Part shown: in pieces, positions 1 to 64,000 of the stretch
How the letters are laid out: the number at the start of each line of letters is the position of its first letter
How positions within the stretch are numbered: position 1 is the first letter of the stretch
NCBI GenBank assembly: GCA_964394405.1
Contig: CAYMVY010000001.1
Location: 102,546-166,545 of the forward strand
Source: an uncultured Gammaproteobacteria bacterium
GTDB lineage: Bacteria > Patescibacteriota > Patescibacteriia > Magasanikbacterales > UBA922
Length of the DNA: 64,000 nt
Reading direction: 5' to 3'
The notes under the pieces: generated by a model
Databases searched by the model: none
Seen by the model: the letters and a program-made list of their open reading frames with translations, nothing else
What the model was told of the DNA's origin: nothing
Made by a program: the position numbers and the translations under genes

Positions 1-926
1 TTTCCTAGTTTTTCCGCAGCATCAAGTACCCATCTGATACGCTCGAGTTGAGAAGAAAAAGTGCCGATAATTACACGTCCAGGCGCAGTTGAGAGAATAT
101 TCTGGAGATTATTGTACATTTCTTCATAACTTTTTCCTCGAAATTCATGAACCACACCCAAACTTTCGAGCATGAGGACTGTTGGCTTGGTCAATTTTCG
201 AAGTGGGGTATAATCAAGCGTTGGCTTTCCTTCATTATTGCGATCAAGTGTCCAGTCCCCCGGATGAATTGCAGTCCCAGCTGGGGTTTCCACAATTACC
301 CCGACCGCATCCATAATTGAATGTTCAACCTGGAAAAATTTAATCTTAAATTTTCCAAACGTAAACACATCGTCAATACCTTTGATGCGAATAGTCTTCA
401 ATTTATTAGCGCTCCCCTTCTGATAATCTTCTTGTTTGTGCTTGAGAAGTGCAAGTGTCAAATCTCGGCCTACGATGACTGGATTTCCCAATTGTTCGAG
501 CAAAATTGGAGCTGCCCCGATATGATCAAGGTGTCCGTGACTAAAGATAACCGCTCGGATATTCTTTTTCTTATCCTGTAAATACTTAGTATTCGGAACA
601 ATATAATCAATACCTGGCATGTCTTCTTCGGGAAACTGAATTCCCATATCAAGAATAACGATATCATCGCCATATTCAAATACCGTCATATTTCGCCCCA
701 CCTCTTCACATCCACCAATCGGGATAATTCGAAGTGCTGCTGGATTTTTCTCATATTTCCCTTCATCACGACGCTCATAATGTTGCGTCGACTGGGGAGA
801 CATGCGCGGAGTTCCGCGTCGCGGCCTTGGTGATCGTCCTCCACTTTGAGGTCGAGAATTACGTGGACCACTCCCGCCTGAATTTCTCTGTGTGTGCGGT
901 CTCGTCTGCAAACTTTGTGCATTCAT
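1..926 (-). CDS. rnj: Ribonuclease J (metallo-beta-lactamase/beta-CASP RNase), 3' end beyond window; N-terminal Arg/Gly/Pro-rich extension
   Basis: Minus-strand frame (no complete ORF in track because it runs off the window) translates to ...LRIIPIGGCEEVGRNMTVFEYGDDIVILDMGIQFPEEDMPGIDYIVPNTKYLQDKKKNIRAVIFSHGHLDHIGAAPILLEQLGNPVIVG. This carries the HxHxDH MBL motif and the typical RNase J N-terminus. ATG at 924-926 is preceded by a low-complexity tail MNAQSLQTRPHTQRNSGGSGPRNSRPQSGGRSPRPRRGTPRM. Confidence 0.8.
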   Translation of the reverse strand, partial: MNAQSLQTRPHTQRNSGGSGPRNSRPQSGGRSPRPRRGTPRMSPQSTQHYERRDEGKYEKNPAALRIIPIGGCEEVGRNMTVFEYGDDIVILDMGIQFPEEDMPGIDYIVPNTKYLQDKKKNIRAVIFSHGHLDHIGAAPILLEQLGNPVIVGRDLTLALLKHKQEDYQKGSANKLKTIRIKGIDDVFTFGKFKIKFFQVEHSIMDAVGVIVETPAGTAIHPGDWTLDRNNEGKPTLDYTPLRKLTKPTVLMLESLGVVHEFRGKSYEEMYNNLQNILSTAPGRVIIGTFSSQLERIRWVLDAAEKLG

Positions 927-1001
927 ACTACAAATAAACATTAATTAACATTACATAGAGTAATAAGTACTGACACTAAAATGCGTCATAAGTACGAGAT
1001 A

Positions 1002-1072
1002 ATAAACTCAAAACGTAAAATTCAAAAGTAAAAACTATAACTAAAAACTAAAATTTGAACGTTACGTTTTGA
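1002..1072. repeat. Perfect 15-bp inverted repeat (aaactcaaaacgtaa ... ttacgttttgagttt) flanking about 41 nt; member of the TTTTGAGTTTT dispersed repeat family
   Basis: Read directly from the sequence. Related motifs occur at 20867-20920, 30750-30788, 36374-36490 and 59044-59083. Confidence 0.7.
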
Positions 1073-1085
1073 GTTTATCTGTTCG

Positions 1086-1167
1086 TGCCGATGGTGGGAC
1101 TCGAACCCACAAGCCGTGAAGCATGCGCACCTGAAGCGCACGTGTCTACCAATTTCACCACATCGGC
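1086..1167 (-). tRNA. tRNA-Leu (anticodon CAG), long variable arm
   Basis: Reverse complement GCCGATGTGGTGAAATTGGTAGACACGTGCGCTTCAGGTGCGCATGCTTCACGGCTTGTGGGTTCGAGTCCCACCATCGGCA folds as a cloverleaf. Anticodon loop is TTCAGGT with a 5-bp stem TGCGC/GCGCA; the T-arm is GTGGG-TTCGAGT-CCCAC. Confidence 0.8.
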
Positions 1168-1235
1168 ATTCATATTTCAATTTACTTCTCACTACGTGTC
1201 CCATGCACCACAAGAGTGAATGGCCGTAAACCCTT

Positions 1236-1270
1236 GTGGTTTACGGTACCAATTTCACCACATCGGCCCT
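1236..1270 (-). pseudogene. Duplicated 5' fragment (acceptor plus D-arm, about 22 nt) of the adjacent tRNA-Leu, followed by a non-tRNA hairpin; tRNA remnant
   Basis: accaatttcaccacatcggc at 1148-1167 is repeated at 1249-1268. Downstream of the copy the sequence diverges into CCGTAAACC-ACAAG-GGTTTACGG, which has no canonical anticodon or T arm. Confidence 0.4.
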
Positions 1271-1280
1271 TTTTATAGAA

Positions 1281-3296
1281 CTATCCCCCATCTTTTTTCC
1301 CCCAAATCTTCTTCTCCTCCATATACCATTCACTGATATTAGAAAAACGGTCAGAGGGTTTCGCAATTCGATCAACATCAAAACCTTTAATTTGATCAAC
1401 TACAGCATAGGTATACGTAGGGGTATAGAGAAAAACCGCAGGGACATCAGTCATAATCGCCTTATCAAAATCTTGATATAGAGTAGTCACTTCTTCTAAA
1501 TTAGGGGTTGTCCTGATTTTTTCAAGTATTTGATCCACTGACTTATTGGAATATTGAGATAAATTCAATCCCGGATACCCAATTTGGCTAGAATGCCAGA
1601 ACGGATATTGATCAGGCTCACTTCCAATGATGATACCGTACAAGAGCATATCATAATTTCTCGAACGAAGAACTTCGCGGGTAATATCTTGCGGATCGAC
1701 GAGACGAACCTTAATTCGTATACCCACTTCTTGAAAATAACCAGCAATAATTTCAGCAACTTTTGCATATTCAGGTGTTGCGGCTGTCACTAATTCAAAT
1801 CCAATTACATCTTTTTTATTTCCGCCCTTCTTATGACGATAAAACAATTGAGCAGGGCTAAGTTCACCATCAAGTTCCTTTGCAATTTCCTCCCGTATCA
1901 CAGCTTCTTCAGAAGAAGTACTAGTTGTTGAATCAGAACTCAACTCTGATGCCTCGGTCGAACTCGCAAAATTTTCTTGCAGCTTTTTCTCTTCAAGAAT
2001 CCGCTCTGCAACACGTGCTTCGAGTAATATCGTGCGATAGTCTGCAGCAGAAATTCGATCATAGAGTTTATCCAATTTCTGATTTGCAGTATCAATTGAA
2101 AAAAGTGTAGTCGTGGTAGGTTCGGTAAATCCAGGGAATCCCTGCAGAAGTGGACCCGAGATAATTGAGCCTTCGTTGTCGAGCACATCAGAGAGGATAC
2201 GTTCTTTATCAACTGCAAAAGAAAGCGCTGATCGTACTGACGCATCCTTCAAAATCTCATTTTTTTGATTGAAAAACAGAGCTGAATACTGCGGGAGCCG
2301 TAATGTATGCAAAATCACGTGCTTGCGCAGAACTCGTTCACGATATTCATACGGGACAAAAGAAATTCCATCCACTTTCTGTTCACGCAAAGCTGAAATC
2401 AACCCGGTAGGTCCATCATAATCCCCAAAAAATTGAAAAATCATCTCTTCCAAATAAGGAGGATTACGATAAAAATCAGGAAAACGATCCAGTTGAACAG
2501 ATTCTATAAAACCATCCGCATTTTTCACCAATCGACTGAACCGAAATGGTCCAGTTCCAACTGGTTGCAAATTTCTCTGAGCCAGACGCACCTGTGAGGC
2601 AGGAATTCCTGACCACACATGCTTGGGCACAATCCCGACAGTGAGACTAGGTAAAAAAGAAGTAAAGGGTTCTGCAAGGGTAAATGATACACTGTACGGT
2701 CCAAGAGCAGTGACTACCACTTTCTGAAAAGAAACAATAAGTGGACTCCCCACCTCAGTATCCTGGATAAGCTCAAACGTGTGTACTACATCATCGGCAG
2801 TAAAAGGCTCGCCATCATGCCAACGTACATTCTGCTTGAGTTCGAATGTATACACTTTATTATCCGAAGACACATCATATTTTACCGCCAAATCAGGTAC
2901 CAGACGTCGATCAGAATCATAACGCAACAGTCCTGAATATACCAAAGATACAATATCCTGATCAGCTTCGTTCAATGAAGAAAATAGTGGATTGAGTGAC
3001 TGAGGGGATCCAATAACACCCTCGCGATAACTCCCTGCAATTTTTGGAACCGATACACGGTAGGTATCCGCAACCACCAAACTAGCAAACGCAAGTGAGC
3101 ATACAAAAACCGCACACGCAGTGAAAAAAATAATGCGTTCACGAAATGAAAGTATAGCTCCGATCTGGAACAGTTGGCGGGGTGTTGGGAATTTTCGACG
3201 AGAAAGACGCGAAAGTAGAGTTACCTCATGAGATGTGCGTGATTTCTTTTTTCCCACTCCCCCTCCTGCTGCCCTTATATTTCTAAAAAAAGGCAT
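1281..3296 (-). CDS. ABC transporter substrate-binding protein, family 5 (Opp/Dpp/Nik-like), N-terminal membrane anchor
   Basis: 671-aa ORF. Motifs VSVPKIAGSYREGVIGSPQSLNPLF and DIVSLVYSGLLRYD are typical of SBP_bac_5. A hydrophobic segment sits near the N-terminus. Confidence 0.8.
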   Translation of the reverse strand: MPFFRNIRAAGGGVGKKKSRTSHEVTLLSRLSRRKFPTPRQLFQIGAILSFRERIIFFTACAVFVCSLAFASLVVADTYRVSVPKIAGSYREGVIGSPQSLNPLFSSLNEADQDIVSLVYSGLLRYDSDRRLVPDLAVKYDVSSDNKVYTFELKQNVRWHDGEPFTADDVVHTFELIQDTEVGSPLIVSFQKVVVTALGPYSVSFTLAEPFTSFLPSLTVGIVPKHVWSGIPASQVRLAQRNLQPVGTGPFRFSRLVKNADGFIESVQLDRFPDFYRNPPYLEEMIFQFFGDYDGPTGLISALREQKVDGISFVPYEYRERVLRKHVILHTLRLPQYSALFFNQKNEILKDASVRSALSFAVDKERILSDVLDNEGSIISGPLLQGFPGFTEPTTTTLFSIDTANQKLDKLYDRISAADYRTILLEARVAERILEEKKLQENFASSTEASELSSDSTTSTSSEEAVIREEIAKELDGELSPAQLFYRHKKGGNKKDVIGFELVTAATPEYAKVAEIIAGYFQEVGIRIKVRLVDPQDITREVLRSRNYDMLLYGIIIGSEPDQYPFWHSSQIGYPGLNLSQYSNKSVDQILEKIRTTPNLEEVTTLYQDFDKAIMTDVPAVFLYTPTYTYAVVDQIKGFDVDRIAKPSDRFSNISEWYMEEKKIWGKKDGG

Positions 3297-3326
3297 GAGA
3301 TAAAGAGAATTATAAAACCCAAAAAC

Positions 3327-3545
3327 TTAGACGATAAGATTCACAAGTGCCAAAGAAAAAAACAAGATAGAAAGCGCAATAGTGATATTAAACAACACAC
3401 GATCAACACCTCGACGTGTGGTATAGACTCCACCAGATGCCCCAAAGGCACTACCTAGTCCAGCTCCTTTTTGTTGCAATAAAATTGACACCACAAGAAG
3501 CGCTGCAATAACAAGTTGAATTATAATGAGTACAGTCGATAACAT
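3327..3545 (-). CDS. secG: Preprotein translocase subunit SecG
   Basis: Internal ATG gives MLSTVLIIIQLVIAALLVVSILLQQKGAGLGSAFGASGGVYTTRRGVD..., the SecG signature (LLQ.GKG.GL...G). The longer ORF upstream of that Met is not conserved. Confidence 0.75.
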   Translation of the reverse strand: MLSTVLIIIQLVIAALLVVSILLQQKGAGLGSAFGASGGVYTTRRGVDRVLFNITIALSILFFSLALVNLIV

Positions 3546-3722
3546 AGTAGAAGTAGTTTCAAAAAGTATATCAAAAGTGAAGAATCTACGCCAAATTAGC
3601 AAATTGCAGTGTACCAAAACCAAGAGGAACTGTCAAGATAAACTATTTTAAAGAGTATAGTTGCTCCCCCGTTGCTACTAGCAAAAAAAAATGCTATAGT
3701 GTGCATATTCTAGTCTTTTTGT

Positions 3723-4451
3723 ATGCGCATCCAAGCCCTCAAAACAACGGGATATGTCCTACTTACCCTGGGAGGAATTATTCTGACAATATTTCTTTTT
3801 TTCTTTGTATACTATACCTGGCAGCTCAAATACGGGTCAACAGAAAACCGCCAAAAAATCACACGATCCCTCGAAGGGTCATTTACACAAGCATACAAAA
3901 CCGACGCAACTGCTCCGGCATTTAGAAATGACTGGAGTTCTTTTATTCAACCTACAAACCCGTCTCTCGGCGATCCGAATGCTCCAATAACGATACTTAT
4001 GTTTATCGATTTTGAATGTCCTTATTGCCAGGCGAGTTTCCCCATCTTCAATCAAGTAACCGATACTTTCGGAAGTGCAATTCGAGTAGTATTCAAACAA
4101 TTCCCGATCGAAAGTATCCATCCCCGTGCCAAGGCTGCAGCGATTGCTAGTATGTGCGCAAACCAACAAGGCGCTTTTTGGAAATTTCACAATACAGCAT
4201 TTGAAGAGGGTATGCTTGACGAAAGCTCTCTTTACGCGTATGCTAATGCGTCAAGCATGGATATCACTGCTTTTGACACATGTGTCAAAGGAAATACATT
4301 TGATAATGCCATCAACCAAGATCTCACGGACGGAATAACTCTCGGGGTACGAGGAACTCCCACCTATATCGTAAATGGAAAATTCATCGAGGGAGTACTC
4401 ACCTTTGATGAATGGAAAAACGTTATATTATCTGAACTCAATCAGCCATAA
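3723..4451 (+). CDS. DsbA-family thiol:disulfide oxidoreductase (thioredoxin fold, CPYC active site) with N-terminal TM anchor
   Basis: Motif FIDFECPYCQ plus an N-terminal hydrophobic helix. Confidence 0.75.
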   Translation: MRIQALKTTGYVLLTLGGIILTIFLFFFVYYTWQLKYGSTENRQKITRSLEGSFTQAYKTDATAPAFRNDWSSFIQPTNPSLGDPNAPITILMFIDFECPYCQASFPIFNQVTDTFGSAIRVVFKQFPIESIHPRAKAAAIASMCANQQGAFWKFHNTAFEEGMLDESSLYAYANASSMDITAFDTCVKGNTFDNAINQDLTDGITLGVRGTPTYIVNGKFIEGVLTFDEWKNVILSELNQP

Positions 4452-4464
4452 TTTCCTCTAAAAA

Positions 4465-5955
4465 ATGCCTGCCATGTCACCCTCATGTATAAAAAAAATA
4501 TTTTTTCTCTGCCTCATCGTGGCAGGTATTTTTCCTGTAACTACGCATGCCCAAATTGATCAGCGCTGCTGGCTCGAACAAGAATGCTATGATGCGCGCG
4601 CAGCACTTTTTGGAGGCGAGAAACCAAAAATAGGTGAAGTGGGATGGGACAAAGTATTCCGCCAAGACAATACTACCAAAAAACTGTGTGGAGGTGATAA
4701 AGATGCGTTGAACAAAAAAATTGGTTTTTGTCTTCCAGCAACTACCGCAAAAACAAAAATCTCTATCGGCGGACAAACAGAATTTACCGGACTTACTGAA
4801 TTTGTATCATTTATCTATACGTATGGACTCAGTGTTGCGTCTCTTCTGGCGATACTGGTGATTATTGTGGCTGGTGTACAATGGACACTATCTGGAGGGA
4901 ATACCGAAGCAATTAGCGGAGCACAACACAAAATATATGGGGCAGTGATAGGACTTGTCATACTAGCAGCCGCGTATACGATCCTCTACACCGTGAACCC
5001 CGACCTCGTCAATCTACGACCTCCCAATGCATGGATGATTAATACCCAGACAATAGGTGCCCCCTATTGCAGTGATATTACAGATAGCATGATTTCAAAA
5101 GATCCCTCAAATGCAACAGGAGAAATATTGACTAGTGAAGAGAAGCAAGCAGGTTTTGCCCTGGTTTCAGCGACAGACTGGGTATCGACTTCGACTGCTG
5201 CCTGTGGCAATGATTATTATGTACAAAAAACTGGCGCACTCACCTGTAGCGGGGATTATTGTCCAAGAACTGATGATAACAAAACACAGGTATGTTTTGA
5301 TAAAAATAGAGACGGTCGGAAAGAATGCGCAGAAGCGAGTATCGCAGGCACGATATATAATAGAGACCTGGGAGCTGAAATTTTTATCCAGCTAGGCGGT
5401 CTAGCAAGAATGTTTGCTGGCGAAGGATGGACATGGATTTGGGTAGAAGATTTCGATGTATATGTTGTATGTAATAATGGCAAACATTCAACCATCGAGG
5501 CACAGGCCAGTAATCCAGAAGATTCACTAAACGAGTCAAAAAAAGAACAACAATACTGGATATCTATCGAGGATAAAACACTGGACGCTGCAACAAAGTA
5601 TTGTGAAGATAAAGGACTGGTAAAAGGAATAGCGCTGGGGCCAGATATGAACGAATCTGGTGATATTTTTGGAGCACGAGAAAGACATATTGTGGGTCGA
5701 CACCCAGGATTCAACGCTGAAGGAGGCGCGGGTCGAAGTGTCGCTGCAGATCTAGGAGACGAGTCAAATAGTGACGATGAATGTCTTCTTAAACTAGTAC
5801 CTGCAAACTATCTAATATCAATCGAAGACTTGAAAAAAAATGGTGTGCTCCTGGATATCAATGCTCAACTTATTTTTGACATTGATGATGAGCGAGACAG
5901 AATAAAACATTATGATAAACCATTTGGATATAGCCAACATTGCTTAAACAGATAA
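4465..5955 (+). CDS. Large cysteine-rich secreted/surface protein with signal peptide and an internal VirB2/TrbC-like (T4SS pilin-like) double-TM hairpin
   Basis: Signal peptide [29 protein letters not shown] and about 20 Cys. Segment [59 protein letters not shown] matches the helix-GG(N/D)-loop-helix pattern of conjugative pilins and CPR pilin-like domains. Confidence 0.45.
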
Positions 5956-5962
5956 ATCGAGT

Positions 5963-8836
5963 ATGAAACAAAATGACACCATAAAAATTGTTAATGCACG
6001 GGTACACAATCTCAAAAATGTATCGCTTGAAATTCCAAAAAACAAATTAGTCGTTATTACCGGTCTCTCTGGTTCGGGTAAATCTTCCCTCGCATTCGAC
6101 ACCATCTACGCCGAAGGACAGAGAAGATATGCCGAGAGTCTGAACGCGTATGCCCGCCAATTTATGGATATGCAGGATAAGCCAGACGCAGATGAAATTT
6201 CCGGCCTCTCTCCAACCATTGCAATAAATCAAAGAAATACGACCCAAAACCCACGTTCCACCGTGGGTACTGCAACTGAAATCTATGATTATCTCCGCCT
6301 ATTATTCGCGCGAATTGGAGTACAGTGGTGCCCTGCATGCAATATTCCCGTAACATCCTACAAACCCGGGGTCATCGTAGAAAAAATAAGAACATTGGGT
6401 AAAAAATCTCCCAACGCAGTATTACTCTCCCCTATTATCAGACAAGAGTCTATTACTACTAAGGAGCTGAAACATCGAGTAGAAAAGACCGGGTATCCTT
6501 CAGTACGATTAAACGGAATTGAAACTTCAGTAAAACAAATCCCCTCAGTCACACTCAACCCCTCGTACACCTATGATGTTGAAATTATTATCGGGGAACT
6601 CAAAAATCTACTCAAAGAATCATTTACCAAGCACGTACTCAAAGCACTCGACTTCTCAAACGGCTATATCACTCTCTATGATCCAGACACGGAAAAAGAA
6701 ATTTCTTTTTCCGAAGTACCCATGTGCAGTTCATGTAGCAGAACATTTTCGCATATTGAACCACGGTCTTTTAGCTTCAATAGCCCCTACGGCGCATGTC
6801 CGCGTTGTACTGGACTAGGGAAAACACTTGAAGTTGATCCAGAACTCGTCATTCCAAATCAAAAACTCACGATTAGCGAAGGGGCGGTACAGCCATGGAC
6901 ACGACTGGTCGGAAATAATACTGGACTCATGGAAATCCTGACCGAAGTGGCAGGAGTACATGGATTTTCACTCGATCGACCAATTGAGGAATTACCCCAG
7001 GCAACCATGGATATTATTCTCTATGGTACCGATGGACAGGAATACATAGTCAAAGGTAAAAAAACAAATTACGAGGGTGTAATCCCAAATCTCACTGCGC
7101 GGTATATTGAAACCAAATCAGAATATGTAAAAAAAGAAATCGAAGTATACATGCGTGAAAAACCATGCTCAGTCTGTGACACCAAACGTCTCAAAGAAGA
7201 TAGTCTAAATATCAAAATCACCGACTACTCAATAGCAGATGTAGCCGAAATGAGTCTCGAGGAATCATACGAAATATTCAAATCCCTTGAAACCCAAAAC
7301 TCAGCACTTGCAAAAAAACTCTCCAGCGATGAACGAACCATCGCAAAACCTATCGCGCTTGAAATCAGACGACGTATTGAACATCTACTCGATGTCGGTC
7401 TCGCCTATCTCACACTCGATCGATCACTGAATACACTCTCGGGTGGAGAATCACAGCGTGTCCGACTCTCGACACAGCTCTCAGCAGGGCTCTCAGGACT
7501 CATCTATATCCTTGACGAGCCTTCAATTGGACTTCATCCAAAAGATAATGGAAAACTCATCAATACGCTGATTTCACTTCGTGATGCCGGAAATACCGTA
7601 ATCGTGGTTGAACACGACAAGGCAATTATGCAGGCTGCCGATTATCTGATTGATATTGGCCCTGGAGCCGGAGAGTATGGTGGAGTGGTCATGGCTTCAG
7701 GTACTCCTGAACGAGTGATCAAGTCAGACAAATCTCTCACAGGCAGATATCTCTCCGGAGCTGAAGAAATAAAGCCGTTGGGAAAATTACGCAAAGGTAG
7801 TGGGAAAAAACTGACTATTCTTGGTGCAAAGGCTAACAACCTCAAAAATATTGATGTTGATATTCCGCTAGCCATGTTTGTGAGTATTACCGGTGTGTCT
7901 GGTTCAGGAAAATCAACACTCATTCTCGATATCTTAGGAAAAACACTTGAAAAGAAATTTTATCGCGCAAAAGATGAACCTGGTGAGCACAAAGATATCA
8001 AAGGACTATCAAATATTGATAAAGTCATTGCAATTGATCAAACCCCAATTGGACGAACTCCACGTAGTAACCCAGTTACCTATACTGGTATATTTACCAT
8101 GATTCGCGATCTCTACGCAGAGCTTCCAGAATCAAAAATGCGCGGATACCAGGCAGGCACATTTAGCTTCAATGTAAAGGGCGATGGGCGCTGTGAAGCA
8201 TGTGGCGGAGAAGGATATGTCACTATTCCCATGCATTTCTTGAACGATGTATTTGTCGAGTGTGGTGAATGTCATGGTACCCGCTATACGAGAGATGTAC
8301 TCGAGATCCACTACAAAGAAAAAAACATTGCTGAAGTCCTCAAAATGACCGTAGAAGAAGCATTCAAATTTTTCCAAGGAAAGACCCCAATCACTGATAA
8401 GCTCCAAATACTTCGAAATGTAGGTCTTGGATACGTCCAGCTGGGACAACCTGCCACCACCCTCTCGGGTGGAGAAGCGCAGAGAATCAAACTCGCAACC
8501 GAATTATCACGTCGATCAACTGGTAAAACTATCTATATTCTTGATGAACCTTCAACTGGTCTTCATTTCGAAGATATCAAAAAACTCCTACATGTGCTTC
8601 ACCAACTCGTGGATAAGGGAAATACCGTATTAGTGATCGAACACAATCTCGACATTATCAAATGTTCTGACTGGATTATTGATTTGGGCCCTGGAGGCGG
8701 AAAACATGGTGGTCGCGTAGTTGGATCAGGAACTCCAGATCAGATTCTCAAATCAAAAGAAAGTCTCACTGCAGAATATCTCAAAAAAGAACTAACCCAG
8801 CAAAGTAAAAAGGGGAAAGTAAAAAGGGGAAAGTAA
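5963..8836 (+). CDS. uvrA: Excinuclease ABC subunit A
   Basis: 957 aa. Two ABC modules ([23 protein letters not shown]; second Walker [11 protein letters not shown]), zinc-finger CxxC pairs and the LSGGE signature twice. Confidence 0.95.
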
Positions 8837-8851
8837 AAAATCAAGAAATAA

Positions 8852-8890
8852 AAAATGCACGGGAAATTTTCACGTGCATTTTCTTTTAAC
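8852..8890. terminator. Bidirectional rho-independent terminator between convergent uvrA and rplS
   Basis: Hairpin atgcacg-ggaaattttca-cgtgcat flanked by A-run and T-run. Confidence 0.5.
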
Positions 8891-8900
8891 TTTTTCGTTT

Positions 8901-9233
8901 TTACTTTTTACCTTCTTTTACTTCTTTAAGTTTCTTCTTATAGTCTCGGAGGAAGTAAGGTCGAGATTTTCGTACATGCATAGCACGTACGAGTTCAATT
9001 TTTTCTACCACTGGGGAATTAATTGGGAAAATCTTTTCCACGCCGATACCGTCTGAAACTTTGCGAACGGTAATGGTTGCTCCAGTCTCAGCACCATGTT
9101 TGACCGCAAGTACAATTCCTTCAAAGATCTGAATACGTTCCTTTTCTTCGCCTTTAGTATTCAATTCTTTAATTTTTTGATGAACTTTGACGATCATTCC
9201 TGACTTAACTTCATGTCTAATATCTGTTGACAT
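8901..9233 (-). CDS. rplS: 50S ribosomal protein L19
   Basis: [26 protein letters not shown] matches the L19 signature. Confidence 0.9.
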
Positions 9234-9310
9234 AGATAAATGTTTAATCGAGAGGTTGGATATAGAAGTACCAACGTCGGAATATAATATACTGTAGTGG
9301 CAACACTGTA

Positions 9311-9913
9311 CTATACAGAGGACGACTTGTCAAGAGAGAGATCCCCTTTACGGGCCTCTGTAATAACGTCCACCAATTTCTCTACTGTTTTATCAAATTT
9401 ACCCTGTTTATTCACAATTTGGAGGTCATAGATACCAGCTTCTGCAATCTGTTGGCGAGCGATCTCAAGGCGCTCTTCCACATCTTCGAGGGTAATCCCA
9501 CCTCGAGCAATGATACGACTACGGAGCACATCCAAATTTTCCGGCATGAGAAAGATCGCTAAATGAGGGATATGGAGACGATCAAAAGACCGTTTACCGT
9601 TTATTTCGACTTGTGTGTAGACCACATCATATTCCCTTAACGCGCGGTCTAGTACAGCTTTTTCAGTGCCATAATAATTACCTGCATATCGATTGTATTC
9701 GACAAATTCCCCTTGAGAGATCTTTTCCTTAAATTCACTCTCTGATACAAAATGGTAATCAACTCCCTCAATATTACCAGGTCGAGGAGGACGTGACGTA
9801 GTCGTGAGACATCGAGCTGAATGGGGTATTGCCTTACACAATGCCTTGATCACTGAATCTTTCCCTCCTCCAGAAGGAGAAGAGATAACCACAAGCAGAC
9901 TCTTATGTTTCAT
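9311..9913 (-). CDS. gmk: Guanylate kinase
   Basis: P-loop [10 protein letters not shown] and [34 protein letters not shown]. Confidence 0.9.
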
Positions 9914-9918
9914 ACAGA

Positions 9919-10881
9919 CTAACTTAATTTCTCAAGATACGTAACGAGCTCCTGAGGTAAAGGGCACTCATAACACGCTCGCTCATCTGCGAGTGTGTTA
10001 AAACATAATTTTGATGAATGGAGAAACAAACGATTCAAAGGAATATTATTCTTTTTTATATTTCGTTTATGCTCATAAAGTGTATCCCCTACCACAGGAT
10101 GATTATAAGCATGCATATGTACTCTGATCTGATGCATGCGTCCTGTATGGAGTTTAACCGAAAGCAGGGTATATCGCGCAAACCTTTGTATCACATCAAA
10201 CTCAGTCATTGCATCTTTTCCACTTCGATCTTCTTTGACATTTCGAAGGGTCATCGTAGTACTCGGTCGTGCAATCATTCTCCCCTCTTTACCTCGATCA
10301 ATAATAAAAGTAATCGTGTCATGTTCAGCAGACGTAGATCCGTAAACTAGTACGGTATACGTTTTTTCTACTGTACGAGCCTTAAACTGTTCTTTCAAAT
10401 ACTCGAACATTTTTTGTGTTCGCGCAACCACGAGTACTCCAGACGCATCCTTATCAAGACGATGCACAATGCCCGGACGAACCTCTGAGTCACCCACCTG
10501 TGCCACTTCAGGGTATTTTGCCACAATCCACGAAGCGAGGGTCACTTTTTCTTTTGCTTCAGTAGGGTGTACGATTAGCCCGGCTGGTTTTTCTACCACC
10601 AGATAGTCCTTATCTTCATGGATAATACGTATTTTTTCTAATAATTCCTCAGATTCTTGAACCTCTGCTTGAGTAACTATTTTCACTTCCTCCACGTCAT
10701 CAACTTCAATCTCATCTCCGGTTTGCACTCGATATGAAGATTTGGCACAAACTACTCCATTAACTACCACAAGACCACGATCAATTAATCGCTGTACATG
10801 AGTACGAGTTCCGCATCCATTCTCGGCAAGAAATGCATCAATTCGCTGTTTTTGAAGTTGTTCAGAAACCGTTATAATCAT
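9919..10881 (-). CDS. rluD: RluA-family pseudouridine synthase with N-terminal S4 domain (RluD-like)
   Basis: HRLDKDASGVLVVAR catalytic motif plus an S4-like N-terminus. Confidence 0.85.
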   Translation of the reverse strand: MIITVSEQLQKQRIDAFLAENGCGTRTHVQRLIDRGLVVVNGVVCAKSSYRVQTGDEIEVDDVEEVKIVTQAEVQESEELLEKIRIIHEDKDYLVVEKPAGLIVHPTEAKEKVTLASWIVAKYPEVAQVGDSEVRPGIVHRLDKDASGVLVVARTQKMFEYLKEQFKARTVEKTYTVLVYGSTSAEHDTITFIIDRGKEGRMIARPSTTMTLRNVKEDRSGKDAMTEFDVIQRFARYTLLSVKLHTGRMHQIRVHMHAYNHPVVGDTLYEHKRNIKKNNIPLNRLFLHSSKLCFNTLADERACYECPLPQELVTYLEKLS

Positions 10882-10895
10882 ACTAGAATATAGTG

Positions 10896-10969
10896 TAGGC
10901 CTAGATGGACTCGAACCATCGACCCCAACGTTATAAGCGTTGTGCTCTAACCACCTGAGCTATAGGCCC
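10896..10969 (-). tRNA. tRNA-Ile with anticodon UAU
   Basis: Reverse complement GGGCCTATAGCTCAGGTGGTTAGAGCACAACGCTTATAACGTTGGGGTCGATGGTTCGAGTCCATCTAGGCCTA. Anticodon arm is CAACG-CTTATAA-CGTTG; the body closely resembles bacterial tRNA-Ile. Confidence 0.75.
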
Positions 10970-11054
10970 ATGTAAATGTATCCATACTAACAAAAAAAGG
11001 GGTTAAAATCAAGGACTTGAGTAAAACAAGATTTTGATATATACTTGTCATCAT

Positions 11055-11780
11055 ATGACTGATTCCAAACATAAATTCATGGTACAAAAAGCGCAGGAAC
11101 TCATGAAACTATCGAAAGACCCTATTCATGACCTGTCTCATGTAACACGTGTAGTTGCAAATGTACAAAAAATTGCACCTTCACTAAACCTTTCAAAAGA
11201 AGAAACAGACGCAATTGAGCTTGCAGCCTGGTGGCATGATGTTGCCCGAGTGCTCACCAAACAACCCTCATTTGTATGGATGGCATGCATTGATGACGCA
11301 GTATCTGCTCTCATGCTCTGTCTCCACAGTATCCGGTATGGTTTCTGGAGACACAGTGGTGGAATTGCAACAAAACTAATACTCTCAAAGACATTTGCCA
11401 CCGGAGCCGTATTCACCAAACTTCTCCTGTCAAAAAAAGAAAGATTAATGATGCATGTGTTACGGGATGCAGACCAGCTAGATGTGATGAATGCAGAGCG
11501 CCTTGCTCTCGTATGCGAGCTCTCAAAAACATCAAAAAAATATTTCTGGGGTCTGCAGTGTCTCATATTCTACAATACACGCCAATCTTCGTTAAAAATG
11601 AAAACCCCTGTTGCCAACACATATCTAGCTGAAGCAGTCGATGGAATCTACTACTGGATATGCGAGCGAAGATCTGATCCTTCCTATATAAATTTCTTTG
11701 GCCAAACTTGGATCGACAACTCAATAAAAAAATTTACAAGACTTCGTCAAAAATTAAATCCAATAAAAGAAGTGGCATAA
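11055..11780 (+). CDS. HD-domain phosphohydrolase family protein
   Basis: H...HD motif (LSHVTRV ... WWHDVARV). The ORF in the track begins with TTG at 11034; the first ATG is at 11055. Confidence 0.7.
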   Translation: MTDSKHKFMVQKAQELMKLSKDPIHDLSHVTRVVANVQKIAPSLNLSKEETDAIELAAWWHDVARVLTKQPSFVWMACIDDAVSALMLCLHSIRYGFWRHSGGIATKLILSKTFATGAVFTKLLLSKKERLMMHVLRDADQLDVMNAERLALVCELSKTSKKYFWGLQCLIFYNTRQSSLKMKTPVANTYLAEAVDGIYYWICERRSDPSYINFFGQTWIDNSIKKFTRLRQKLNPIKEVA

Positions 11781-11789
11781 GACATAATA

Positions 11790-12231
11790 AAAAAAAGAAG
11801 CGAAAAGCTTCTTTTTTGTTTTGTGAATCACAAAATTAATCATACAGAACTTATCCTGAATTTATCGAGAGAACGAAAAGCTAATTTTAGTTTCACCAAA
11901 ATTATAAGATAATTAATTAAATTTAATTTGTGATTTTCCATTTTTATTTCACAGTTGTATTATTTCTGTTATCTGTGTTTAAAAAATCTGTGCTAAAAGT
12001 TATTCACAGGTAAAAAGAAAAAAAACTTGTTTACTATTCAATAAAATAATAAAACAAAGTATACTTGTATCACAAAGGTCGTTTGTATTTGCAAATAGAT
12101 TTTTACGTCAATGCTTGTCATGTAAAAACTTTTGCACTACTGTGTTTGCGTGATCACTTGGTGTGCACCATGGTCACATCATCATTAACAAACACACACA
12201 TCTTAAATTAGAGAGGAGGTGTACAATAAGT
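11790..12231. promoter_or_regulatory. Unusually long (about 440 bp) very AT-rich intergenic region with many TGTGA/TCACA motifs, ending in a strong SD (GAGAGGAGGTG) for the small basic ORF
   Basis: At least 8 TGTGA/TCACA occurrences, including tgtgaatcaca, ttattcaca, gtgatcac and ggtcaca. SD is 8 nt upstream of ATG at 12232. Confidence 0.35.
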
Positions 12232-12357
12232 ATGCCAGCAAAAAGAAAACGCAAGGCAGCAGCTCCAAAAAAGCGCAAAGCAGCTAAAAGAAAGCCAGCT
12301 AAACGCAAAGCTGCTCGAAAGCCAGCTAAACGCCGCAAAGCCTCAAAGAAAAGATAG
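12232..12357 (+). CDS. 41-aa lysine/arginine/alanine-rich basic protein (histone H1/Hc1-like PAKRK repeats)
   Basis: MPAKRKRKAAAPKKRKAAKRKPAKRKAARKPAKRRKASKKR. Consensus SD upstream and a perfect terminator immediately downstream. Confidence 0.55.
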   Translation: MPAKRKRKAAAPKKRKAAKRKPAKRKAARKPAKRRKASKKR

Positions 12358-12371
12358 TCTTTTCTAGAGTT

Positions 12372-12404
12372 AAAACCCTGCACCATATATGGTGCAGGGT
12401 TTTT
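12372..12404. terminator. Rho-independent terminator (shared by convergent genes)
   Basis: aaaaccctgcaccatatatggtgcagggttttt: perfect 9-bp stem with A/T runs on both sides. Confidence 0.85.
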
Positions 12405-12422
12405 GTATATAAAATTATCTGT

Positions 12423-13709
12423 TTATTCCAAACCTAGGCTCACTTGGGTTGACAGGCCTCGAGATTCACTCTCCCCAAACACTTTGACAATACCAAACTC
12501 ACCGTCATACCCAGGACGGATATAGATATTTCCTTTTCTTACCCGATCAATGGCAGTGGCAATCATTTCGCTTGATGCATTCTGTATTTCTTGAAGTCCT
12601 GCATGGAGTAAAATAAAAAATTCACTGCCGAATTTTTCAACCAGCGAATTATACTCAGTAATCACTTTTTTTGAAGAAACACCAACCTGGTACACATCTG
12701 CAATAATCTCTGGAAGTGGAACAAGAGATTTAAACGGAATACGTTTTGTCTGAAACGCATGCTCTCTCGCTTCATCACTCGTTCGATCAGCAAGTTCGTG
12801 CACTCGATATTCCACTCCAATCGTTAACTGTTTCCCACACACCGGGCATACACCTTTTCTTTTTCTCGTTTCTTCAGGATTACAATAGAACTTACAATCT
12901 CGATGACCATCATAATGATATTTCCCCTCTTCGGGATAAAATTCAATCGTATACGCAAACTTGTTTGTATCCTGTTCTTCAATAATACGAAATATTTCAC
13001 TATACGTAGCTTCTTCTGCTGAATTGAATTGTAGAACATTCGCCTCTCGACCCAACTTCTGCAAACTATGTGCATCAGAACTTGAAACAAGCGCAATATT
13101 ATCAAGATGTGACCACCTCCAATTCATGAGGGGATCACTTGAAAGCCCAGTCTCAATCGCACGAATATATGGTGCGAGGTCTTCGAATGCTTCGTTAATC
13201 GAATTATACCCGCCTTTAGAGCCAAAAATTCCAAACCAAGGAGTCCAGGCATGTGCCGGGATCATTTTCATCCGAGGATCGACTTCGAGCATGAGTTCAA
13301 GAATCTGTTTTGACGTAAGCCCGATAATTGGTCGACCGTCTGAGCGAATATTGAACCCTCTGGTTTCCAAAACATGATTAAACTTTTCTGCAGACTCCAA
13401 ATTAGGAGCAAAAACAAGCAAATGAACACGCCGTGTCTGGTCCCCATGCTTTTTAATTGACGCAATCTCAGTGCCAATAATAAATCGCGTCTTACTTTCA
13501 TGATTTTTGAGCTTATAAATGCCCTCAATATCCGGGATAAGCTCACTCTTCATATGGTCAAACCATTTTGGATGAGTGAAGTCACTAGTAACCATGATAT
13601 CAACACCACGAACTTCGCAGGCTCTAGCAATTTTGGGCAACTCAAGATCTTTTGAGCAAGCTCGTGAATATTTGGAATGTGCATGCAAGTCGAGGACCTT
13701 CTGAATCAT
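12423..13709 (-). CDS. Endonuclease Q-like PHP-domain nuclease with C4 zinc finger
   Basis: From internal ATG: MIQKVLDLHAHSKYSRACSKD... Motifs VTSDFTHPKW, RVHLLVFAP, IPAHAWTPW, SSSDAHS..LGREANVL, GVCPVCGKQ, ELAD and LPEIIADV, in the order and spacing I recall for archaeal EndoQ. Length about 428 aa. Confidence 0.6.
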   Translation of the reverse strand: MIQKVLDLHAHSKYSRACSKDLELPKIARACEVRGVDIMVTSDFTHPKWFDHMKSELIPDIEGIYKLKNHESKTRFIIGTEIASIKKHGDQTRRVHLLVFAPNLESAEKFNHVLETRGFNIRSDGRPIIGLTSKQILELMLEVDPRMKMIPAHAWTPWFGIFGSKGGYNSINEAFEDLAPYIRAIETGLSSDPLMNWRWSHLDNIALVSSSDAHSLQKLGREANVLQFNSAEEATYSEIFRIIEEQDTNKFAYTIEFYPEEGKYHYDGHRDCKFYCNPEETRKRKGVCPVCGKQLTIGVEYRVHELADRTSDEAREHAFQTKRIPFKSLVPLPEIIADVYQVGVSSKKVITEYNSLVEKFGSEFFILLHAGLQEIQNASSEMIATAIDRVRKGNIYIRPGYDGEFGIVKVFGESESRGLSTQVSLGLE

Positions 13710-13753
13710 AAAATGAAGTATAGTTCTCCCCCTAGTCACAAGTAATAGGAAAA

Positions 13754-14110
13754 TTAGGTAAGAGAAGTGAGATGCAAACAAATAACAAATATCTTGTCTG
13801 TCACTTTTTCTCGTTCTTCTAAAATTTGAATGCGAGTAAATTTGACGATCGTATAACCTCGACCAAGTAGCCAATCCTCACGATACCCATCGCGTTCTCC
13901 CTCTACTACCTCTTCAACCACTTCTACAATAAGCTTCAACTCAGAACAATAAAAATCCACGCTATATGGCCCCAATGAAACCTGCGACTTGAACTTATAC
14001 CGCACACTATTTTTTGCAAGTTCCTGCCAAAGTACACAAAATGCGGCAGAAAGAGAAAAAGAGCCTTCGCGATGTTCCAAGGTTTTGTCGTAGAATTGTA
14101 CTTTTTTCAT
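13754..14110 (-). CDS. DUF559 / Vsr-like (very-short-patch-repair-type) endonuclease-fold protein
   Basis: From internal ATG MKKVQFYDK...; core YSVDFYCSELKLIVEVVEE is typical of DUF559. Confidence 0.65.
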   Translation of the reverse strand: MKKVQFYDKTLEHREGSFSLSAAFCVLWQELAKNSVRYKFKSQVSLGPYSVDFYCSELKLIVEVVEEVVEGERDGYREDWLLGRGYTIVKFTRIQILEEREKVTDKIFVICLHLTSLT

Positions 14111-14179
14111 ACCCCTCCAATTATACGTAATATAAATTACTGTATACCCTTTAGACACGTTGTTCAATGATCCGTACAA

Positions 14180-15127
14180 TTACCATCTTCCAGAAGCTCC
14201 GCCACCACCAGATGAACCACCGCCAAATCCTCCAAAACCACCACTTGATTTTCCCCCACCTCCACCAAACCCGCCACCGCCAAATCCTCCACCAGTCCAT
14301 CCACCAGATCGAGGTGGCCAATTTTTCTTCCCCTCCTTGCTTATTTTTTCTGCACTCTCACGAAATTTTCTGAATTGTGGAAGCCGTGAGACAGCCCAAT
14401 CCACCAACAAACCAAAACCAAAACCAAACACTCCGCCGAGAAGTACAGTATTGGTAATCATACCCACCAGAGCTCCGAGTCCCCCGCCGACAATACCTCC
14501 GGCTACAAATGATCTTGAGCGAGAAAGTTGTAAAAATACTTGAGAAAAAACGGTAAATATGATACTTCCTGCAATAATTAAAACAAAAATTGCAGCAAAC
14601 CAACCCGCGACTCCGTCATCATATGCGGGAGCGATATATTCCCCTTCAACTGCTTGCGTGATAGCGATCGTAGCCTCCTCAATCCCCGTACTAAAATCTC
14701 CTGTTTTAAAAGCTGGGATAAGAATAGTGTCAATAATCTGTGAAGTTTCAAAATCGGTAAGCGCACCCTCCAATCCATACCCGACCTCAATTCTCACTTC
14801 GCGTTCGTTCGGCGCTACTAATAGCAAGATGCCATTATCTTGTTTTGCTGCGCCAACTCCCCAAAACTCAAACAATCCAATAGCATATTCCTCAATGGTG
14901 AAATCTTCCAGTGAAGAAACTGTAGCTACCGCAATCTCACTTGTAGAAGTTACCGCAAGAGCGCTGAGGCGATCAGTAATGCGCGCCTCAACCATAGCAT
15001 CAATAACCCCTGCATCATCAACTACAAATCCAGTTGGCTGAGGGTAGGTAGGGGCTGTATATGCAGTCTGCACCCATACAAAAGATACTACGATGACAGA
15101 TGTAATCGCATGCAAAATTCGCCGCAT
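14180..15127 (-). CDS. TPM-domain (TLP18.3/Psb32/YgcG-like) membrane protein with glycine-rich C-terminal tail
   Basis: Signal/TM, a TPM-like domain (TGFVVDDAGVI ... LLLVAPNEREVRIEVGYGLEG), a TM segment, then a GGFGGGG-repeat tail. Confidence 0.8.
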   Translation of the reverse strand: MRRILHAITSVIVVSFVWVQTAYTAPTYPQPTGFVVDDAGVIDAMVEARITDRLSALAVTSTSEIAVATVSSLEDFTIEEYAIGLFEFWGVGAAKQDNGILLLVAPNEREVRIEVGYGLEGALTDFETSQIIDTILIPAFKTGDFSTGIEEATIAITQAVEGEYIAPAYDDGVAGWFAAIFVLIIAGSIIFTVFSQVFLQLSRSRSFVAGGIVGGGLGALVGMITNTVLLGGVFGFGFGLLVDWAVSRLPQFRKFRESAEKISKEGKKNWPPRSGGWTGGGFGGGGFGGGGGKSSGGFGGFGGGSSGGGGASGRW

Positions 15128-15133
15128 AGAAAA

Positions 15134-15730
15134 TTATGATCCAATATTAAACTCAACTTTTGGAGCTTGATTAGCGCCCTCTGTTGCTTCAAACAATTGT
15201 CGTTCCTTATCAAATCCGAATAATGAGACAAAGAAAACACCAGGAATAGCTTTGGCACGAACATTATAGGTGCGGACTACCTCATTGTATCTCATACGCT
15301 CAGTTGCAATACGGTTCTCAGTCCCCTCCAGCTGATTCTGCAGGGCCATAAAATTTTCATTAGACTTGAGCACTGGATAATTTTCAGACACCGCGAGCAA
15401 TCGAGATAATGCGCTTGATAGCTCACCCTGAGCTTGCTGGAACTGTTGAAATAACTGCGGATTAGCCAATACCTCTGGAGTTACGGTTAATTGACCCACT
15501 TTTGCTCGAGCTTCTGCAACCCCATTGAACACAGCTTGCTCCTGTTTTGCGATACCCTGTACCGTTGAAACTAAATTAGGAATCAAATCATACCGACGCT
15601 GATACTGATTTTCCACCTGTGCCCATGCAGTTGACACATTCTCGTTCAAATTGACAAATGAATTATATGTCCCCACGAGCCACATTACGACGACGAGGAG
15701 TATCCCCCCTCCAATAAGCCATGACTTCAT
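15134..15730 (-). CDS. lemA: LemA-family protein
   Basis: N-terminal TM plus NSFVNLNENVSTAWAQVENQYQRRYDLIPNLV, the classic LemA signature. It pairs with the TPM gene. Confidence 0.85.
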   Translation of the reverse strand: MKSWLIGGGILLVVVMWLVGTYNSFVNLNENVSTAWAQVENQYQRRYDLIPNLVSTVQGIAKQEQAVFNGVAEARAKVGQLTVTPEVLANPQLFQQFQQAQGELSSALSRLLAVSENYPVLKSNENFMALQNQLEGTENRIATERMRYNEVVRTYNVRAKAIPGVFFVSLFGFDKERQLFEATEGANQAPKVEFNIGS

Positions 15731-15822
15731 AGAATGAAGATAAGAATAAATATGTAATACTTATATATAATACTATACCATACCAATATTTTTTACTAGT
15801 TCCTCTGTCGCCACTACACCAT

Positions 15823-16467
15823 TTACACAAAAATTACAGACTCACTAACTACCACACGTTCCCCGGTAACTGGCTGATCAAACTGCAATGCTACTGCCGC
15901 AAGCGCAATAGCACCTTTTTTGTATTCTTTCTTCGCTCCATACTTGCTATCCCCTACCAGCGGATGCCCGATATGGGCAAATTGTGAGCGTATTTGGTGT
16001 GAACGCCCAGTCCTTAATTCAATTTCAACAAGGGTAGTACCCCCTTTAAATTCAACAACTCGATACGATAATTCAGCTTTTTTTGCATCCCCGTGTGGAG
16101 TATCGTACACGGTTACAAAATTCCGCTCAGTATCTTTCAAAAGATAATTAATCAAAATCCCCTCTTTTTTTTCTAATTTACCTTCAACTAACGCATGATA
16201 TATTTTTCTAACCGTATGTGCTCGAAATTGCTCTGATAATCTCGAAGCCCCCTTACTCGTTTTACCAAAAATGACAATTCCAGCTACCGGCCGATCAAGT
16301 CGATGAATCAATCCCAAAAATACAGCCCCTGGTTTCTGATATTTCTCCTTGAGATATGTTTTTACCATATCCATAAGAGAACTATCGCCCGTCTCATCAC
16401 CCTGCACAGGGACACCAGCATCTTTCCACACCACAATCACATGATTGTCTTCATAAAGAACTTTCAT
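15823..16467 (-). CDS. RluA-family pseudouridine synthase (short form)
   Basis: HRLDRPVAGIVIFGKT catalytic motif. Confidence 0.85.
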   Translation of the reverse strand: MKVLYEDNHVIVVWKDAGVPVQGDETGDSSLMDMVKTYLKEKYQKPGAVFLGLIHRLDRPVAGIVIFGKTSKGASRLSEQFRAHTVRKIYHALVEGKLEKKEGILINYLLKDTERNFVTVYDTPHGDAKKAELSYRVVEFKGGTTLVEIELRTGRSHQIRSQFAHIGHPLVGDSKYGAKKEYKKGAIALAAVALQFDQPVTGERVVVSESVIFV

Positions 16468-16470
16468 AAC

Positions 16471-17346
16471 TTAGAGAGAGCTCCAACGTGAAAATATTCC
16501 GCACGGTAACAATCTTTCTGATTTTGATTCTTCAATCGCAAGTTCACCTTTTTCAAACTTTCCACCAAACTTCTGAAGTAGTTGCTTTAGATTATTTTCA
16601 TACGCGATTGATGAATAACCTGACGCATACCCATTAATGAGAAAAAATACAGGTGTATCTGATAAAATTTCAGCACATAATTTCAATAATTCAGGCAAAT
16701 CGTCTTCAATTTTCCACAATTCTTTCTTTGGCCCATGGCCAAAAGCTGGTGGATCAAGAAGAATCCCCTCATACTTATTCCCCCGCTTAATCTCACGCTT
16801 TACAAAGGTTCGTGCATCATCAAGAATCCATCGTATTGGCTTGTCTTCCAGCCCCGAAGCTTTCGCATTGTCTTTCCCCCATTGTATAGCGACTTTTGAC
16901 CCATCTACATGCACCACAGAGGCACCAGCCTGTGCCGCAGCTAGACTCGCCCCTCCAGTATAGCCAAATAAATTTAAAACGCTTACATCTCGTTTTGCTG
17001 CTGTAATTTTTTCTCTCATCCAATCCCAATTAGATAGTTGTTCAGGAAATAATCCAGTATGTTTAAAAGAGGTTGGACGAATCCACAATTTCAAATTCCC
17101 GAATTCAATCTGCCACTTCTCAGGCATTCCTTTTTTCAAATTCCAATCTCCTTTTTTACCCTCACGATTAAAAGAAGCGTGTGCTTTATTCCACTCTTGG
17201 ATATTCAAACTCCTCGCCCATAATGCTTGAGGATCTGGTCTTCGAAAAATGACGTTCCCATATCGTTCGAGTTTTTCTCCTTCTCCGCTATCGAGTAATT
17301 CATAATCTTTCGACGTTTTTGTAATTGCAAGTGAAATATCGGGCAT
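16471..17346 (-). CDS. Class I SAM-dependent RNA methyltransferase (RlmI/RlmK-like)
   Basis: NLFGYTGGASLAAAQAGA SAM-binding motif. Confidence 0.65.
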   Translation of the reverse strand: MPDISLAITKTSKDYELLDSGEGEKLERYGNVIFRRPDPQALWARSLNIQEWNKAHASFNREGKKGDWNLKKGMPEKWQIEFGNLKLWIRPTSFKHTGLFPEQLSNWDWMREKITAAKRDVSVLNLFGYTGGASLAAAQAGASVVHVDGSKVAIQWGKDNAKASGLEDKPIRWILDDARTFVKREIKRGNKYEGILLDPPAFGHGPKKELWKIEDDLPELLKLCAEILSDTPVFFLINGYASGYSSIAYENNLKQLLQKFGGKFEKGELAIEESKSERLLPCGIFSRWSSL

Positions 17347-17353
17347 AATAATA

Positions 17354-17698
17354 TTAATTCAACTCCATTCTAAATTCATATCCAAATTTTTCAAAACCTT
17401 TTCGCATGTACCATGCATGTACTTCCTCTCGTCCAGTTCGAGAAGTCGCTAAAATCTTATAACATCCTTTATCACGAGCGACTTTAATTACTTCAGACAG
17501 AAGTGCATTCCCCACACCTTTGCTCCGCTGACTCTCAATAACTAACAAATCTTCAAGAAGTGCATACGGCTGCTCATGTAAGTCATTAATAATAAAAAAT
17601 AGATACACATGCCCGATCTCAACACCTTCGGCTCCAGTCAATGAAATACGAATACCTTGAGAGGATATATCAGTATACGAAGTATGATAGTCAGACAT
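17354..17698 (-). CDS. GNAT family N-acetyltransferase
   Basis: QRSKGVGNALLSEVIKVARDKGCYKI acetyl-CoA binding motif. Confidence 0.75.
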   Translation of the reverse strand: MSDYHTSYTDISSQGIRISLTGAEGVEIGHVYLFFIINDLHEQPYALLEDLLVIESQRSKGVGNALLSEVIKVARDKGCYKILATSRTGREEVHAWYMRKGFEKFGYEFRMELN

Positions 17699-17700
17699 AG

Positions 17701-18663
17701 TTATTCCAGTGTCAAAATATATTTGTGAATTAAATCACCCAACTTCTGAGGATCGATAGATCCCAAGTCCCGCTCAAAAGACTGAGCAATCACAGGTACA
17801 GAAACATGCTCAGTATCTACAATAAGTCGCTCCCAATATTTCTTTTCATAGAATGCTTTCTGCTCAGAAGTAAGCTCTACAGTATTTGAAAATACCATAT
17901 CTATCTCACGGGGTAAATAGAACTGTACGGTCGAAACCAACTCACTTGTCGAACGAGGTCCTGTCTCTCCATTACTTTCTATAGTATTACCAGCGACAAA
18001 TACTAATTTTGCTCGTGATCGCTCGATCGCTTCTTTCATACCTTGTGGCAGAAGAGTGGCGACAATGCTCGTGTAGCAACTTCCTGGCCCAATAATAAGT
18101 ATATCAGCTTCTTCAATTACTCGCATGGCTTCTGGATACATCTGTGGTGCCGGTTCAAGCCAAGCGCGTGTAATGGTAATTGATCTATCCCATATCGGCC
18201 GATCAATTGCATCTTCTCCTCTTACAATTACTCCATTTGATAATTCCACACACAAATCACTGAGGGAAAGTGTGGCGGGAAATACATGTCCCGCAGAATC
18301 AACCGCGCGCTCAAGTAATTCGATCGGATCGAGAATATTTCCTGAGTAGTGCGTTGTTAGTGCAAAAAATAAATGACCAACCGCAAGTCCATGTAATTTC
18401 CCAACATCTTCAACGCGAACATCATAAAACATTCGTTTGAGAAAATCATAGTCATATGCACTCATGGCCAATATCGCTCGCAGAATATCCGCAGGAGGCA
18501 AGATACCAAATTCTTTTCTAAATTTACCAGACGATCTACCTGAATCACTCATTCCAATCACTGCTGATATCGAATAGTGATCGAGATAGGGTTTCAATGC
18601 TTGAATAGAAATAGCACTTCCATTTCCTCCGCCAATAATTACTACTTTTCTCTTATGATCCAT
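17701..18663 (-). CDS. yvcK: YvcK/CofD-family (UPF0052) gluconeogenesis factor-like protein
   Basis: VVIIGGGNGSAISIQALK ... MSDSGRSSGKFRKEFGILPPAD. Confidence 0.85.
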   Translation of the reverse strand: MDHKRKVVIIGGGNGSAISIQALKPYLDHYSISAVIGMSDSGRSSGKFRKEFGILPPADILRAILAMSAYDYDFLKRMFYDVRVEDVGKLHGLAVGHLFFALTTHYSGNILDPIELLERAVDSAGHVFPATLSLSDLCVELSNGVIVRGEDAIDRPIWDRSITITRAWLEPAPQMYPEAMRVIEEADILIIGPGSCYTSIVATLLPQGMKEAIERSRAKLVFVAGNTIESNGETGPRSTSELVSTVQFYLPREIDMVFSNTVELTSEQKAFYEKKYWERLIVDTEHVSVPVIAQSFERDLGSIDPQKLGDLIHKYILTLE

Positions 18664-18667
18664 AGTG

Positions 18668-19117
18668 TTAAAACAATATTTTGTCTAATTTTGCATCTTC
18701 CAAATCAAAACATTCCAGAATTGCATGAATATTTTTTTCTCCCCTGACCAACACCACATCCATACCAGCACCACGAGCACCCTCTACCCCAGAAAGCGAA
18801 TCTTCAATCACAAGACATGTCGATGGTTCAGAGTTCAAATCTTCTGCAACTCGTAAAAATAAATCAGGCGCAGGCTTACCCATATAATCTACCTGATCAA
18901 TACCTACAATAGTATCAAAATACTCTAATAAGTTATGCTTCTCCAATCTTTCTCTAATTGATGAGGTTGAAGTGTTTGAAGCAATCCCTAGTGCAATTCC
19001 TGATTTTTTGAGTTTAATAATCAACGCTTTTACGTCGTCATACACTTTGTTTCCATGCACAATCGTCCCTTCAAAATCAAAAATTACTGCTTTAAATTTT
19101 GTATTAAATTGATTCAT
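18668..19117 (-). CDS. HAD-superfamily hydrolase (small)
   Basis: AVIFDFEGTIV motif I and a D-rich motif IV. Confidence 0.7.
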   Translation of the reverse strand: MNQFNTKFKAVIFDFEGTIVHGNKVYDDVKALIIKLKKSGIALGIASNTSTSSIRERLEKHNLLEYFDTIVGIDQVDYMGKPAPDLFLRVAEDLNSEPSTCLVIEDSLSGVEGARGAGMDVVLVRGEKNIHAILECFDLEDAKLDKILF

Positions 19118-19145
19118 AAATCAGTGTCATCCGTGTTCTATTGAC

Positions 19146-21011
19146 CTACTCTACCGTAACACTTTTTGCCAAATTCCGTGGCCGATCTACATCCCGACCT
19201 AGTGCAACCGCAATTTCATAGGCAAAAATCTGGAGCGGGAGTGTATTAATCAACGGTTGCAATAATTCCATGGTCTCAGGAACATAGATCACATCGTCTG
19301 CCAATAATTGTGCAGACTCATCTCCCTCAGTCGCAATCAATAATAGCCGTGCTCCCCGGGCGCGAACCTCTTCTACGTTACTCCGCATTTTTTCATACAA
19401 TTGATCCTTGGTCATAATCGCCAAAACTGGAAAATCTTTTGAAAGAAGCGCGATCGGACCATGCTTCATCTCTCCCCCCGGATACCCTTCACTATGAATA
19501 TATGCGATTTCTTTAAGCTTGAGCGATCCTTCCAGAGCTATAGGGTAATTGATCCCTCGACCAAGGAAATACATATTCTTGTAATCCTTATACTGGAGTG
19601 CAAACTGTTTGATTTTTTCACGTTCATTCAATACTTGGTTCATTTTCCGTGGTACTTCAAGCAACGCTTTAAGTATTCGTTGACCCGTAGCCGGGGTAAG
19701 CCGTTTCAGTCGACCAAACTGAAGCGCGTAGAGAGTAAGTATCGCAACCATATTCGTATATGCTTTGGTCGAAGCAACAGCAAGCTCAGGACCTGCATGG
19801 ATATACGTTCCCCCATCTGTCTCTCTTGCAATAGTTGATCCGACCACATTCACAATTCCACGAACAAACGCACCTTTTCGTTTTGCTTCCCGAAGCGCCG
19901 CAAGCGTGTCTGCTGTTTCTCCAGATTGTGAAATACCAAACACCAATGTTTCATTATCAATAATCGGATCTCGATACCGAAATTCGCTTGCAACATCAAC
20001 CTCCGTCGGAATACCTGCAAGGCGTTCAAAGGCATACTTCCCCACCTGACCTGCATACGAAGCAGTACCACACGCGATAAGGATGATACGCTTGATACTA
20101 CGCATCTCCGCGTCAGTCATATTGAGCCCGCCAAGCTTTGCAGTACCTTCAGTTATATCATACCGTCCACGAATCGCGTCTTCAAAAACCGTTGGCTGAT
20201 CAAAAATCTCTTTAATCATAAAATGTGGATACCCGCTCGTCTGAGCTTCAGCTTCGCTCCACTCAATCGTCGTCACCTCTTTGTCAACATGCGCATGGGT
20301 TCGAGAAAATGTTTCAAATGAATTCGAAGTAATGACTGCGAGTTCCCCATCATCAAGAAAAACCATCTGCGAGGTATAGGGTAATATTGGTGTCGCATCA
20401 CTTGCAACAAAATGTTCTCCCTCACCGACACCGATTACCAGCGGACTACCCATGCGAGCAGCAACAATCATATCCGGATGATCCGCATGAATCGCGACCA
20501 ATCCATAAGTCCCACGTACATGTGTGAGCGCTGTCTCAACAGCCGTGGTGAGATTTCCCGAATAGAATGAACCAATCAAATGGGCTAATACTTCAGTATC
20601 AGTTTCAGATACAAAATCAAAACCTTTTTTTTGAAGTTCATCTTTCAATTCACGATAATTTTCAATAATGCCGTTATGACAAATAGCCAGTTTACCACCC
20701 AAAGAAACATGAGGATGCGCATTTTCTTCAGTCACTCCCCCATGTGTCGCCCATCTCGTGTGTGCAATACCCAAAATGCTGGTTAAATCATAATCCTTTA
20801 CCTTTTGTGCAAGGTTCTCAATTTTACCAACTGAACGAACTCTGGTAATTACAGTATCAGTATTTTCGTTTTGAGTTTTGAGTTTTGAGTTTTGACTTTG
20901 CAGGACTGCAAGTCCTGCACTATCATACCCTCGATATTCGAGACGACGCAGTCCCTGAATAAGGACAGGTAACACTTCCCGCTTTCCAATATACCCGACA
21001 ATACCGCACAT
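19146..21011 (-). CDS. glmS: Glutamine--fructose-6-phosphate aminotransferase
   Basis: MCGIVGYIG N-terminal nucleophile, SIS domains and C-terminal ...KSVTVE. Contains an in-frame repeat-derived insertion (see repeat at 20867-20920). Confidence 0.95.
   Translation of the reverse strand: MCGIVGYIGKREVLPVLIQGLRRLEYRGYDSAGLAVLQSQNSKLKTQNENTDTVITRVRSVGKIENLAQKVKDYDLTSILGIAHTRWATHGGVTEENAHPHVSLGGKLAICHNGIIENYRELKDELQKKGFDFVSETDTEVLAHLIGSFYSGNLTTAVETALTHVRGTYGLVAIHADHPDMIVAARMGSPLVIGVGEGEHFVASDATPILPYTSQMVFLDDGELAVITSNSFETFSRTHAHVDKEVTTIEWSEAEAQTSGYPHFMIKEIFDQPTVFEDAIRGRYDITEGTAKLGGLNMTDAEMRSIKRIILIACGTASYAGQVGKYAFERLAGIPTEVDVASEFRYRDPIIDNETLVFGISQSGETADTLAALREAKRKGAFVRGIVNVVGSTIARETDGGTYIHAGPELAVASTKAYTNMVAILTLYALQFGRLKRLTPATGQRILKALLEVPRKMNQVLNEREKIKQFALQYKDYKNMYFLGRGINYPIALEGSLKLKEIAYIHSEGYPGGEMKHGPIALLSKDFPVLAIMTKDQLYEKMRSNVEEVRARGARLLLIATEGDESAQLLADDVIYVPETMELLQPLINTLPLQIFAYEIAVALGRDVDRPRNLAKSVTVE
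20867..20920. repeat. Tandem gttttga x4 followed by palindrome tgcaggactgcaagtcctgca, embedded in-frame in glmS (encodes ...LQSQNSKLKTQNEN...)
   Basis: Read directly from the sequence. Same motif family as the intergenic repeats at 1002, 30750, 36374 and 59044. Confidence 0.75.
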
Positions 21012-21022
21012 ATCAGAAGATA

Positions 21023-22210
21023 TTAAGAAATAATTCCGTACTTTTTACCCAGTTTTATAAATGCAGAAACCAGGATATCAATCTGCTCTTTCGTATGAAT
21101 CGCAGAAATCTGTACTCGAATCCGGGCTTTCCCCATCGGAACGACCGGATAGCTGAATCCAATTACATAAATCCCCTCATCCATCATGTCACGTGCCATG
21201 TCACTCGCAACTTTACCGTCTCCCAACATGATTGGCACAATCGGGTGTACTGATTCAGAAACCGTAAACCCACCTTGTGTCATTTGTTCGCGGAAGTAGC
21301 GTGTATTCTCCCATAATTTTTCTCGTAATTCAGGATGATTCTCAATATATTCAAGTACAAACATGGTAGTCGATGCAACAACCAGAGGTAATGTGTTGGT
21401 AAAAAGAGTGGTCCGTGCACGCTGATGCAATAATCCAATCACTTCTGTCGATCCAGCAATAACCCCACCATTTGCTCCACCAAGCGCTTTGCCGAACGTA
21501 GTCGTGATGATATCAACCCGATCTAATACTCCGCATGCCTCAACAGCTCCTCGCCCAGTATCACCCATGAATCCAGTAGCATGTGAATCATCGACTACGA
21601 CAAATGCATTATATCTTTCTGCTAGATCACATACTTCCTTGAGTGGTGCAATGTGGCCATCCATACTAAACACCCCATCAGTCACAACACAACGCAATCG
21701 CTTACTTTGTGTTGCCTTGAGCTGTTCCTCAAGATCAACCATATCCATATGCTTGTATACATGTCGCTCAGCTTTACAGAGACGGACACCATCAATAATA
21801 CTTGCATGATTCAGTTCATCAGAAATAATTGCATCTTGATCAGTAAGTAATGTCGCAAATACTGCTTCATTCGCATCCCAGCACGAGGTAAAAACAATCG
21901 CCGATTCTTTGTGTAAAAATTCAGCACATTTTTTTTCCAAATCAATATGCACCTGATGAGTTCCGCAGATAAAGCGGACCGACGACATTCCATATCCGTA
22001 TTTTTCAAGCGCATCTTTCCCTGCATCGACTAATTCTTGACGACCAGCAAGACCAAGATAATTGTTTGCACAAAAATTAATCAGAGTTTTCCCATCAGCT
22101 TCAATCACTGCACCTTGTCGGGTCGTAATTATACGCTGTTTTTTGGTCAGACCATTAGCTACAATCTCATCAAGTATACCTTGTGCAACAGTAGTAAGTA
22201 ACTGATTCAT
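21023..22210 (-). CDS. kbl: Glycine C-acetyltransferase (2-amino-3-ketobutyrate CoA ligase)
   Basis: PLP-dependent aminotransferase class I/II fold; FCANNYLGLAG ... VVVDDSHATGFMGDTGRG. Confidence 0.9.
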   Translation of the reverse strand: MNQLLTTVAQGILDEIVANGLTKKQRIITTRQGAVIEADGKTLINFCANNYLGLAGRQELVDAGKDALEKYGYGMSSVRFICGTHQVHIDLEKKCAEFLHKESAIVFTSCWDANEAVFATLLTDQDAIISDELNHASIIDGVRLCKAERHVYKHMDMVDLEEQLKATQSKRLRCVVTDGVFSMDGHIAPLKEVCDLAERYNAFVVVDDSHATGFMGDTGRGAVEACGVLDRVDIITTTFGKALGGANGGVIAGSTEVIGLLHQRARTTLFTNTLPLVVASTTMFVLEYIENHPELREKLWENTRYFREQMTQGGFTVSESVHPIVPIMLGDGKVASDMARDMMDEGIYVIGFSYPVVPMGKARIRVQISAIHTKEQIDILVSAFIKLGKKYGIIS

Positions 22211-22215
22211 ATAGA

Positions 22216-23400
22216 TTAGTGTTGGATATCAAATAATAATTTCGGGTATTGCTTCATCCGCTCTTCCATGAGCTCAGGTGTATATTCGGAAAATTTGATA
22301 ATAGTACCCGTACCTTCTTTGAGGACAGTTTTCCATATCGCCTCTTGAATACCATTAGTTTTATCAGAAAGTACTCGTTGTGCAATCTGCCAGGTTTTGA
22401 AAATCTGACGACCAATGACATTATGGAGAGTAAAACCTTTGACTACCATACGAGAAAAATGTGGAATCATAAAATCACCGTCTTTAATACCAAAGAGGAT
22501 AATATGACCTCCGTATCGTGTTGCCTCAATGCAATTATTGACCGAAGAATTAAATCCAGCCATTTCAAGACTCACGTCCACTCCTTTTCCATACGTCAAT
22601 TTCTTGATTTGTTCAATAACATCAACATCAATATCGTAACTATTCTTTTTCTGTGCCTTGATGTCGATCAAAATAGTCTCATGTGCACCAAGTTCTTTTG
22701 CAATATTCAAATTATCCTGATTCGTATCAATCGCAATTACTTTTGCGGCGCCAAAATGTCGTGCCAAAAGTACAGCAAACATACCGATCTGTCCGCAACC
22801 AAAAATGGCAACTCGGCTACCACGCATATCGACCTTGGTAAGTGCATGTACTGCATTGCCAAATGGATCATAAATCGCGCAAATTTCCGGGCGCACCCGA
22901 TTAAAATCTACTGCCCATAAATTTTTGACAGGAATTTTTACATATTCGGCAAAAATTCCATCAATACTGATTCCCAAAATTGCCTGATCCTGGCACACCT
23001 CTTCTTCCCCCAGTCGACATTGATAACATTTTCCGCACGTTACATGAGAATCTCCAGAAACCATACTCCCGACTCGAATATCATATGCAGTTGTTTCAAC
23101 GAGTGACCCTACTTCAACCACTTCCCCCACAAATTCATGTCCGAGAACCCGCAAAGTTTTACCTTCTCTCTCAAGAGCTCCTTTAAACATCTCGGTAAAA
23201 GCACTCCTGGTCCAGATTCCCCGATCAGACCCGCACACACCAGCATACTGAACCTTAACAATCACTGATAGTGCGTCACGAACATCTTTTTTTTCATCAA
23301 GTGTTGGCCGATGTATCTGTCTCTTAAAAAATCCTCGAGAATTTTCCCATCCTTCCTGTGCCAAATCGATAGTCAATGCATTGATAGTATTCATAGACAT
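22216..23400 (-). CDS. tdh: L-threonine 3-dehydrogenase-like zinc alcohol dehydrogenase
   Basis: GVCGSDRGIW ... GHEFVGEVVEVG zinc-binding MDR motifs. Lies directly downstream of kbl. Confidence 0.85.
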   Translation of the reverse strand: MSMNTINALTIDLAQEGWENSRGFFKRQIHRPTLDEKKDVRDALSVIVKVQYAGVCGSDRGIWTRSAFTEMFKGALEREGKTLRVLGHEFVGEVVEVGSLVETTAYDIRVGSMVSGDSHVTCGKCYQCRLGEEEVCQDQAILGISIDGIFAEYVKIPVKNLWAVDFNRVRPEICAIYDPFGNAVHALTKVDMRGSRVAIFGCGQIGMFAVLLARHFGAAKVIAIDTNQDNLNIAKELGAHETILIDIKAQKKNSYDIDVDVIEQIKKLTYGKGVDVSLEMAGFNSSVNNCIEATRYGGHIILFGIKDGDFMIPHFSRMVVKGFTLHNVIGRQIFKTWQIAQRVLSDKTNGIQEAIWKTVLKEGTGTIIKFSEYTPELMEERMKQYPKLLFDIQH

Positions 23401-23406
23401 AAAAAA

Positions 23407-24171
23407 TTATAGACTCCGAGCAGTTTGTAAATCATCCGCGGTATTTATCCCAATAGCTTCTTTCGGCTCAATCGAGATGGAGGAAATTTTTTCCCCTTCT
23501 TCAATCCCCATACCGATAAGATCAGTCAGATAGTATTCTTTTTGCGCATTATCACTCCTCAATTTTTTCAAACTTTCCCATAACCACTCTGTATTAAAAC
23601 AAAAGAATGAAGGATTAAGTTCTAAAATTCCTAACTCAGATTCAGTAGCATCCTTTTTTTCGACAATCTTTTCAATATGTCCGTCTACATCGCGACGAAC
23701 CACTCGACCAAAATTATAAAATGGCTGGTACACACCTTTGAAATGCGGAACCATGAAAGTCAAAAGGGTGATTGTATTATCACGCTCCAAATGTCGAGAA
23801 ACCAAACGAGTAATTGATTCAGTAGAAACAAACGGCATATCTCCATACAAGACAACCACATGATCTACACGCCCCTTGAGAAGAGGTTCGGTAACAGACA
23901 CTGCATGCCCAGTGCCTAGTTGTTCGTGCTGAACTACATATTCTGCCCGATCTTTCAGCCAATCCTGCACCATCGTGTGTTTTGGGGACACGACAATCAG
24001 TGGCTTATGTGCCAATCCCAAAGCCTCTGCATGCTCTACTACATGCTCAATCAGCGGCTTGCCATGGAGTTCATGCATAACCTTGGGTAAAGTACTGTTC
24101 ATTCGTTTGCCATCACCGGCAGCCAATATTATCACTCCAACGTTATCCAATTTTTTGTCCGATATACTCAT
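23407..24171 (-). CDS. Sugar-phosphate nucleotidyltransferase (GlmU N-terminal-domain-like)
   Basis: From internal ATG MSISDKKLDNVGVIILAAGDGKRM... (G-x-G-x-R nucleotidyltransferase motif). Confidence 0.7.
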   Translation of the reverse strand: MSISDKKLDNVGVIILAAGDGKRMNSTLPKVMHELHGKPLIEHVVEHAEALGLAHKPLIVVSPKHTMVQDWLKDRAEYVVQHEQLGTGHAVSVTEPLLKGRVDHVVVLYGDMPFVSTESITRLVSRHLERDNTITLLTFMVPHFKGVYQPFYNFGRVVRRDVDGHIEKIVEKKDATESELGILELNPSFFCFNTEWLWESLKKLRSDNAQKEYYLTDLIGMGIEEGEKISSISIEPKEAIGINTADDLQTARSL

Positions 24172-24781
24172 ATATTTCTGTAAGTGTTTTGAAATAGGGT
24201 AATTTACTTTGTATATATTCTTCTTCACTGATTGATTCTGATTGTTTGAGCACCACGTGTAATTTCGAAAATTTATTTTTGATAAGTAGACTCTCACCTA
24301 CCTTATCATTGATAAACCACATTTCATCTTCCTTCTCACCCACATCAATAAGTTCTTGAATAATATGTTCTTTGCTATCAGCAACCATAAACATTCGGTC
24401 AAAATACTCTGAAACTCCCGAGCCTTTTACTTTCAATTCTTGAAAACTTGCATCCCCGAGACTCAGAAGAACCATAGGTAATCCACTTTCCTTGAGTTTA
24501 GAAATAAACTCTACGGTATCAGGAAACAAAAACTCACGCAAACGTTCCCCAGTAGTTTCTTTCAAAGCGGCGAGTACCGTATCTTTTGAATACCCTCGGA
24601 GAGAAAGAAGTTCAGCGTGACGGTCATTGGAATAACTAAACAAATCATTCTTTTTCTGCGCTTCGGCATAGGTCTCGTAATAATCATTCTCGGAAACTCC
24701 AGCCAAAAGAAGTGTTCGAAGACGTGTCTGTTTGAATGCATGGGTATTAAAAATTGTATCATCAAAATCAATAATAAACAT
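24143..24781 (-). CDS. HAD-superfamily hydrolase
   Basis: From internal ATG MFIIDFDDTIF (motif I DxDxT). Confidence 0.65.
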   Translation of the reverse strand: MFIIDFDDTIFNTHAFKQTRLRTLLLAGVSENDYYETYAEAQKKNDLFSYSNDRHAELLSLRGYSKDTVLAALKETTGERLREFLFPDTVEFISKLKESGLPMVLLSLGDASFQELKVKGSGVSEYFDRMFMVADSKEHIIQELIDVGEKEDEMWFINDKVGESLLIKNKFSKLHVVLKQSESISEEEYIQSKLPYFKTLTEIYEYIGQKIG

Positions 24782-24785
24782 ATGT

Positions 24786-25520
24786 CTAAATACTATCCCA
24801 CAAGGTATCAAAAATATGTTTTTGAGTCTGATAGACCCCCTCATTCTGGATCACTACCCCAACAGGCTGATCTTTGGCATCAAGAGAAATAAATGCTGTT
24901 TTTCCTGGATAGATAATAATATACGTAGATAGTCGTTCGCGCGCAGGAAGCCATTTTCGCTGATCGAGCCCACGCAATTCTCCACCATCCCCCAGTGCGA
25001 TGGCTTTCACTGAAATCCCCTTTGCAATACGCACATCACTAAATGTTGGAAATTCTTCATACAAAAATTCACGCACACTCTCCGTTGAATAAATGCGATA
25101 CATTTTTTCCTCACTATACTCACAGGTCAAAAGCACATCCTCAAGAACCGTATTGAGTTCACGCGCAGATACATACTGAGCAACCGGTCGTTCTCCACCC
25201 TTATGATGGAGCGCCATAAATTCTGGTAGACTACGTTCAACCTCTCGTTCAAGACGTTCGGTTTCAAACTTTTTCTCACGAACCAAGGATAGAAGTCGAT
25301 CAGGATGTTCTGCAACAAAATATTGCTTGGTATCTTTATGATAAAAAGTAACCAACCCCTTATCCTCAAGCCATTTGAGCGCATCATAGGTACTACCCCT
25401 GTTTAACCCGCTATGAAGAGCAATAGAACGTACTGAGCTAGGGCCCAAAGACAGCAAAGACTGATAGATCTGTGCTACTTTGTCAGACATTCCTAATTTT
25501 TTAAATATTTCAATATTCAT
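24786..25520 (-). CDS. TrmB-family transcriptional regulator
   Basis: N-terminal wHTH KVAQIYQSLLSLGPSSVRSIALHSGLNRGSTYDALKWLEDKGLV. Confidence 0.75.
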   Translation of the reverse strand: MNIEIFKKLGMSDKVAQIYQSLLSLGPSSVRSIALHSGLNRGSTYDALKWLEDKGLVTFYHKDTKQYFVAEHPDRLLSLVREKKFETERLEREVERSLPEFMALHHKGGERPVAQYVSARELNTVLEDVLLTCEYSEEKMYRIYSTESVREFLYEEFPTFSDVRIAKGISVKAIALGDGGELRGLDQRKWLPARERLSTYIIIYPGKTAFISLDAKDQPVGVVIQNEGVYQTQKHIFDTLWDSI

Positions 25521-25648
25521 AAAGACAATAGATTTAGCATAATTTATTATAAAAAACTTGTCAACTTTCTACCGACAAATATGTGCATATATTGTGAATG
25601 AAAACAAAAAACAGCTTTATTTAGCTGTTTTTACCCTATTCTTAACTG

Positions 25649-26725
25649 TTAAGCAACCGTCACATCCTTACACAAATACACATCCTGAATCGCGTTCAAT
25701 ATCTCAACACCCTCTTTGAGTGGTTTCTCAAATGCTTTGCGACCAAGAATTAACCCCATCCCCCCAGCGCGCTTATTGATCACCGCCATACGTACAGCTT
25801 CTGCCAAATCTGCGGCTCCATTACTCTCTCCGCCAGAATTAATAAGCCCGATTCTACCCATATAACAATTGGCAACTTGATACCGAACAAGATCAATAGG
25901 ATGATCACTTGAGAGTTCAGTATACATTCGCTCATCATACTTGCCATACATACTTTTTCCTTTGTTAAGCGCCTTATACGCGCCATTGAGTGTAGGAAAC
26001 TTCTGTTTGATAATATCAGCCCCAATAGTTGCGCCCAGATAATTGGCCTGGCCAGTCAAATCAGCCGAAGAATGGTAATCTACTTTGCCAACTTTAAATC
26101 CAGGATTTCGCACATAGCACCAGAGGACGGTAAACATTCCTTTTTCATGTGCGAGAGCAAATGCTTCAGACACTTCAGTAATCTGACGCTTTGACTCAGG
26201 AGAACCAAAATAAATTGTCGCTCCTACACCACGCGCACCCATCTCATACGCCTTTTTCACAGTTGTAAACATGGTTTGGTCATAATCATTGGGAAAACGA
26301 AAAAGATCATTGTGATTAAGTTTTACAATAAATGGAATTCGATGCGCGTATTTCTTACTCAGAATTGCAAGTGTCCCGTACGAAGAAGCGACCGCATTAC
26401 ATCCACCCTCAATCGCGAGTGTGACAATGTTTTCGGGATCAAAATAACCAGGATTTGCAGCAAATCTAGCTCCTGCGGTGTGTTCAATGCCCTGATCTAC
26501 AGGCAAAATAGATAGGTATCCTGTTTTTCTCAGTCGTCCACTCGCCCGCAACCTAATAAGATTATGTATTACCCGAGGGTGTCGATCAGAAATAGAAAAA
26601 ATTTTAGGAAAAAAATTCTTTGAAGGAAGAAATAATTTTTCTTTTGGGATTTTTGGGGTGGAAAAATGTAGGATACTTTCAGCCTCACCACCCAATAATT
26701 CCGAAATACGCGTGATATCAAGCAT
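25649..26725 (-). CDS. fbaB: Class I fructose-bisphosphate aldolase (DhnA/FbaB archaeal-type)
   Basis: [28 protein letters not shown] ... VKLNHND ... catalytic Lys region. Start is taken at the internal ATG; the longer ORF reaches 26770. Confidence 0.8.
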
Positions 26726-26777
26726 AAAAAATGATAGTACATATATACTATCATTTTTTGAGTCTGACACAAAATAA

Positions 26778-27365
26778 TTATTCTACTTTCTTTACCTGCT
26801 GCATCTTTTCTTTATAATGTTCTTCTATTTCTTTTTTAATTTGAGGCCATTGCGGAATCCATTCCACCCCATTTCCCATAGGCTTTATGTCTCGATCATT
26901 GGTTATTTCTATCCGCATACAAAAACCTGCCTTATTGGAACCAAGATGTAAAAATTGTTTCTGTGCATCCGATAGATTTCTTAAATACTCATCAGAAAAA
27001 TACGGCCACGAGTACTGTCCATCACGTATAGGACGTAGTTCAGTTCCATGCGGAGCTTTAATATACGGTCTACTATGAATATTAAAACGATATACCCCAG
27101 GAGCCCAATTCTTCGTATTAACTTCAAACCAATTAGGAAAACGAGTACTTTGAGAAAGGTTAACAGCCTCAATACCTGATATCCGCCAACCTGCCTGCAT
27201 CTTTTCCAATTCCGCACGCGCCCGATCTCTCAACACTCTTTCATCATCATTATCAGTAGGACTATCTGGAGTAGTCCCAATCCAGAGCTGTGCTTCTGGT
27301 ACACCCAAAAGGTCAGTATGAAGAAGAAATAAATCTTTATCTTGTATCTTAATAAATTCTTCCAT
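26778..27365 (-). CDS. Hypothetical protein (195 aa)
   Basis: Complete ORF with ATG and no recognisable motif. Co-directional and adjacent to the small acidic ORF upstream. Confidence 0.6.
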
Positions 27366-27384
27366 ACCAATACAGAGTGAAAAA

Positions 27385-27651
27385 CTAAATGCCTTCCTCT
27401 ACACGAGCTACTGCGTGCATCCACATTTCTTCAAGTTCGTATTCAAGTTCAAGATCTTCTGAATGATCGGCAAACCACTGTTCAAATGCTACCTTCAACT
27501 CAGGAACATCTGAAGCATTTTCCAGTGCGTCTTCGAGAAGAGCGTACTTTTCTTCATGTGATCTTGCAAGTGTACCTTCAATTTCTTCAAACGTCTCACG
27601 CACGTGATCGAGAATCGCTGTTTTAACCAGATCGTACTGTTCTTGTGACAT
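27385..27651 (-). CDS. Small acidic hypothetical protein (88 aa)
   Basis: Very acidic (E/D-rich) ORF with ATG immediately upstream of 26778-27365. Confidence 0.55.
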   Translation of the reverse strand: MSQEQYDLVKTAILDHVRETFEEIEGTLARSHEEKYALLEDALENASDVPELKVAFEQWFADHSEDLELEYELEEMWMHAVARVEEGI

Positions 27652-27766
27652 AGATATTTTTTAGATGAACAAAGCAGGTCACAATATATCACATTGTCCG
27701 AACTTTGCAAGAGCCTAATAATTGTGGATAATAATTAAAAAAATTAAATAACATATGACAAGTAAT

Positions 27767-27800
27767 AAACAAAATTCCTCCCCCTAGCAGGGGGAGGTGA
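27767..27800. repeat. Palindromic repeat TCCTCCCCCCTAGCAGGGGGAGG-TGAGGTGGGGGTC (family B)
   Basis: Near-identical element at 47344-47386 and a half copy at 44373-44395. Confidence 0.7.
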
Positions 27801-27809
27801 GGTGGGGGT

Positions 27810-28691
27810 CTACCTATCTTGATTCTCCACAATCGTTTGCACATTATAATCCATCATTTCAATATATCCTACCCTCTCCTGAGAACCCTCTGGATCGAGC
27901 GTTGCAATCGTAAGATTAGTATCTTTTGCAAAAGTTTCAAACGAGCTTGGCGAAAGTTGTGGTTCCAGATATAGTGTGCGAACATTGTGTTCGTCAATTC
28001 CCTGCTTCAATTGTATAAGATACTGTGGCGATGGCTCTCGACCTGGAAAAGGTTCAAATGTTGCAACCACCGTAAGACCAAAATGATCAGCAAAATACAT
28101 AAAAGAATCGTGGAACGTAATAATATTTTTATTTCTCACTTGAGCCATCTTCTGTTGCCATTCAAAATCTTTCTTCTTAAGTTCCTCTTTAAACCTCTCT
28201 GCTCGAATGTTGAAATCTACTGCATGCTCTGGGGCACGTAGTGATAATTCTTCTACAATCGTATCGACCATACTAAGAGCATTCGTGGGGTCCATCCAAT
28301 AATGTGGGTCAAAAGAACCGCTGTCATGCTCATCACTATCAGTAGCAGCTCTCAGTTGAATATTTTTATCCATCCCCACAAACACGACAGTATCGACAGG
28401 GTTCTCTAGAAATAAAAACCAATTATCAAGACCATGTCCAATTTCAAAAATAACTGATACCCCCTGCAATTGCTTCATAGTAGAAGCAGTCGGTTCAAAC
28501 GTATGAGGGCTGGCCCCCGGCGGAAGTATAAGAACAGTATCAACATCATCGCCGGCTATAGTTCGGACCAAATCATACAGAGGAGGAATAGTTGCAGCCA
28601 CCTTTAGCTTATCCGGCGTAGCAACTGTGCAACCAGCACCAGTGAGTAACAAGGCGATACTCAAAACTAAAAAAATACGTACCCTACTCAT
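27810..28691 (-). CDS. znuA: Metal (zinc) ABC transporter substrate-binding protein, ZnuA/TroA family
   Basis: Lipoprotein-like signal plus LILPPGASPHTFEPT motif. Confidence 0.85.
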   Translation of the reverse strand: MSRVRIFLVLSIALLLTGAGCTVATPDKLKVAATIPPLYDLVRTIAGDDVDTVLILPPGASPHTFEPTASTMKQLQGVSVIFEIGHGLDNWFLFLENPVDTVVFVGMDKNIQLRAATDSDEHDSGSFDPHYWMDPTNALSMVDTIVEELSLRAPEHAVDFNIRAERFKEELKKKDFEWQQKMAQVRNKNIITFHDSFMYFADHFGLTVVATFEPFPGREPSPQYLIQLKQGIDEHNVRTLYLEPQLSPSSFETFAKDTNLTIATLDPEGSQERVGYIEMMDYNVQTIVENQDR

Positions 28692-28726
28692 ATAATTAAA
28701 AGATTAGATAGTTATCCGACTAAGTC

Positions 28727-28743
28727 ATCATAATGCAAATGAT
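28727..28743. promoter_or_regulatory. Candidate Zur/Fur-type operator (imperfect palindrome ATCATaatgcaaATGAT) in the znuA / zur-znuCB divergent intergenic region
   Basis: AT-rich palindrome between divergent zinc-uptake genes. Confidence 0.3.
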
Positions 28744-28815
28744 TTTCAATTGCAAATAAATTACTGTGGACAAATACTTGATTTATCTCCATATTCTGGT
28801 ATACTGACACATACT

Positions 28816-29217
28816 ATGAAACAAAATTGGCTGCTTACAAAATTGGTAGAAAACGGCTACAAAGCGACAACACCTCGTCGAGTGATCACCGAATATTTGG
28901 CAAAACAGGAAGGATTATTCTGTCCACTCACGATAGCAAAAAAACTTCGAACAATTGATAAGGTCTCGATTTATCGTACGCTTGAATCTCTCAAAGACTT
29001 AGGATTGATCAACCCAGTCATCAATATCGACGGACAACAATTCTACGAAAAAAATGATGAATCAAACCATCACCACCACGTAATCTGCACACGATGCAAA
29101 AAAACCAAATGTATCGACTGTGACCATATTGCATTTCCCAAAGTCCAAGGTTTTTCAGATGTAAAACATTCGATGATTTTAACCGGTCTCTGCACCGTAT
29201 GCAAAAAAAAGAAATGA
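28816..29217 (+). CDS. zur: Fur-family transcriptional regulator (Zur-like)
   Basis: TTPRRVITEYLAKQ ... HHHHVICTRCKKTKCIDC metal-binding motifs. Start is taken at the internal ATG. Confidence 0.8.
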   Translation: MKQNWLLTKLVENGYKATTPRRVITEYLAKQEGLFCPLTIAKKLRTIDKVSIYRTLESLKDLGLINPVINIDGQQFYEKNDESNHHHHVICTRCKKTKCIDCDHIAFPKVQGFSDVKHSMILTGLCTVCKKKK

Positions 29218-29933
29218 AAAAGACATATATCGAAGTAAAAGGAGTCACCCATCGCTACAATCAAGTAGTCGTGCTTGATGATGTATCATGTGCGATAGAA
29301 AAGGGATCAATCACCGCAATTATCGGACCAAACGGCTCGGGCAAAACAACCTTGATCAAAGCTATTATCGGACTTCTCGCACCAAACAAAGGAACCATCA
29401 CGATTGCAGGCAAAAGCCCAGCTCTCGCTCGGACGACGATCGGTTATGTGCCACAGCAATTAGAATTTGATAGATCTCTCCCTATTACCGTTGAAGAGTT
29501 CTTAAAAGTCTACCAATGCAAAGGTCAAGATCATCGGTATAAAAACATCATGAGTGTATTAGAAGAAGTAGGTCTGGAGCATGAAGTGCATCAAAAACTA
29601 GGCACCCTCTCGGGTGGACAATTTCAACGCGCCTTAATTGCACGCGCAATTTTTCATGAAAAAAATATTCTGGTACTTGACGAACCTTCTGCTGGAATTG
29701 ATATTGAGGGAGAAGAAACTCTCTACCACCTGATTGAAAAATTAAACCAGAAACACAAGACAACCTGTATTATTATCTCCCACGATATTTCAATCGTACA
29801 TCGATTTGCAGATAATGTGATTTGTTTGAACAAACGAAAAATTTGTCAGGGGATCCCATCAACCGCTATTACACCCGAAGTTTTAAAAGAATTATACGGT
29901 ACTGAAGCTGGGGTCTACCACCATCATCACTAA
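29199..29933 (+). CDS. znuC: Zinc ABC transporter ATP-binding protein, C-terminal His tail
   Basis: Walker A GPNGSGKTT, LSGGQFQR signature and C-terminal VYHHHH. Confidence 0.9.
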   Translation: MQKKEMKKTYIEVKGVTHRYNQVVVLDDVSCAIEKGSITAIIGPNGSGKTTLIKAIIGLLAPNKGTITIAGKSPALARTTIGYVPQQLEFDRSLPITVEEFLKVYQCKGQDHRYKNIMSVLEEVGLEHEVHQKLGTLSGGQFQRALIARAIFHEKNILVLDEPSAGIDIEGEETLYHLIEKLNQKHKTTCIIISHDISIVHRFADNVICLNKRKICQGIPSTAITPEVLKELYGTEAGVYHHHH

Positions 29934-29939
29934 TACAGT

Positions 29940-30752
29940 ATGTTAGATATTCTTACCTATCCATTCATGCAGAGGGCATTACTCTCAGGAGTAATCATCT
30001 CGCTCGTTTTGGGTTGGCTCGGGACATTCATCGTATCTCGAAAAATGAGCTTTATCGGGGACGGGATCGCACATGCATCACTCGGCGGTATCGCGCTTGC
30101 ACTGCTCGTCGGATGGGCGCCCCTTCCAACTGCGCTTGTATTCGGAGTAATCCTAGCATTGATACTTTTTTTTCTTGAACGAAAAACTAATGTGAGCCAG
30201 GACATGGCAATCGGGCTCATGTTCACGACCTCAATGGCGATCGGAATTATACTCATGCATTTCCATAATGGATACCAGCCAGAACTCGTAAGCTATCTCT
30301 TTGGTAATATTCTCGCGATCAACACGACTGATGTCTGGATCATCGGGGCAATTGGACTGGGAGTCCTCACATTACTTTCAATCTTCAACCGACAACTTAC
30401 CTTCATCACATTTGATAAAGACGGGGCATATCTCTCAGGAATTTCTCCTGCACGCTATGACCTTGCCCTGTACATCATCGCTGCACTCGCCATAATTGCA
30501 AGTGTAAAACTGGTAGGAATCATCCTGGTGAGTGCGCTCATCATCACACCAAGCGCAGCAGCAAAACTCATCGCACCATCATTCTTTTCATTTCAAAAAA
30601 TCGCCATGAGTATTGCTTTTTTCATGACGGTAGCCGGTCTTGTTCTTTCGTATTATCTCGACCTTCCTTCAGGAGCTCTCATTATTCTTGTTGGCTCTGC
30701 AATTTTTATATTGTTCACCATGTTGCAAAAATTTATCAGATTTAAGTTGTAG
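29940..30752 (+). CDS. znuB: Zinc ABC transporter permease
   Basis: ABC-3 family membrane protein with 8-9 hydrophobic segments. Confidence 0.9.
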   Translation: MLDILTYPFMQRALLSGVIISLVLGWLGTFIVSRKMSFIGDGIAHASLGGIALALLVGWAPLPTALVFGVILALILFFLERKTNVSQDMAIGLMFTTSMAIGIILMHFHNGYQPELVSYLFGNILAINTTDVWIIGAIGLGVLTLLSIFNRQLTFITFDKDGAYLSGISPARYDLALYIIAALAIIASVKLVGIILVSALIITPSAAAKLIAPSFFSFQKIAMSIAFFMTVAGLVLSYYLDLPSGALIILVGSAIFILFTMLQKFIRFKL

Positions 30753-30788
30753 TTTTGAGTTTTGAAATTTTAGTTTTGAATTTGAAAT
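30750..30788. repeat. tagttttgagttttgaaattttagttttgaatttgaaat (family A repeat)
   Basis: Read directly from the sequence. Confidence 0.65.
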
Positions 30789-31571
30789 ATGTTCATCAAT
30801 AATCTCAATCCAATACTCCTAGAATTCGGACCATTCACCATTCGCTGGTATGGAGTAATGCTTGGGGTTGGCGTACTAGCATGTCTTATCGTCTATTACT
30901 GGCTAGCCAAAAAAGACAAAGAAAAACTAAACACCGTGTACGACTTGTCAGTCTGGTTGATTGTCGGGGGACTTATTGGAGCACGTTTAGGGCACATCAT
31001 GTTCTACAATTTACCCTATTTTTTAGCTCATCCCAGCGAAATAATATTTATCAATCACGGTGGACTTTCCAGTCATGGACTCACGATTGGACTACTCGCA
31101 ACCGCTTGGCTATATCAAAAAATAAAGAAAATAGACCTGAGAAATTATCTTGATCTCATGGTCGTGCCTATTCCCCTTCTCGCCGGATGTATTCGCATCG
31201 GAAATTTTTTTAACTCAGAGATTATTGGAAAAATAACTGATGTTCCGTGGGGTGTATATTTTGCTCAAGTTGATGGAGTGGACCATCTACCTATTTTTCG
31301 CCACCCACAACAACTATACGAAGCTCTTACCTGCTTTGCAATTTTTTTATTCATACTTTTCATCTATAAAAAAATTCAACCAAGCAAAAAACAACTATTC
31401 ACCTTTTTTATATTTCTCTTCTCCTATTTCACGACAAGGTTTTTATTGGAATTTACCAAAGAGCCTTTGAACTCCTTTGACTCTTTTCTTTCAACCGGTC
31501 AACTCCTCAGTATTCCCTTTATTATGTGGAGTGCATGGTGGCTTTTGAAAAAATTAAAAGTAAAAAAATAA
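30789..31571 (+). CDS. lgt: Prolipoprotein diacylglyceryl transferase
   Basis: MFINNLNPILLEFGPFTIRWYGVMLGVGV ... HGGLSSHGLTIGLL, the Lgt signature. Confidence 0.9.
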   Translation: MFINNLNPILLEFGPFTIRWYGVMLGVGVLACLIVYYWLAKKDKEKLNTVYDLSVWLIVGGLIGARLGHIMFYNLPYFLAHPSEIIFINHGGLSSHGLTIGLLATAWLYQKIKKIDLRNYLDLMVVPIPLLAGCIRIGNFFNSEIIGKITDVPWGVYFAQVDGVDHLPIFRHPQQLYEALTCFAIFLFILFIYKKIQPSKKQLFTFFIFLFSYFTTRFLLEFTKEPLNSFDSFLSTGQLLSIPFIMWSAWWLLKKLKVKK

Positions 31572-31572
31572 A

Positions 31573-31600
31573 TCCGCTTCATAGCGGATTTTTTATAAGA
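31573..31600 (+). terminator. Rho-independent terminator after lgt
   Basis: aatccgcttcatagcggatt followed by a T-run. Confidence 0.75.
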
Positions 31601-31664
31601 AGGAGACAGCGGGCTCGAGGTAGCAATGCAACAGATCGCCAACCAAGAACCCACTAACAGGACG

Positions 31665-32023
31665 AACAGCTTCACGGAGCACCAACAAGCTCACCGAGTG
31701 CGCTGTGGAGCTCACTCGGCGTCTCATCAGGCACCACTCCAACACGCGCCTCGAAGTGGAAAGGACACCTAGTCAGAGGGTACGTGCGCTTCTGGCCGTA
31801 CCAGTTGGCAGCACCACACTCGCTACCTTCTGGCCCACTGCTGCGAGGGCAGGCTTCCGGGGCGACGAAAATGCGATCGAAACCCTCAGGACGCAGAAGC
31901 ACCACTTTTATGGAGAGTGCCGTAACTGCCGGATGGGTTTTCTGACCGTGACAGGAAATGAACACAACTCGCTCGGACATACAATCACACACCTTTGTCT
32001 GAATGAACAGACGTGAAGTTGAT
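31665..32023 (+). ncRNA. rnpB: GC-rich structured RNA, probably RNase P RNA
   Basis: About 58% GC in a 40% GC genome. A P1-like terminal pairing exists: CAGCUUCACGG at 31667-31677 pairs with CGUGAAGUUG at 32012-32021. An internal P3-like hairpin is CCGAGUG-N-CACUCGG. Motifs GUGGAAAGGACACC, CAGAGGGUA, AGGGCAGG, GACGAAAAUGCGAUCGAAACCC, GGAGAGUGCCGUAACUGCC and GAAUGAACAGA resemble the CR-I to CR-V regions of bacterial RNase P RNA. The overlapping ORFs on both strands are probably artefacts. Confidence 0.45.
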
Positions 32024-32115
32024 ATGCAGAGCCTAACACAATTTTTCCCATAACGTCAAACAAAAAATCCGCGTTGAGCGGAAAATTTTGGCAAACAAAA
32101 AACTGAGTACAGAAT

Positions 32116-32221
32116 CTAGGCGCCGACCTACTCTCGCCTTGCGACTACCATTGGCGCTGAAGGGCTTAACTGCCGTGTTCGGGATGAGAACGGGTGGACC
32201 CCCTTCGCAAAAAGCACCTAG
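32116..32221 (-). rRNA. rrf: 5S rRNA
   Basis: Minus-strand sequence ...GGTCCACCCGTTCTCATCCCGAACACGGCAGTTAAGCCCTTCAGCGCCAATGGTAGTCGCAAGGCGAGAGTAGGTCGGCGCCTAG matches the 5S consensus (CCGAAC, GGTAGT, AGAGTAGG). Confidence 0.8.
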
Positions 32222-32284
32222 ATTCTATACTCAGTCTATATTGTAAAGTAACAAAGTTGTTGCAAGCAAGCATTCTTCATAAAC

Positions 32285-35650
<3,366 letters not shown>

Positions 35651-36090
35651 TGTGTTTCATGTATATTCAAAGATGCTAACTTACAATTAGATTGCGTATC
35701 TCAACCGTAGCCGAGACATACGCAATTTGCTTTATTACTTTCATTGGTTAAATTGTGAACGATCACTTATCGCGAGTACCTTTCGGCGCGCAGTCTATGC
35801 AATAGTGTTTATTGTGCAGACTGCGATCTAAAAGTGTGAATGATTTTTTTGATAAAAAAAGAACCGCTACAAGCGGTCCTAAACATTGGCATGTTTATAT
35901 CCGCCTGGATACTCAGAGTAACAACGAGTTGTATCTTGTGTACACCATGTGTTCAGGATGTAGAAGTACGTATGTTGTGTTACCCAGAGGTCCAAACTGA
36001 ATTGCGTGTGTTTTTGGACATGGTCCGAAGATTCTTCGGGACTTGTTCACGCTCGCACATAGTACAGTTTTTTATATCCCCTGTCAAGCT

Positions 36091-36369
36091 TTATCTGTGT
36101 GGATAAAAACGCACGGTCGTAGAACCTCCATGAGAGTCCAAAAAAAAGGCTTCAATCAGCGGATTTTGACTCAGTTCTTCTTCGATAATCCCTGCCAAAA
36201 CCCCTTCCCCAACCCCATGTACAATGCGACAAAAATCGCACTTATTCACAACTAGTCTATTCAGTTCAAAATTTAATTTTTCTCGCACTTCACTAGCCTG
36301 AAAACCATGCAGATCAATCACGGGAATATTTTGTAAGTGTTCAAAGAATTGTGTGTCGATGCGAGACAT
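36091..36369 (-). CDS. Smr-domain protein
   Basis: IDLHGFQASEVREKL...VVNKCDFCRIVHGVGEGVL, the Smr signature. A minus-strand hairpin plus T-run at about 35860-35890 lies downstream. Confidence 0.7.
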   Translation of the reverse strand: MSRIDTQFFEHLQNIPVIDLHGFQASEVREKLNFELNRLVVNKCDFCRIVHGVGEGVLAGIIEEELSQNPLIEAFFLDSHGGSTTVRFYPHR

Positions 36370-36373
36370 GTTA

Positions 36374-36490
36374 CAAAATCAAAAGTTACTGTAATTCAAA
36401 ACTCAAATGTCAAAACGCAAAACCAAAATTCAAATCTTAAAACTTTTAGTTTCAGTTTTGAGCTTTGAGTTTTTACTTTTGAGTTTAATA
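36374..36490. repeat. Extended block of family A repeats (caaaactcaaatgtcaaaacgcaaaaccaaaattcaaatc ... cagttttgagctttgagtttttacttttgagttt)
   Basis: Read directly from the sequence. Both orientations of the aaactcaaa/tttgagttt unit occur in about 115 nt. Confidence 0.7.
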
Positions 36491-36600
36491 TATGTCTACT
36501 GAAAACCATTGTAAAAATGATTTACATGAGACAGTTGGGGACTCCGGCGCGAACGCTGGAATCCCCACCCCCCATCATGCGCGTAGTCGCGCAGACCTGA

Positions 36601-37395
36601 TTACTCGAGACCGGCGCTTTCCGGTCTGTAGTGAATCGCGATGGCTTCGCTTATGAATTCCTCGTAGAGGTTTTCACTGCGTACACCACCGTCTTTTTCA
36701 TCGACGGCTTCGACGTCAACAAGCTGAGTCCTGATCTTCGCCATCCCGATACGTTCAGGAATGCGAATGGTGCCCATGAGCTTGAGGACTAGTCCACGTT
36801 CAGACAGAACCAAACCGGCTTCTTTTCCGGAAGTGCCGTCCTCCTCGACGACAGTGAATATCACCGTGGTCTGGTTGAGACTATCCCACATGGGGTCAGC
36901 CTTGAAGGTCGCAGCGACACTGAAACGATTCGTCGTGATGTCGAAGTCGGTCACGAACGGGAGCTCAGTTTCAGGATTGTAGAACGTGCGAAGTACATCT
37001 TCATTCCCCTGGGCCGGAGGAACGAAAAGCCGGTAGGTCAGCGAAGTGATTCGCTTACCCTTGAAGTGGTCACCACAGGGGATGATGCGGGCGTAATGAA
37101 ACGCCTGCTCCTGCCCCACATACGCGACCTCGGACTCGAGCGAGAGCGGTAGAACGAGGAAATCGTTGGAACCACAGCGCTCGACCACCAGCTGAGGGAG
37201 GGTTTTAACCTCCTTGACCTGACACGTTTCGATGGAACCCTGAGCCAGGGGCATCTCAGTCGACGAGTCGACAGCCGAGACGGACGACAGCCGAGGATGC
37301 TCGGGAGGCGATGGATTATCGCATCCGGCGTACAGGTTGAACGCGAAGATGTAGATGGCGATGCAGATGAACTGTGACGGAAACTTCTTAGACAC
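36601..37395 (-). CDS. GC-rich hypothetical lipoprotein (GTG start, SD AGGAGCAACCACC, lipobox LYAGC)
   Basis: VSKKFPSQFICIAIYIFAFNLYAGCDNPSPPEH... Region is about 55-60% GC against a 40% background. The alternative-frame ORF 37038-37424 is a GC artefact. Confidence 0.6.
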   Translation of the reverse strand: MSKKFPSQFICIAIYIFAFNLYAGCDNPSPPEHPRLSSVSAVDSSTEMPLAQGSIETCQVKEVKTLPQLVVERCGSNDFLVLPLSLESEVAYVGQEQAFHYARIIPCGDHFKGKRITSLTYRLFVPPAQGNEDVLRTFYNPETELPFVTDFDITTNRFSVAATFKADPMWDSLNQTTVIFTVVEEDGTSGKEAGLVLSERGLVLKLMGTIRIPERIGMAKIRTQLVDVEAVDEKDGGVRSENLYEEFISEAIAIHYRPESAGLE

Positions 37396-37614
37396 GGTGG
37401 TTGCTCCTGATTGCGTGTGATCACTCGAGATGTGTCTATCTCGAAGCTGCAAGAGTATAGAGTAAATAATGAATTTTGTCAATATAATATATAAATAAAA
37501 CAACCGTCATTAGCGGTTGTCATATACTCTTGCAATATAAAAATAATCATTTTTTTATGTACTCACCATACTACAAAATAGTGTATTCTGTACTATACAG
37601 TAACATACAACAAA

Positions 37615-38229
37615 TCATATAGTATCTTTTCTCAATACTGCATGTTCGGCTACATGCATAATAACATCAACAAACGTTTTAACTAACAAAAACAATAAAA
37701 GCCCTCCACCAAACGCACCGAACATAAGAGTAAGATGCATCGGAATAATGCGGGTGTACGGACGAGCCATCACTGATCCAATTTTTTGTTTTTGAGTATC
37801 ACGATGACGATAAAAAAGATAGGAAAAAAAGTGAGTAATCAAAAAAAGCCCTGTAGTAAATAATATATAACGAAATTCAGTAACACTTGGCTTTTCCCCA
37901 AAAGTTTCCATCAAAATAAAACCTAAATAAATTAAATGGAATACACCGTAGTGAAATAAAAAGAAAAAAGCAGAAAACAATCGTGTAGTCGAGGTGGGTT
38001 TAGCGGGGTGACCATTGAACCCAAATCCTTCAGTAGAAAATTCAGTGAGCTGAAGTATACGAATAAAATTAAATAATCCAATAATGACACTCTGAAACCA
38101 GTAAATTAATAATACCGTCGCTATGTTCCATTGTCCAACAATTGCAAAATAAATGGTGACAATATTTGAAGTAAATAATAACCACAAGGAAGGATCTCTT
38201 AATACACCCCTACTAAGAAGTTTGAGCAT
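37615..38229 (-). CDS. Hypothetical polytopic membrane protein
   Basis: 5-6 hydrophobic helices. The ORF N-terminus in the track overlaps tRNA-Leu(UAG), so the start is placed at the internal ATG 38229. Confidence 0.55.
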   Translation of the reverse strand: MLKLLSRGVLRDPSLWLLFTSNIVTIYFAIVGQWNIATVLLIYWFQSVIIGLFNFIRILQLTEFSTEGFGFNGHPAKPTSTTRLFSAFFFLFHYGVFHLIYLGFILMETFGEKPSVTEFRYILFTTGLFLITHFFSYLFYRHRDTQKQKIGSVMARPYTRIIPMHLTLMFGAFGGGLLLFLLVKTFVDVIMHVAEHAVLRKDTI

Positions 38230-38262
38230 AGTTATAACAAGTACTAAACGAAAACATTGATT

Positions 38263-38347
38263 TGGTGCCGCAGGAGAGACTCGAACTCTCACACCTTTCG
38301 GTACGTGCTCCTAAGGCACGCGTGTATACCAATTTCACCACTGCGGC
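38263..38347 (-). tRNA. tRNA-Leu (anticodon UAG), CCA encoded
   Basis: GCCGCAGTGGTGAAATTGGTATACACGCGTGCCTTAGGAGCACGTACCGAAAGGTGTGAGAGTTCGAGTCTCTCCTGCGGCACCA. Anticodon loop is CTTAGGA and the variable arm is long. Confidence 0.85.
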
Positions 38348-38388
38348 ATGGCACCTATTCAACCACACCTAGCAAAAAAAGACAATGA

Positions 38389-39153
38389 TTATGATTCGAT
38401 AATAGTTTTTTCAATCCGTTCCCGAGTTTCACGTAGAAGAAAAAGGCTGATATCGTCATAGGTTGGTTGTACTGCATGAAATGGAGTCTCAATTACCTTG
38501 AGGAGTTTGAGTAAGAAGATAAAAAAATAGGAAATAATCGCGGTAACGATTATACCTTCAACATGAGGTTCGATATTGGTAAAAACCAGAAGACCGATAA
38601 TTAATACCACAATTGAACGAGCAAGAATATACGAGGAGGGCAAGAACCAAATTTTCTGAATATGATGAATACGCAAAATATACTTCTTAAGAAAACTCTG
38701 TTCTTGTTTCAGTCTGACAATAAAGTTAGCCGGAGTACCGAGGCGTTCCATTTCCAAAAAAGACGTAGACAATTCTGATACATAGACAAGACACTTCTCA
38801 GTCTTCTGTGCAGGAATATCGAGGCCAAGCTGATGCAGCAATGCAACCAATTTTTTCTGAATACTTACTAGATCAAACTGGGGAAATTGCTGCTTGAGAT
38901 ATCGTGCATCTTCGTGGATAGAATCCACCGCAGCTGCTATTTCTGCAGGCAACTTCTCACTCTCCTTATAATCAGCCATAATACTCGAGAGGATAAAACC
39001 GATAATAAAAATACCACCTGCAATAATGCTCGTGTACAGTGAATTAATATTCATAAACTCCCACGAAAACAAGATACTACCAATCTTCAGTGCAACAACA
39101 AGCAATACAAGGACCAGGGAATCAATCATGCGTTTATATTTGCTCAAAAACAT
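38389..39153 (-). CDS. Hypothetical membrane protein
   Basis: The ORF in the track starts at TTG 39276. The first ATGs are at 39153 and 39129. Two N-terminal TM helices plus a C-terminal TM pair. Confidence 0.55.
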   Translation of the reverse strand: MFLSKYKRMIDSLVLVLLVVALKIGSILFSWEFMNINSLYTSIIAGGIFIIGFILSSIMADYKESEKLPAEIAAAVDSIHEDARYLKQQFPQFDLVSIQKKLVALLHQLGLDIPAQKTEKCLVYVSELSTSFLEMERLGTPANFIVRLKQEQSFLKKYILRIHHIQKIWFLPSSYILARSIVVLIIGLLVFTNIEPHVEGIIVTAIISYFFIFLLKLLKVIETPFHAVQPTYDDISLFLLRETRERIEKTIIES

Positions 39154-39373
39154 AATACAAATACTACATAAGTTATACAGCGCGTGTATTTTCTCACACA
39201 AAAATTTCCAAAACAAGGATGAGTGGGGTGGAGCATCCTGCATACAGTTTGAGAGCCATTCGGCTCCCACAACCAACTATGCCATAGACACTCCACCCCA
39301 CCTTCACCCTACAAAAAAAGTAATAGAAAGTCAAAACCCGGTCACATGACCGGGTTGATTCTATACAAGTTGT

Positions 39374-41599
39374 TTACGGTCTTCGAGGCCGAGGACTTCC
39401 TCCGCGAAATCCACCTCGATCATTACCACGAGGACGAGGGGCAAAACTTCGCTCTTCACGTGGTTGTTCTACATATCCTTCTGGCTTAGGAAGAAGTGCT
39501 TTCATCGAAAGATTTACACGACCGAGATTGTCAATTTCTTTTACTTTTACTTTTACCATATCGCCAAGCTTCAATACATCAGCAGGCTTATTGGTTCGCT
39601 CCCATGCGATCTCACTTACGTGTACCAACCCGTCTTTGCCTGGAAGAATTTCTACAAATGCTCCAAAATCTTCAAGCCGACTCACTTTCCCTTCATATTC
39701 TTCCCCAGCAGTGATTTCATGTGTCAATTGTTCGACAATTGCGACAGCCTTCTTCATTGCTTCACCATCGTTTGAAGTGATCATGACACGACCATCCTGT
39801 TCAATATCAATCTGTACACCAGTTTCATCAATAATTTTATTAATAGTTTTTCCACCAGGACCAATCACATCACGGATGCGTTCTGGATTAATAGTAATCG
39901 TCACAATACGAGGAGCAAATGGAGACAAATCAGGTCGAGGAGTAGAAATCTTCTGAGCCATCACCTCAAGAATTTTCAAACGCGCATCACGAGCTTGTGC
40001 AATGGTTTGATCAACGATATCCCATGACAAACCTTGAGTTTTGGTATCCATCTGAATTGCAGTAATACCATCTGCGGTACCTGCAATTTTGAAATCCATT
40101 CCACCAGGACCGTCTTCCACATCTTGCAAATCAGTGAGCACTTTCCAGTCTCCCTTGTCATTTGATGCAAGACCCATGGCAATTCCAGCCACTGCTTTTT
40201 TGATTGGAACTCCTGCTGCCATAAGAGACATAGTAGATCCACAGGTCGAAGCCATTGAACTTGATCCATTTGATCCCATGACTTCAGACACCACACGAAT
40301 AGTGTATGGGAAATCAGCTTGTGCAGGTAATACTGGCTCGAGTGCTCGCTCAGCGAGTGCACCGTGTCCGATGGCTCTGCGCCCTGGCCCACGAATCGGA
40401 GAAACTTCTCCATAAGTGTAAGGCGCATCATTATAATGATGCATGTAGCGCTTGGTCCCCACTTCTTCCATACTATCGAGTGTCTGCACATCTCCTGGAG
40501 CCCCGAGTGTCACAATTGAGAGTACTTGAGTATCTCCGCGCATAAACATAGCTGAACCATGCACACGAGGAATCAGATCAATATCAGTTTGTAATTCACG
40601 AATTTCAGTGAGTTTTCGTCCATCAAGACGAGTACCATTTTTGAGAATGGTGGCAGTTACCTCTTCAGCAACATACGACTTTACTTGATTGAGAGCTTTC
40701 TTAATCGTATCAGCCTCAAACCCAAGAGAAAGCAAATGCTCTTTTCCCCCATTTTTCAATGCATCAAGAGCGCCGTATCGATCAGCGCGGGTAATTTTTG
40801 GAGAATTAAATACCACACTCTCAACATGTGAATGTATGTATTCTTTAAATGCTTGCTTCGCTCGATCAGCATCACTCATCTCCCCTGGAATGGGCATTTC
40901 TTTTTCTTTCCCAACTTCTTTTTGAATTTTTGAAATAAGATCAACTACGGGTTTCAATTCAGCACTCCCCCATTTCATAGCTTCAAACACGACTGATTCA
41001 GGAACTTCACGCGCCGCAGCTTCCACCATTACTAGTTTTTCTGGAGTTCCTGCGACAAACAGATCAAGCATTGAGTTTGCTTCCATTTGTGTTGAGGTAA
41101 CATTCAAAATAAATGTACCAGCCTCGTCCATACCAATACGCGCTCCTGCAATCGGCCCGTTCCAAGGTACGCTCGAAAGAGAAAGTACAGCTGAAGCTCC
41201 AATCATACCTACAATTGCAGCATCATGTTCCCCATCAACTGAAAGAGGGGTAATGACTACCTGTACATCAGTGCGAGTAGCGTCATTGAAAAGCGGTCGA
41301 ATCGCGCGATCAATTAATCGCGCTGTAAGAATTGAATCATCACTTGGTCTACCTTCTCGCTTGATAAAACGAGAACCTTTAATTCTTCCTGCCGCATATA
41401 ATTTTTCTTCGAAATCCACCATGAGAGGAAAATAATCAATTCCATCACGTGGTTCAGTGCTCTTCATGACAGTCGCAAGAATAAGTGTGTCACCGTATTT
41501 CACGGTACATGAGGCGAGTGCCTGAAGTGCGAATCGTCCGGTCTCAATCGTGAGGGTTCGATTACCCCACTCAATTGACCATTGCTTTGGCTGTAACAT
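39374..41599 (-). CDS. pnp: Polyribonucleotide nucleotidyltransferase (PNPase) with C-terminal Arg/Gly/Pro-rich tail
   Basis: Two RNase PH domains, KH and S1 domains. Tail ...SFAPRPRGNDRGGFRGGSPRPRRP. Confidence 0.95.
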   Translation of the reverse strand: MLQPKQWSIEWGNRTLTIETGRFALQALASCTVKYGDTLILATVMKSTEPRDGIDYFPLMVDFEEKLYAAGRIKGSRFIKREGRPSDDSILTARLIDRAIRPLFNDATRTDVQVVITPLSVDGEHDAAIVGMIGASAVLSLSSVPWNGPIAGARIGMDEAGTFILNVTSTQMEANSMLDLFVAGTPEKLVMVEAAAREVPESVVFEAMKWGSAELKPVVDLISKIQKEVGKEKEMPIPGEMSDADRAKQAFKEYIHSHVESVVFNSPKITRADRYGALDALKNGGKEHLLSLGFEADTIKKALNQVKSYVAEEVTATILKNGTRLDGRKLTEIRELQTDIDLIPRVHGSAMFMRGDTQVLSIVTLGAPGDVQTLDSMEEVGTKRYMHHYNDAPYTYGEVSPIRGPGRRAIGHGALAERALEPVLPAQADFPYTIRVVSEVMGSNGSSSMASTCGSTMSLMAAGVPIKKAVAGIAMGLASNDKGDWKVLTDLQDVEDGPGGMDFKIAGTADGITAIQMDTKTQGLSWDIVDQTIAQARDARLKILEVMAQKISTPRPDLSPFAPRIVTITINPERIRDVIGPGGKTINKIIDETGVQIDIEQDGRVMITSNDGEAMKKAVAIVEQLTHEITAGEEYEGKVSRLEDFGAFVEILPGKDGLVHVSEIAWERTNKPADVLKLGDMVKVKVKEIDNLGRVNLSMKALLPKPEGYVEQPREERSFAPRPRGNDRGGFRGGSPRPRRP

Positions 41600-41763
41600 A
41601 CGTTCTAATTGTGTTAGAACAATGATCAGAAGGCGATAGATCGAGAACGCCTACAAAGAGACGTGACTGACCTAGATGTCTTCCGACCATTATTCGTGAA
41701 TAAATTGTATATTGACTGAGACAGATTAATTCGTAATCTGTCCTTAATCAGTCTCAATCAATA

Positions 41764-42321
41764 TTATCTTTTCTTTCGATTTCGATAATCTGGAATCAAA
41801 AAAGTTTCCTTATTTTCACTCAAATCAATAAAATCATCAACTTCATTTCGGAGAAGAGAAGATGTTGTTTCCCCAAATGCAACAACTTCTACTTGCTTAC
41901 CTGTACTCTGCAAATATTCAACCAGAGGCAAATAATCTCCGTCTCCCGATACAATTACTACTGCATCAAGACTCGGTGAGAGTCGAATTGCGTCAACCGC
42001 TAATCCTACATCCCAGTCTGCTTTCTTCATACCGCTATTAAAAATCTGCAGATCTTTTTCACGGGTCTCAATACCGAGGTTATACAAAGCTTCAAAAAAG
42101 GGTTGCTCGTCCTGAGTTTCAGTTCGAACGACATACGCGATCGCGCGGATAAGCTTTCGATTTCCGACCGCTTCTTTGACAATCGCGCCAAAATTTACTT
42201 TGCGCTGAAACAAGTTCTTGGCAGAATAGTACATATTCTGTACATCAATAAACACCCCAACGCGTTGATCGGGGTGTTTCAAAGGATTATAACTAGGCTG
42301 TTTTTTCTGTGGTGTCTTCAT
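41764..42321 (-). CDS. NYN-domain (LabA-like, PIN-fold) putative RNase
   Basis: [18 protein letters not shown] ... [30 protein letters not shown]. The ORF in the track begins with TTG 42396. ATG 42321 has a GAGGAAG SD-like sequence upstream. Confidence 0.7.
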
Positions 42322-42646
42322 GTGATTCTGCTTCCTCTTCCTCATCTTCATCAACTTTTTCAAGTTCGATGAATTGTTTTGCCTGTTTGAGGTCAAGTTT
42401 CTTTACGAGTTCTTCGTATGACGCCATATTTTCTCGCTGCAAATACTTGAGCAATCTTCGGCGTTCTCCTACTTTGCGAAGCAACCCTCGACGACTCGAG
42501 TGATCTTTTGCATGAGTTTTAAGGTGTCCTGACAATTCTTCGATCTCTGCGGTAAGAATTGCGATCTGTACCTCAGTTGATCCAGTATCTCCCTCGTGAG
42601 TCTGATACTTTTTAATTAAACGCTGCTTTTTCAATTTTGATAGCAT
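42293..42646 (-). CDS. rpsO: 30S ribosomal protein S15 with acidic C-terminal extension
   Basis: [50 protein letters not shown] matches S15. An extra roughly 30-aa acidic tail overlaps the NYN gene start. Confidence 0.85.
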
Positions 42647-42825
42647 ACATGCATTCATTATCGGGCGCGCAGCAGGCATGTCTTTTGCGGTCCGGTCTGG
42701 CCAGGCCAGATGAATTAATATAAACTCAGTCTACCACAAAAAGGTCAATCCGTCAAGGTAGAGTTATTGGTATAAAAAGCGAATGCCGACCGAACCCCTC
42801 GAGGGTAGCGGCCGGCACATATTCC

Positions 42826-43581
42826 TCAATTCCCTGCGGTTGCGACAGCGTAAAACGCCATAGAACCAGACAAGGGAGCGAGAAAATTGTCATCGAAAAG
42901 TTCAGCAAAAAGAGTAGTGCCCTTCTCACACAAACTCTCGAAGTATCCACTGACCAATGTTGCCGCAACAACCGCGCACGCAACAGACAGGTCCGAATAC
43001 GAGGACGGATACAACGGGAACCACCAGTCGAGCACGACCGTGATAAGCCCAGTAATCACCCCGGTGTAGAAGTAACCGATGGCACCGATCCACGTCTTGG
43101 TTCCACCCTTCCACACTGGCTTTTTGCCCCAGGCAATGCCCGAGAGCCGAGCAGCCGGGTCACCAAATGCGAATATCACCACCGCAGGAACCACTGCCCA
43201 CAGCGGAACACCGATCGCAAGCGGAATGATGATCCCCACAGTGAAATGAATCGCAGTAGCAGGCTTCCCGCGTTCACTCGACCTAATGACACCAGTCTGT
43301 ATGAGGAGCCATTTCTCGAGAAAGAGGAATGTCCGTGACAGCCACGGTACACGAAAATACGGCTGTCCCGTGTCCTTCCAGTTGCGTACGAAGAAGTGGT
43401 AGAGAGGAATGCGAATGCAGATGTCGAAGGCGGAGATACCCCCGCCAAAGATGAGTGCAGCAGCGACCTTTTCGTCATCACGAAACGGGAGAATCATCCC
43501 GAAGATGATGGCGATGACACCGATCGAAGCGTGAAAGACTGCTCGCCCCACCTGAGACGTAATCTTATGATGAGCTTCCAT
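42826..43581 (-). CDS. GC-rich CTP-transferase-1 family (CdsA/dolichol-kinase-like) integral membrane protein
   Basis: FAFGDPAARLSGIAWGKKPVWKGGTKTWIGAIGYF resembles the CdsA/polyprenol kinase signature. Region is about 55-60% GC. A hairpin plus T-run lies downstream at about 42770-42812. Confidence 0.55.
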   Translation of the reverse strand: MEAHHKITSQVGRAVFHASIGVIAIIFGMILPFRDDEKVAAALIFGGGISAFDICIRIPLYHFFVRNWKDTGQPYFRVPWLSRTFLFLEKWLLIQTGVIRSSERGKPATAIHFTVGIIIPLAIGVPLWAVVPAVVIFAFGDPAARLSGIAWGKKPVWKGGTKTWIGAIGYFYTGVITGLITVVLDWWFPLYPSSYSDLSVACAVVAATLVSGYFESLCEKGTTLFAELFDDNFLAPLSGSMAFYAVATAGN

Positions 43582-43688
43582 GATAGACCTCCAGAGCCAG
43601 AGAAGCCTTGCCTCTTGTATCATTTCCAAAACAAAAAAGCAAGGGAAACCTTGCTTTTTATAATCTTCAATTTTTGATCTTTCTTTAA

Positions 43689-44339
43689 TTACGCACCCAT
43701 CTGCTCCTGTACTTCTGCGACAAAATCAGTTTGTTTCTTTGCAATTCCCTCTCCTACTTCAAATCGCGCAAAACGTCTGAGACTGATTTTTTCTCCGATT
43801 TCTCCGGTTGCAGCAGTGAGCAATTGTTCAATCGTTTTGTCTTCATCTTTGATAAATGCCTGTTCGAGCAAGCATACCTCAGAATAATAGCGTCCCATTT
43901 TACCCACCAAAATCTTCTCAATCATTTCCGCTGGCTTTCCCTCAGCTACGAGCTGATCACGATACACAGCTGATTCACGATCCAGATCAGCCTGAGATAC
44001 TTCATCTCGAGACAAATATTTTGGGTTCATCGCAGCAATATGGAGCGCAATGTTTTGTCCAAGTTCAATGAATTTTTCATTACCTGCAACAAAATCAGTT
44101 TCAGAGTTGAGTTCAAGCATGACACCAATTTTGCCTGCGCCATGAATATAGGTAAAAATTTTTCCTTCAGCCGCAATTTTGTCTGCACGTTTGGCAGCTT
44201 TTGCAGCGCCTTTCTTGCGCAACCAGTCAACTGCAGCATCAAAATTTCCATTTGATTCTTCAAGAGCTTTTTTACAATCAAGAATTCCGGCACCTGTCTG
44301 CGCGCGGAGTTTTGCAATGTCAGAAGCGGTAATAGACAT
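43689..44339 (-). CDS. tsf: Elongation factor Ts
   Basis: ITASDIAKLRAQTGAGILDCKKALEESNGNFDAAVDWLRKKG, the UBA-like N-terminus of EF-Ts. Confidence 0.9.
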   Translation of the reverse strand: MSITASDIAKLRAQTGAGILDCKKALEESNGNFDAAVDWLRKKGAAKAAKRADKIAAEGKIFTYIHGAGKIGVMLELNSETDFVAGNEKFIELGQNIALHIAAMNPKYLSRDEVSQADLDRESAVYRDQLVAEGKPAEMIEKILVGKMGRYYSEVCLLEQAFIKDEDKTIEQLLTAATGEIGEKISLRRFARFEVGEGIAKKQTDFVAEVQEQMGA

Positions 44340-44372
44340 ATGATATAAAACGAAGAAGTTAGAATTAATTGT

Positions 44373-44414
44373 ATTCCTCCCCTTTTTAGGGGGAAGTCCC
44401 CTGCCATCAGGCAG
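44373..44414. repeat. Half copy of family B palindrome (TTCCTCCCCTTTTTAGGGGGAAG) plus second hairpin CCCCTGCCATCAGGCAGG between tsf and rpsB
   Basis: Read directly from the sequence. Confidence 0.6.
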
Positions 44415-44465
44415 GTACGGAGATTAGGAAAGTATACACTAAAATTGTACACTACCGAAGAAGAA

Positions 44466-45245
44466 TTACGCACTCGCAATAACTACAGGCTGTGCCTCAG
44501 CTTCTACTTTTTTAGGAGCAACTTTTGGCTGCGCAGCAATTTTTGCAGCATTTCGTTTTTCAAATTCAATATTTCCTTCTTTGACGGCCTGAGCAACGAG
44601 TCCCACCATGAGCTGAATTGATTTTACCGCGTCATCATTTGCAGGGATCACATAGGTTGCCTTCAGAGGATTGGCATTGGTATCGCACACTCCGATAATT
44701 TCGATACCCATTCTATTTGCCTCAGTCACTGCAGTTTTTTCTCGCTGCATCGATGGGATAAAGAGTGCATCAGGCATGCGAGTAAGAGACGCAAGACCAG
44801 CAAGATATCCATCTTTCTTTTCAAGATCTTTTGAAATTTCAAGCTGTTCCTTCTTGGTATAGTGTCCGAGCTCGCCTTTGGTTTGTTTTTCTTTCATTTC
44901 TACGTAGCGTCGGATGAGTTTTTTGATTTCAGAAAAGTTAGTAAGCATTCCACCAAGCCATCGTTCAGTAAGATAAGGCATACCACAATCAATTGCAGCA
45001 GCTTTCACGATTTCTCGCGCCTGAGGCTTGGTTGAGACAAACAAAATCTTTTTACCTTCAGCGACCATTGCAGTAATTGCAGGTAACACAGATTTCAACT
45101 GTTTCTCAGTCTCTTCGAGATTAATAATGTGCACTCGATTACGCTCGGTAAAGATATATGGCTTCATCTTTGGATGCCAGCGTGAATCTTTGTGTCCGAA
45201 GTGAACTCCGGACTGAAGCATTTCGAGAATGCTAGGGTATTTCAT
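44466..45245 (-). CDS. rpsB: 30S ribosomal protein S2
   Basis: MLQSGVHFGHKDSRWHPKMKPYIF..., the S2 signature. Confidence 0.95.
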   Translation of the reverse strand: MKYPSILEMLQSGVHFGHKDSRWHPKMKPYIFTERNRVHIINLEETEKQLKSVLPAITAMVAEGKKILFVSTKPQAREIVKAAAIDCGMPYLTERWLGGMLTNFSEIKKLIRRYVEMKEKQTKGELGHYTKKEQLEISKDLEKKDGYLAGLASLTRMPDALFIPSMQREKTAVTEANRMGIEIIGVCDTNANPLKATYVIPANDDAVKSIQLMVGLVAQAVKEGNIEFEKRNAAKIAAQPKVAPKKVEAEAQPVVIASA

Positions 45246-45345
45246 AAAACATTTTCCTTTAACCTCGCCAGAGACGTCCCACTCCGACGTAACGTCGGAG
45301 CAGAGGAAAATATGTCTCGGCTAAGGGATTAATAAAAGTGTGTAG

Positions 45346-45374
45346 AGTGTACGTGATTAGTTGTTTTTTGTCAA
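45346..45374 (-). promoter_or_regulatory. Sigma70-like promoter for rpsB-tsf (TTGACA-17-TACACT) followed by a leader hairpin CTCCGACGTTACGTCGGAG
   Basis: Minus-strand sequence ttgacaaaaaacaactaatcacgtacact. Leader hairpin at 45281-45299. Confidence 0.5.
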
Positions 45375-45398
45375 GACAAAAGGTGTACTAACCCACTC

Positions 45399-45427
45399 TT
45401 GACAACTACAGACCCTACTGCTATACT
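45399..45427 (+). promoter_or_regulatory. Sigma70-like promoter for rpmE-prfA-prmC (TTGACA-17-TATACT)
   Basis: ttgacaactacagaccctactgctatact, 31 nt upstream of the rpmE ATG. Confidence 0.55.
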
Positions 45428-45458
45428 CCGGCTTACTATTATTTGACTTGAAAAAGGT

Positions 45459-45797
45459 ATGAAACAAAAAACTCATCCAGACGTACATCCAGTGGTATTT
45501 ATCGATAATTCAGGAAATGCTGAATTTGTGACCACCTCAACCCTCAAATCGGAAAAAACCCGAGAGATTGATGGTATCAAACATTACGAAATCAATATTG
45601 AAATCTCATCAGCAAGCCACCCATTCTTCACCGGTAAGCAGGTATTTGTAGACACTGCCCGCCGTGTAGAAAAATTCAAAGAGAAGGCTGAAAAGCAGAA
45701 AAATGCTGCTGAAACTCGCAAAGGAAAGAAAGTAAAAACTGCTGCGCGAGCAACCGCTAAAAAAGCAAAAGAAGACGCAAAACCAAAAGCAGCCTAG
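45459..45797 (+). CDS. rpmE: 50S ribosomal protein L31 (type B, no zinc ribbon) with Lys-rich C-terminal tail
   Basis: MKQKTHPDVHPVVFID...SASHPFFTGKQVFVDTARRVEKFKEK. Confidence 0.85.
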   Translation: MKQKTHPDVHPVVFIDNSGNAEFVTTSTLKSEKTREIDGIKHYEINIEISSASHPFFTGKQVFVDTARRVEKFKEKAEKQKNAAETRKGKKVKTAARATAKKAKEDAKPKAA

Positions 45798-45925
45798 CTA
45801 CAGTAATCAAACAAACAGGTCATCTTAGGCCTGTTTTTGTTTACTAATTACCGCTATACTGAAGCTTAATGGAACACGGATTAAACAGAATCCCACAGAA
45901 TCGAAACTGAATTAAAATTCCTTTT

Positions 45926-45953
45926 GACTTTATAGACTTTCCGACTTTCGACG
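45926..45953. repeat. Family C repeat GACTTTATAGACTTTCCGACTTTCGACG
   Basis: Other copies at 47791-47827 and 48541-48572. Confidence 0.7.
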
Positions 45954-45961
45954 TATCTACT

Positions 45962-47026
45962 ATGATTCAAAAATATCAGGACCTCAAAACAAAATACCTC
46001 TCCCTCGAAACAGATCTGCAAAATCCTGTGATTCTTGGTGATCAACAAAAATTAAAATCAGTATCTCAGGAATATAATGAACTGAAATCCGTAGTTGAAT
46101 ATATTACTGAATTAGAAAAGATTGAATCGACTATCAGTGAATACGAAGCATTGATCAAGGCCGAAGAGGACAAAGATCTCACCTCTCTTGCAGAATCAGA
46201 ACTTCCCGGGCTTATTGCACAAAGAGAGTCTCTCGAAAAAACACTCGCAGAGCTCACCCGACCAAGCGATCCAATGGACAAAAAAAATGTAATTATTGAA
46301 ATCCGTGCAGGAGCTGGTGGAGACGAAGCAGCACTATTCGCAGGAGATTTACTCCGCATGTACATGCGCTATGCAGAAAATAAAAAATGGAAAACAGCTC
46401 TTATCAGTGAGCACCAAATTGGAATCGGTGGATACAAAGAAGTAGTATTTTCAATCGAAGGGAGCGGTGTGTACAAGGACATGAAATATGAAATGGGCGT
46501 ACACCGCGTACAGAGAATCCCAGAAACAGAAAAAAGTGGACGAATCCACACCTCGACTGCAAGTGTAGTGGTGCTTCCTGAAGTAGAAGAAACTGAAATC
46601 GAAATCAATCCAAAAGATCTTCGTATTGACACCTTCATGGCAGGAGGAAAAGGTGGACAGAGTGTCAACACCACCTACTCTGCCGTACGTATCGTACATA
46701 TCCCAAGTGGCATGGTAGTACAATGCCAGGATGAACGATCTCAAACACAAAACAAAATTAAAGCCATGAACGTGCTGCGCGCACGACTCTATGAAATGGA
46801 GCGAGAGAAAAAACAAGCAGCAATTGACGCCAAACGCAAAAACCAAATTGGTTCTGGCGACCGCAGTGAAAAAATCCGCACCTACAATGTTCCCCAGGAT
46901 CGGATTACTGACCACCGAATTCACCAAAGTTGGAACAACATTCCGGAAATCCTCAATGGAAAATTGGACCCAGTAATCGAGGCACTGAGAGTTGCTGATT
47001 ATGCGGAAAAAGATGGTGAAATCTAA
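45962..47026 (+). CDS. prfA: Peptide chain release factor 1
   Basis: GGQ motif ([35 protein letters not shown]). Confidence 0.95.
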
Positions 47027-47033
47027 AAAATCT

Positions 47034-47960
47034 ATGCCCCTGCAGTCAATACAACAGTTGCAAAAATGGGGGAAGAATTATATCGACCGAGCCGAGGTCG
47101 ATATTCTTATTGCGCATGTACTTAAAAAAACAAAAGAATTTATTATTGCGCATCCGGAATATAAAATTTCGAAATTCAAAGAGTGGAAAATTAAAAGATT
47201 AATTACAAAGCGAGCGAAAGGAATTCCAATCGCTTACCTAACAGGTTACAAAGAATTCTTTGGACTCGATTTTTTGGTAAACAAACATACCCTGATCCCA
47301 CGACCAGAGACTGAACTAATAGTTGAAGCTGTTCTTAGTGCGTTCCCTCCCCTCTTAGGGGAGGGACAGGGTGGGGTTGAGGGTCAAAGAAAAATAATCC
47401 TGATTGACATCGGCACCGGTTCCGGCTGCATACCTATCTCGATTCTCAAATCTTCCAATCTTCAATCTTCAATCTTGACCTACGCTACAGACATCTCCAA
47501 ACCAGCTCTTAAAATCGCTCGCAAAAACGCACAAATACACAACGTCGACATCACTTTTCTTCACGGCAATCTTCTCGAACCCTTCTTAAAAAACTATGAA
47601 CTATTGCCTGCCCGCCGTAGCTTAAGCGAAGGAGGGGCTACTGGGTACGAACTAGTCATTACTGCCAATCTCCCCTATCTTACCCAAGAACAATTTGATA
47701 CCGAGTCTACAATCCAGCACGAACCAATCGGAGCTCTCGTTACTGACGATGATGGATTACAACTATATAAAGAATTACTTGGTCAAATTAAAAAATTACT
47801 TTCGACTTTCGACTTTATAGACTTTACGACTTTTTTTGAAATCGACCCTTCTCAAACTGAAAAGCTTTCAAATTATATCCAAACAATTTTTCCAAACTCA
47901 AAAATAGAAATCATCAAAGATGGAATGAAAAATGATCGAGTAGCAAAGATCTCACGATAA
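47034..47960 (+). CDS. prmC: Release factor glutamine N5-methyltransferase PrmC/HemK, carrying two in-frame repeat insertions
   Basis: IDIGTGSGCI SAM motif and NLPY (NPPY-type) catalytic motif. The ORF in the track starts at TTG 46992, overlapping prfA. ATG 47034 (MPLQSIQQ...) aligns with the canonical PrmC N-terminus. Confidence 0.85.
   Translation: MPLQSIQQLQKWGKNYIDRAEVDILIAHVLKKTKEFIIAHPEYKISKFKEWKIKRLITKRAKGIPIAYLTGYKEFFGLDFLVNKHTLIPRPETELIVEAVLSAFPPLLGEGQGGVEGQRKIILIDIGTGSGCIPISILKSSNLQSSILTYATDISKPALKIARKNAQIHNVDITFLHGNLLEPFLKNYELLPARRSLSEGGATGYELVITANLPYLTQEQFDTESTIQHEPIGALVTDDDGLQLYKELLGQIKKLLSTFDFIDFTTFFEIDPSQTEKLSNYIQTIFPNSKIEIIKDGMKNDRVAKISR
47344..47386. repeat. Family B palindromic repeat (TTCCCTCCCCTCTTAGGGGAGGGACAGGGTGGGGTTGAGGGTC) inserted in-frame in prmC (encodes ...FPPLLGEGQGGVEGQ...)
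   Basis: Near-identical to 27767-27800. Confidence 0.75.
47791..47827. repeat. Family C repeat (TTCGACTTTCGACTTTATAGACTTTACGACTTTTTT) inserted in-frame in prmC (encodes ...STFDFIDFTTFFE...)
   Basis: Read directly from the sequence. Confidence 0.7.
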
Positions 47961-48048
47961 TTGACAAAGACTTACTGATGATTTACAGTGTTATACCACT
48001 CTGAAAGACTCGAATCAGAATGGACAAACCCACCCACATGAGGTAACA

Positions 48049-48423
48049 ATGACAGATCGAAGAGCAATAATCAACATCAAGCCCGAGGGCGACCATGCGG
48101 TCAAGTTCGAGACCAGCACGACCGTGAGTCAGCTACCGATCCAGATCTTCCGATTCCCGCTCACCAAGCAGGAACAGGCTCGACTGTTCAGACTCCGCAA
48201 GACCGACCCGATCGGCGCCGCGCTCATCTCCGACCTCTCCAAGGTCGAGGGCATCGCAACAGCTGAAGTGCCAATGGTACACGAGGTACACATCACCCTC
48301 AACAAGACGCACTTCTGGGAAGACCTCGCTGTCCAAAACGCGATCATCCCGCTACTGAAGCTAGCTGTCGGGAGGTCTCTCGAGACCGACGCCGAACACG
48401 TGACGATCGCAACCTTGGGATAA
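48049..48423 (+). CDS. GC-rich hypothetical protein (124 aa)
   Basis: About 58% GC; SD GAGGT 5 nt upstream of the ATG. No recognisable domain. Confidence 0.55.
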   Translation: MTDRRAIINIKPEGDHAVKFETSTTVSQLPIQIFRFPLTKQEQARLFRLRKTDPIGAALISDLSKVEGIATAEVPMVHEVHITLNKTHFWEDLAVQNAIIPLLKLAVGRSLETDAEHVTIATLG

Positions 48424-48456
48424 TGTGGTGGGGTATTCCCTACCACGATCCCAACA

Positions 48457-48531
48457 AAGCCGCGGTTTCGAGTCAACCGCGGCTTCCATTTAAAAACAAA
48501 ATACCCTCGATAAATCAAGGGTATTTTTTAT
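48457..48531 (+). terminator. Tandem hairpins (aagccgcggtt-N-aaccgcggctt; ataccctcgataaatcaagggtat + T-run) terminating the GC-rich ORF
   Basis: Read directly from the sequence. Confidence 0.65.
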
Positions 48532-48540
48532 TTCTTTTTA

Positions 48541-48572
48541 CTTTCGACTTTATAGACTTTGCGACTTTTTAC
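48541..48572. repeat. Family C repeat CTTTCGACTTTATAGACTTTGCGACTTTTTAC
   Basis: Read directly from the sequence. Confidence 0.7.
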
Positions 48573-49642
48573 TTATATTCGACATCCCCCAACTGATTCA
48601 CCACTTCTATCCAAATTTTACCTGCAGTAAACGGAATTTCAACTCCATTTGAATCATAAAATCTCGTCTTACTATCCCCACTTGTTTTCTTCCACACTCC
48701 TTCAACGACATTTCCCTTAGTAAACACTCGTGCTTCACCACTTCCAATCGTATCCATTTCAATTCTGAGCTCAGCATCTAAAACTTTCGTCTCTACATAT
48801 TGCACAACAATCGTATCAGCACCTATCTGCGTGCCATCCTGATCAACATGCGGTTTTTTTAATTGATATCGAAGATATTTTTCAGTCGAGCTCGAGTATC
48901 TCCATTCCGCCTGATAGATGGGCGGCAAAAATGACACCACAATAAGTTCGGCACAATCGATAGTACACGATGTCACGTCGCCAAATACCCAGCTCTCATC
49001 TGACATAGTGTAAGTATCTTTTCCAAAATCTTCCCAGCCTTTGGTCCAATTCTCACTCGAAGTATAGGAATTATGTGGCGCGTATCGATCAGTACTCCGC
49101 CAAAAATAATTTCCACGCCAAAATTCATTAAAATCAAAATAATTTCCATTTTTTAATATATCGAGCGCATCAGCAGAACCCCCGACATGCATATACATAG
49201 GTATACCAAATTCACGAACCCAATCAAGAAAATATGGGCGAGCGCTCCGCACTGGACCTGCTTTTGGCACATCCGCATCAATAGGAAATACTGCCATAAA
49301 CCGAGAATAATTCGCTTCAACCGGTGCTTCATACACGATAGACGCTTTAGACAGTCCAGATTGTGGGCGAGCATCCAGATGATTCTCAATCATAACAGCA
49401 ACTAGCCGTGGTTTCTTTTCCTCAGCACTCACACACACTCCGTCGAGAATCCGTGGCACACAGGGTGTCGAGACTTCATCTGAAACAAATACAGTGTCAT
49501 CAAAAAAATGTGAAGTCCAGTAATTTGCACGTGCAAAAAACCACACAAGCAGAATAATTCCTGAGACAATCAGAGCTGCAGATGCGATATGTAGAATCGT
49601 AATTTCTTTTTTCCGAATAAAAAATTGGATATTTTTTTTCAT
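48569..49642 (-). CDS. DUF3048 (YerB-like) domain protein with N-terminal TM anchor
   Basis: PRLVAVMIENHLDARPQSGLSKASIVYEAPVEANYSRFMAVF matches the DUF3048 core. Start is at the internal ATG (MKKNIQFF...). Confidence 0.75.
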   Translation of the reverse strand: MKKNIQFFIRKKEITILHIASAALIVSGIILLVWFFARANYWTSHFFDDTVFVSDEVSTPCVPRILDGVCVSAEEKKPRLVAVMIENHLDARPQSGLSKASIVYEAPVEANYSRFMAVFPIDADVPKAGPVRSARPYFLDWVREFGIPMYMHVGGSADALDILKNGNYFDFNEFWRGNYFWRSTDRYAPHNSYTSSENWTKGWEDFGKDTYTMSDESWVFGDVTSCTIDCAELIVVSFLPPIYQAEWRYSSSTEKYLRYQLKKPHVDQDGTQIGADTIVVQYVETKVLDAELRIEMDTIGSGEARVFTKGNVVEGVWKKTSGDSKTRFYDSNGVEIPFTAGKIWIEVVNQLGDVEYK

Positions 49643-49674
49643 AGACACCCAGTATAACACAAAGATATTAAGGA

Positions 49675-49705
49675 CAAAAAAACCCTGCACTCATGTTGTG
49701 CAGGG
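49675..49705 (-). terminator. Rho-independent terminator after rplY
   Basis: Minus-strand sequence ccctgcacaacatgagtgcaggg followed by a T-run. Confidence 0.75.
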
Positions 49706-49716
49706 TTGTCTCTCGA

Positions 49717-50400
49717 TTACTTTTTCTCTCCAGCAGAATCCGATCCAGGAGCCTCATCTTCCTCTTTCTTCCCTTTCTTTTCAACTTCAATTTCATCAAG
49801 GGTAGGCGCAGCGACAGGAACTTCTTCCATAGCTTTGAGCTGATCTTCAGATAATGGAGGAGTAACTTTCGCAATCAATTGCTCTTTATTATCAATCGCA
49901 ACCATTCCTGAAGGAAGTTTCAAATCACCTACATGGATTGCATCTTCAAAAGTTTTCAAACTAGACAAATCTATCTCAATTTCACCAACCAAATCTTTTG
50001 GAAGACATTTAACTTCAATTGAAGAAAGTTGTTTCATGAGCGTACCTCCCAATTCTTTTACTGCAGGAGCTTCTCCCACAAATACCAGATGGATATCAGC
50101 ATGCATTTCTTCATTCATATTAATCTGTCGAAGATCAAAATGAATCATTGACCCCTTGACTGGATCATACTGAATATCCTGAATCAGAGCTTTTACTGAC
50201 TCTTTGGTTCCATCGATAGTTACATCAACGAGACTCGAATCACCCGCCTGTTCATAGAGTTTACTAAATTCAACTGCAGGAACAACAATAGGCTTAGGCG
50301 TACTGTCAGCTCCATACATAACACCAGGGATCTGTCCGCTCTTTCGGAGTTCCTCGAGTTTTTGTGCAGTTCTTGATTTTACAATAAGTGAATACGGCAT
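49717..50400 (-). CDS. rplY: 50S ribosomal protein L25 / general stress protein Ctc
   Basis: The two-domain L25/Ctc form: N-terminal L25 domain plus Ctc-type C-terminal domain, followed by an acidic tail. Confidence 0.85.
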   Translation of the reverse strand: MPYSLIVKSRTAQKLEELRKSGQIPGVMYGADSTPKPIVVPAVEFSKLYEQAGDSSLVDVTIDGTKESVKALIQDIQYDPVKGSMIHFDLRQINMNEEMHADIHLVFVGEAPAVKELGGTLMKQLSSIEVKCLPKDLVGEIEIDLSSLKTFEDAIHVGDLKLPSGMVAIDNKEQLIAKVTPPLSEDQLKAMEEVPVAAPTLDEIEVEKKGKKEEDEAPGSDSAGEKK

Positions 50401-50436
50401 ATTTTGATAACGTCCAATTTTAGAAAAACGATTTAA

Positions 50437-50799
50437 TTATTTTTGTAAGGTAGTGGTAAGTAATTGATGAAGTGCCGAAGGGCTGGTAATTGCCTGATAA
50501 CACTCTATCATCTGATCATCAGTAATCGCTTCCTTACGACGAAAACGCAATGCATCATCGTAGGTAAGATCTGATATCATCCCAATGAGACCAATCCCTA
50601 CCTGCGTAGTCCCTACAAGGAAAATAAGGGAGTTGCTACACGCAGGGCAACGGGCATGAAGAACATGGGATCCTTCGCGACTTTCAACGGTGCGAATATG
50701 CTCTGCAACAAGTTCATGAGTACACAGCGGACATTCTCGCATTACCTTAAAATGGGAACGCAGCGACTCAAGTGAAAATTGTGGTTGACTGTGACCCAT
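50437..50799 (-). CDS. Hypothetical zinc-ribbon protein (CxxC...CxxC)
   Basis: ECPLCTHEL ... ARCPACSNSL. Confidence 0.5.
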   Translation of the reverse strand: MGHSQPQFSLESLRSHFKVMRECPLCTHELVAEHIRTVESREGSHVLHARCPACSNSLIFLVGTTQVGIGLIGMISDLTYDDALRFRRKEAITDDQMIECYQAITSPSALHQLLTTTLQK

Positions 50800-50832
50800 A
50801 CAAAGCTGAAATACTATAGCAAAACAAATGAA

Positions 50833-51942
50833 TTACGTCAAGAGAGTACGACGGCTTGAACGGGCCGCACTCTCAGCTATGCCAATAAGGAGAAAATTCG
50901 CAATAAGAGAAGATCCACCATAGCTCACCAATGGTAATGTAACACCAGTGACAGGGAGAAGTCCAATCGCAGCACCTACATTGACACACACCTGGATCAA
51001 AAAAATAAGTGCGATACCAAGTGAGATATACGACGTAAACTCCCCTCTCGCTCGATATGCAATGAGCGCGAGACGAAAAATAAGCAGTGAGTAAAGGATG
51101 AGGATAAGAGAGGTGCCCACAAACCCCAATTCTTCGCCTATAACCGAAAATATAAAGTCTGTTTGCGCTTCAGGGAGAAAATGCAGCTGACTCTGAGATC
51201 CGAAGCCGAGTCCACGCCCCATAATCCCTCCTGCACCAATCGCAATAATAGATTGTGTCACATTATACCCAGAGCCAAGCGGATCTCGCTCAGGATCAAG
51301 AAACGTCAATACACGATCCTTTTGATAATCTTTAAACAGAAAAAACCACGAACACACAACCGTGATAATCCCAATCGCAACCAATCCAAACGTATAACGT
51401 TTCGGTATCCCTGCAAGAAGCATCATCCCAAACCACACTCCAACAAAAATTATCGCAGAACCCAAATCAGGTTGTAACATAACCAACCCTGCCAAGATGC
51501 CTGTGAGAAATGCCATTACTAGGACAAACTGCCATGTCTGAAAGAGCCGTGCCTGCCGATCAATACGCCAAGCAAGAAATACCACCAGCGCGATTTTTGC
51601 AAATTCTGCAGGTTGAAATGAAAAGCCCGCAATATGAAACCACCCAGTAGTTCCGCGAATCGTGACACCAAAAAAGAGGACGAGGATAAGAAGAATCAAA
51701 GCAACCACATAAATCAATTTTGCATGTGCTTCATAAAATGTCACATGAAGACGAGAACATGCGAGCAGTACTGCAAGCCCGATACCAAAAGCTAATACTT
51801 GACGAGAAAAAAAACTCAGCCCCTCTCCGCGCGAAAGATCAACACTATAAATCGCCGCAAGACCAATACACGAGAGGATAATCGTCGTAAACAATAATAT
51901 AATATCGTAGCCTCTGAATGTTTTGGTGAAGAAATCAATCAT
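50833..51942 (-). CDS. ftsW: SEDS-family peptidoglycan glycosyltransferase FtsW/RodA
   Basis: 10-TM protein with conserved C-terminal ...SYGGSSLIANFLLIGI. The ORF in the track starts at GTG 51969; the first ATG is at 51942. Confidence 0.85.
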   Translation of the reverse strand: MIDFFTKTFRGYDIILLFTTIILSCIGLAAIYSVDLSRGEGLSFFSRQVLAFGIGLAVLLACSRLHVTFYEAHAKLIYVVALILLILVLFFGVTIRGTTGWFHIAGFSFQPAEFAKIALVVFLAWRIDRQARLFQTWQFVLVMAFLTGILAGLVMLQPDLGSAIIFVGVWFGMMLLAGIPKRYTFGLVAIGIITVVCSWFFLFKDYQKDRVLTFLDPERDPLGSGYNVTQSIIAIGAGGIMGRGLGFGSQSQLHFLPEAQTDFIFSVIGEELGFVGTSLILILYSLLIFRLALIAYRARGEFTSYISLGIALIFLIQVCVNVGAAIGLLPVTGVTLPLVSYGGSSLIANFLLIGIAESAARSSRRTLLT

Positions 51943-52083
51943 ACGAATAAAAAACGATACACGATACACGGAACAATATACACGATCAATTCAAATTTTA
52001 TTGTATATCGTATCCCATGTATGTTGTATCGTACTACCCTAAAAAATGCAAACGTTTTGGTTGAAAAACCCTATATAAATCAA

Positions 52084-52974
52084 TTATCGTGTCATGTACA
52101 CCCCATCATCAAACACATTGACGAGCGGAAGAAACTCGACTGAGTCGATAGCTAGATTGGTTGAGACAACCCCGAGTGACACTTCTCTCGTTTCCCCACC
52201 TTTGAATTGAGAAATGGTAAGTGGTGCAATACCAACGGTTTCTGAACCCCGTTTAAGAAGCACAATACCTGAAAATTCCCAAAAATCAAATAATGAATTG
52301 TTAGTGACAGAAAACTGTACAACCGGCAAACCGCTTACCGACCCTTCAGAACTCGAAAGATAGGTTGGCTCACTCGTTGAAATATCAATACGCTGGGCTA
52401 TAAATGCAGCGGGGTCAAAAACATCATGCGGATCTACCCGTTTCCAAGTTATGAAAACTGGTTTGAAGTTCATAGTTTCTGGTCTACTTGAAGACTCATA
52501 CCCAAATACCGCAAGTGGCTGAGTATGTCCTGGCAATATCACTGCAGTCTTGTTCTCTGTAGCGCCAAGAGAATTCTCAAATTGGTAGACCACTGTCGCA
52601 ATCCACGAAGTATTTGGATTGGCAGCTTGTACCAGTAGATCATACCGATCAGCAATACCTGAAAACAGTTGTGGCGAAGAAAAAGAAAGTTCTTGAGGTC
52701 TCAAATTTCGTACTGCTTCAGAAGAAATATATGAATAAGAAAGATTCTGAAGATTAATCCGATCCTGGCTATACTCAAAAATAAAATATTTCCCAACAAC
52801 AAACAGTGTGGTACCCAGAGTCACGACACTCCATACAATAAGAAAATACACGAACACTCTCCGAAGAGTCTCATGGTGTTTGGCATACCACGTAGCCATC
52901 TTGAGACTATGATTCGAAAATTCTCCGGTGGGATCTTCGTAACGGCTCAAGAGAGATTGTTTTTTATCATTCAT
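52084..52974 (-). CDS. Hypothetical membrane-anchored protein
   Basis: One TM helix (VFVYFLIVWSVVTLGTTLFVV) followed by a roughly 230-aa extracytoplasmic domain. Start is at the internal ATG; the ORF in the track begins with TTG. Confidence 0.55.
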   Translation of the reverse strand: MNDKKQSLLSRYEDPTGEFSNHSLKMATWYAKHHETLRRVFVYFLIVWSVVTLGTTLFVVGKYFIFEYSQDRINLQNLSYSYISSEAVRNLRPQELSFSSPQLFSGIADRYDLLVQAANPNTSWIATVVYQFENSLGATENKTAVILPGHTQPLAVFGYESSSRPETMNFKPVFITWKRVDPHDVFDPAAFIAQRIDISTSEPTYLSSSEGSVSGLPVVQFSVTNNSLFDFWEFSGIVLLKRGSETVGIAPLTISQFKGGETREVSLGVVSTNLAIDSVEFLPLVNVFDDGVYMTR

Positions 52975-53156
52975 AATGGATATAAGTATAGCACAATAAA
53001 AAGGCAAAAGGAAAAAGTAAAACTTGTCCTGAGCGAGGTCGAAGGAAGCAAAAGAACAAGCTTGCTTTTCATATATACGTATGCTAAACTAGTCACCGAA
53101 AGTGTGTGTTTTTAATCTGTATAATCCTGTATTTCAATCAGTGAAATCAATGTGAT

Positions 53157-55214
53157 ATGGCAAAAACAGCAAAAGTAAATTCATCGTATAGTGCAAAAAA
53201 TATTCAGGTTCTGGAAGGTCTTGCTGCAGTCCGCAAACGTCCTGGTATGTATATCGGTTCCACTGGTGCTGCAGGTCTTCACCACCTCATTTGGGAAGTC
53301 GTTGACAACTCAATTGATGAAGCAATGGCAGGTCACTGTGATGAAATCACGATAAAACTCCTCCCCGATCATTGGATCGAGGTTACCGATAATGGACGTG
53401 GTATCCCTGTCGATCCTCATCCTGTAAAAAAGGTAAGCGCACTCGAGCTCGTACTCTCTACCCTCCATGCCGGAGGTAAATTTGGCGAAGAAGATGGCGG
53501 ATACAAGGTATCCGGAGGTCTCCATGGTGTGGGTGTATCAGTAGTAAACGCCCTCTCAACTGATCTCACCGCTACCGTTCACCGTGAAGGAAAAATCTGG
53601 GAGCAAAAATATAAAATTGGTAACCCTCAAGGCAAAGTAAAAGCAGTAGGAACTACCAAAACAACAGGAACCACTATTGCGTTCCGCCCTGATAATAGCA
53701 TTTTTGAAACCATTGATTTTGAATGGAAATATATTATCGATCACTTGCGCCAACAGACGTATCTCAATAAGGGGGTGCGCATTGTGATTATTGATGAACG
53801 AAGTGAAGAAGAAAAAAAGAAAGACAAAACTGCGCTTCCTTTCAAAAAAAATACGCATCAATTCTTTTTTGAAGGTGGAATCGAGAGCTATATTCGTCAT
53901 ATCAACAAAAATCGCGAACCAAAGCATGAAACTATTTTTTATACAGAAAAAAAAGTAGAAGATGTTGTAGTAGAAATTGCACTTCAATACACCGGCGACT
54001 TCACTGAATCACTGCACGCATTTGCAAATAATATTATCAACCCCGATGGGGGTATGCATGTGTCTGGATTCAGAACCGCGCTTACGAGAACCCTCAACAC
54101 CTATGCGAGGAACAAAGGAATGCTCAAAGAAAAAGATGGAAATCTCTCAGGAGAAGATGTTCGCGAAGGATTATCTGCAATAATTTCAGTAAAAATTCCC
54201 AATCCGCAATTCGAAGGACAGACCAAAGCAAAATTGGGAAATCCAGAAGTGAAGCCTGCAGTAGAATCAGTCTTCGGTGAACAATTCACCATCTTCCTCG
54301 AAGAGAATCCCAAAGATGCTGAAGCAATCATCGGCCAATGTATGATTGCCGCAAAAGCTCGTGCTGCGGCAAAAATGGCTCGAGATACTGTACTTCGCAA
54401 AAGCGCACTGGAAGGATTCACTCTCCCAGGAAAACTTGCAGATTGTTCCAGTAGAAAACCAGAAAACTGCGAACTCTACATCGTAGAGGGAGATTCTGCA
54501 GGAGGTTCTGCAAAGCAAGGTCGTGATCGAAATACACAAGCGATTTTGCCACTCCGAGGAAAGGTATTGAATGTAGAGCGCGCCAGACTCGACAAAATTC
54601 TTACCAACAATGAATTGAAATCACTGATTATCGCCATGGGAACCAATATTGGCGAAATGTTTGAAATCGGAAAACTCCGCTATCACAAAATCATTATCAT
54701 GACCGATGCGGACGTCGACGGGTCTCACATCCGCACACTCCTTCTCACTCTCTTCTTCCGGTATTTCCCAGATCTCATTTATCAGGGACACATCTTTGTA
54801 GCGCAGCCTCCCCTGTTCAGTATTAAAAAAGGGAAAGAAGTCACCTGGATTTACAATGAGACAGCACTTGCAACGTACAAAGAAAAATATGGTATTACTG
54901 AAGAAGATTTGCAAGTGGTAGAAGAAGAAACTGATGTAGAAGGTGCTGCAGTACCCGTAGTAGAAACTCCAAAAGAAGAAAAAACTGGAAAGTCAAAATT
55001 GAATGTGCAGCGATATAAAGGTTTGGGAGAAATGAATCCAGAACAGCTCTGGGAAACCACCATGAATCCTGAAAACCGAGTATTGAAACGCATCACGATT
55101 GAGGATGCAGAGAAAGCCGCCGAAACATTCGATATTCTCATGGGTTCAGAAGTCGCTCCTCGCAAAAAATTCATTCAAACACATGCGAAAAATGTAAAAA
55201 ATCTCGATATATAA
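53157..55214 (+). CDS. gyrB: DNA gyrase subunit B
   Basis: GHKL ATPase (GLHHLIWEVVDNSIDEAMAG), TOPRIM (EGDSAGGSAKQGRDR) and C-terminal tail. 685 aa, so it lacks the long insert of proteobacterial GyrB. Confidence 0.9.
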   Translation: MAKTAKVNSSYSAKNIQVLEGLAAVRKRPGMYIGSTGAAGLHHLIWEVVDNSIDEAMAGHCDEITIKLLPDHWIEVTDNGRGIPVDPHPVKKVSALELVLSTLHAGGKFGEEDGGYKVSGGLHGVGVSVVNALSTDLTATVHREGKIWEQKYKIGNPQGKVKAVGTTKTTGTTIAFRPDNSIFETIDFEWKYIIDHLRQQTYLNKGVRIVIIDERSEEEKKKDKTALPFKKNTHQFFFEGGIESYIRHINKNREPKHETIFYTEKKVEDVVVEIALQYTGDFTESLHAFANNIINPDGGMHVSGFRTALTRTLNTYARNKGMLKEKDGNLSGEDVREGLSAIISVKIPNPQFEGQTKAKLGNPEVKPAVESVFGEQFTIFLEENPKDAEAIIGQCMIAAKARAAAKMARDTVLRKSALEGFTLPGKLADCSSRKPENCELYIVEGDSAGGSAKQGRDRNTQAILPLRGKVLNVERARLDKILTNNELKSLIIAMGTNIGEMFEIGKLRYHKIIIMTDADVDGSHIRTLLLTLFFRYFPDLIYQGHIFVAQPPLFSIKKGKEVTWIYNETALATYKEKYGITEEDLQVVEEETDVEGAAVPVVETPKEEKTGKSKLNVQRYKGLGEMNPEQLWETTMNPENRVLKRITIEDAEKAAETFDILMGSEVAPRKKFIQTHAKNVKNLDI

Positions 55215-55220
55215 AAAATA

Positions 55221-55243
55221 ACCGCGCAAGCGGTTATTTTACT
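55221..55243 (+). terminator. Rho-independent terminator after gyrB
   Basis: aaccgcgcaagcggtt followed by a T-run. Confidence 0.7.
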
Positions 55244-55249
55244 AGAAAT

Positions 55250-56077
55250 ATGTTTGAAATAGCAAGTTCAACAGAATTCATATTCAAATGGCAAACATTA
55301 ATCGGCAGCGCGTTAGGTCCTTTCCTTGCTGTGATACTTTCGGCTATCGGTTTTTGGATTAAATCCACTATTAAAAACAAAAAAGAACGGAAGGAATCTC
55401 TAAGGAGAATAGAAATTAGTGTTACAAAAAGTCTCAACGACGCTTTCACTGTTTGCGAACAACTCAAGTGGTTTTCGCAACGAATAAAAAATTTAATAAT
55501 TGAATCAAAATCTATAGTGGATAACAAAATCTTTTTCTTAAACCGAATAAATTTCCCAACAACAAGAGAGATCTATCGAGATATTGATATGTCTATCTTC
55601 AAAGTCAAAAGCTATTATTTGCACAACAAGCTTATGTGGATAGATGCGGGAATAAAAGAAACCAATGAAACTATATTAAACCTAAAAAAAGATTTTGAAG
55701 ATTTAATACGACAAAATGAAATACTAATTGCTGTGATGAGAGATAATCCGAATCCCCTCCTCCAAAGAGAAGCATACGAAAGAAACTTAGAATCATTTTC
55801 AAAAGCAATGGACGACTATGTTTCAAAAAGTATCAAGTTAGGTATCGAAGTCATGACACAAATAAAAATCTACAACGAAAAATTGCGAAAAAAATATGGC
55901 TTTTGGTTTTTATGGAAACAAGAAGGAACCAAACTTAAATATTTCCACAATAAGACAGAGCAGAGGACATTTGCTCGAAATCTTGATTCCTTAGATCGTA
56001 TTGATAATGCAATAAAAAAAGACGTGGAATCTTTGATAAACAAAATGGAAGAAAGAGCTAAAAAATTAGCTCAGTAA
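55250..56077 (+). CDS. Hypothetical membrane-anchored coiled-coil protein
   Basis: N-terminal TM (LIGSALGPFLAVILSAIGFWI), then a K/E-rich predicted coiled coil. Confidence 0.55.
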   Translation: MFEIASSTEFIFKWQTLIGSALGPFLAVILSAIGFWIKSTIKNKKERKESLRRIEISVTKSLNDAFTVCEQLKWFSQRIKNLIIESKSIVDNKIFFLNRINFPTTREIYRDIDMSIFKVKSYYLHNKLMWIDAGIKETNETILNLKKDFEDLIRQNEILIAVMRDNPNPLLQREAYERNLESFSKAMDDYVSKSIKLGIEVMTQIKIYNEKLRKKYGFWFLWKQEGTKLKYFHNKTEQRTFARNLDSLDRIDNAIKKDVESLINKMEERAKKLAQ

Positions 56078-56176
56078 AAAAACCAATTTTAATTCAAAAA
56101 CCGCCTCAAGCAGTTGTTTTATTGTTATAAAAAAGATGAAGTCGGATCCGCATAGCGCGAACCCGACTCATAACGG

Positions 56177-56524
56177 TCAGCTCCTCCAGGGGATCGGAAC
56201 TCCGTGCCTCTTCATCCGTTTTTCCCACAACTCGTCGAGGTGGGAACTCCGGCAATTAGGGCACTGGAACATCAACTTCATACAGAATCCATAGAAGAAC
56301 TCAGTTCCCCACGAGGACTTGGACGAGGGATTGATCTTCCTCTTCACGAAGTTGATCGTGCCCCAGAACACGAACTCCTCGAGGAAGCTTGGAATGTAGA
56401 AGACGAACCCCCAGAGCGGTCTCCAAAAGTACCAGAAGAACTTGTCAACGAACAGGTACCAGGGACTGCAGACGTACCAGAGCCAAGAGGGTCGCTTAAT
56501 GGTCTTCGGCTTAGTCTTGCCCAT
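56177..56524 (-). CDS. GC-rich islet gene: small Trp/Phe-rich membrane protein with C-terminal zinc ribbon (CPNC)
   Basis: From the ATG with consensus SD (TAGGAGGTAGCGAC-ATG): MGKTKPKTIKRPSWLWYVCSPWYLFVDKFFWYFWRPLWGFVFYIPSF...QCPNCRSSH. A hairpin plus T-run lies downstream at about 56130-56165. Confidence 0.55.
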   Translation of the reverse strand: MGKTKPKTIKRPSWLWYVCSPWYLFVDKFFWYFWRPLWGFVFYIPSFLEEFVFWGTINFVKRKINPSSKSSWGTEFFYGFCMKLMFQCPNCRSSHLDELWEKRMKRHGVPIPWRS

Positions 56525-56696
56525 GTCGCTACCTCCTAAAATTGATTGCGACAAACTAGGAATATCACAGCTAAAAGGAAAGGTCAATATAAAAACACAA
56601 AAATCCCATTCAGGGATTATTTTTTATTTTAAGTTAGTTCGAAGGCCGGACGCGATGAAGCGATCCGGCCCCGTTCGTCAGGGTACTTCCCCACTA

Positions 56697-57485
56697 CTAC
56701 CGAAGCAGCTCATCTTTCAGTTTAAGCAGATTCGGTACATAAGGAAGACCAGTCTCGAGGAGCCGACGATGGAGCTCGCGTTTCATTCCACCCACACCAT
56801 CTTTCTTATAGATGGTGCAAACATCAAAGAAACACTCCCACCCCTGCTTCACCGCAAACGAACACTCCTGCTCGTACGCATCAATCTCTGTATTGAACCA
56901 GACACGAACATGATCTTCACTCGGTACGTCATCGCGGTTCTTCACGGTGAACATTTCGAGAGGTGCGTGTTTGAGCTCATACTGCTTGTAGTGGACAAAC
57001 TCGTGCAGTAGAACCATTTGCAGGAACTGTGGACTCTCTTGAGGGTTGAGGAGGTTGCTCAGGGAGACATTCATGACAGGGGTCATGCCCCTACCATGGA
57101 TATCAAGAACCATAAACTGGGCGACAGATGCCCCTCTCTGAAGGTCATTGTCCTGTAGATTCAGAAAGAGATCGCCTTTCACAATGAGCTTATGCATCTC
57201 GACACTGATCTCAGGGGCCGGATGCGAGAGTACCAGATCCTTGAGGACTAGACTTGCGTCCTGGCTCACGATCCTGCGAGGCACGCTGGCTACTACCAGA
57301 GCTTCACATGAGTTCATGGGCCGGCTCACGTGGGGGCTAGTACTGACACCACCACCCTTCGTCGTGCTCTGAGTGGGTGTCGCCACTTTGACCACGACGA
57401 GCGCGACCACGATGCCGAGGACGACGAGTAACCACTTCCACCAGTCATGGGTGCGAACAGTTTTGACGTTGGTACGACGAGCCAT
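56697..57485 (-). CDS. GC-rich islet gene: membrane-anchored protein with HExxH zinc-metallopeptidase motif
   Basis: From the ATG with SD AGGAGAG: MARRTNVKTVRTHDWWKWLLVVLGIVVALVVV (TM) ... MVLLHEFVHYKQYE. Downstream hairpins at 56595-56625 and 56644-56670. Confidence 0.55.
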   Translation of the reverse strand: MARRTNVKTVRTHDWWKWLLVVLGIVVALVVVKVATPTQSTTKGGGVSTSPHVSRPMNSCEALVVASVPRRIVSQDASLVLKDLVLSHPAPEISVEMHKLIVKGDLFLNLQDNDLQRGASVAQFMVLDIHGRGMTPVMNVSLSNLLNPQESPQFLQMVLLHEFVHYKQYELKHAPLEMFTVKNRDDVPSEDHVRVWFNTEIDAYEQECSFAVKQGWECFFDVCTIYKKDGVGGMKRELHRRLLETGLPYVPNLLKLKDELLR

Positions 57486-57582
57486 GGAACACTCTCCTGT
57501 GTATGAGAAGGAACACCTCAGTAAAGACCGTTCTTTAAAGAGACTAGAGTTTATACCATTTCTTACCGGTTTTGTCAACCGT

Positions 57583-57611
57583 ATTGACATATGTTATATC
57601 ATGTGGTATAG
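57583..57611 (+). promoter_or_regulatory. Consensus sigma70 promoter (TTGACA-17-TATAGT) for secE-nusG-rplK
   Basis: ttgacatatgttatatcatgtggtatagt, about 50 nt upstream of secE. Confidence 0.6.
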
Positions 57612-57662
57612 TGTTTTCATCAAATCGGCTCAAGGCCGTTTTTAAAATAGCGAAGATTTTGT

Positions 57663-57839
57663 ATGAAATTAGTCACCTACGTCAAAGACTCAATCAGTGA
57701 ATTAAAAAAAGTTACCTGGCCTACCAAAAAACAGGTAATCTCCTATACCATTATTGTAATCGTAATGAGCTTTGGTATGGCGATACTCTTTTCAGTACTA
57801 GACCAAATTTTCAATCTTGGTCTTGGACAACTTATTTAA
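57663..57839 (+). CDS. secE: Preprotein translocase subunit SecE (58 aa; below the length cutoff of the ORF track)
   Basis: MKLVTYVKDSISELKKVTWPTKKQVISYTIIVIVMSFGMAILFSVLDQIFNLGLGQLI. It has the SecE KKVxWP motif plus a single TM and sits immediately upstream of nusG. Confidence 0.8.
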   Translation: MKLVTYVKDSISELKKVTWPTKKQVISYTIIVIVMSFGMAILFSVLDQIFNLGLGQLI

Positions 57840-57878
57840 AACACTTATTTGGCCACCCAGGCCTCTCAGATACTGTAT

Positions 57879-58424
57879 ATGGCAAAGCAGCAAAGCAATC
57901 TAGGTAAACGCTGGTACGTGATTCACACGTATAGTGGTTACGAAGAAAATGTAAAGCACAATCTCGAACAGCGTATCGAATCTTTTGATATGCAGGACAA
58001 GATTTACCAAGTGTTGGTACCAAAAGAAAAGAAAATCAAAATTAAAAATGGCAAACGAAATGTGGTTGAAGAAAAAATCTTCCCAGGATATGTACTCGTG
58101 GAGATGATCGTAACCGATGATTCATGGTACGTAGTACGAAATACCCCAAATGTAACTGGATTTATCGGAACTGGAACCACTCCTACTCCGATCGATGCCA
58201 AAGAAATGATGTCACTGACAAAGAGAATGAACGTTGAAGATCCGACTCACAAGATCGATCTCGAAATCAATACTCCTGTCAGAATCGTTGATGGTCCATT
58301 CAAAAACTTTGAAGGAAAGGTAAGTGAAGTAGATAGTTCACGTGGAAAAATCAAAGTACTGGTCAACATGTTTGGCCGTGAAACTCCGGTAGAACTCGAT
58401 GCATTGCAGGTCAAAAAAATATAA
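57879..58424 (+). CDS. nusG: Transcription termination/antitermination factor NusG
   Basis: NGN domain (KRWYVIHTYSGYEENV) and KOW (VRIVDGPFKNFEGKVSEVD). The ORF in the track starts at TTG 57849 and overlaps secE; the ATG is at 57879. Confidence 0.9.
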   Translation: MAKQQSNLGKRWYVIHTYSGYEENVKHNLEQRIESFDMQDKIYQVLVPKEKKIKIKNGKRNVVEEKIFPGYVLVEMIVTDDSWYVVRNTPNVTGFIGTGTTPTPIDAKEMMSLTKRMNVEDPTHKIDLEINTPVRIVDGPFKNFEGKVSEVDSSRGKIKVLVNMFGRETPVELDALQVKKI

Positions 58425-58544
58425 TTGAACATAAGCTTAAAAGGCAGAAAATGCCTGGGAAGGCGGGATAGGGCTTCTACCTCTCCATTCGCTTCTAGCC
58501 TCTCAAGCATTTCAAGCCTTTTAAGCATTCTAAGCACTAACTCT

Positions 58545-58970
58545 ATGGCAAAAAAGATAACCACCCAAATCAAACTCCAAATCGTTGGTGGAGCTGCAAA
58601 TCCAGCACCTCCAGTAGGTCCAGCTCTTGGACAGCACGGCCTGAATATCCAGGACTTCTGCAGCAAATTCAATGCAGCAACCCAGGATAAAAAAGGTGAA
58701 GTCGTACCAGTCATCATCAATGTGTACGAAGACCGCACCTTCAGCTTTATCATGAAAGTGGCTCCAGCGAGTGAATTGATCAAAAAAGCAGCAAAAATCG
58801 GCAAAGGAGCCGGCAATCCACTCAAAGATAAGGTAGGAAAAATTACCCGAGCACAGCTCCGTGAAATCGCAGAAAAAAAGATGCCCGACCTCAATGCAAA
58901 CGATGTAGAGGCAGCGATGAAAACCATCGAAGGAACTGCGCGACAAATGGGAGTTACCATTGAAGGATAA
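58545..58970 (+). CDS. rplK: 50S ribosomal protein L11
   Basis: [35 protein letters not shown], the canonical L11 N-terminus. A 120-nt leader is upstream. Confidence 0.9.
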
Positions 58971-58990
58971 AAACACTAGAATTATATAAA

Positions 58991-59030
58991 ACACTTGGGC
59001 TAACCCGAGTGTTTTTGTTTTATAAAAAAC
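58991..59030 (+). terminator. Rho-independent terminator after rplK
   Basis: acacttgggctaacccgagtgt followed by a T-run. Confidence 0.7.
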
Positions 59031-59043
59031 CTAAGTCAAAACG

Positions 59044-59083
59044 AAAAACTCAAAAGTAAAAACCGAGAACTCACATACAAAAA
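59044..59083. repeat. Family A repeat (gtcaaaacgaaaaactcaaaagtaaaaaccgagaactcac)
   Basis: Read directly from the sequence. Confidence 0.6.
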
Positions 59084-59153
59084 AATATATTTGGTTTAAA
59101 GTTTTGAATTAATGCTGTAAATGAGCTATACTAGTGGAAAATAATACCTTCAT

Positions 59154-60551
59154 ATGAAAAAGATTATCTTATTAAGTACACTTCTTGTTCTTGCTACGAT
59201 TCTATTTCCGCACACAGGCAATGCAGCAGAGACCTCCTGCGCCTTGAAGAAAAAAAATGCGTATAAATCATCGGTGAATGCTGATGTGTACTACATTACT
59301 GAGAACTGCACCAAACAAATTTTTCCCAATGAATCAGTTTTTTTCATGTACTTCAATTCGTGGAATAAAGTTATCTTGACTGACGATCTCACTCTCAGAT
59401 TTATACCAAACGATCCACAAAAATACGTGCCAGGAGAGGGATCGGCGCGACCAGGTGAAGATACCGGGGATCCCGAACACAATTCATCATCCGGCTCAGG
59501 TTCTTCAGGAGATACTGAACGATCATCAACACTAATTGTACGCGATGGATCAATTATCAAAACACGTACATCAGGTGATATTTATGTAGTCATCAATAAT
59601 GTAAAATTCCATATTGAAAACATGGAAACACTTCAGGAATTAAACATCCCTATACGCTGGGTAGAAATAGTATCTCAAAAAACTATTGATTCAATCCCAA
59701 GCGGAGCATCGCTCAACGTACACCCAAACAAAAGTCTCATGAGCCAGGCAACACCTGATTTTATACTCTTGAAGGATAAAAACAGTTCATCCGTATATCG
59801 TGTAGAACCAAGTACCAAAGATCCCAAATATCAGGTGCTCAGAAAAATTTCCAATGAAACAGCGCTTCGAAAAACCGGTTATCGTCTGGATCGTTTACCA
59901 CAAGTAAGTATTGAAGAAATACCCGAATTATCACTCATTGGCGTAGGGTCAAAAACAATATTCCGCAAAGGCACAGACCTCTCTTCAAATGCAACTATTT
60001 CATACCAAGGGGCATTCGCAAAAATTATTGAAGAAAAACGCAGTGCAAAAAATGAAGGTGCATACCTACGCAATGAAAAATACGACGGAGTCTCCTATGA
60101 ATACCCCTGGCAATACAAAGTAGTCCGCGGATTCTCCTATAGCGGAGCATTCAGAGACGAGTACACCGCAGTATTCTTCCCACCAAACAATACAAGCGTC
60201 TCACTTGATCTAAAAGTTGCTCCACTACCACACAAAAATTCTTCGTACAACACGAGTGAATTGGATGAACTGATCAAGAATACTCACGATGATGCGCTCA
60301 AAACACGTCTTCCCAATGCGACAACAGTTCGCAGATCTTCGACCGAATGGAAGAGGCAATCAACCTACGGATACACACGCACCACCAATCTGGAATTCTA
60401 CGATGGTACACTCGAGCGTCGTATAACATTTATCTACAAAAACCAAATTTTTTCTGGCGTTATTCACTATAGTTTATACGCATCTTCTGGAGTCGAGACT
60501 GATCTCGAGAACGTTCTCTATTTCGTCGCGAGTACGTTTAAAAAAAGCTAA
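59154..60551 (+). CDS. Hypothetical secreted protein (signal peptide, 465 aa)
   Basis: MKKIILLSTLLVLATILFPHTGNA signal peptide plus a Ser/Gly-rich linker. No known domain. Confidence 0.6.
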   Translation: MKKIILLSTLLVLATILFPHTGNAAETSCALKKKNAYKSSVNADVYYITENCTKQIFPNESVFFMYFNSWNKVILTDDLTLRFIPNDPQKYVPGEGSARPGEDTGDPEHNSSSGSGSSGDTERSSTLIVRDGSIIKTRTSGDIYVVINNVKFHIENMETLQELNIPIRWVEIVSQKTIDSIPSGASLNVHPNKSLMSQATPDFILLKDKNSSSVYRVEPSTKDPKYQVLRKISNETALRKTGYRLDRLPQVSIEEIPELSLIGVGSKTIFRKGTDLSSNATISYQGAFAKIIEEKRSAKNEGAYLRNEKYDGVSYEYPWQYKVVRGFSYSGAFRDEYTAVFFPPNNTSVSLDLKVAPLPHKNSSYNTSELDELIKNTHDDALKTRLPNATTVRRSSTEWKRQSTYGYTRTTNLEFYDGTLERRITFIYKNQIFSGVIHYSLYASSGVETDLENVLYFVASTFKKS

Positions 60552-60575
60552 CCCTCCAACTATCCCCCGCCTGTT

Positions 60576-61574
60576 ATGAATCATGTTATTCGACTTACGA
60601 GCATTGATCCAGAATACCACTCACGAATCATGGAAATTCTCCAACCCCATGACGTTGGTATTTCTGATACCACCCTTGAATTTACCGCAACTGATCCTGA
60701 AACAACAATTCTCGGGGTATTTGTAGATTCACCGGTGACCAAAGAGGTAATTGCTTCGATGCCCCGTCTCTCTCATATCGTCACATTTTCCACCGGGTTT
60801 GATCACATAGACCTCGCTGCAGCAAAAAAGAAAAAAATCTCAGTATCAAACGTTCCTTCCTACGGAGAAAATACAGTCGCAGAACATGCGCTTGCACTCT
60901 TACTCGCACTATCCCGCAAATTATACCCTTCTATCAAACGAGTAAAAGAAGGAATGTACGACTATCACAATCTGCAGGGCTTTGACCTCAAAGAAAAAGT
61001 AGTGGGTATTATTGGAACAGGACATATCGGAACTCATGTGATAAAAATGTTGAAAGGTTTTGAAGCGCATATCCTGGCATTTGATGCATTTCCAAATACA
61101 GCGCTTGCACGTGAATATGGGTTTTCATACGAAACACTCGATAGAATATACCGTGAATCAGATATCATCTCTCTTCATGTACCTCTTCTCCCTTCGACAA
61201 CACACCTTATCAATATGCAGGCGGTCAAAAAAATGAAACCAGGAAGTTACCTGATAAATACTGCACGAGGAGCGCTTATTGATCCTGAGGCGCTTCTTTT
61301 TGGACTTCAAAGTGGAATTATCGCAGGTGCCGGTCTTGATGTACTCGAAGAAGAATTGGTGTTCAAAACTCCCGAAACAATTCTTACGCTTACAGACGCA
61401 AAATCCATACGCCGATGCTTGATTGAAAATGCAATTATTGACCACCCACACACGATTATCACTCCCCACAATGCTTTCAATAGTATTGAGGCAATTTATC
61501 GTATTATCGATACTGCCGCAGGTAATATCAAAAACTTCATTGCCGGTTCGCCTACAAATTTAGTAAAACTATAA
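60576..61574 (+). CDS. D-isomer-specific 2-hydroxyacid dehydrogenase (NAD-binding)
   Basis: VGIIGTGHIGTHVIKMLKGFEAHILAFD Rossmann motif and catalytic R/E/H positions. Confidence 0.8.
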   Translation: MNHVIRLTSIDPEYHSRIMEILQPHDVGISDTTLEFTATDPETTILGVFVDSPVTKEVIASMPRLSHIVTFSTGFDHIDLAAAKKKKISVSNVPSYGENTVAEHALALLLALSRKLYPSIKRVKEGMYDYHNLQGFDLKEKVVGIIGTGHIGTHVIKMLKGFEAHILAFDAFPNTALAREYGFSYETLDRIYRESDIISLHVPLLPSTTHLINMQAVKKMKPGSYLINTARGALIDPEALLFGLQSGIIAGAGLDVLEEELVFKTPETILTLTDAKSIRRCLIENAIIDHPHTIITPHNAFNSIEAIYRIIDTAAGNIKNFIAGSPTNLVKL

Positions 61575-61610
61575 ATCTTAGTGTTCGATAAATAGCACCT
61601 TCGGGGGTTC

Positions 61611-61690
61611 GGGGGTCAAAACTGTCTGAGCTACGAGTGCAATATGGTAAAATAAACTTAGCGAGGCGAGTTTTTTGACCCCCGAAAATT
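61611..61690. terminator. Long hairpin (gggggtcaaaa ... ttttttgaccccc, about 50-nt loop) plus T-run
   Basis: Read directly from the sequence. Confidence 0.45.
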
Positions 61691-61727
61691 TTTGGTACTT
61701 TTTGGTTACAAAAAGTACGTAGAACTC

Positions 61728-61756
61728 TTGACAATTATACTAAAATTAGGTACTAT
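61728..61756 (+). promoter_or_regulatory. Sigma70-like promoter (TTGACA-17-TACTAT) for rplA, followed by a roughly 70-nt structured leader
   Basis: ttgacaattatactaaaattaggtactat. The leader gggacctttagctcttaacctagagggtttgtacc may mimic the L1 binding site. Confidence 0.5.
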
Positions 61757-61826
61757 ACGCCCATTATTCACGTGGGACCTTTAGCTCTTAACCTAGAGGG
61801 TTTGTACCACTAACAATCGACAGTAT

Positions 61827-62510
61827 ATGTCAAAACGAATGAAGGACCTAAAATCCAAGGTCAACGCAGACAAGCTCTATCCGCTTGAAGAAGCATTAGC
61901 GCTCGTCAAAAGTACGAGTACCGTTAAATTCGATGCCTCAGTTGAGGTGCACGCTCGCCTCGGTATCGATGTAAGTAAAAGTGACCAGCAAATCCGCTCG
62001 ACCGTTGCACTCCCTCATGGAACCGGAAAAAAGACTATTATCGCAGCATTTGTGGGGGCAAACGATGAAAAAGCGGCAAAAGATGCAGGAGCAGACTTCA
62101 TCTACAGTGAACCAGATATCAAAGGAATACAGTCTGGAACCACCAAAATCGCATTCGATATCGCAGTTGCAACTCCTGAAATGATGCCTAAGCTTGCGAT
62201 CGCAGCTAAGGTGCTCGGTCCAAAAGGACTCATGCCTAATCCAAAAACCGGAACCGTAGACAAGGATGTGGCAAAAATGGTGTCTGAACTCAAAAAAGGT
62301 AAGGTTGCCTTCAAAAACGATGATACCGGAAATGTGCACGCATCAATTGGTAAAGTAAGCTTTGATACTGAAAAACTGAAAGAAAACTTCGAGAGTCTCA
62401 TGGAGGCACTACGAAAAGCAAAACCAAACTCTGCAAAAGGTACATACCTCAAAGGTGTATACCTGACCAGTAGTATGGGTCCGAGTGTCAAAGTGGAAAT
62501 TGCTCAGTAA
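61827..62510 (+). CDS. rplA: 50S ribosomal protein L1
   Basis: ALPHGTGKKTIIAAF ... KVLGPKGLMPNPKTGTV, the L1 signature. Confidence 0.9.
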   Translation: MSKRMKDLKSKVNADKLYPLEEALALVKSTSTVKFDASVEVHARLGIDVSKSDQQIRSTVALPHGTGKKTIIAAFVGANDEKAAKDAGADFIYSEPDIKGIQSGTTKIAFDIAVATPEMMPKLAIAAKVLGPKGLMPNPKTGTVDKDVAKMVSELKKGKVAFKNDDTGNVHASIGKVSFDTEKLKENFESLMEALRKAKPNSAKGTYLKGVYLTSSMGPSVKVEIAQ

Positions 62511-62609
62511 ATGATTCTAAAAAACTGCCCGAAAGGGTGGTTTTTTGTTTATAAAATTTTCCTTGCCCTATACCCTTTTTTCTGTTACGATTCTACCAAT
62601 TCACTTCCT

Positions 62610-63173
62610 ATGATACTCTCAGACAAAGACATCAAAATTTCGCTAGAAAAAGGAGAAGTAACTATAACTCCTTATAGCGAACAATATCTACAGCCCGCAT
62701 CAGTTGATCTGCACCTTGATAAACATTTTCTGATATTCGATACACACAAATATTCAGTAATTGATCCGAAACTCCCCATTGATGAAATGATGCGCCCGAT
62801 AGAAATCACTGATGACGGATATTTCGTTCTCCATCCCGGAGAATTTGCGCTTGGTCTTATCTACGAAACCACCGGTGTATCAGATTCATATGTGGGAAGA
62901 CTGGAAGGAAAAAGTTCAGTAGGACGATTAGGGTTATTGATCCACGTAACAGCAGGTTTTCTCGATCCGGGTAACTCACTCAAGATGACACTCGAACTTC
63001 ACAATACCGCAAATATGCCAATCAAACTGTATTACAAAATGCCCATCGCGCAAATCGCTTTTGAAAAAATAAGTTCACCTGCAGAAAAACCATACAATCA
63101 AATGGGTAATGCCAAATATATTGGCGATATGAAACCAAAAGCGAGTCAGATGTGGAAAAATTTTTCTAAATAA
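62610..63173 (+). CDS. dcd: dCTP deaminase
   Basis: From internal ATG MILSDKDIKISLEKGEVTITPY...SVDLHLD ... GRLEGKSSVGRLGL, the Dcd signature. Confidence 0.85.
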   Translation: MILSDKDIKISLEKGEVTITPYSEQYLQPASVDLHLDKHFLIFDTHKYSVIDPKLPIDEMMRPIEITDDGYFVLHPGEFALGLIYETTGVSDSYVGRLEGKSSVGRLGLLIHVTAGFLDPGNSLKMTLELHNTANMPIKLYYKMPIAQIAFEKISSPAEKPYNQMGNAKYIGDMKPKASQMWKNFSK

Positions 63174-63175
63174 AT

Positions 63176-63649
63176 ATGCCGACAGAAGCTAGACAAGAAT
63201 ACATCTCATGGGACGAATGCTTTATGCGCATGGCGCATGTGATTGCTGAGCGTTCAAAAGACCCCTCTACCCAGGCTGGGTCAGTAATTGCAGACGCAAA
63301 AAACGTTGTCGTAGGCCTGGGATATAACGGGTTTCCACGAAGTATTGATAATGACGCATTCCCCTGGGACCGGGAAGGTGGATTTCTTGAGACCAAATAC
63401 GCCTATGTGTGTCATGCTGAAGAAAACGCAATATACAATGCCAATAAAGCGACTCATGGATGCAAACTCTACTGCACACTTTTCCCCTGTAATGAATGCG
63501 CAAAAACCATTGTACAAAACGGAATTACTGAAATAATTTATGAGAGCGATAAATATCATGATACTGATAGTTGTATCGCCTCACGTAGAATTCTTGAGGC
63601 AGCAGGTGTTACGTATCGACAATATATATCTGACTGGGCAGACAAATAA
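63176..63649 (+). CDS. dCMP (deoxycytidylate) deaminase, CDA-fold zinc enzyme
   Basis: CHAEENAI ... PCNECAKTI zinc-binding motifs. Confidence 0.85.
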   Translation: MPTEARQEYISWDECFMRMAHVIAERSKDPSTQAGSVIADAKNVVVGLGYNGFPRSIDNDAFPWDREGGFLETKYAYVCHAEENAIYNANKATHGCKLYCTLFPCNECAKTIVQNGITEIIYESDKYHDTDSCIASRRILEAAGVTYRQYISDWADK

Positions 63650-63658
63650 ATAAACATT

Positions 63659-64000
63659 ATGCAAAAAACAATACTCGGCTTTGTAGGTGACTTAGCAAGT
63701 GGCAAAGGCACTGCAGCAAAATACTTAAGTGAAAAATATGGAGCAACCACCTATCGATTTTCAACCATGCTCCGAGATATCTTGAAACGCGTGTACGTAC
63801 CAGAAACCAGAGAAAACCTACAAAACCTCTCTACCTTTTTGCGCCAATCATACGGACAAGACGTAATGAGCAGAGTCATCGCCGAAGATGTTGCACGAGA
63901 CGAAAATAATCTGGTCATTGTCGAAGGAATCAGACGCCCGAGTGATATTGAATATCTAAAAAAATTGGAAGGATTTCATCTCATATACCTTACGGGAAAC
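63659..64000 (+). CDS. P-loop nucleotide/nucleoside kinase-like protein, 3' end beyond window
   Basis: MQKTILGFVGDLASGKGTAAKYL Walker A. Not in the ORF track because it is truncated by the window edge. Confidence 0.5.
   Translation, partial: MQKTILGFVGDLASGKGTAAKYLSEKYGATTYRFSTMLRDILKRVYVPETRENLQNLSTFLRQSYGQDVMSRVIAEDVARDENNLVIVEGIRRPSDIEYLKKLEGFHLIYLTGN

Follow-up and report, generated by a model that had tools for sequence, protein, structure and literature searches.

Between gyrB and secE, the 64,000-nucleotide stretch of DNA analysed here (the window) carries two adjacent minus-strand genes, which we call A and B, and the question they raise is whether they belong together as one acquired system. 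The original prediction took them for a two-gene module. We read the locus, with a probability of about 0.6, as a small recombination hotspot in a Candidatus Magasanikbacteria (Patescibacteria/CPR) genome, holding two independent, separately transcribed cassettes, one encoding an exported minimal zincin that is laterally exchanged (A) and the other unrelated to it (B). The location given by the prediction is right, as both genes have the secE promoter on one side and, on the other, a 275-aa ORF with a coiled coil that lies downstream of gyrB. The features of this interval are the following.

56697..57485, minus strand: gene A, 262 aa, supported by its ORF and start, family conservation, an AlphaFold2 model and dN/dS
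57492..57498, minus strand: Shine-Dalgarno site of gene A, AGGAGAG, 6 nt before the ATG at 57485
57550..57578, minus strand: promoter-like site of gene A, TTGACA (57578..57573), a 17-nt spacer and TGgTATAAA ending at 57550
56177..56524, minus strand: gene B, 115 aa, supported by its ORF, codon-position substitutions, dN/dS and homologues
56532..56537, minus strand: Shine-Dalgarno site of gene B, AGGAGG, 7 nt before the ATG at 56524
56559..56587, minus strand: promoter-like site of gene B, TTGACC (56587..56582), a 17-nt spacer and TGaTATTCC (extended -10) ending at 56559
55250..56077, plus strand: cc275, the 275-aa ORF, AT-rich (32% GC), with a TM segment and a coiled coil

The consensus Shine-Dalgarno sites claimed for both genes are present, and each gene is followed, as had also been proposed, by a terminator of its own, made of a GC hairpin and a terminator with a T-run. 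The promoter-like site of A stands back-to-back with the secE promoter and is kept in two contigs from relatives (L001 and L003); it was missing from the output of the promoter scan because its -10 hexamer ends in A. That of B is kept upstream of the B homologue in a third contig (L004). Since each gene has a promoter-like site, a Shine-Dalgarno site and a terminator, we regard them as separate transcription units. An ATG at 57590, which would open a 297-aa ORF, was considered as the start of A and rejected, as the promoter lies downstream of it and the N-terminus MARRTN is common to all five A orthologues. Gene A evolves at a dN/dS of 0.18-0.27.

Both genes are compositionally anomalous, but the 55-60% GC first attributed to them is an overstatement: whole-gene GC is 52.5% for A and 52.3% for B, against 42% for the window, and local 300-nt peaks reach 59%. 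The anomaly sits at third codon positions, where GC is 0.61 in A and 0.79 in B versus 0.30-0.43 in 15 other genes, and the orthologues of A keep it (GC3 0.53-0.58). One transfer long ago does not account for high GC3 across synonymously saturated alleles; either selection on composition or an unseen GC-richer reservoir may lie behind it.

No homologue of either protein had been anticipated. For B this is nearly correct, with two other sequences found among 5.8 billion clusters, but a profile search with A recovered at least 153 representatives (153 at E<=1e-3 and 63 at E<=1e-10), and A cannot be called novel in the sense of lacking homologues. A search of a word-indexed protein collection with the family profile returned 8 proteins. 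The relatives of A are about 250 aa long (mostly 230-300 aa) and come from Patescibacteria wherever a name is attached, the named ones being Uhrbacteria and Patescibacteria MAGs. Common to them are the signature HP...HExxHxxQ...ExEAYxxEC...C and, at the N-terminus, a segment for export or anchoring; such a hydrophobic segment is present in 123 of 129 full-length members. In an alignment of 143 sequences, H161 is present in all 143, E162 and H165 in 141 each, E200 in 142, P89 in 141, H88 in 137 and A203 in 135, and the cysteines C208 and C223 in 117 and 119.

Database models capture little of this family. A itself matches no Pfam or NCBIfam entry above threshold; its score against SprT-like (PF10263) was 12.9 bits (E 0.11), below the cut-off of 25.6, and against DUF6782 (PF20573) it gave no match at E<=1. 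DUF6782, an uncharacterised HExxH family annotated as a putative metallopeptidase, is the only Pfam family repeatedly matched by relatives of A, weakly and by 13 of the 143 (best E 2.5e-6), while the remaining 130 do not match it; Peptidase_M91 is matched by 4. What sets the A family apart from DUF6782 is its HP motif, its ExEAYxxEC helix and its N-terminal anchor, and no model of it was found in Pfam, NCBIfam, PHROGs or PADLOC. Profile and single-sequence searches of PDB sequences gave no peptidase match for A. Our literature searches found no paper mentioning DUF6782, and nothing relevant on Magasanikbacteria islands or on HExxH proteases of Patescibacteria.

The A protein has a basic N-terminus, a strongly hydrophobic TM or signal-anchor helix (residues ~15-34), a linker rich in Ser, Thr, Pro and Gly, and a zincin-like domain that carries H88-P89, H161-E-F-V-H165, Q168, E200, A203, E207 and the C208/C223 pair; the single TM helix and the HEFVH motif of the original prediction are thus both in place. 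The conserved Arg3-Arg4 pair was considered as part of a Tat signal and rejected, there being ~10 residues between it and the hydrophobic core. The AlphaFold2 model (pLDDT 88.1, pTM 0.76) shows a beta-sheet followed by the HExxH helix and then the Glu helix, with HEFVH inside a predicted helix spanning residues 152-170 and E200 on a predicted helix spanning 190-214, 35 residues after H165. An earlier model built from 5 sequences reached a pLDDT of 59.6, and the Foldseek matches it gave were set aside as meaningless. The closest solved structure to the later model is 3e11 (Acel_2062), a predicted zincin-like metalloprotease that is itself uncharacterised (probability 0.69, TM-score 0.46 on the target, E 0.32, 6% identity over 113 aligned columns). 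Matches in BFVD were mostly to SprT-like and IrrE-like viral proteins, with probabilities of up to 0.96. Foldseek E-values for the model were 0.02-0.3, all above 0.01, with no significant match to a solved peptidase.

The model weakly resembles the minimal zincins SprT/Wss1 and ImmA/IrrE (MEROPS M78), with which it would share a compact alpha/beta domain in which three strands form a sheet, followed by the HExxH helix and a further helix bearing a putative ligand; its HExxH...ExEA(Y) spacing may recall the HExxH...ExEAN of ImmA/IrrE. It differs from SprT, in which a third His follows shortly after HExxH; in A the residues after H165 are YKQYELKH, and no His is conserved there across the family. 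Neither SprT nor ImmA/IrrE matches A at the sequence level, and both are cytoplasmic, acting on DNA-protein crosslinks or repressors; the A family, by contrast, is predicted to be exported or tethered to the membrane. A metallopeptidase of SprT/ImmA type outside the membrane, as first proposed, is plausible given the invariant H161, E162, H165 and E200, the Foldseek matches and the frequency of the export segment. We think that A is probably an exported, membrane-tethered zinc protease. Judging by the positive-inside rule, the signal-peptide-like N-termini of the relatives and the conserved Cys pair, it would be a type-II protein with a cytoplasmic N-terminus and an extracytoplasmic minimal zincin domain. 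In the manner of a gluzincin, zinc would be bound by His161 and His165 of HExxH plus Glu200, which is invariant and lies on the long helix that follows, Glu162 would serve as the catalytic base, and Cys208 and Cys223 would be joined by a disulfide outside the cell. Most likely, A would cleave proteins of the envelope, secreted proteins or proteins on the surface of partner cells.

Patescibacteria (CPR), many of which live attached to other cells, have very small genomes; to our knowledge, their surface display is largely unknown. A family of exported zincin-like proteins found across this group, with a clear signature and a confident structural model in place of a Pfam entry, is, given the lateral exchange described below, a candidate for interaction with hosts, phages or competitors and a tractable target for biochemistry.

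Is the A gene mobile? Synonymous divergence indicates that its alleles are exchanged laterally, since the dS of A disagrees with that of both flanks. Between L001 and L005, dS is 0.16 for A, as opposed to 1.29 for nusG and 1.26 for the gyrB C-terminus; between the window and L001 the disagreement runs the other way, with 1.69 for A, 0.41 for the gyrB C-terminus and 0.93 for nusG. A block of about 1 kb with 90-96% identity spans the A promoter and ORF, inside flanks of 59-88%. The exchange would probably proceed by homologous recombination through the conserved flanks. One clade exchanges alleles of A at a fixed hotspot next to secE, and the description of the DNA as acquired holds on two counts, its foreign GC3 and this lateral exchange.

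An opposite account would make A a vertically inherited, lineage-specific envelope protease whose high GC3 comes from gene-specific selection, at a locus subject to ordinary gene loss and not a hotspot. Such selection could act, for example, on codon usage or mRNA structure. The account draws on the fact that, wherever a related contig has A, the gene sits at the same position beside secE, on the persistence of its high GC3 despite saturated dS, and on the 55% identity between the window and L005 versions of A, which resembles that of the envelope proteins sec465 (49%) and mem307 (50%). However, similarly diverged envelope genes have a normal GC3 (0.33-0.37), the dS of A contradicts both flanks in the two comparisons given above, the identity block is sharply confined to the promoter and ORF of A, and an unrelated 75-aa gene replaces A in L004 and L060. 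We therefore consider vertical inheritance rather unlikely. Housekeeping orthologues in the same position, with ordinary composition, had been named as the finding that would count against acquisition. The outcome is mixed: positional orthologues of A by secE do exist, yet they keep the anomaly and are not housekeeping-like, with A 55% identical to its orthologues as against 93-95% for gyrB, nusG and rplK.

With lateral exchange of A as the preferred reading, the relation of A to B can be followed in the content of the gap. The contigs compared are a few short metagenome contigs of related Ca. Magasanikbacteria, and the independence of the cassettes rests on about 8 loci. Its occupants are A, B and cc275 in the window; A, an unrelated 236-aa gene (p236) and mem128 in L001; A alone in L003, L005 (UBA922) and L059; and the 75-aa gene (p75) and B in L004, L060 and L061. 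cc275 is a further variable occupant, absent from L001, L003/L005, L004 and L059. A scan of a genome collection with a narrow A alignment found UBA922 and one weak partial match (L006). Because relatives carry A alone, A with p236, or p75 with B, we conclude that A and B are not linked, and co-occurrence does not support the two-gene module.

Could A and B still be one system, such as a surface protease accompanied by its partner in the membrane, its substrate or its immunity protein, or a toxin-immunity pair that arrived as a unit? The two genes are adjacent, co-oriented and similarly GC3-rich within one islet, and in distant members of the A family, too, the next gene downstream encodes a small exported protein, though in convergent orientation. 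These partners are dissimilar to B, however; four loci carry A but lack B and three carry B but lack A; promoter and terminator are separate for the two genes; and neither protein matches any PADLOC defence model. On balance a joint system seems unlikely to us, though the adjacency and shared orientation of the genes in the window leave some room for a local functional interaction. An all-against-all BLAST of B, p236, p75, cc275, mem128, the other islet proteins and the partners of distant A homologues showed no hidden similarity, its sole match being between two of those partners, both of 80 aa. Models in PADLOC and PHROGs gave no meaningful match for A, B, p236, p75 or cc275, and scans of IMG/VR with A, B and the terminator sequence found no relatives, leaving a phage origin without support. 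Scans of A, B and the proteins of the neighbouring cassettes with Pfam and NCBIfam likewise stayed below threshold.

The two cassettes of the window do end in the same kind of 3' module.

56592..56674, minus strand: module at the 3' end of cassette A, made up of a GC-rich hairpin (GGGGCCGGATCGC..GCGTCCGGCC), a ACTAACTTA box, an A-rich spacer and an intrinsic terminator hairpin with a T-run
56089..56171, minus strand: module at the 3' end of cassette B, made up of a GC hairpin (GAGTCGGGTTCGCGC..GCGGATCCGACTT), then an A/T spacer, then CTGCTTGAGGCGG as terminator, with a T-run

After A, the GC hairpin occupies 56672..56644 and the terminator 56618..56602; after B, they occupy 56169..56139 and 56115..56099. 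The modules score 91.6 (A) and 58.1 bits (B) with a covariance model (R1), and the fold z-scores of the two hairpin regions are -3.0 and -4.1. Rfam has no family for the module. The hairpin-plus-box pattern was also matched by 48 metagenome loci, all of which proved on inspection to be chance matches with no hairpin or terminator.

This arrangement invites comparison with integron cassette arrays and core-gene integration hotspots, in which content likewise varies between fixed core genes, short single-gene units end in a hairpin element, composition is foreign and gene trees are discordant with the flanks. The gap might then be a cassette array moved by a structure-specific mechanism acting on the shared 3' hairpin, with no recombinase nearby, after the manner of integron attC sites or REP/RAYT elements. 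Four unrelated types of ORF (A, B, p236 and p75) end in the same ~80-nt module, the same 27-nt hairpin follows A in the window and p236 in L001 without a single difference, with homology starting exactly at the hairpin base, the p236 cassette in L001 is flanked by ~40-nt direct repeats of box and terminator, and one pair is compensated (C-G to U-A). Against this, the hairpin (27-31 nt) is far shorter than an attC site (~57-141 nt) and lacks GTTRRRY/RYYYAAC cores, every cassette has a promoter where integron cassettes are promoterless, neither attI nor attC-type sites are present, and the array would be tiny, at 1-3 genes. Where an integron would have an IntI integrase or a CALIN array, the +/-10 kb around the gap contain no integrase, transposase or tRNA. 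Sense-strand G-U pairs favour a role at the RNA level, the last element of the module is an intrinsic terminator of the ordinary bidirectional kind, the 64 kb contain just two copies of it, both at this locus, and covariation support is modest, coming from 8 related sequences. Movement by such a mechanism is in our view quite improbable. A broader version, in which the gap is a miniature array of GC3-rich single-gene units swapped at the 3' hairpin and A is a diversifying surface factor directed at the host or phages, we hold to be equally doubtful. Each unit would comprise a promoter, an ORF, a GC hairpin and a terminator, and swapping would be directed by structure and need no nearby integrase. 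No new mechanism is demonstrated by the analysis of the gap; the presence of the two-hairpin module on unrelated cassettes may nonetheless bear on how reduced genomes acquire genes.

Under the favoured reading of two independent cassettes, B would be an unrelated small cationic, aromatic-rich membrane protein, gained and lost independently of A. Its 115 residues are, as described, rich in Trp and Phe (10 Trp, 14 Phe and 5 Tyr, 25% aromatic). The protein is net-basic; residues ~13-60 form a segment that partitions strongly into the membrane, C88-P-N-C91...H95 is present, and the tail is basic. The CPNC motif reported at its end is present (88-91), but it is followed by 24 residues, and a zinc ribbon would have two CxxC/CxxH knuckles supplying four ligands, of which the second knuckle is missing, so the proposed zinc ribbon falls away; beyond this single CxxC there are H95 and a distant conserved Cys19, and C81 is not conserved. 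B matches nothing in Pfam or the PDB. On sequence comparison it is an orphan with two other homologues, under purifying selection: against the homologue in L004, substitutions fall 25/13/45 on codon positions 1/2/3, with 69% amino acid identity and a dN/dS of 0.07, and the third homologue (P0158) is also 115 aa long. On the opposite strand of B lies one further reading frame.

56204..56539, plus strand: antisense 111-aa ORF, called in the deposited annotation (L002 10947-11282; P0159)

That this ORF is the real product, or the region non-coding, is hardly credible: for the source genome, the plus-strand ORF is the only one of the two listed in the deposited annotation and in protein databases, but the equivalent frame in L004 contains 2 stops and is only 50% identical, while the B frame is open in three sequences, with the identity, substitution pattern and dN/dS just given, and B has a consensus Shine-Dalgarno site and a GC3 that resembles that of the other islet genes. 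The plus-strand ORF is probably not a gene, the deposited annotation having been placed on the wrong strand, and the assignment of B corrects that call. Read in the plus-strand frame, the region would have a GC1 of 0.79 and a GC3 of 0.34.

The gene order ftsW, 307-aa membrane protein, gyrB, gap, secE, nusG, rplK, 465-aa secreted protein, found in the window (source contig 597 kb), is conserved in related contigs, the closest relative in a genome-collection scan being Candidatus Magasanikbacteria bacterium UBA922 (L005). Amino acid identities between the window and L005 are 0.93 for gyrB, 0.95 for nusG, 0.93 for rplK and 0.79 for ftsW; for gene A, which encodes a 262-aa HExxH protein, and for the 465-aa and 307-aa proteins they are 0.55, 0.49 and 0.50. 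The content of the gap itself varies.

Content of the gyrB-secE gap (read from secE to gyrB)
Window: A, B (115-aa aromatic-rich protein), AT-rich ORF of 275 aa
L001: A, unrelated GC-rich 236/267-aa ORF (p236), AT-rich 128-aa membrane ORF
L003, L005, L059: A only
L058: A, then contig end
L004, L060: unrelated 75-aa ORF (p75), then B
L061: B, gyrB directly downstream; contig starts ~100 nt upstream of B

Gene A is present without B at least four times, and in three contigs B is directly followed by gyrB with no A, a 75-aa gene standing in A's place in two of them. Since each gene occurs without the other in related gaps, A and B are not linked, and the two-gene module of the original prediction is not supported. 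An all-against-all BLAST of the cassette proteins found no similarity among them. The likeliest reading is a small hotspot that houses two accessory cassettes independent of each other. The AT-rich ORFs (31-32% GC) directly downstream of gyrB occur in one genome each: at 55250-56077 (plus strand) in the window, encoding a transmembrane and coiled-coil protein, and at 7796-8182 (minus strand) in L001, encoding a multi-TM protein. The hotspot therefore takes up low-GC genes too.

Genes A and B of the window and their 5' signals (signals read from the sequence)
57485..56697, minus strand: gene A, ORF of 262 aa
6 nt 5' of the ATG at 57485, minus strand: Shine-Dalgarno of A, AGGAGAG
57578..57550, minus strand: promoter-like site of A, TTGACA-17-TGgTATAAA
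56524..56177, minus strand: gene B, ORF of 115 aa
7 nt 5' of the B ATG, minus strand: Shine-Dalgarno of B, AGGAGG
56587..56559, minus strand: promoter-like site of B, TTGACC-17-TGaTATTCC

For A, a longer ORF starting at the ATG at 57590 was rejected in favour of the start at 57485, because AGGAGAG lies 6 nt upstream of the latter, the 57590 ATG precedes the promoter-like site, and the N-terminus MARRTN is present in all five orthologues. The B homologue of L004 is preceded by the same Shine-Dalgarno and promoter-like arrangement. A terminator scan and folding placed two hairpins 3' of A and likewise of B (fold z-scores -3.0 and -4.1), the first GC-rich and without a T-run, the second, after ~25 A/T-rich nt, a short T-run hairpin detected by the terminator scan. 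Each gene thus has its own Shine-Dalgarno site and terminator hairpin, as had been predicted, and given the individual promoter-like sites and 3' hairpins, A and B are, by sequence criteria, separate transcription units.

These 3' ends belong to an alignable element of ~80 nt that ends all gap cassettes (A, B, p236 and p75; five genomes). It consists of a GC hairpin (consensus GGGGTCGGATTGC-loop-GCGTCCGACC), a ACTAACTTATATT box and AAAACAA-CCGCTTGAGGCGG-TTTTT, this second hairpin being an ordinary bidirectional intrinsic terminator. The window's A and the unrelated p236 of L001 are followed by identical 27-nt hairpins, and similarity between the two loci starts exactly at the hairpin base. A covariance model built from eight copies also detects the p75 copy (37.9 bits) and weakly matches (23.8 bits, E 0.004) the 3' end of another GC-rich islet of the window (48456..48532, ORF 48049-48423). 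By pair counts, 92% of cells are paired and a single pair (C-G to U-A) is clearly compensated; shuffle controls lend modest support, the sequences being few and related. The presence of G-U pairs in the sense strand speaks for a role at the RNA level. Rfam contains no match for the element. An integron- or REP-type role is of low probability, and the element does not pass as an attC site; we take it to be a conserved unit of 3' UTR and terminator which doubles as a marker of recombination junctions. In L001 the p236 cassette is bracketed by ~40-nt direct repeats (ACTAACTTATATT..AAAACAACCGCTTGAGGCGGTT, at 6866-6906 and 7750-7790), which are copies of the box and terminator portion.

Both genes are richer in GC (A 52.5%, B 52.3%, local peaks 59%) than the window mean of 42%, and the excess is concentrated in third codon positions: GC3 is 0.61 in A and 0.79 in B, against 0.30-0.43 in 15 ordinary window genes, ribosomal protein genes included. 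Three further ORFs, at 36601..37503 (minus), 42826..43629 (minus) and 48049..48423 (plus), show the same anomaly (GC3 0.60-0.74) and have no match in Pfam; a GC-rich hairpin lies 3' of each. The islets may share a common origin or a common 3'-end architecture. Elsewhere, the segment 31500-35000 is broadly 48-51% GC without long ORFs, and possibly holds rRNA genes.

In synonymous divergence, A conflicts with both flanks.

Synonymous divergence (dS)
L001 versus L005: A 0.16 (90% aa identity); nusG 1.29; gyrB C-terminus 1.26
Window versus L001: A 1.69 (56% aa identity); nusG 0.93; gyrB C-terminus 0.41

In a sliding comparison of L001 and L005, identity is 90-96% from ~150 nt 5' of the A ATG to the A stop, and lower in the flanks (rplK and nusG 77-88%, secE 59-71%). 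Such a block over A and its promoter, together with the dS conflict, is the sequence signature of an A allele that was recently replaced along with its promoter. Two deep allele classes exist, that of the window and that of L001, L005, L058 and L059. All alleles keep a high GC3 (0.53-0.61), including those with saturated synonymous sites; a single old transfer and later amelioration do not account for this. Either the composition is selected, or alleles are repeatedly drawn from a GC-richer pool. No relatives were found in IMG/VR, and no recombinase or tRNA lies nearby.

A word-index search with A returned only four close relatives (53-56% identity), and 1.84 billion representatives, searched exhaustively with a profile, yielded 153 proteins at E<=1e-3 (63 of them at E<=1e-10), most being 230-300 aa long, so the 'no homologue' once claimed for A does not hold. 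Members with a named source derive from MAGs of Ca. Uhrbacteria and of the 'Patescibacteria group'. In an alignment of 143 of the 153, conservation is H88 137, P89 141, H161 143, E162 141, H165 141, Q168 118, E200 142, A203 135, Y204 123, E207 119, C208 117 and C223 119 (all of 143). An N-terminal hydrophobic segment is found in 123 of 129 full-length members, some N-termini resembling cleavable signal peptides. As four basic residues precede the helix at ~15-34 of A, we infer a cytoplasmic N-terminus and a domain outside, which the co-conserved Cys pair would fit. A itself matched no Pfam family (SprT-like, E 0.11); weak matches to DUF6782 ('putative metallopeptidase family') occur in 13 of the 143 relatives, and Peptidase_M91 is hit by four. 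The AlphaFold2 model made with this alignment (pLDDT 88.1, pTM 0.76) has a three-stranded sheet, the HExxH helix (152-170) and a long helix (190-214) bearing E200 and E207. Foldseek against the PDB gave nothing significant (top match 3e11, a predicted zincin-like metalloprotease, probability 0.69, E 0.32); against viral models the leading named matches were SprT-like and IrrE N-terminal-like (E 0.02-0.5, probability <=0.96). Taken together, conservation, the relatives' family matches, the model and the fold matches make it very probable that A has the zincin fold, with Glu as third ligand; we infer catalysis, and function likewise. The product of the A cassette is most likely a zincin that is exported and tethered to the membrane, from a laterally exchanged, unnamed family found across Patescibacteria. 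What had been observed originally was largely correct overall; of its interpretation, the metallopeptidase guess and the foreign origin proved partly right, and the 'system' did not stand.

The neighbourhoods of three remote A-family members (24-27% identity) are unrelated, and none of the three is beside secE; in two of these loci the homologue is richer in GC3 than its neighbours. Just downstream of each homologue, a convergent gene encodes a small exported protein.

Small signal-peptide proteins (80-87 aa) at the 3' end of remote A homologues
L007 6723-6965, minus strand
L009 2668-2910, minus strand
L008 6781-7044, minus strand

Two of the three are homologous (E 4e-9), end in KNSPGSIDLDY and have a conserved Cys-x-His; a partner, substrate or inhibitor of the A family is possible. 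In L009 a Fic-domain protein gene (841-1779, plus strand) lies directly upstream of the A-family member.

In place of B, the deposited annotation and protein databases carry an antisense 111-aa ORF (56204..56539, plus strand). Read in the B frame, which is open in both, the window and L004 are 69% identical, their 83 substitutions are distributed 25/13/45 over codon positions 1/2/3, and dN/dS is 0.07. The annotated frame is interrupted by two stops in L004, and identity in it is only 50%. P0158, a third homologue of the same length (115 aa), keeps the basic C-terminal tail. Substitution pattern, open frame, dN/dS and third homologue together indicate that B is a real gene, annotated on the wrong strand. 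The protein has 10 Trp, 14 Phe and 5 Tyr, 18 Lys+Arg versus 7 Asp+Glu, and a stretch (residues ~13-60) of very favourable membrane partitioning on the Wimley-White scale. It was thought to end in a zinc ribbon; we found a single CxxC (88-91), plus His95 and a conserved Cys19, which does not make a zinc ribbon. B had no match in Pfam, NCBIfam, PHROGs or PDB, only one weak match in PADLOC (E 0.028), judged not meaningful, and no relation by BLAST to the small proteins beside remote A homologues. It is most likely an orphan aromatic-rich membrane protein.

Finally, the secE-nusG leader (window 57584-57662, plus strand; also L001 5790-5905, L003 2350-2470, L004 90-200 and L058 325-440) has a near-consensus promoter, TTGACA-17-TGgTATAGT, and, ~14 nt past the -10 hexamer and before the secE start codon, a short hairpin (CGGC-loop-GCCG) plus TTTTTAAAAT. 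This hairpin is possibly a leader terminator or attenuator; its stem and T-run do not vary across five genomes, but its loop does.
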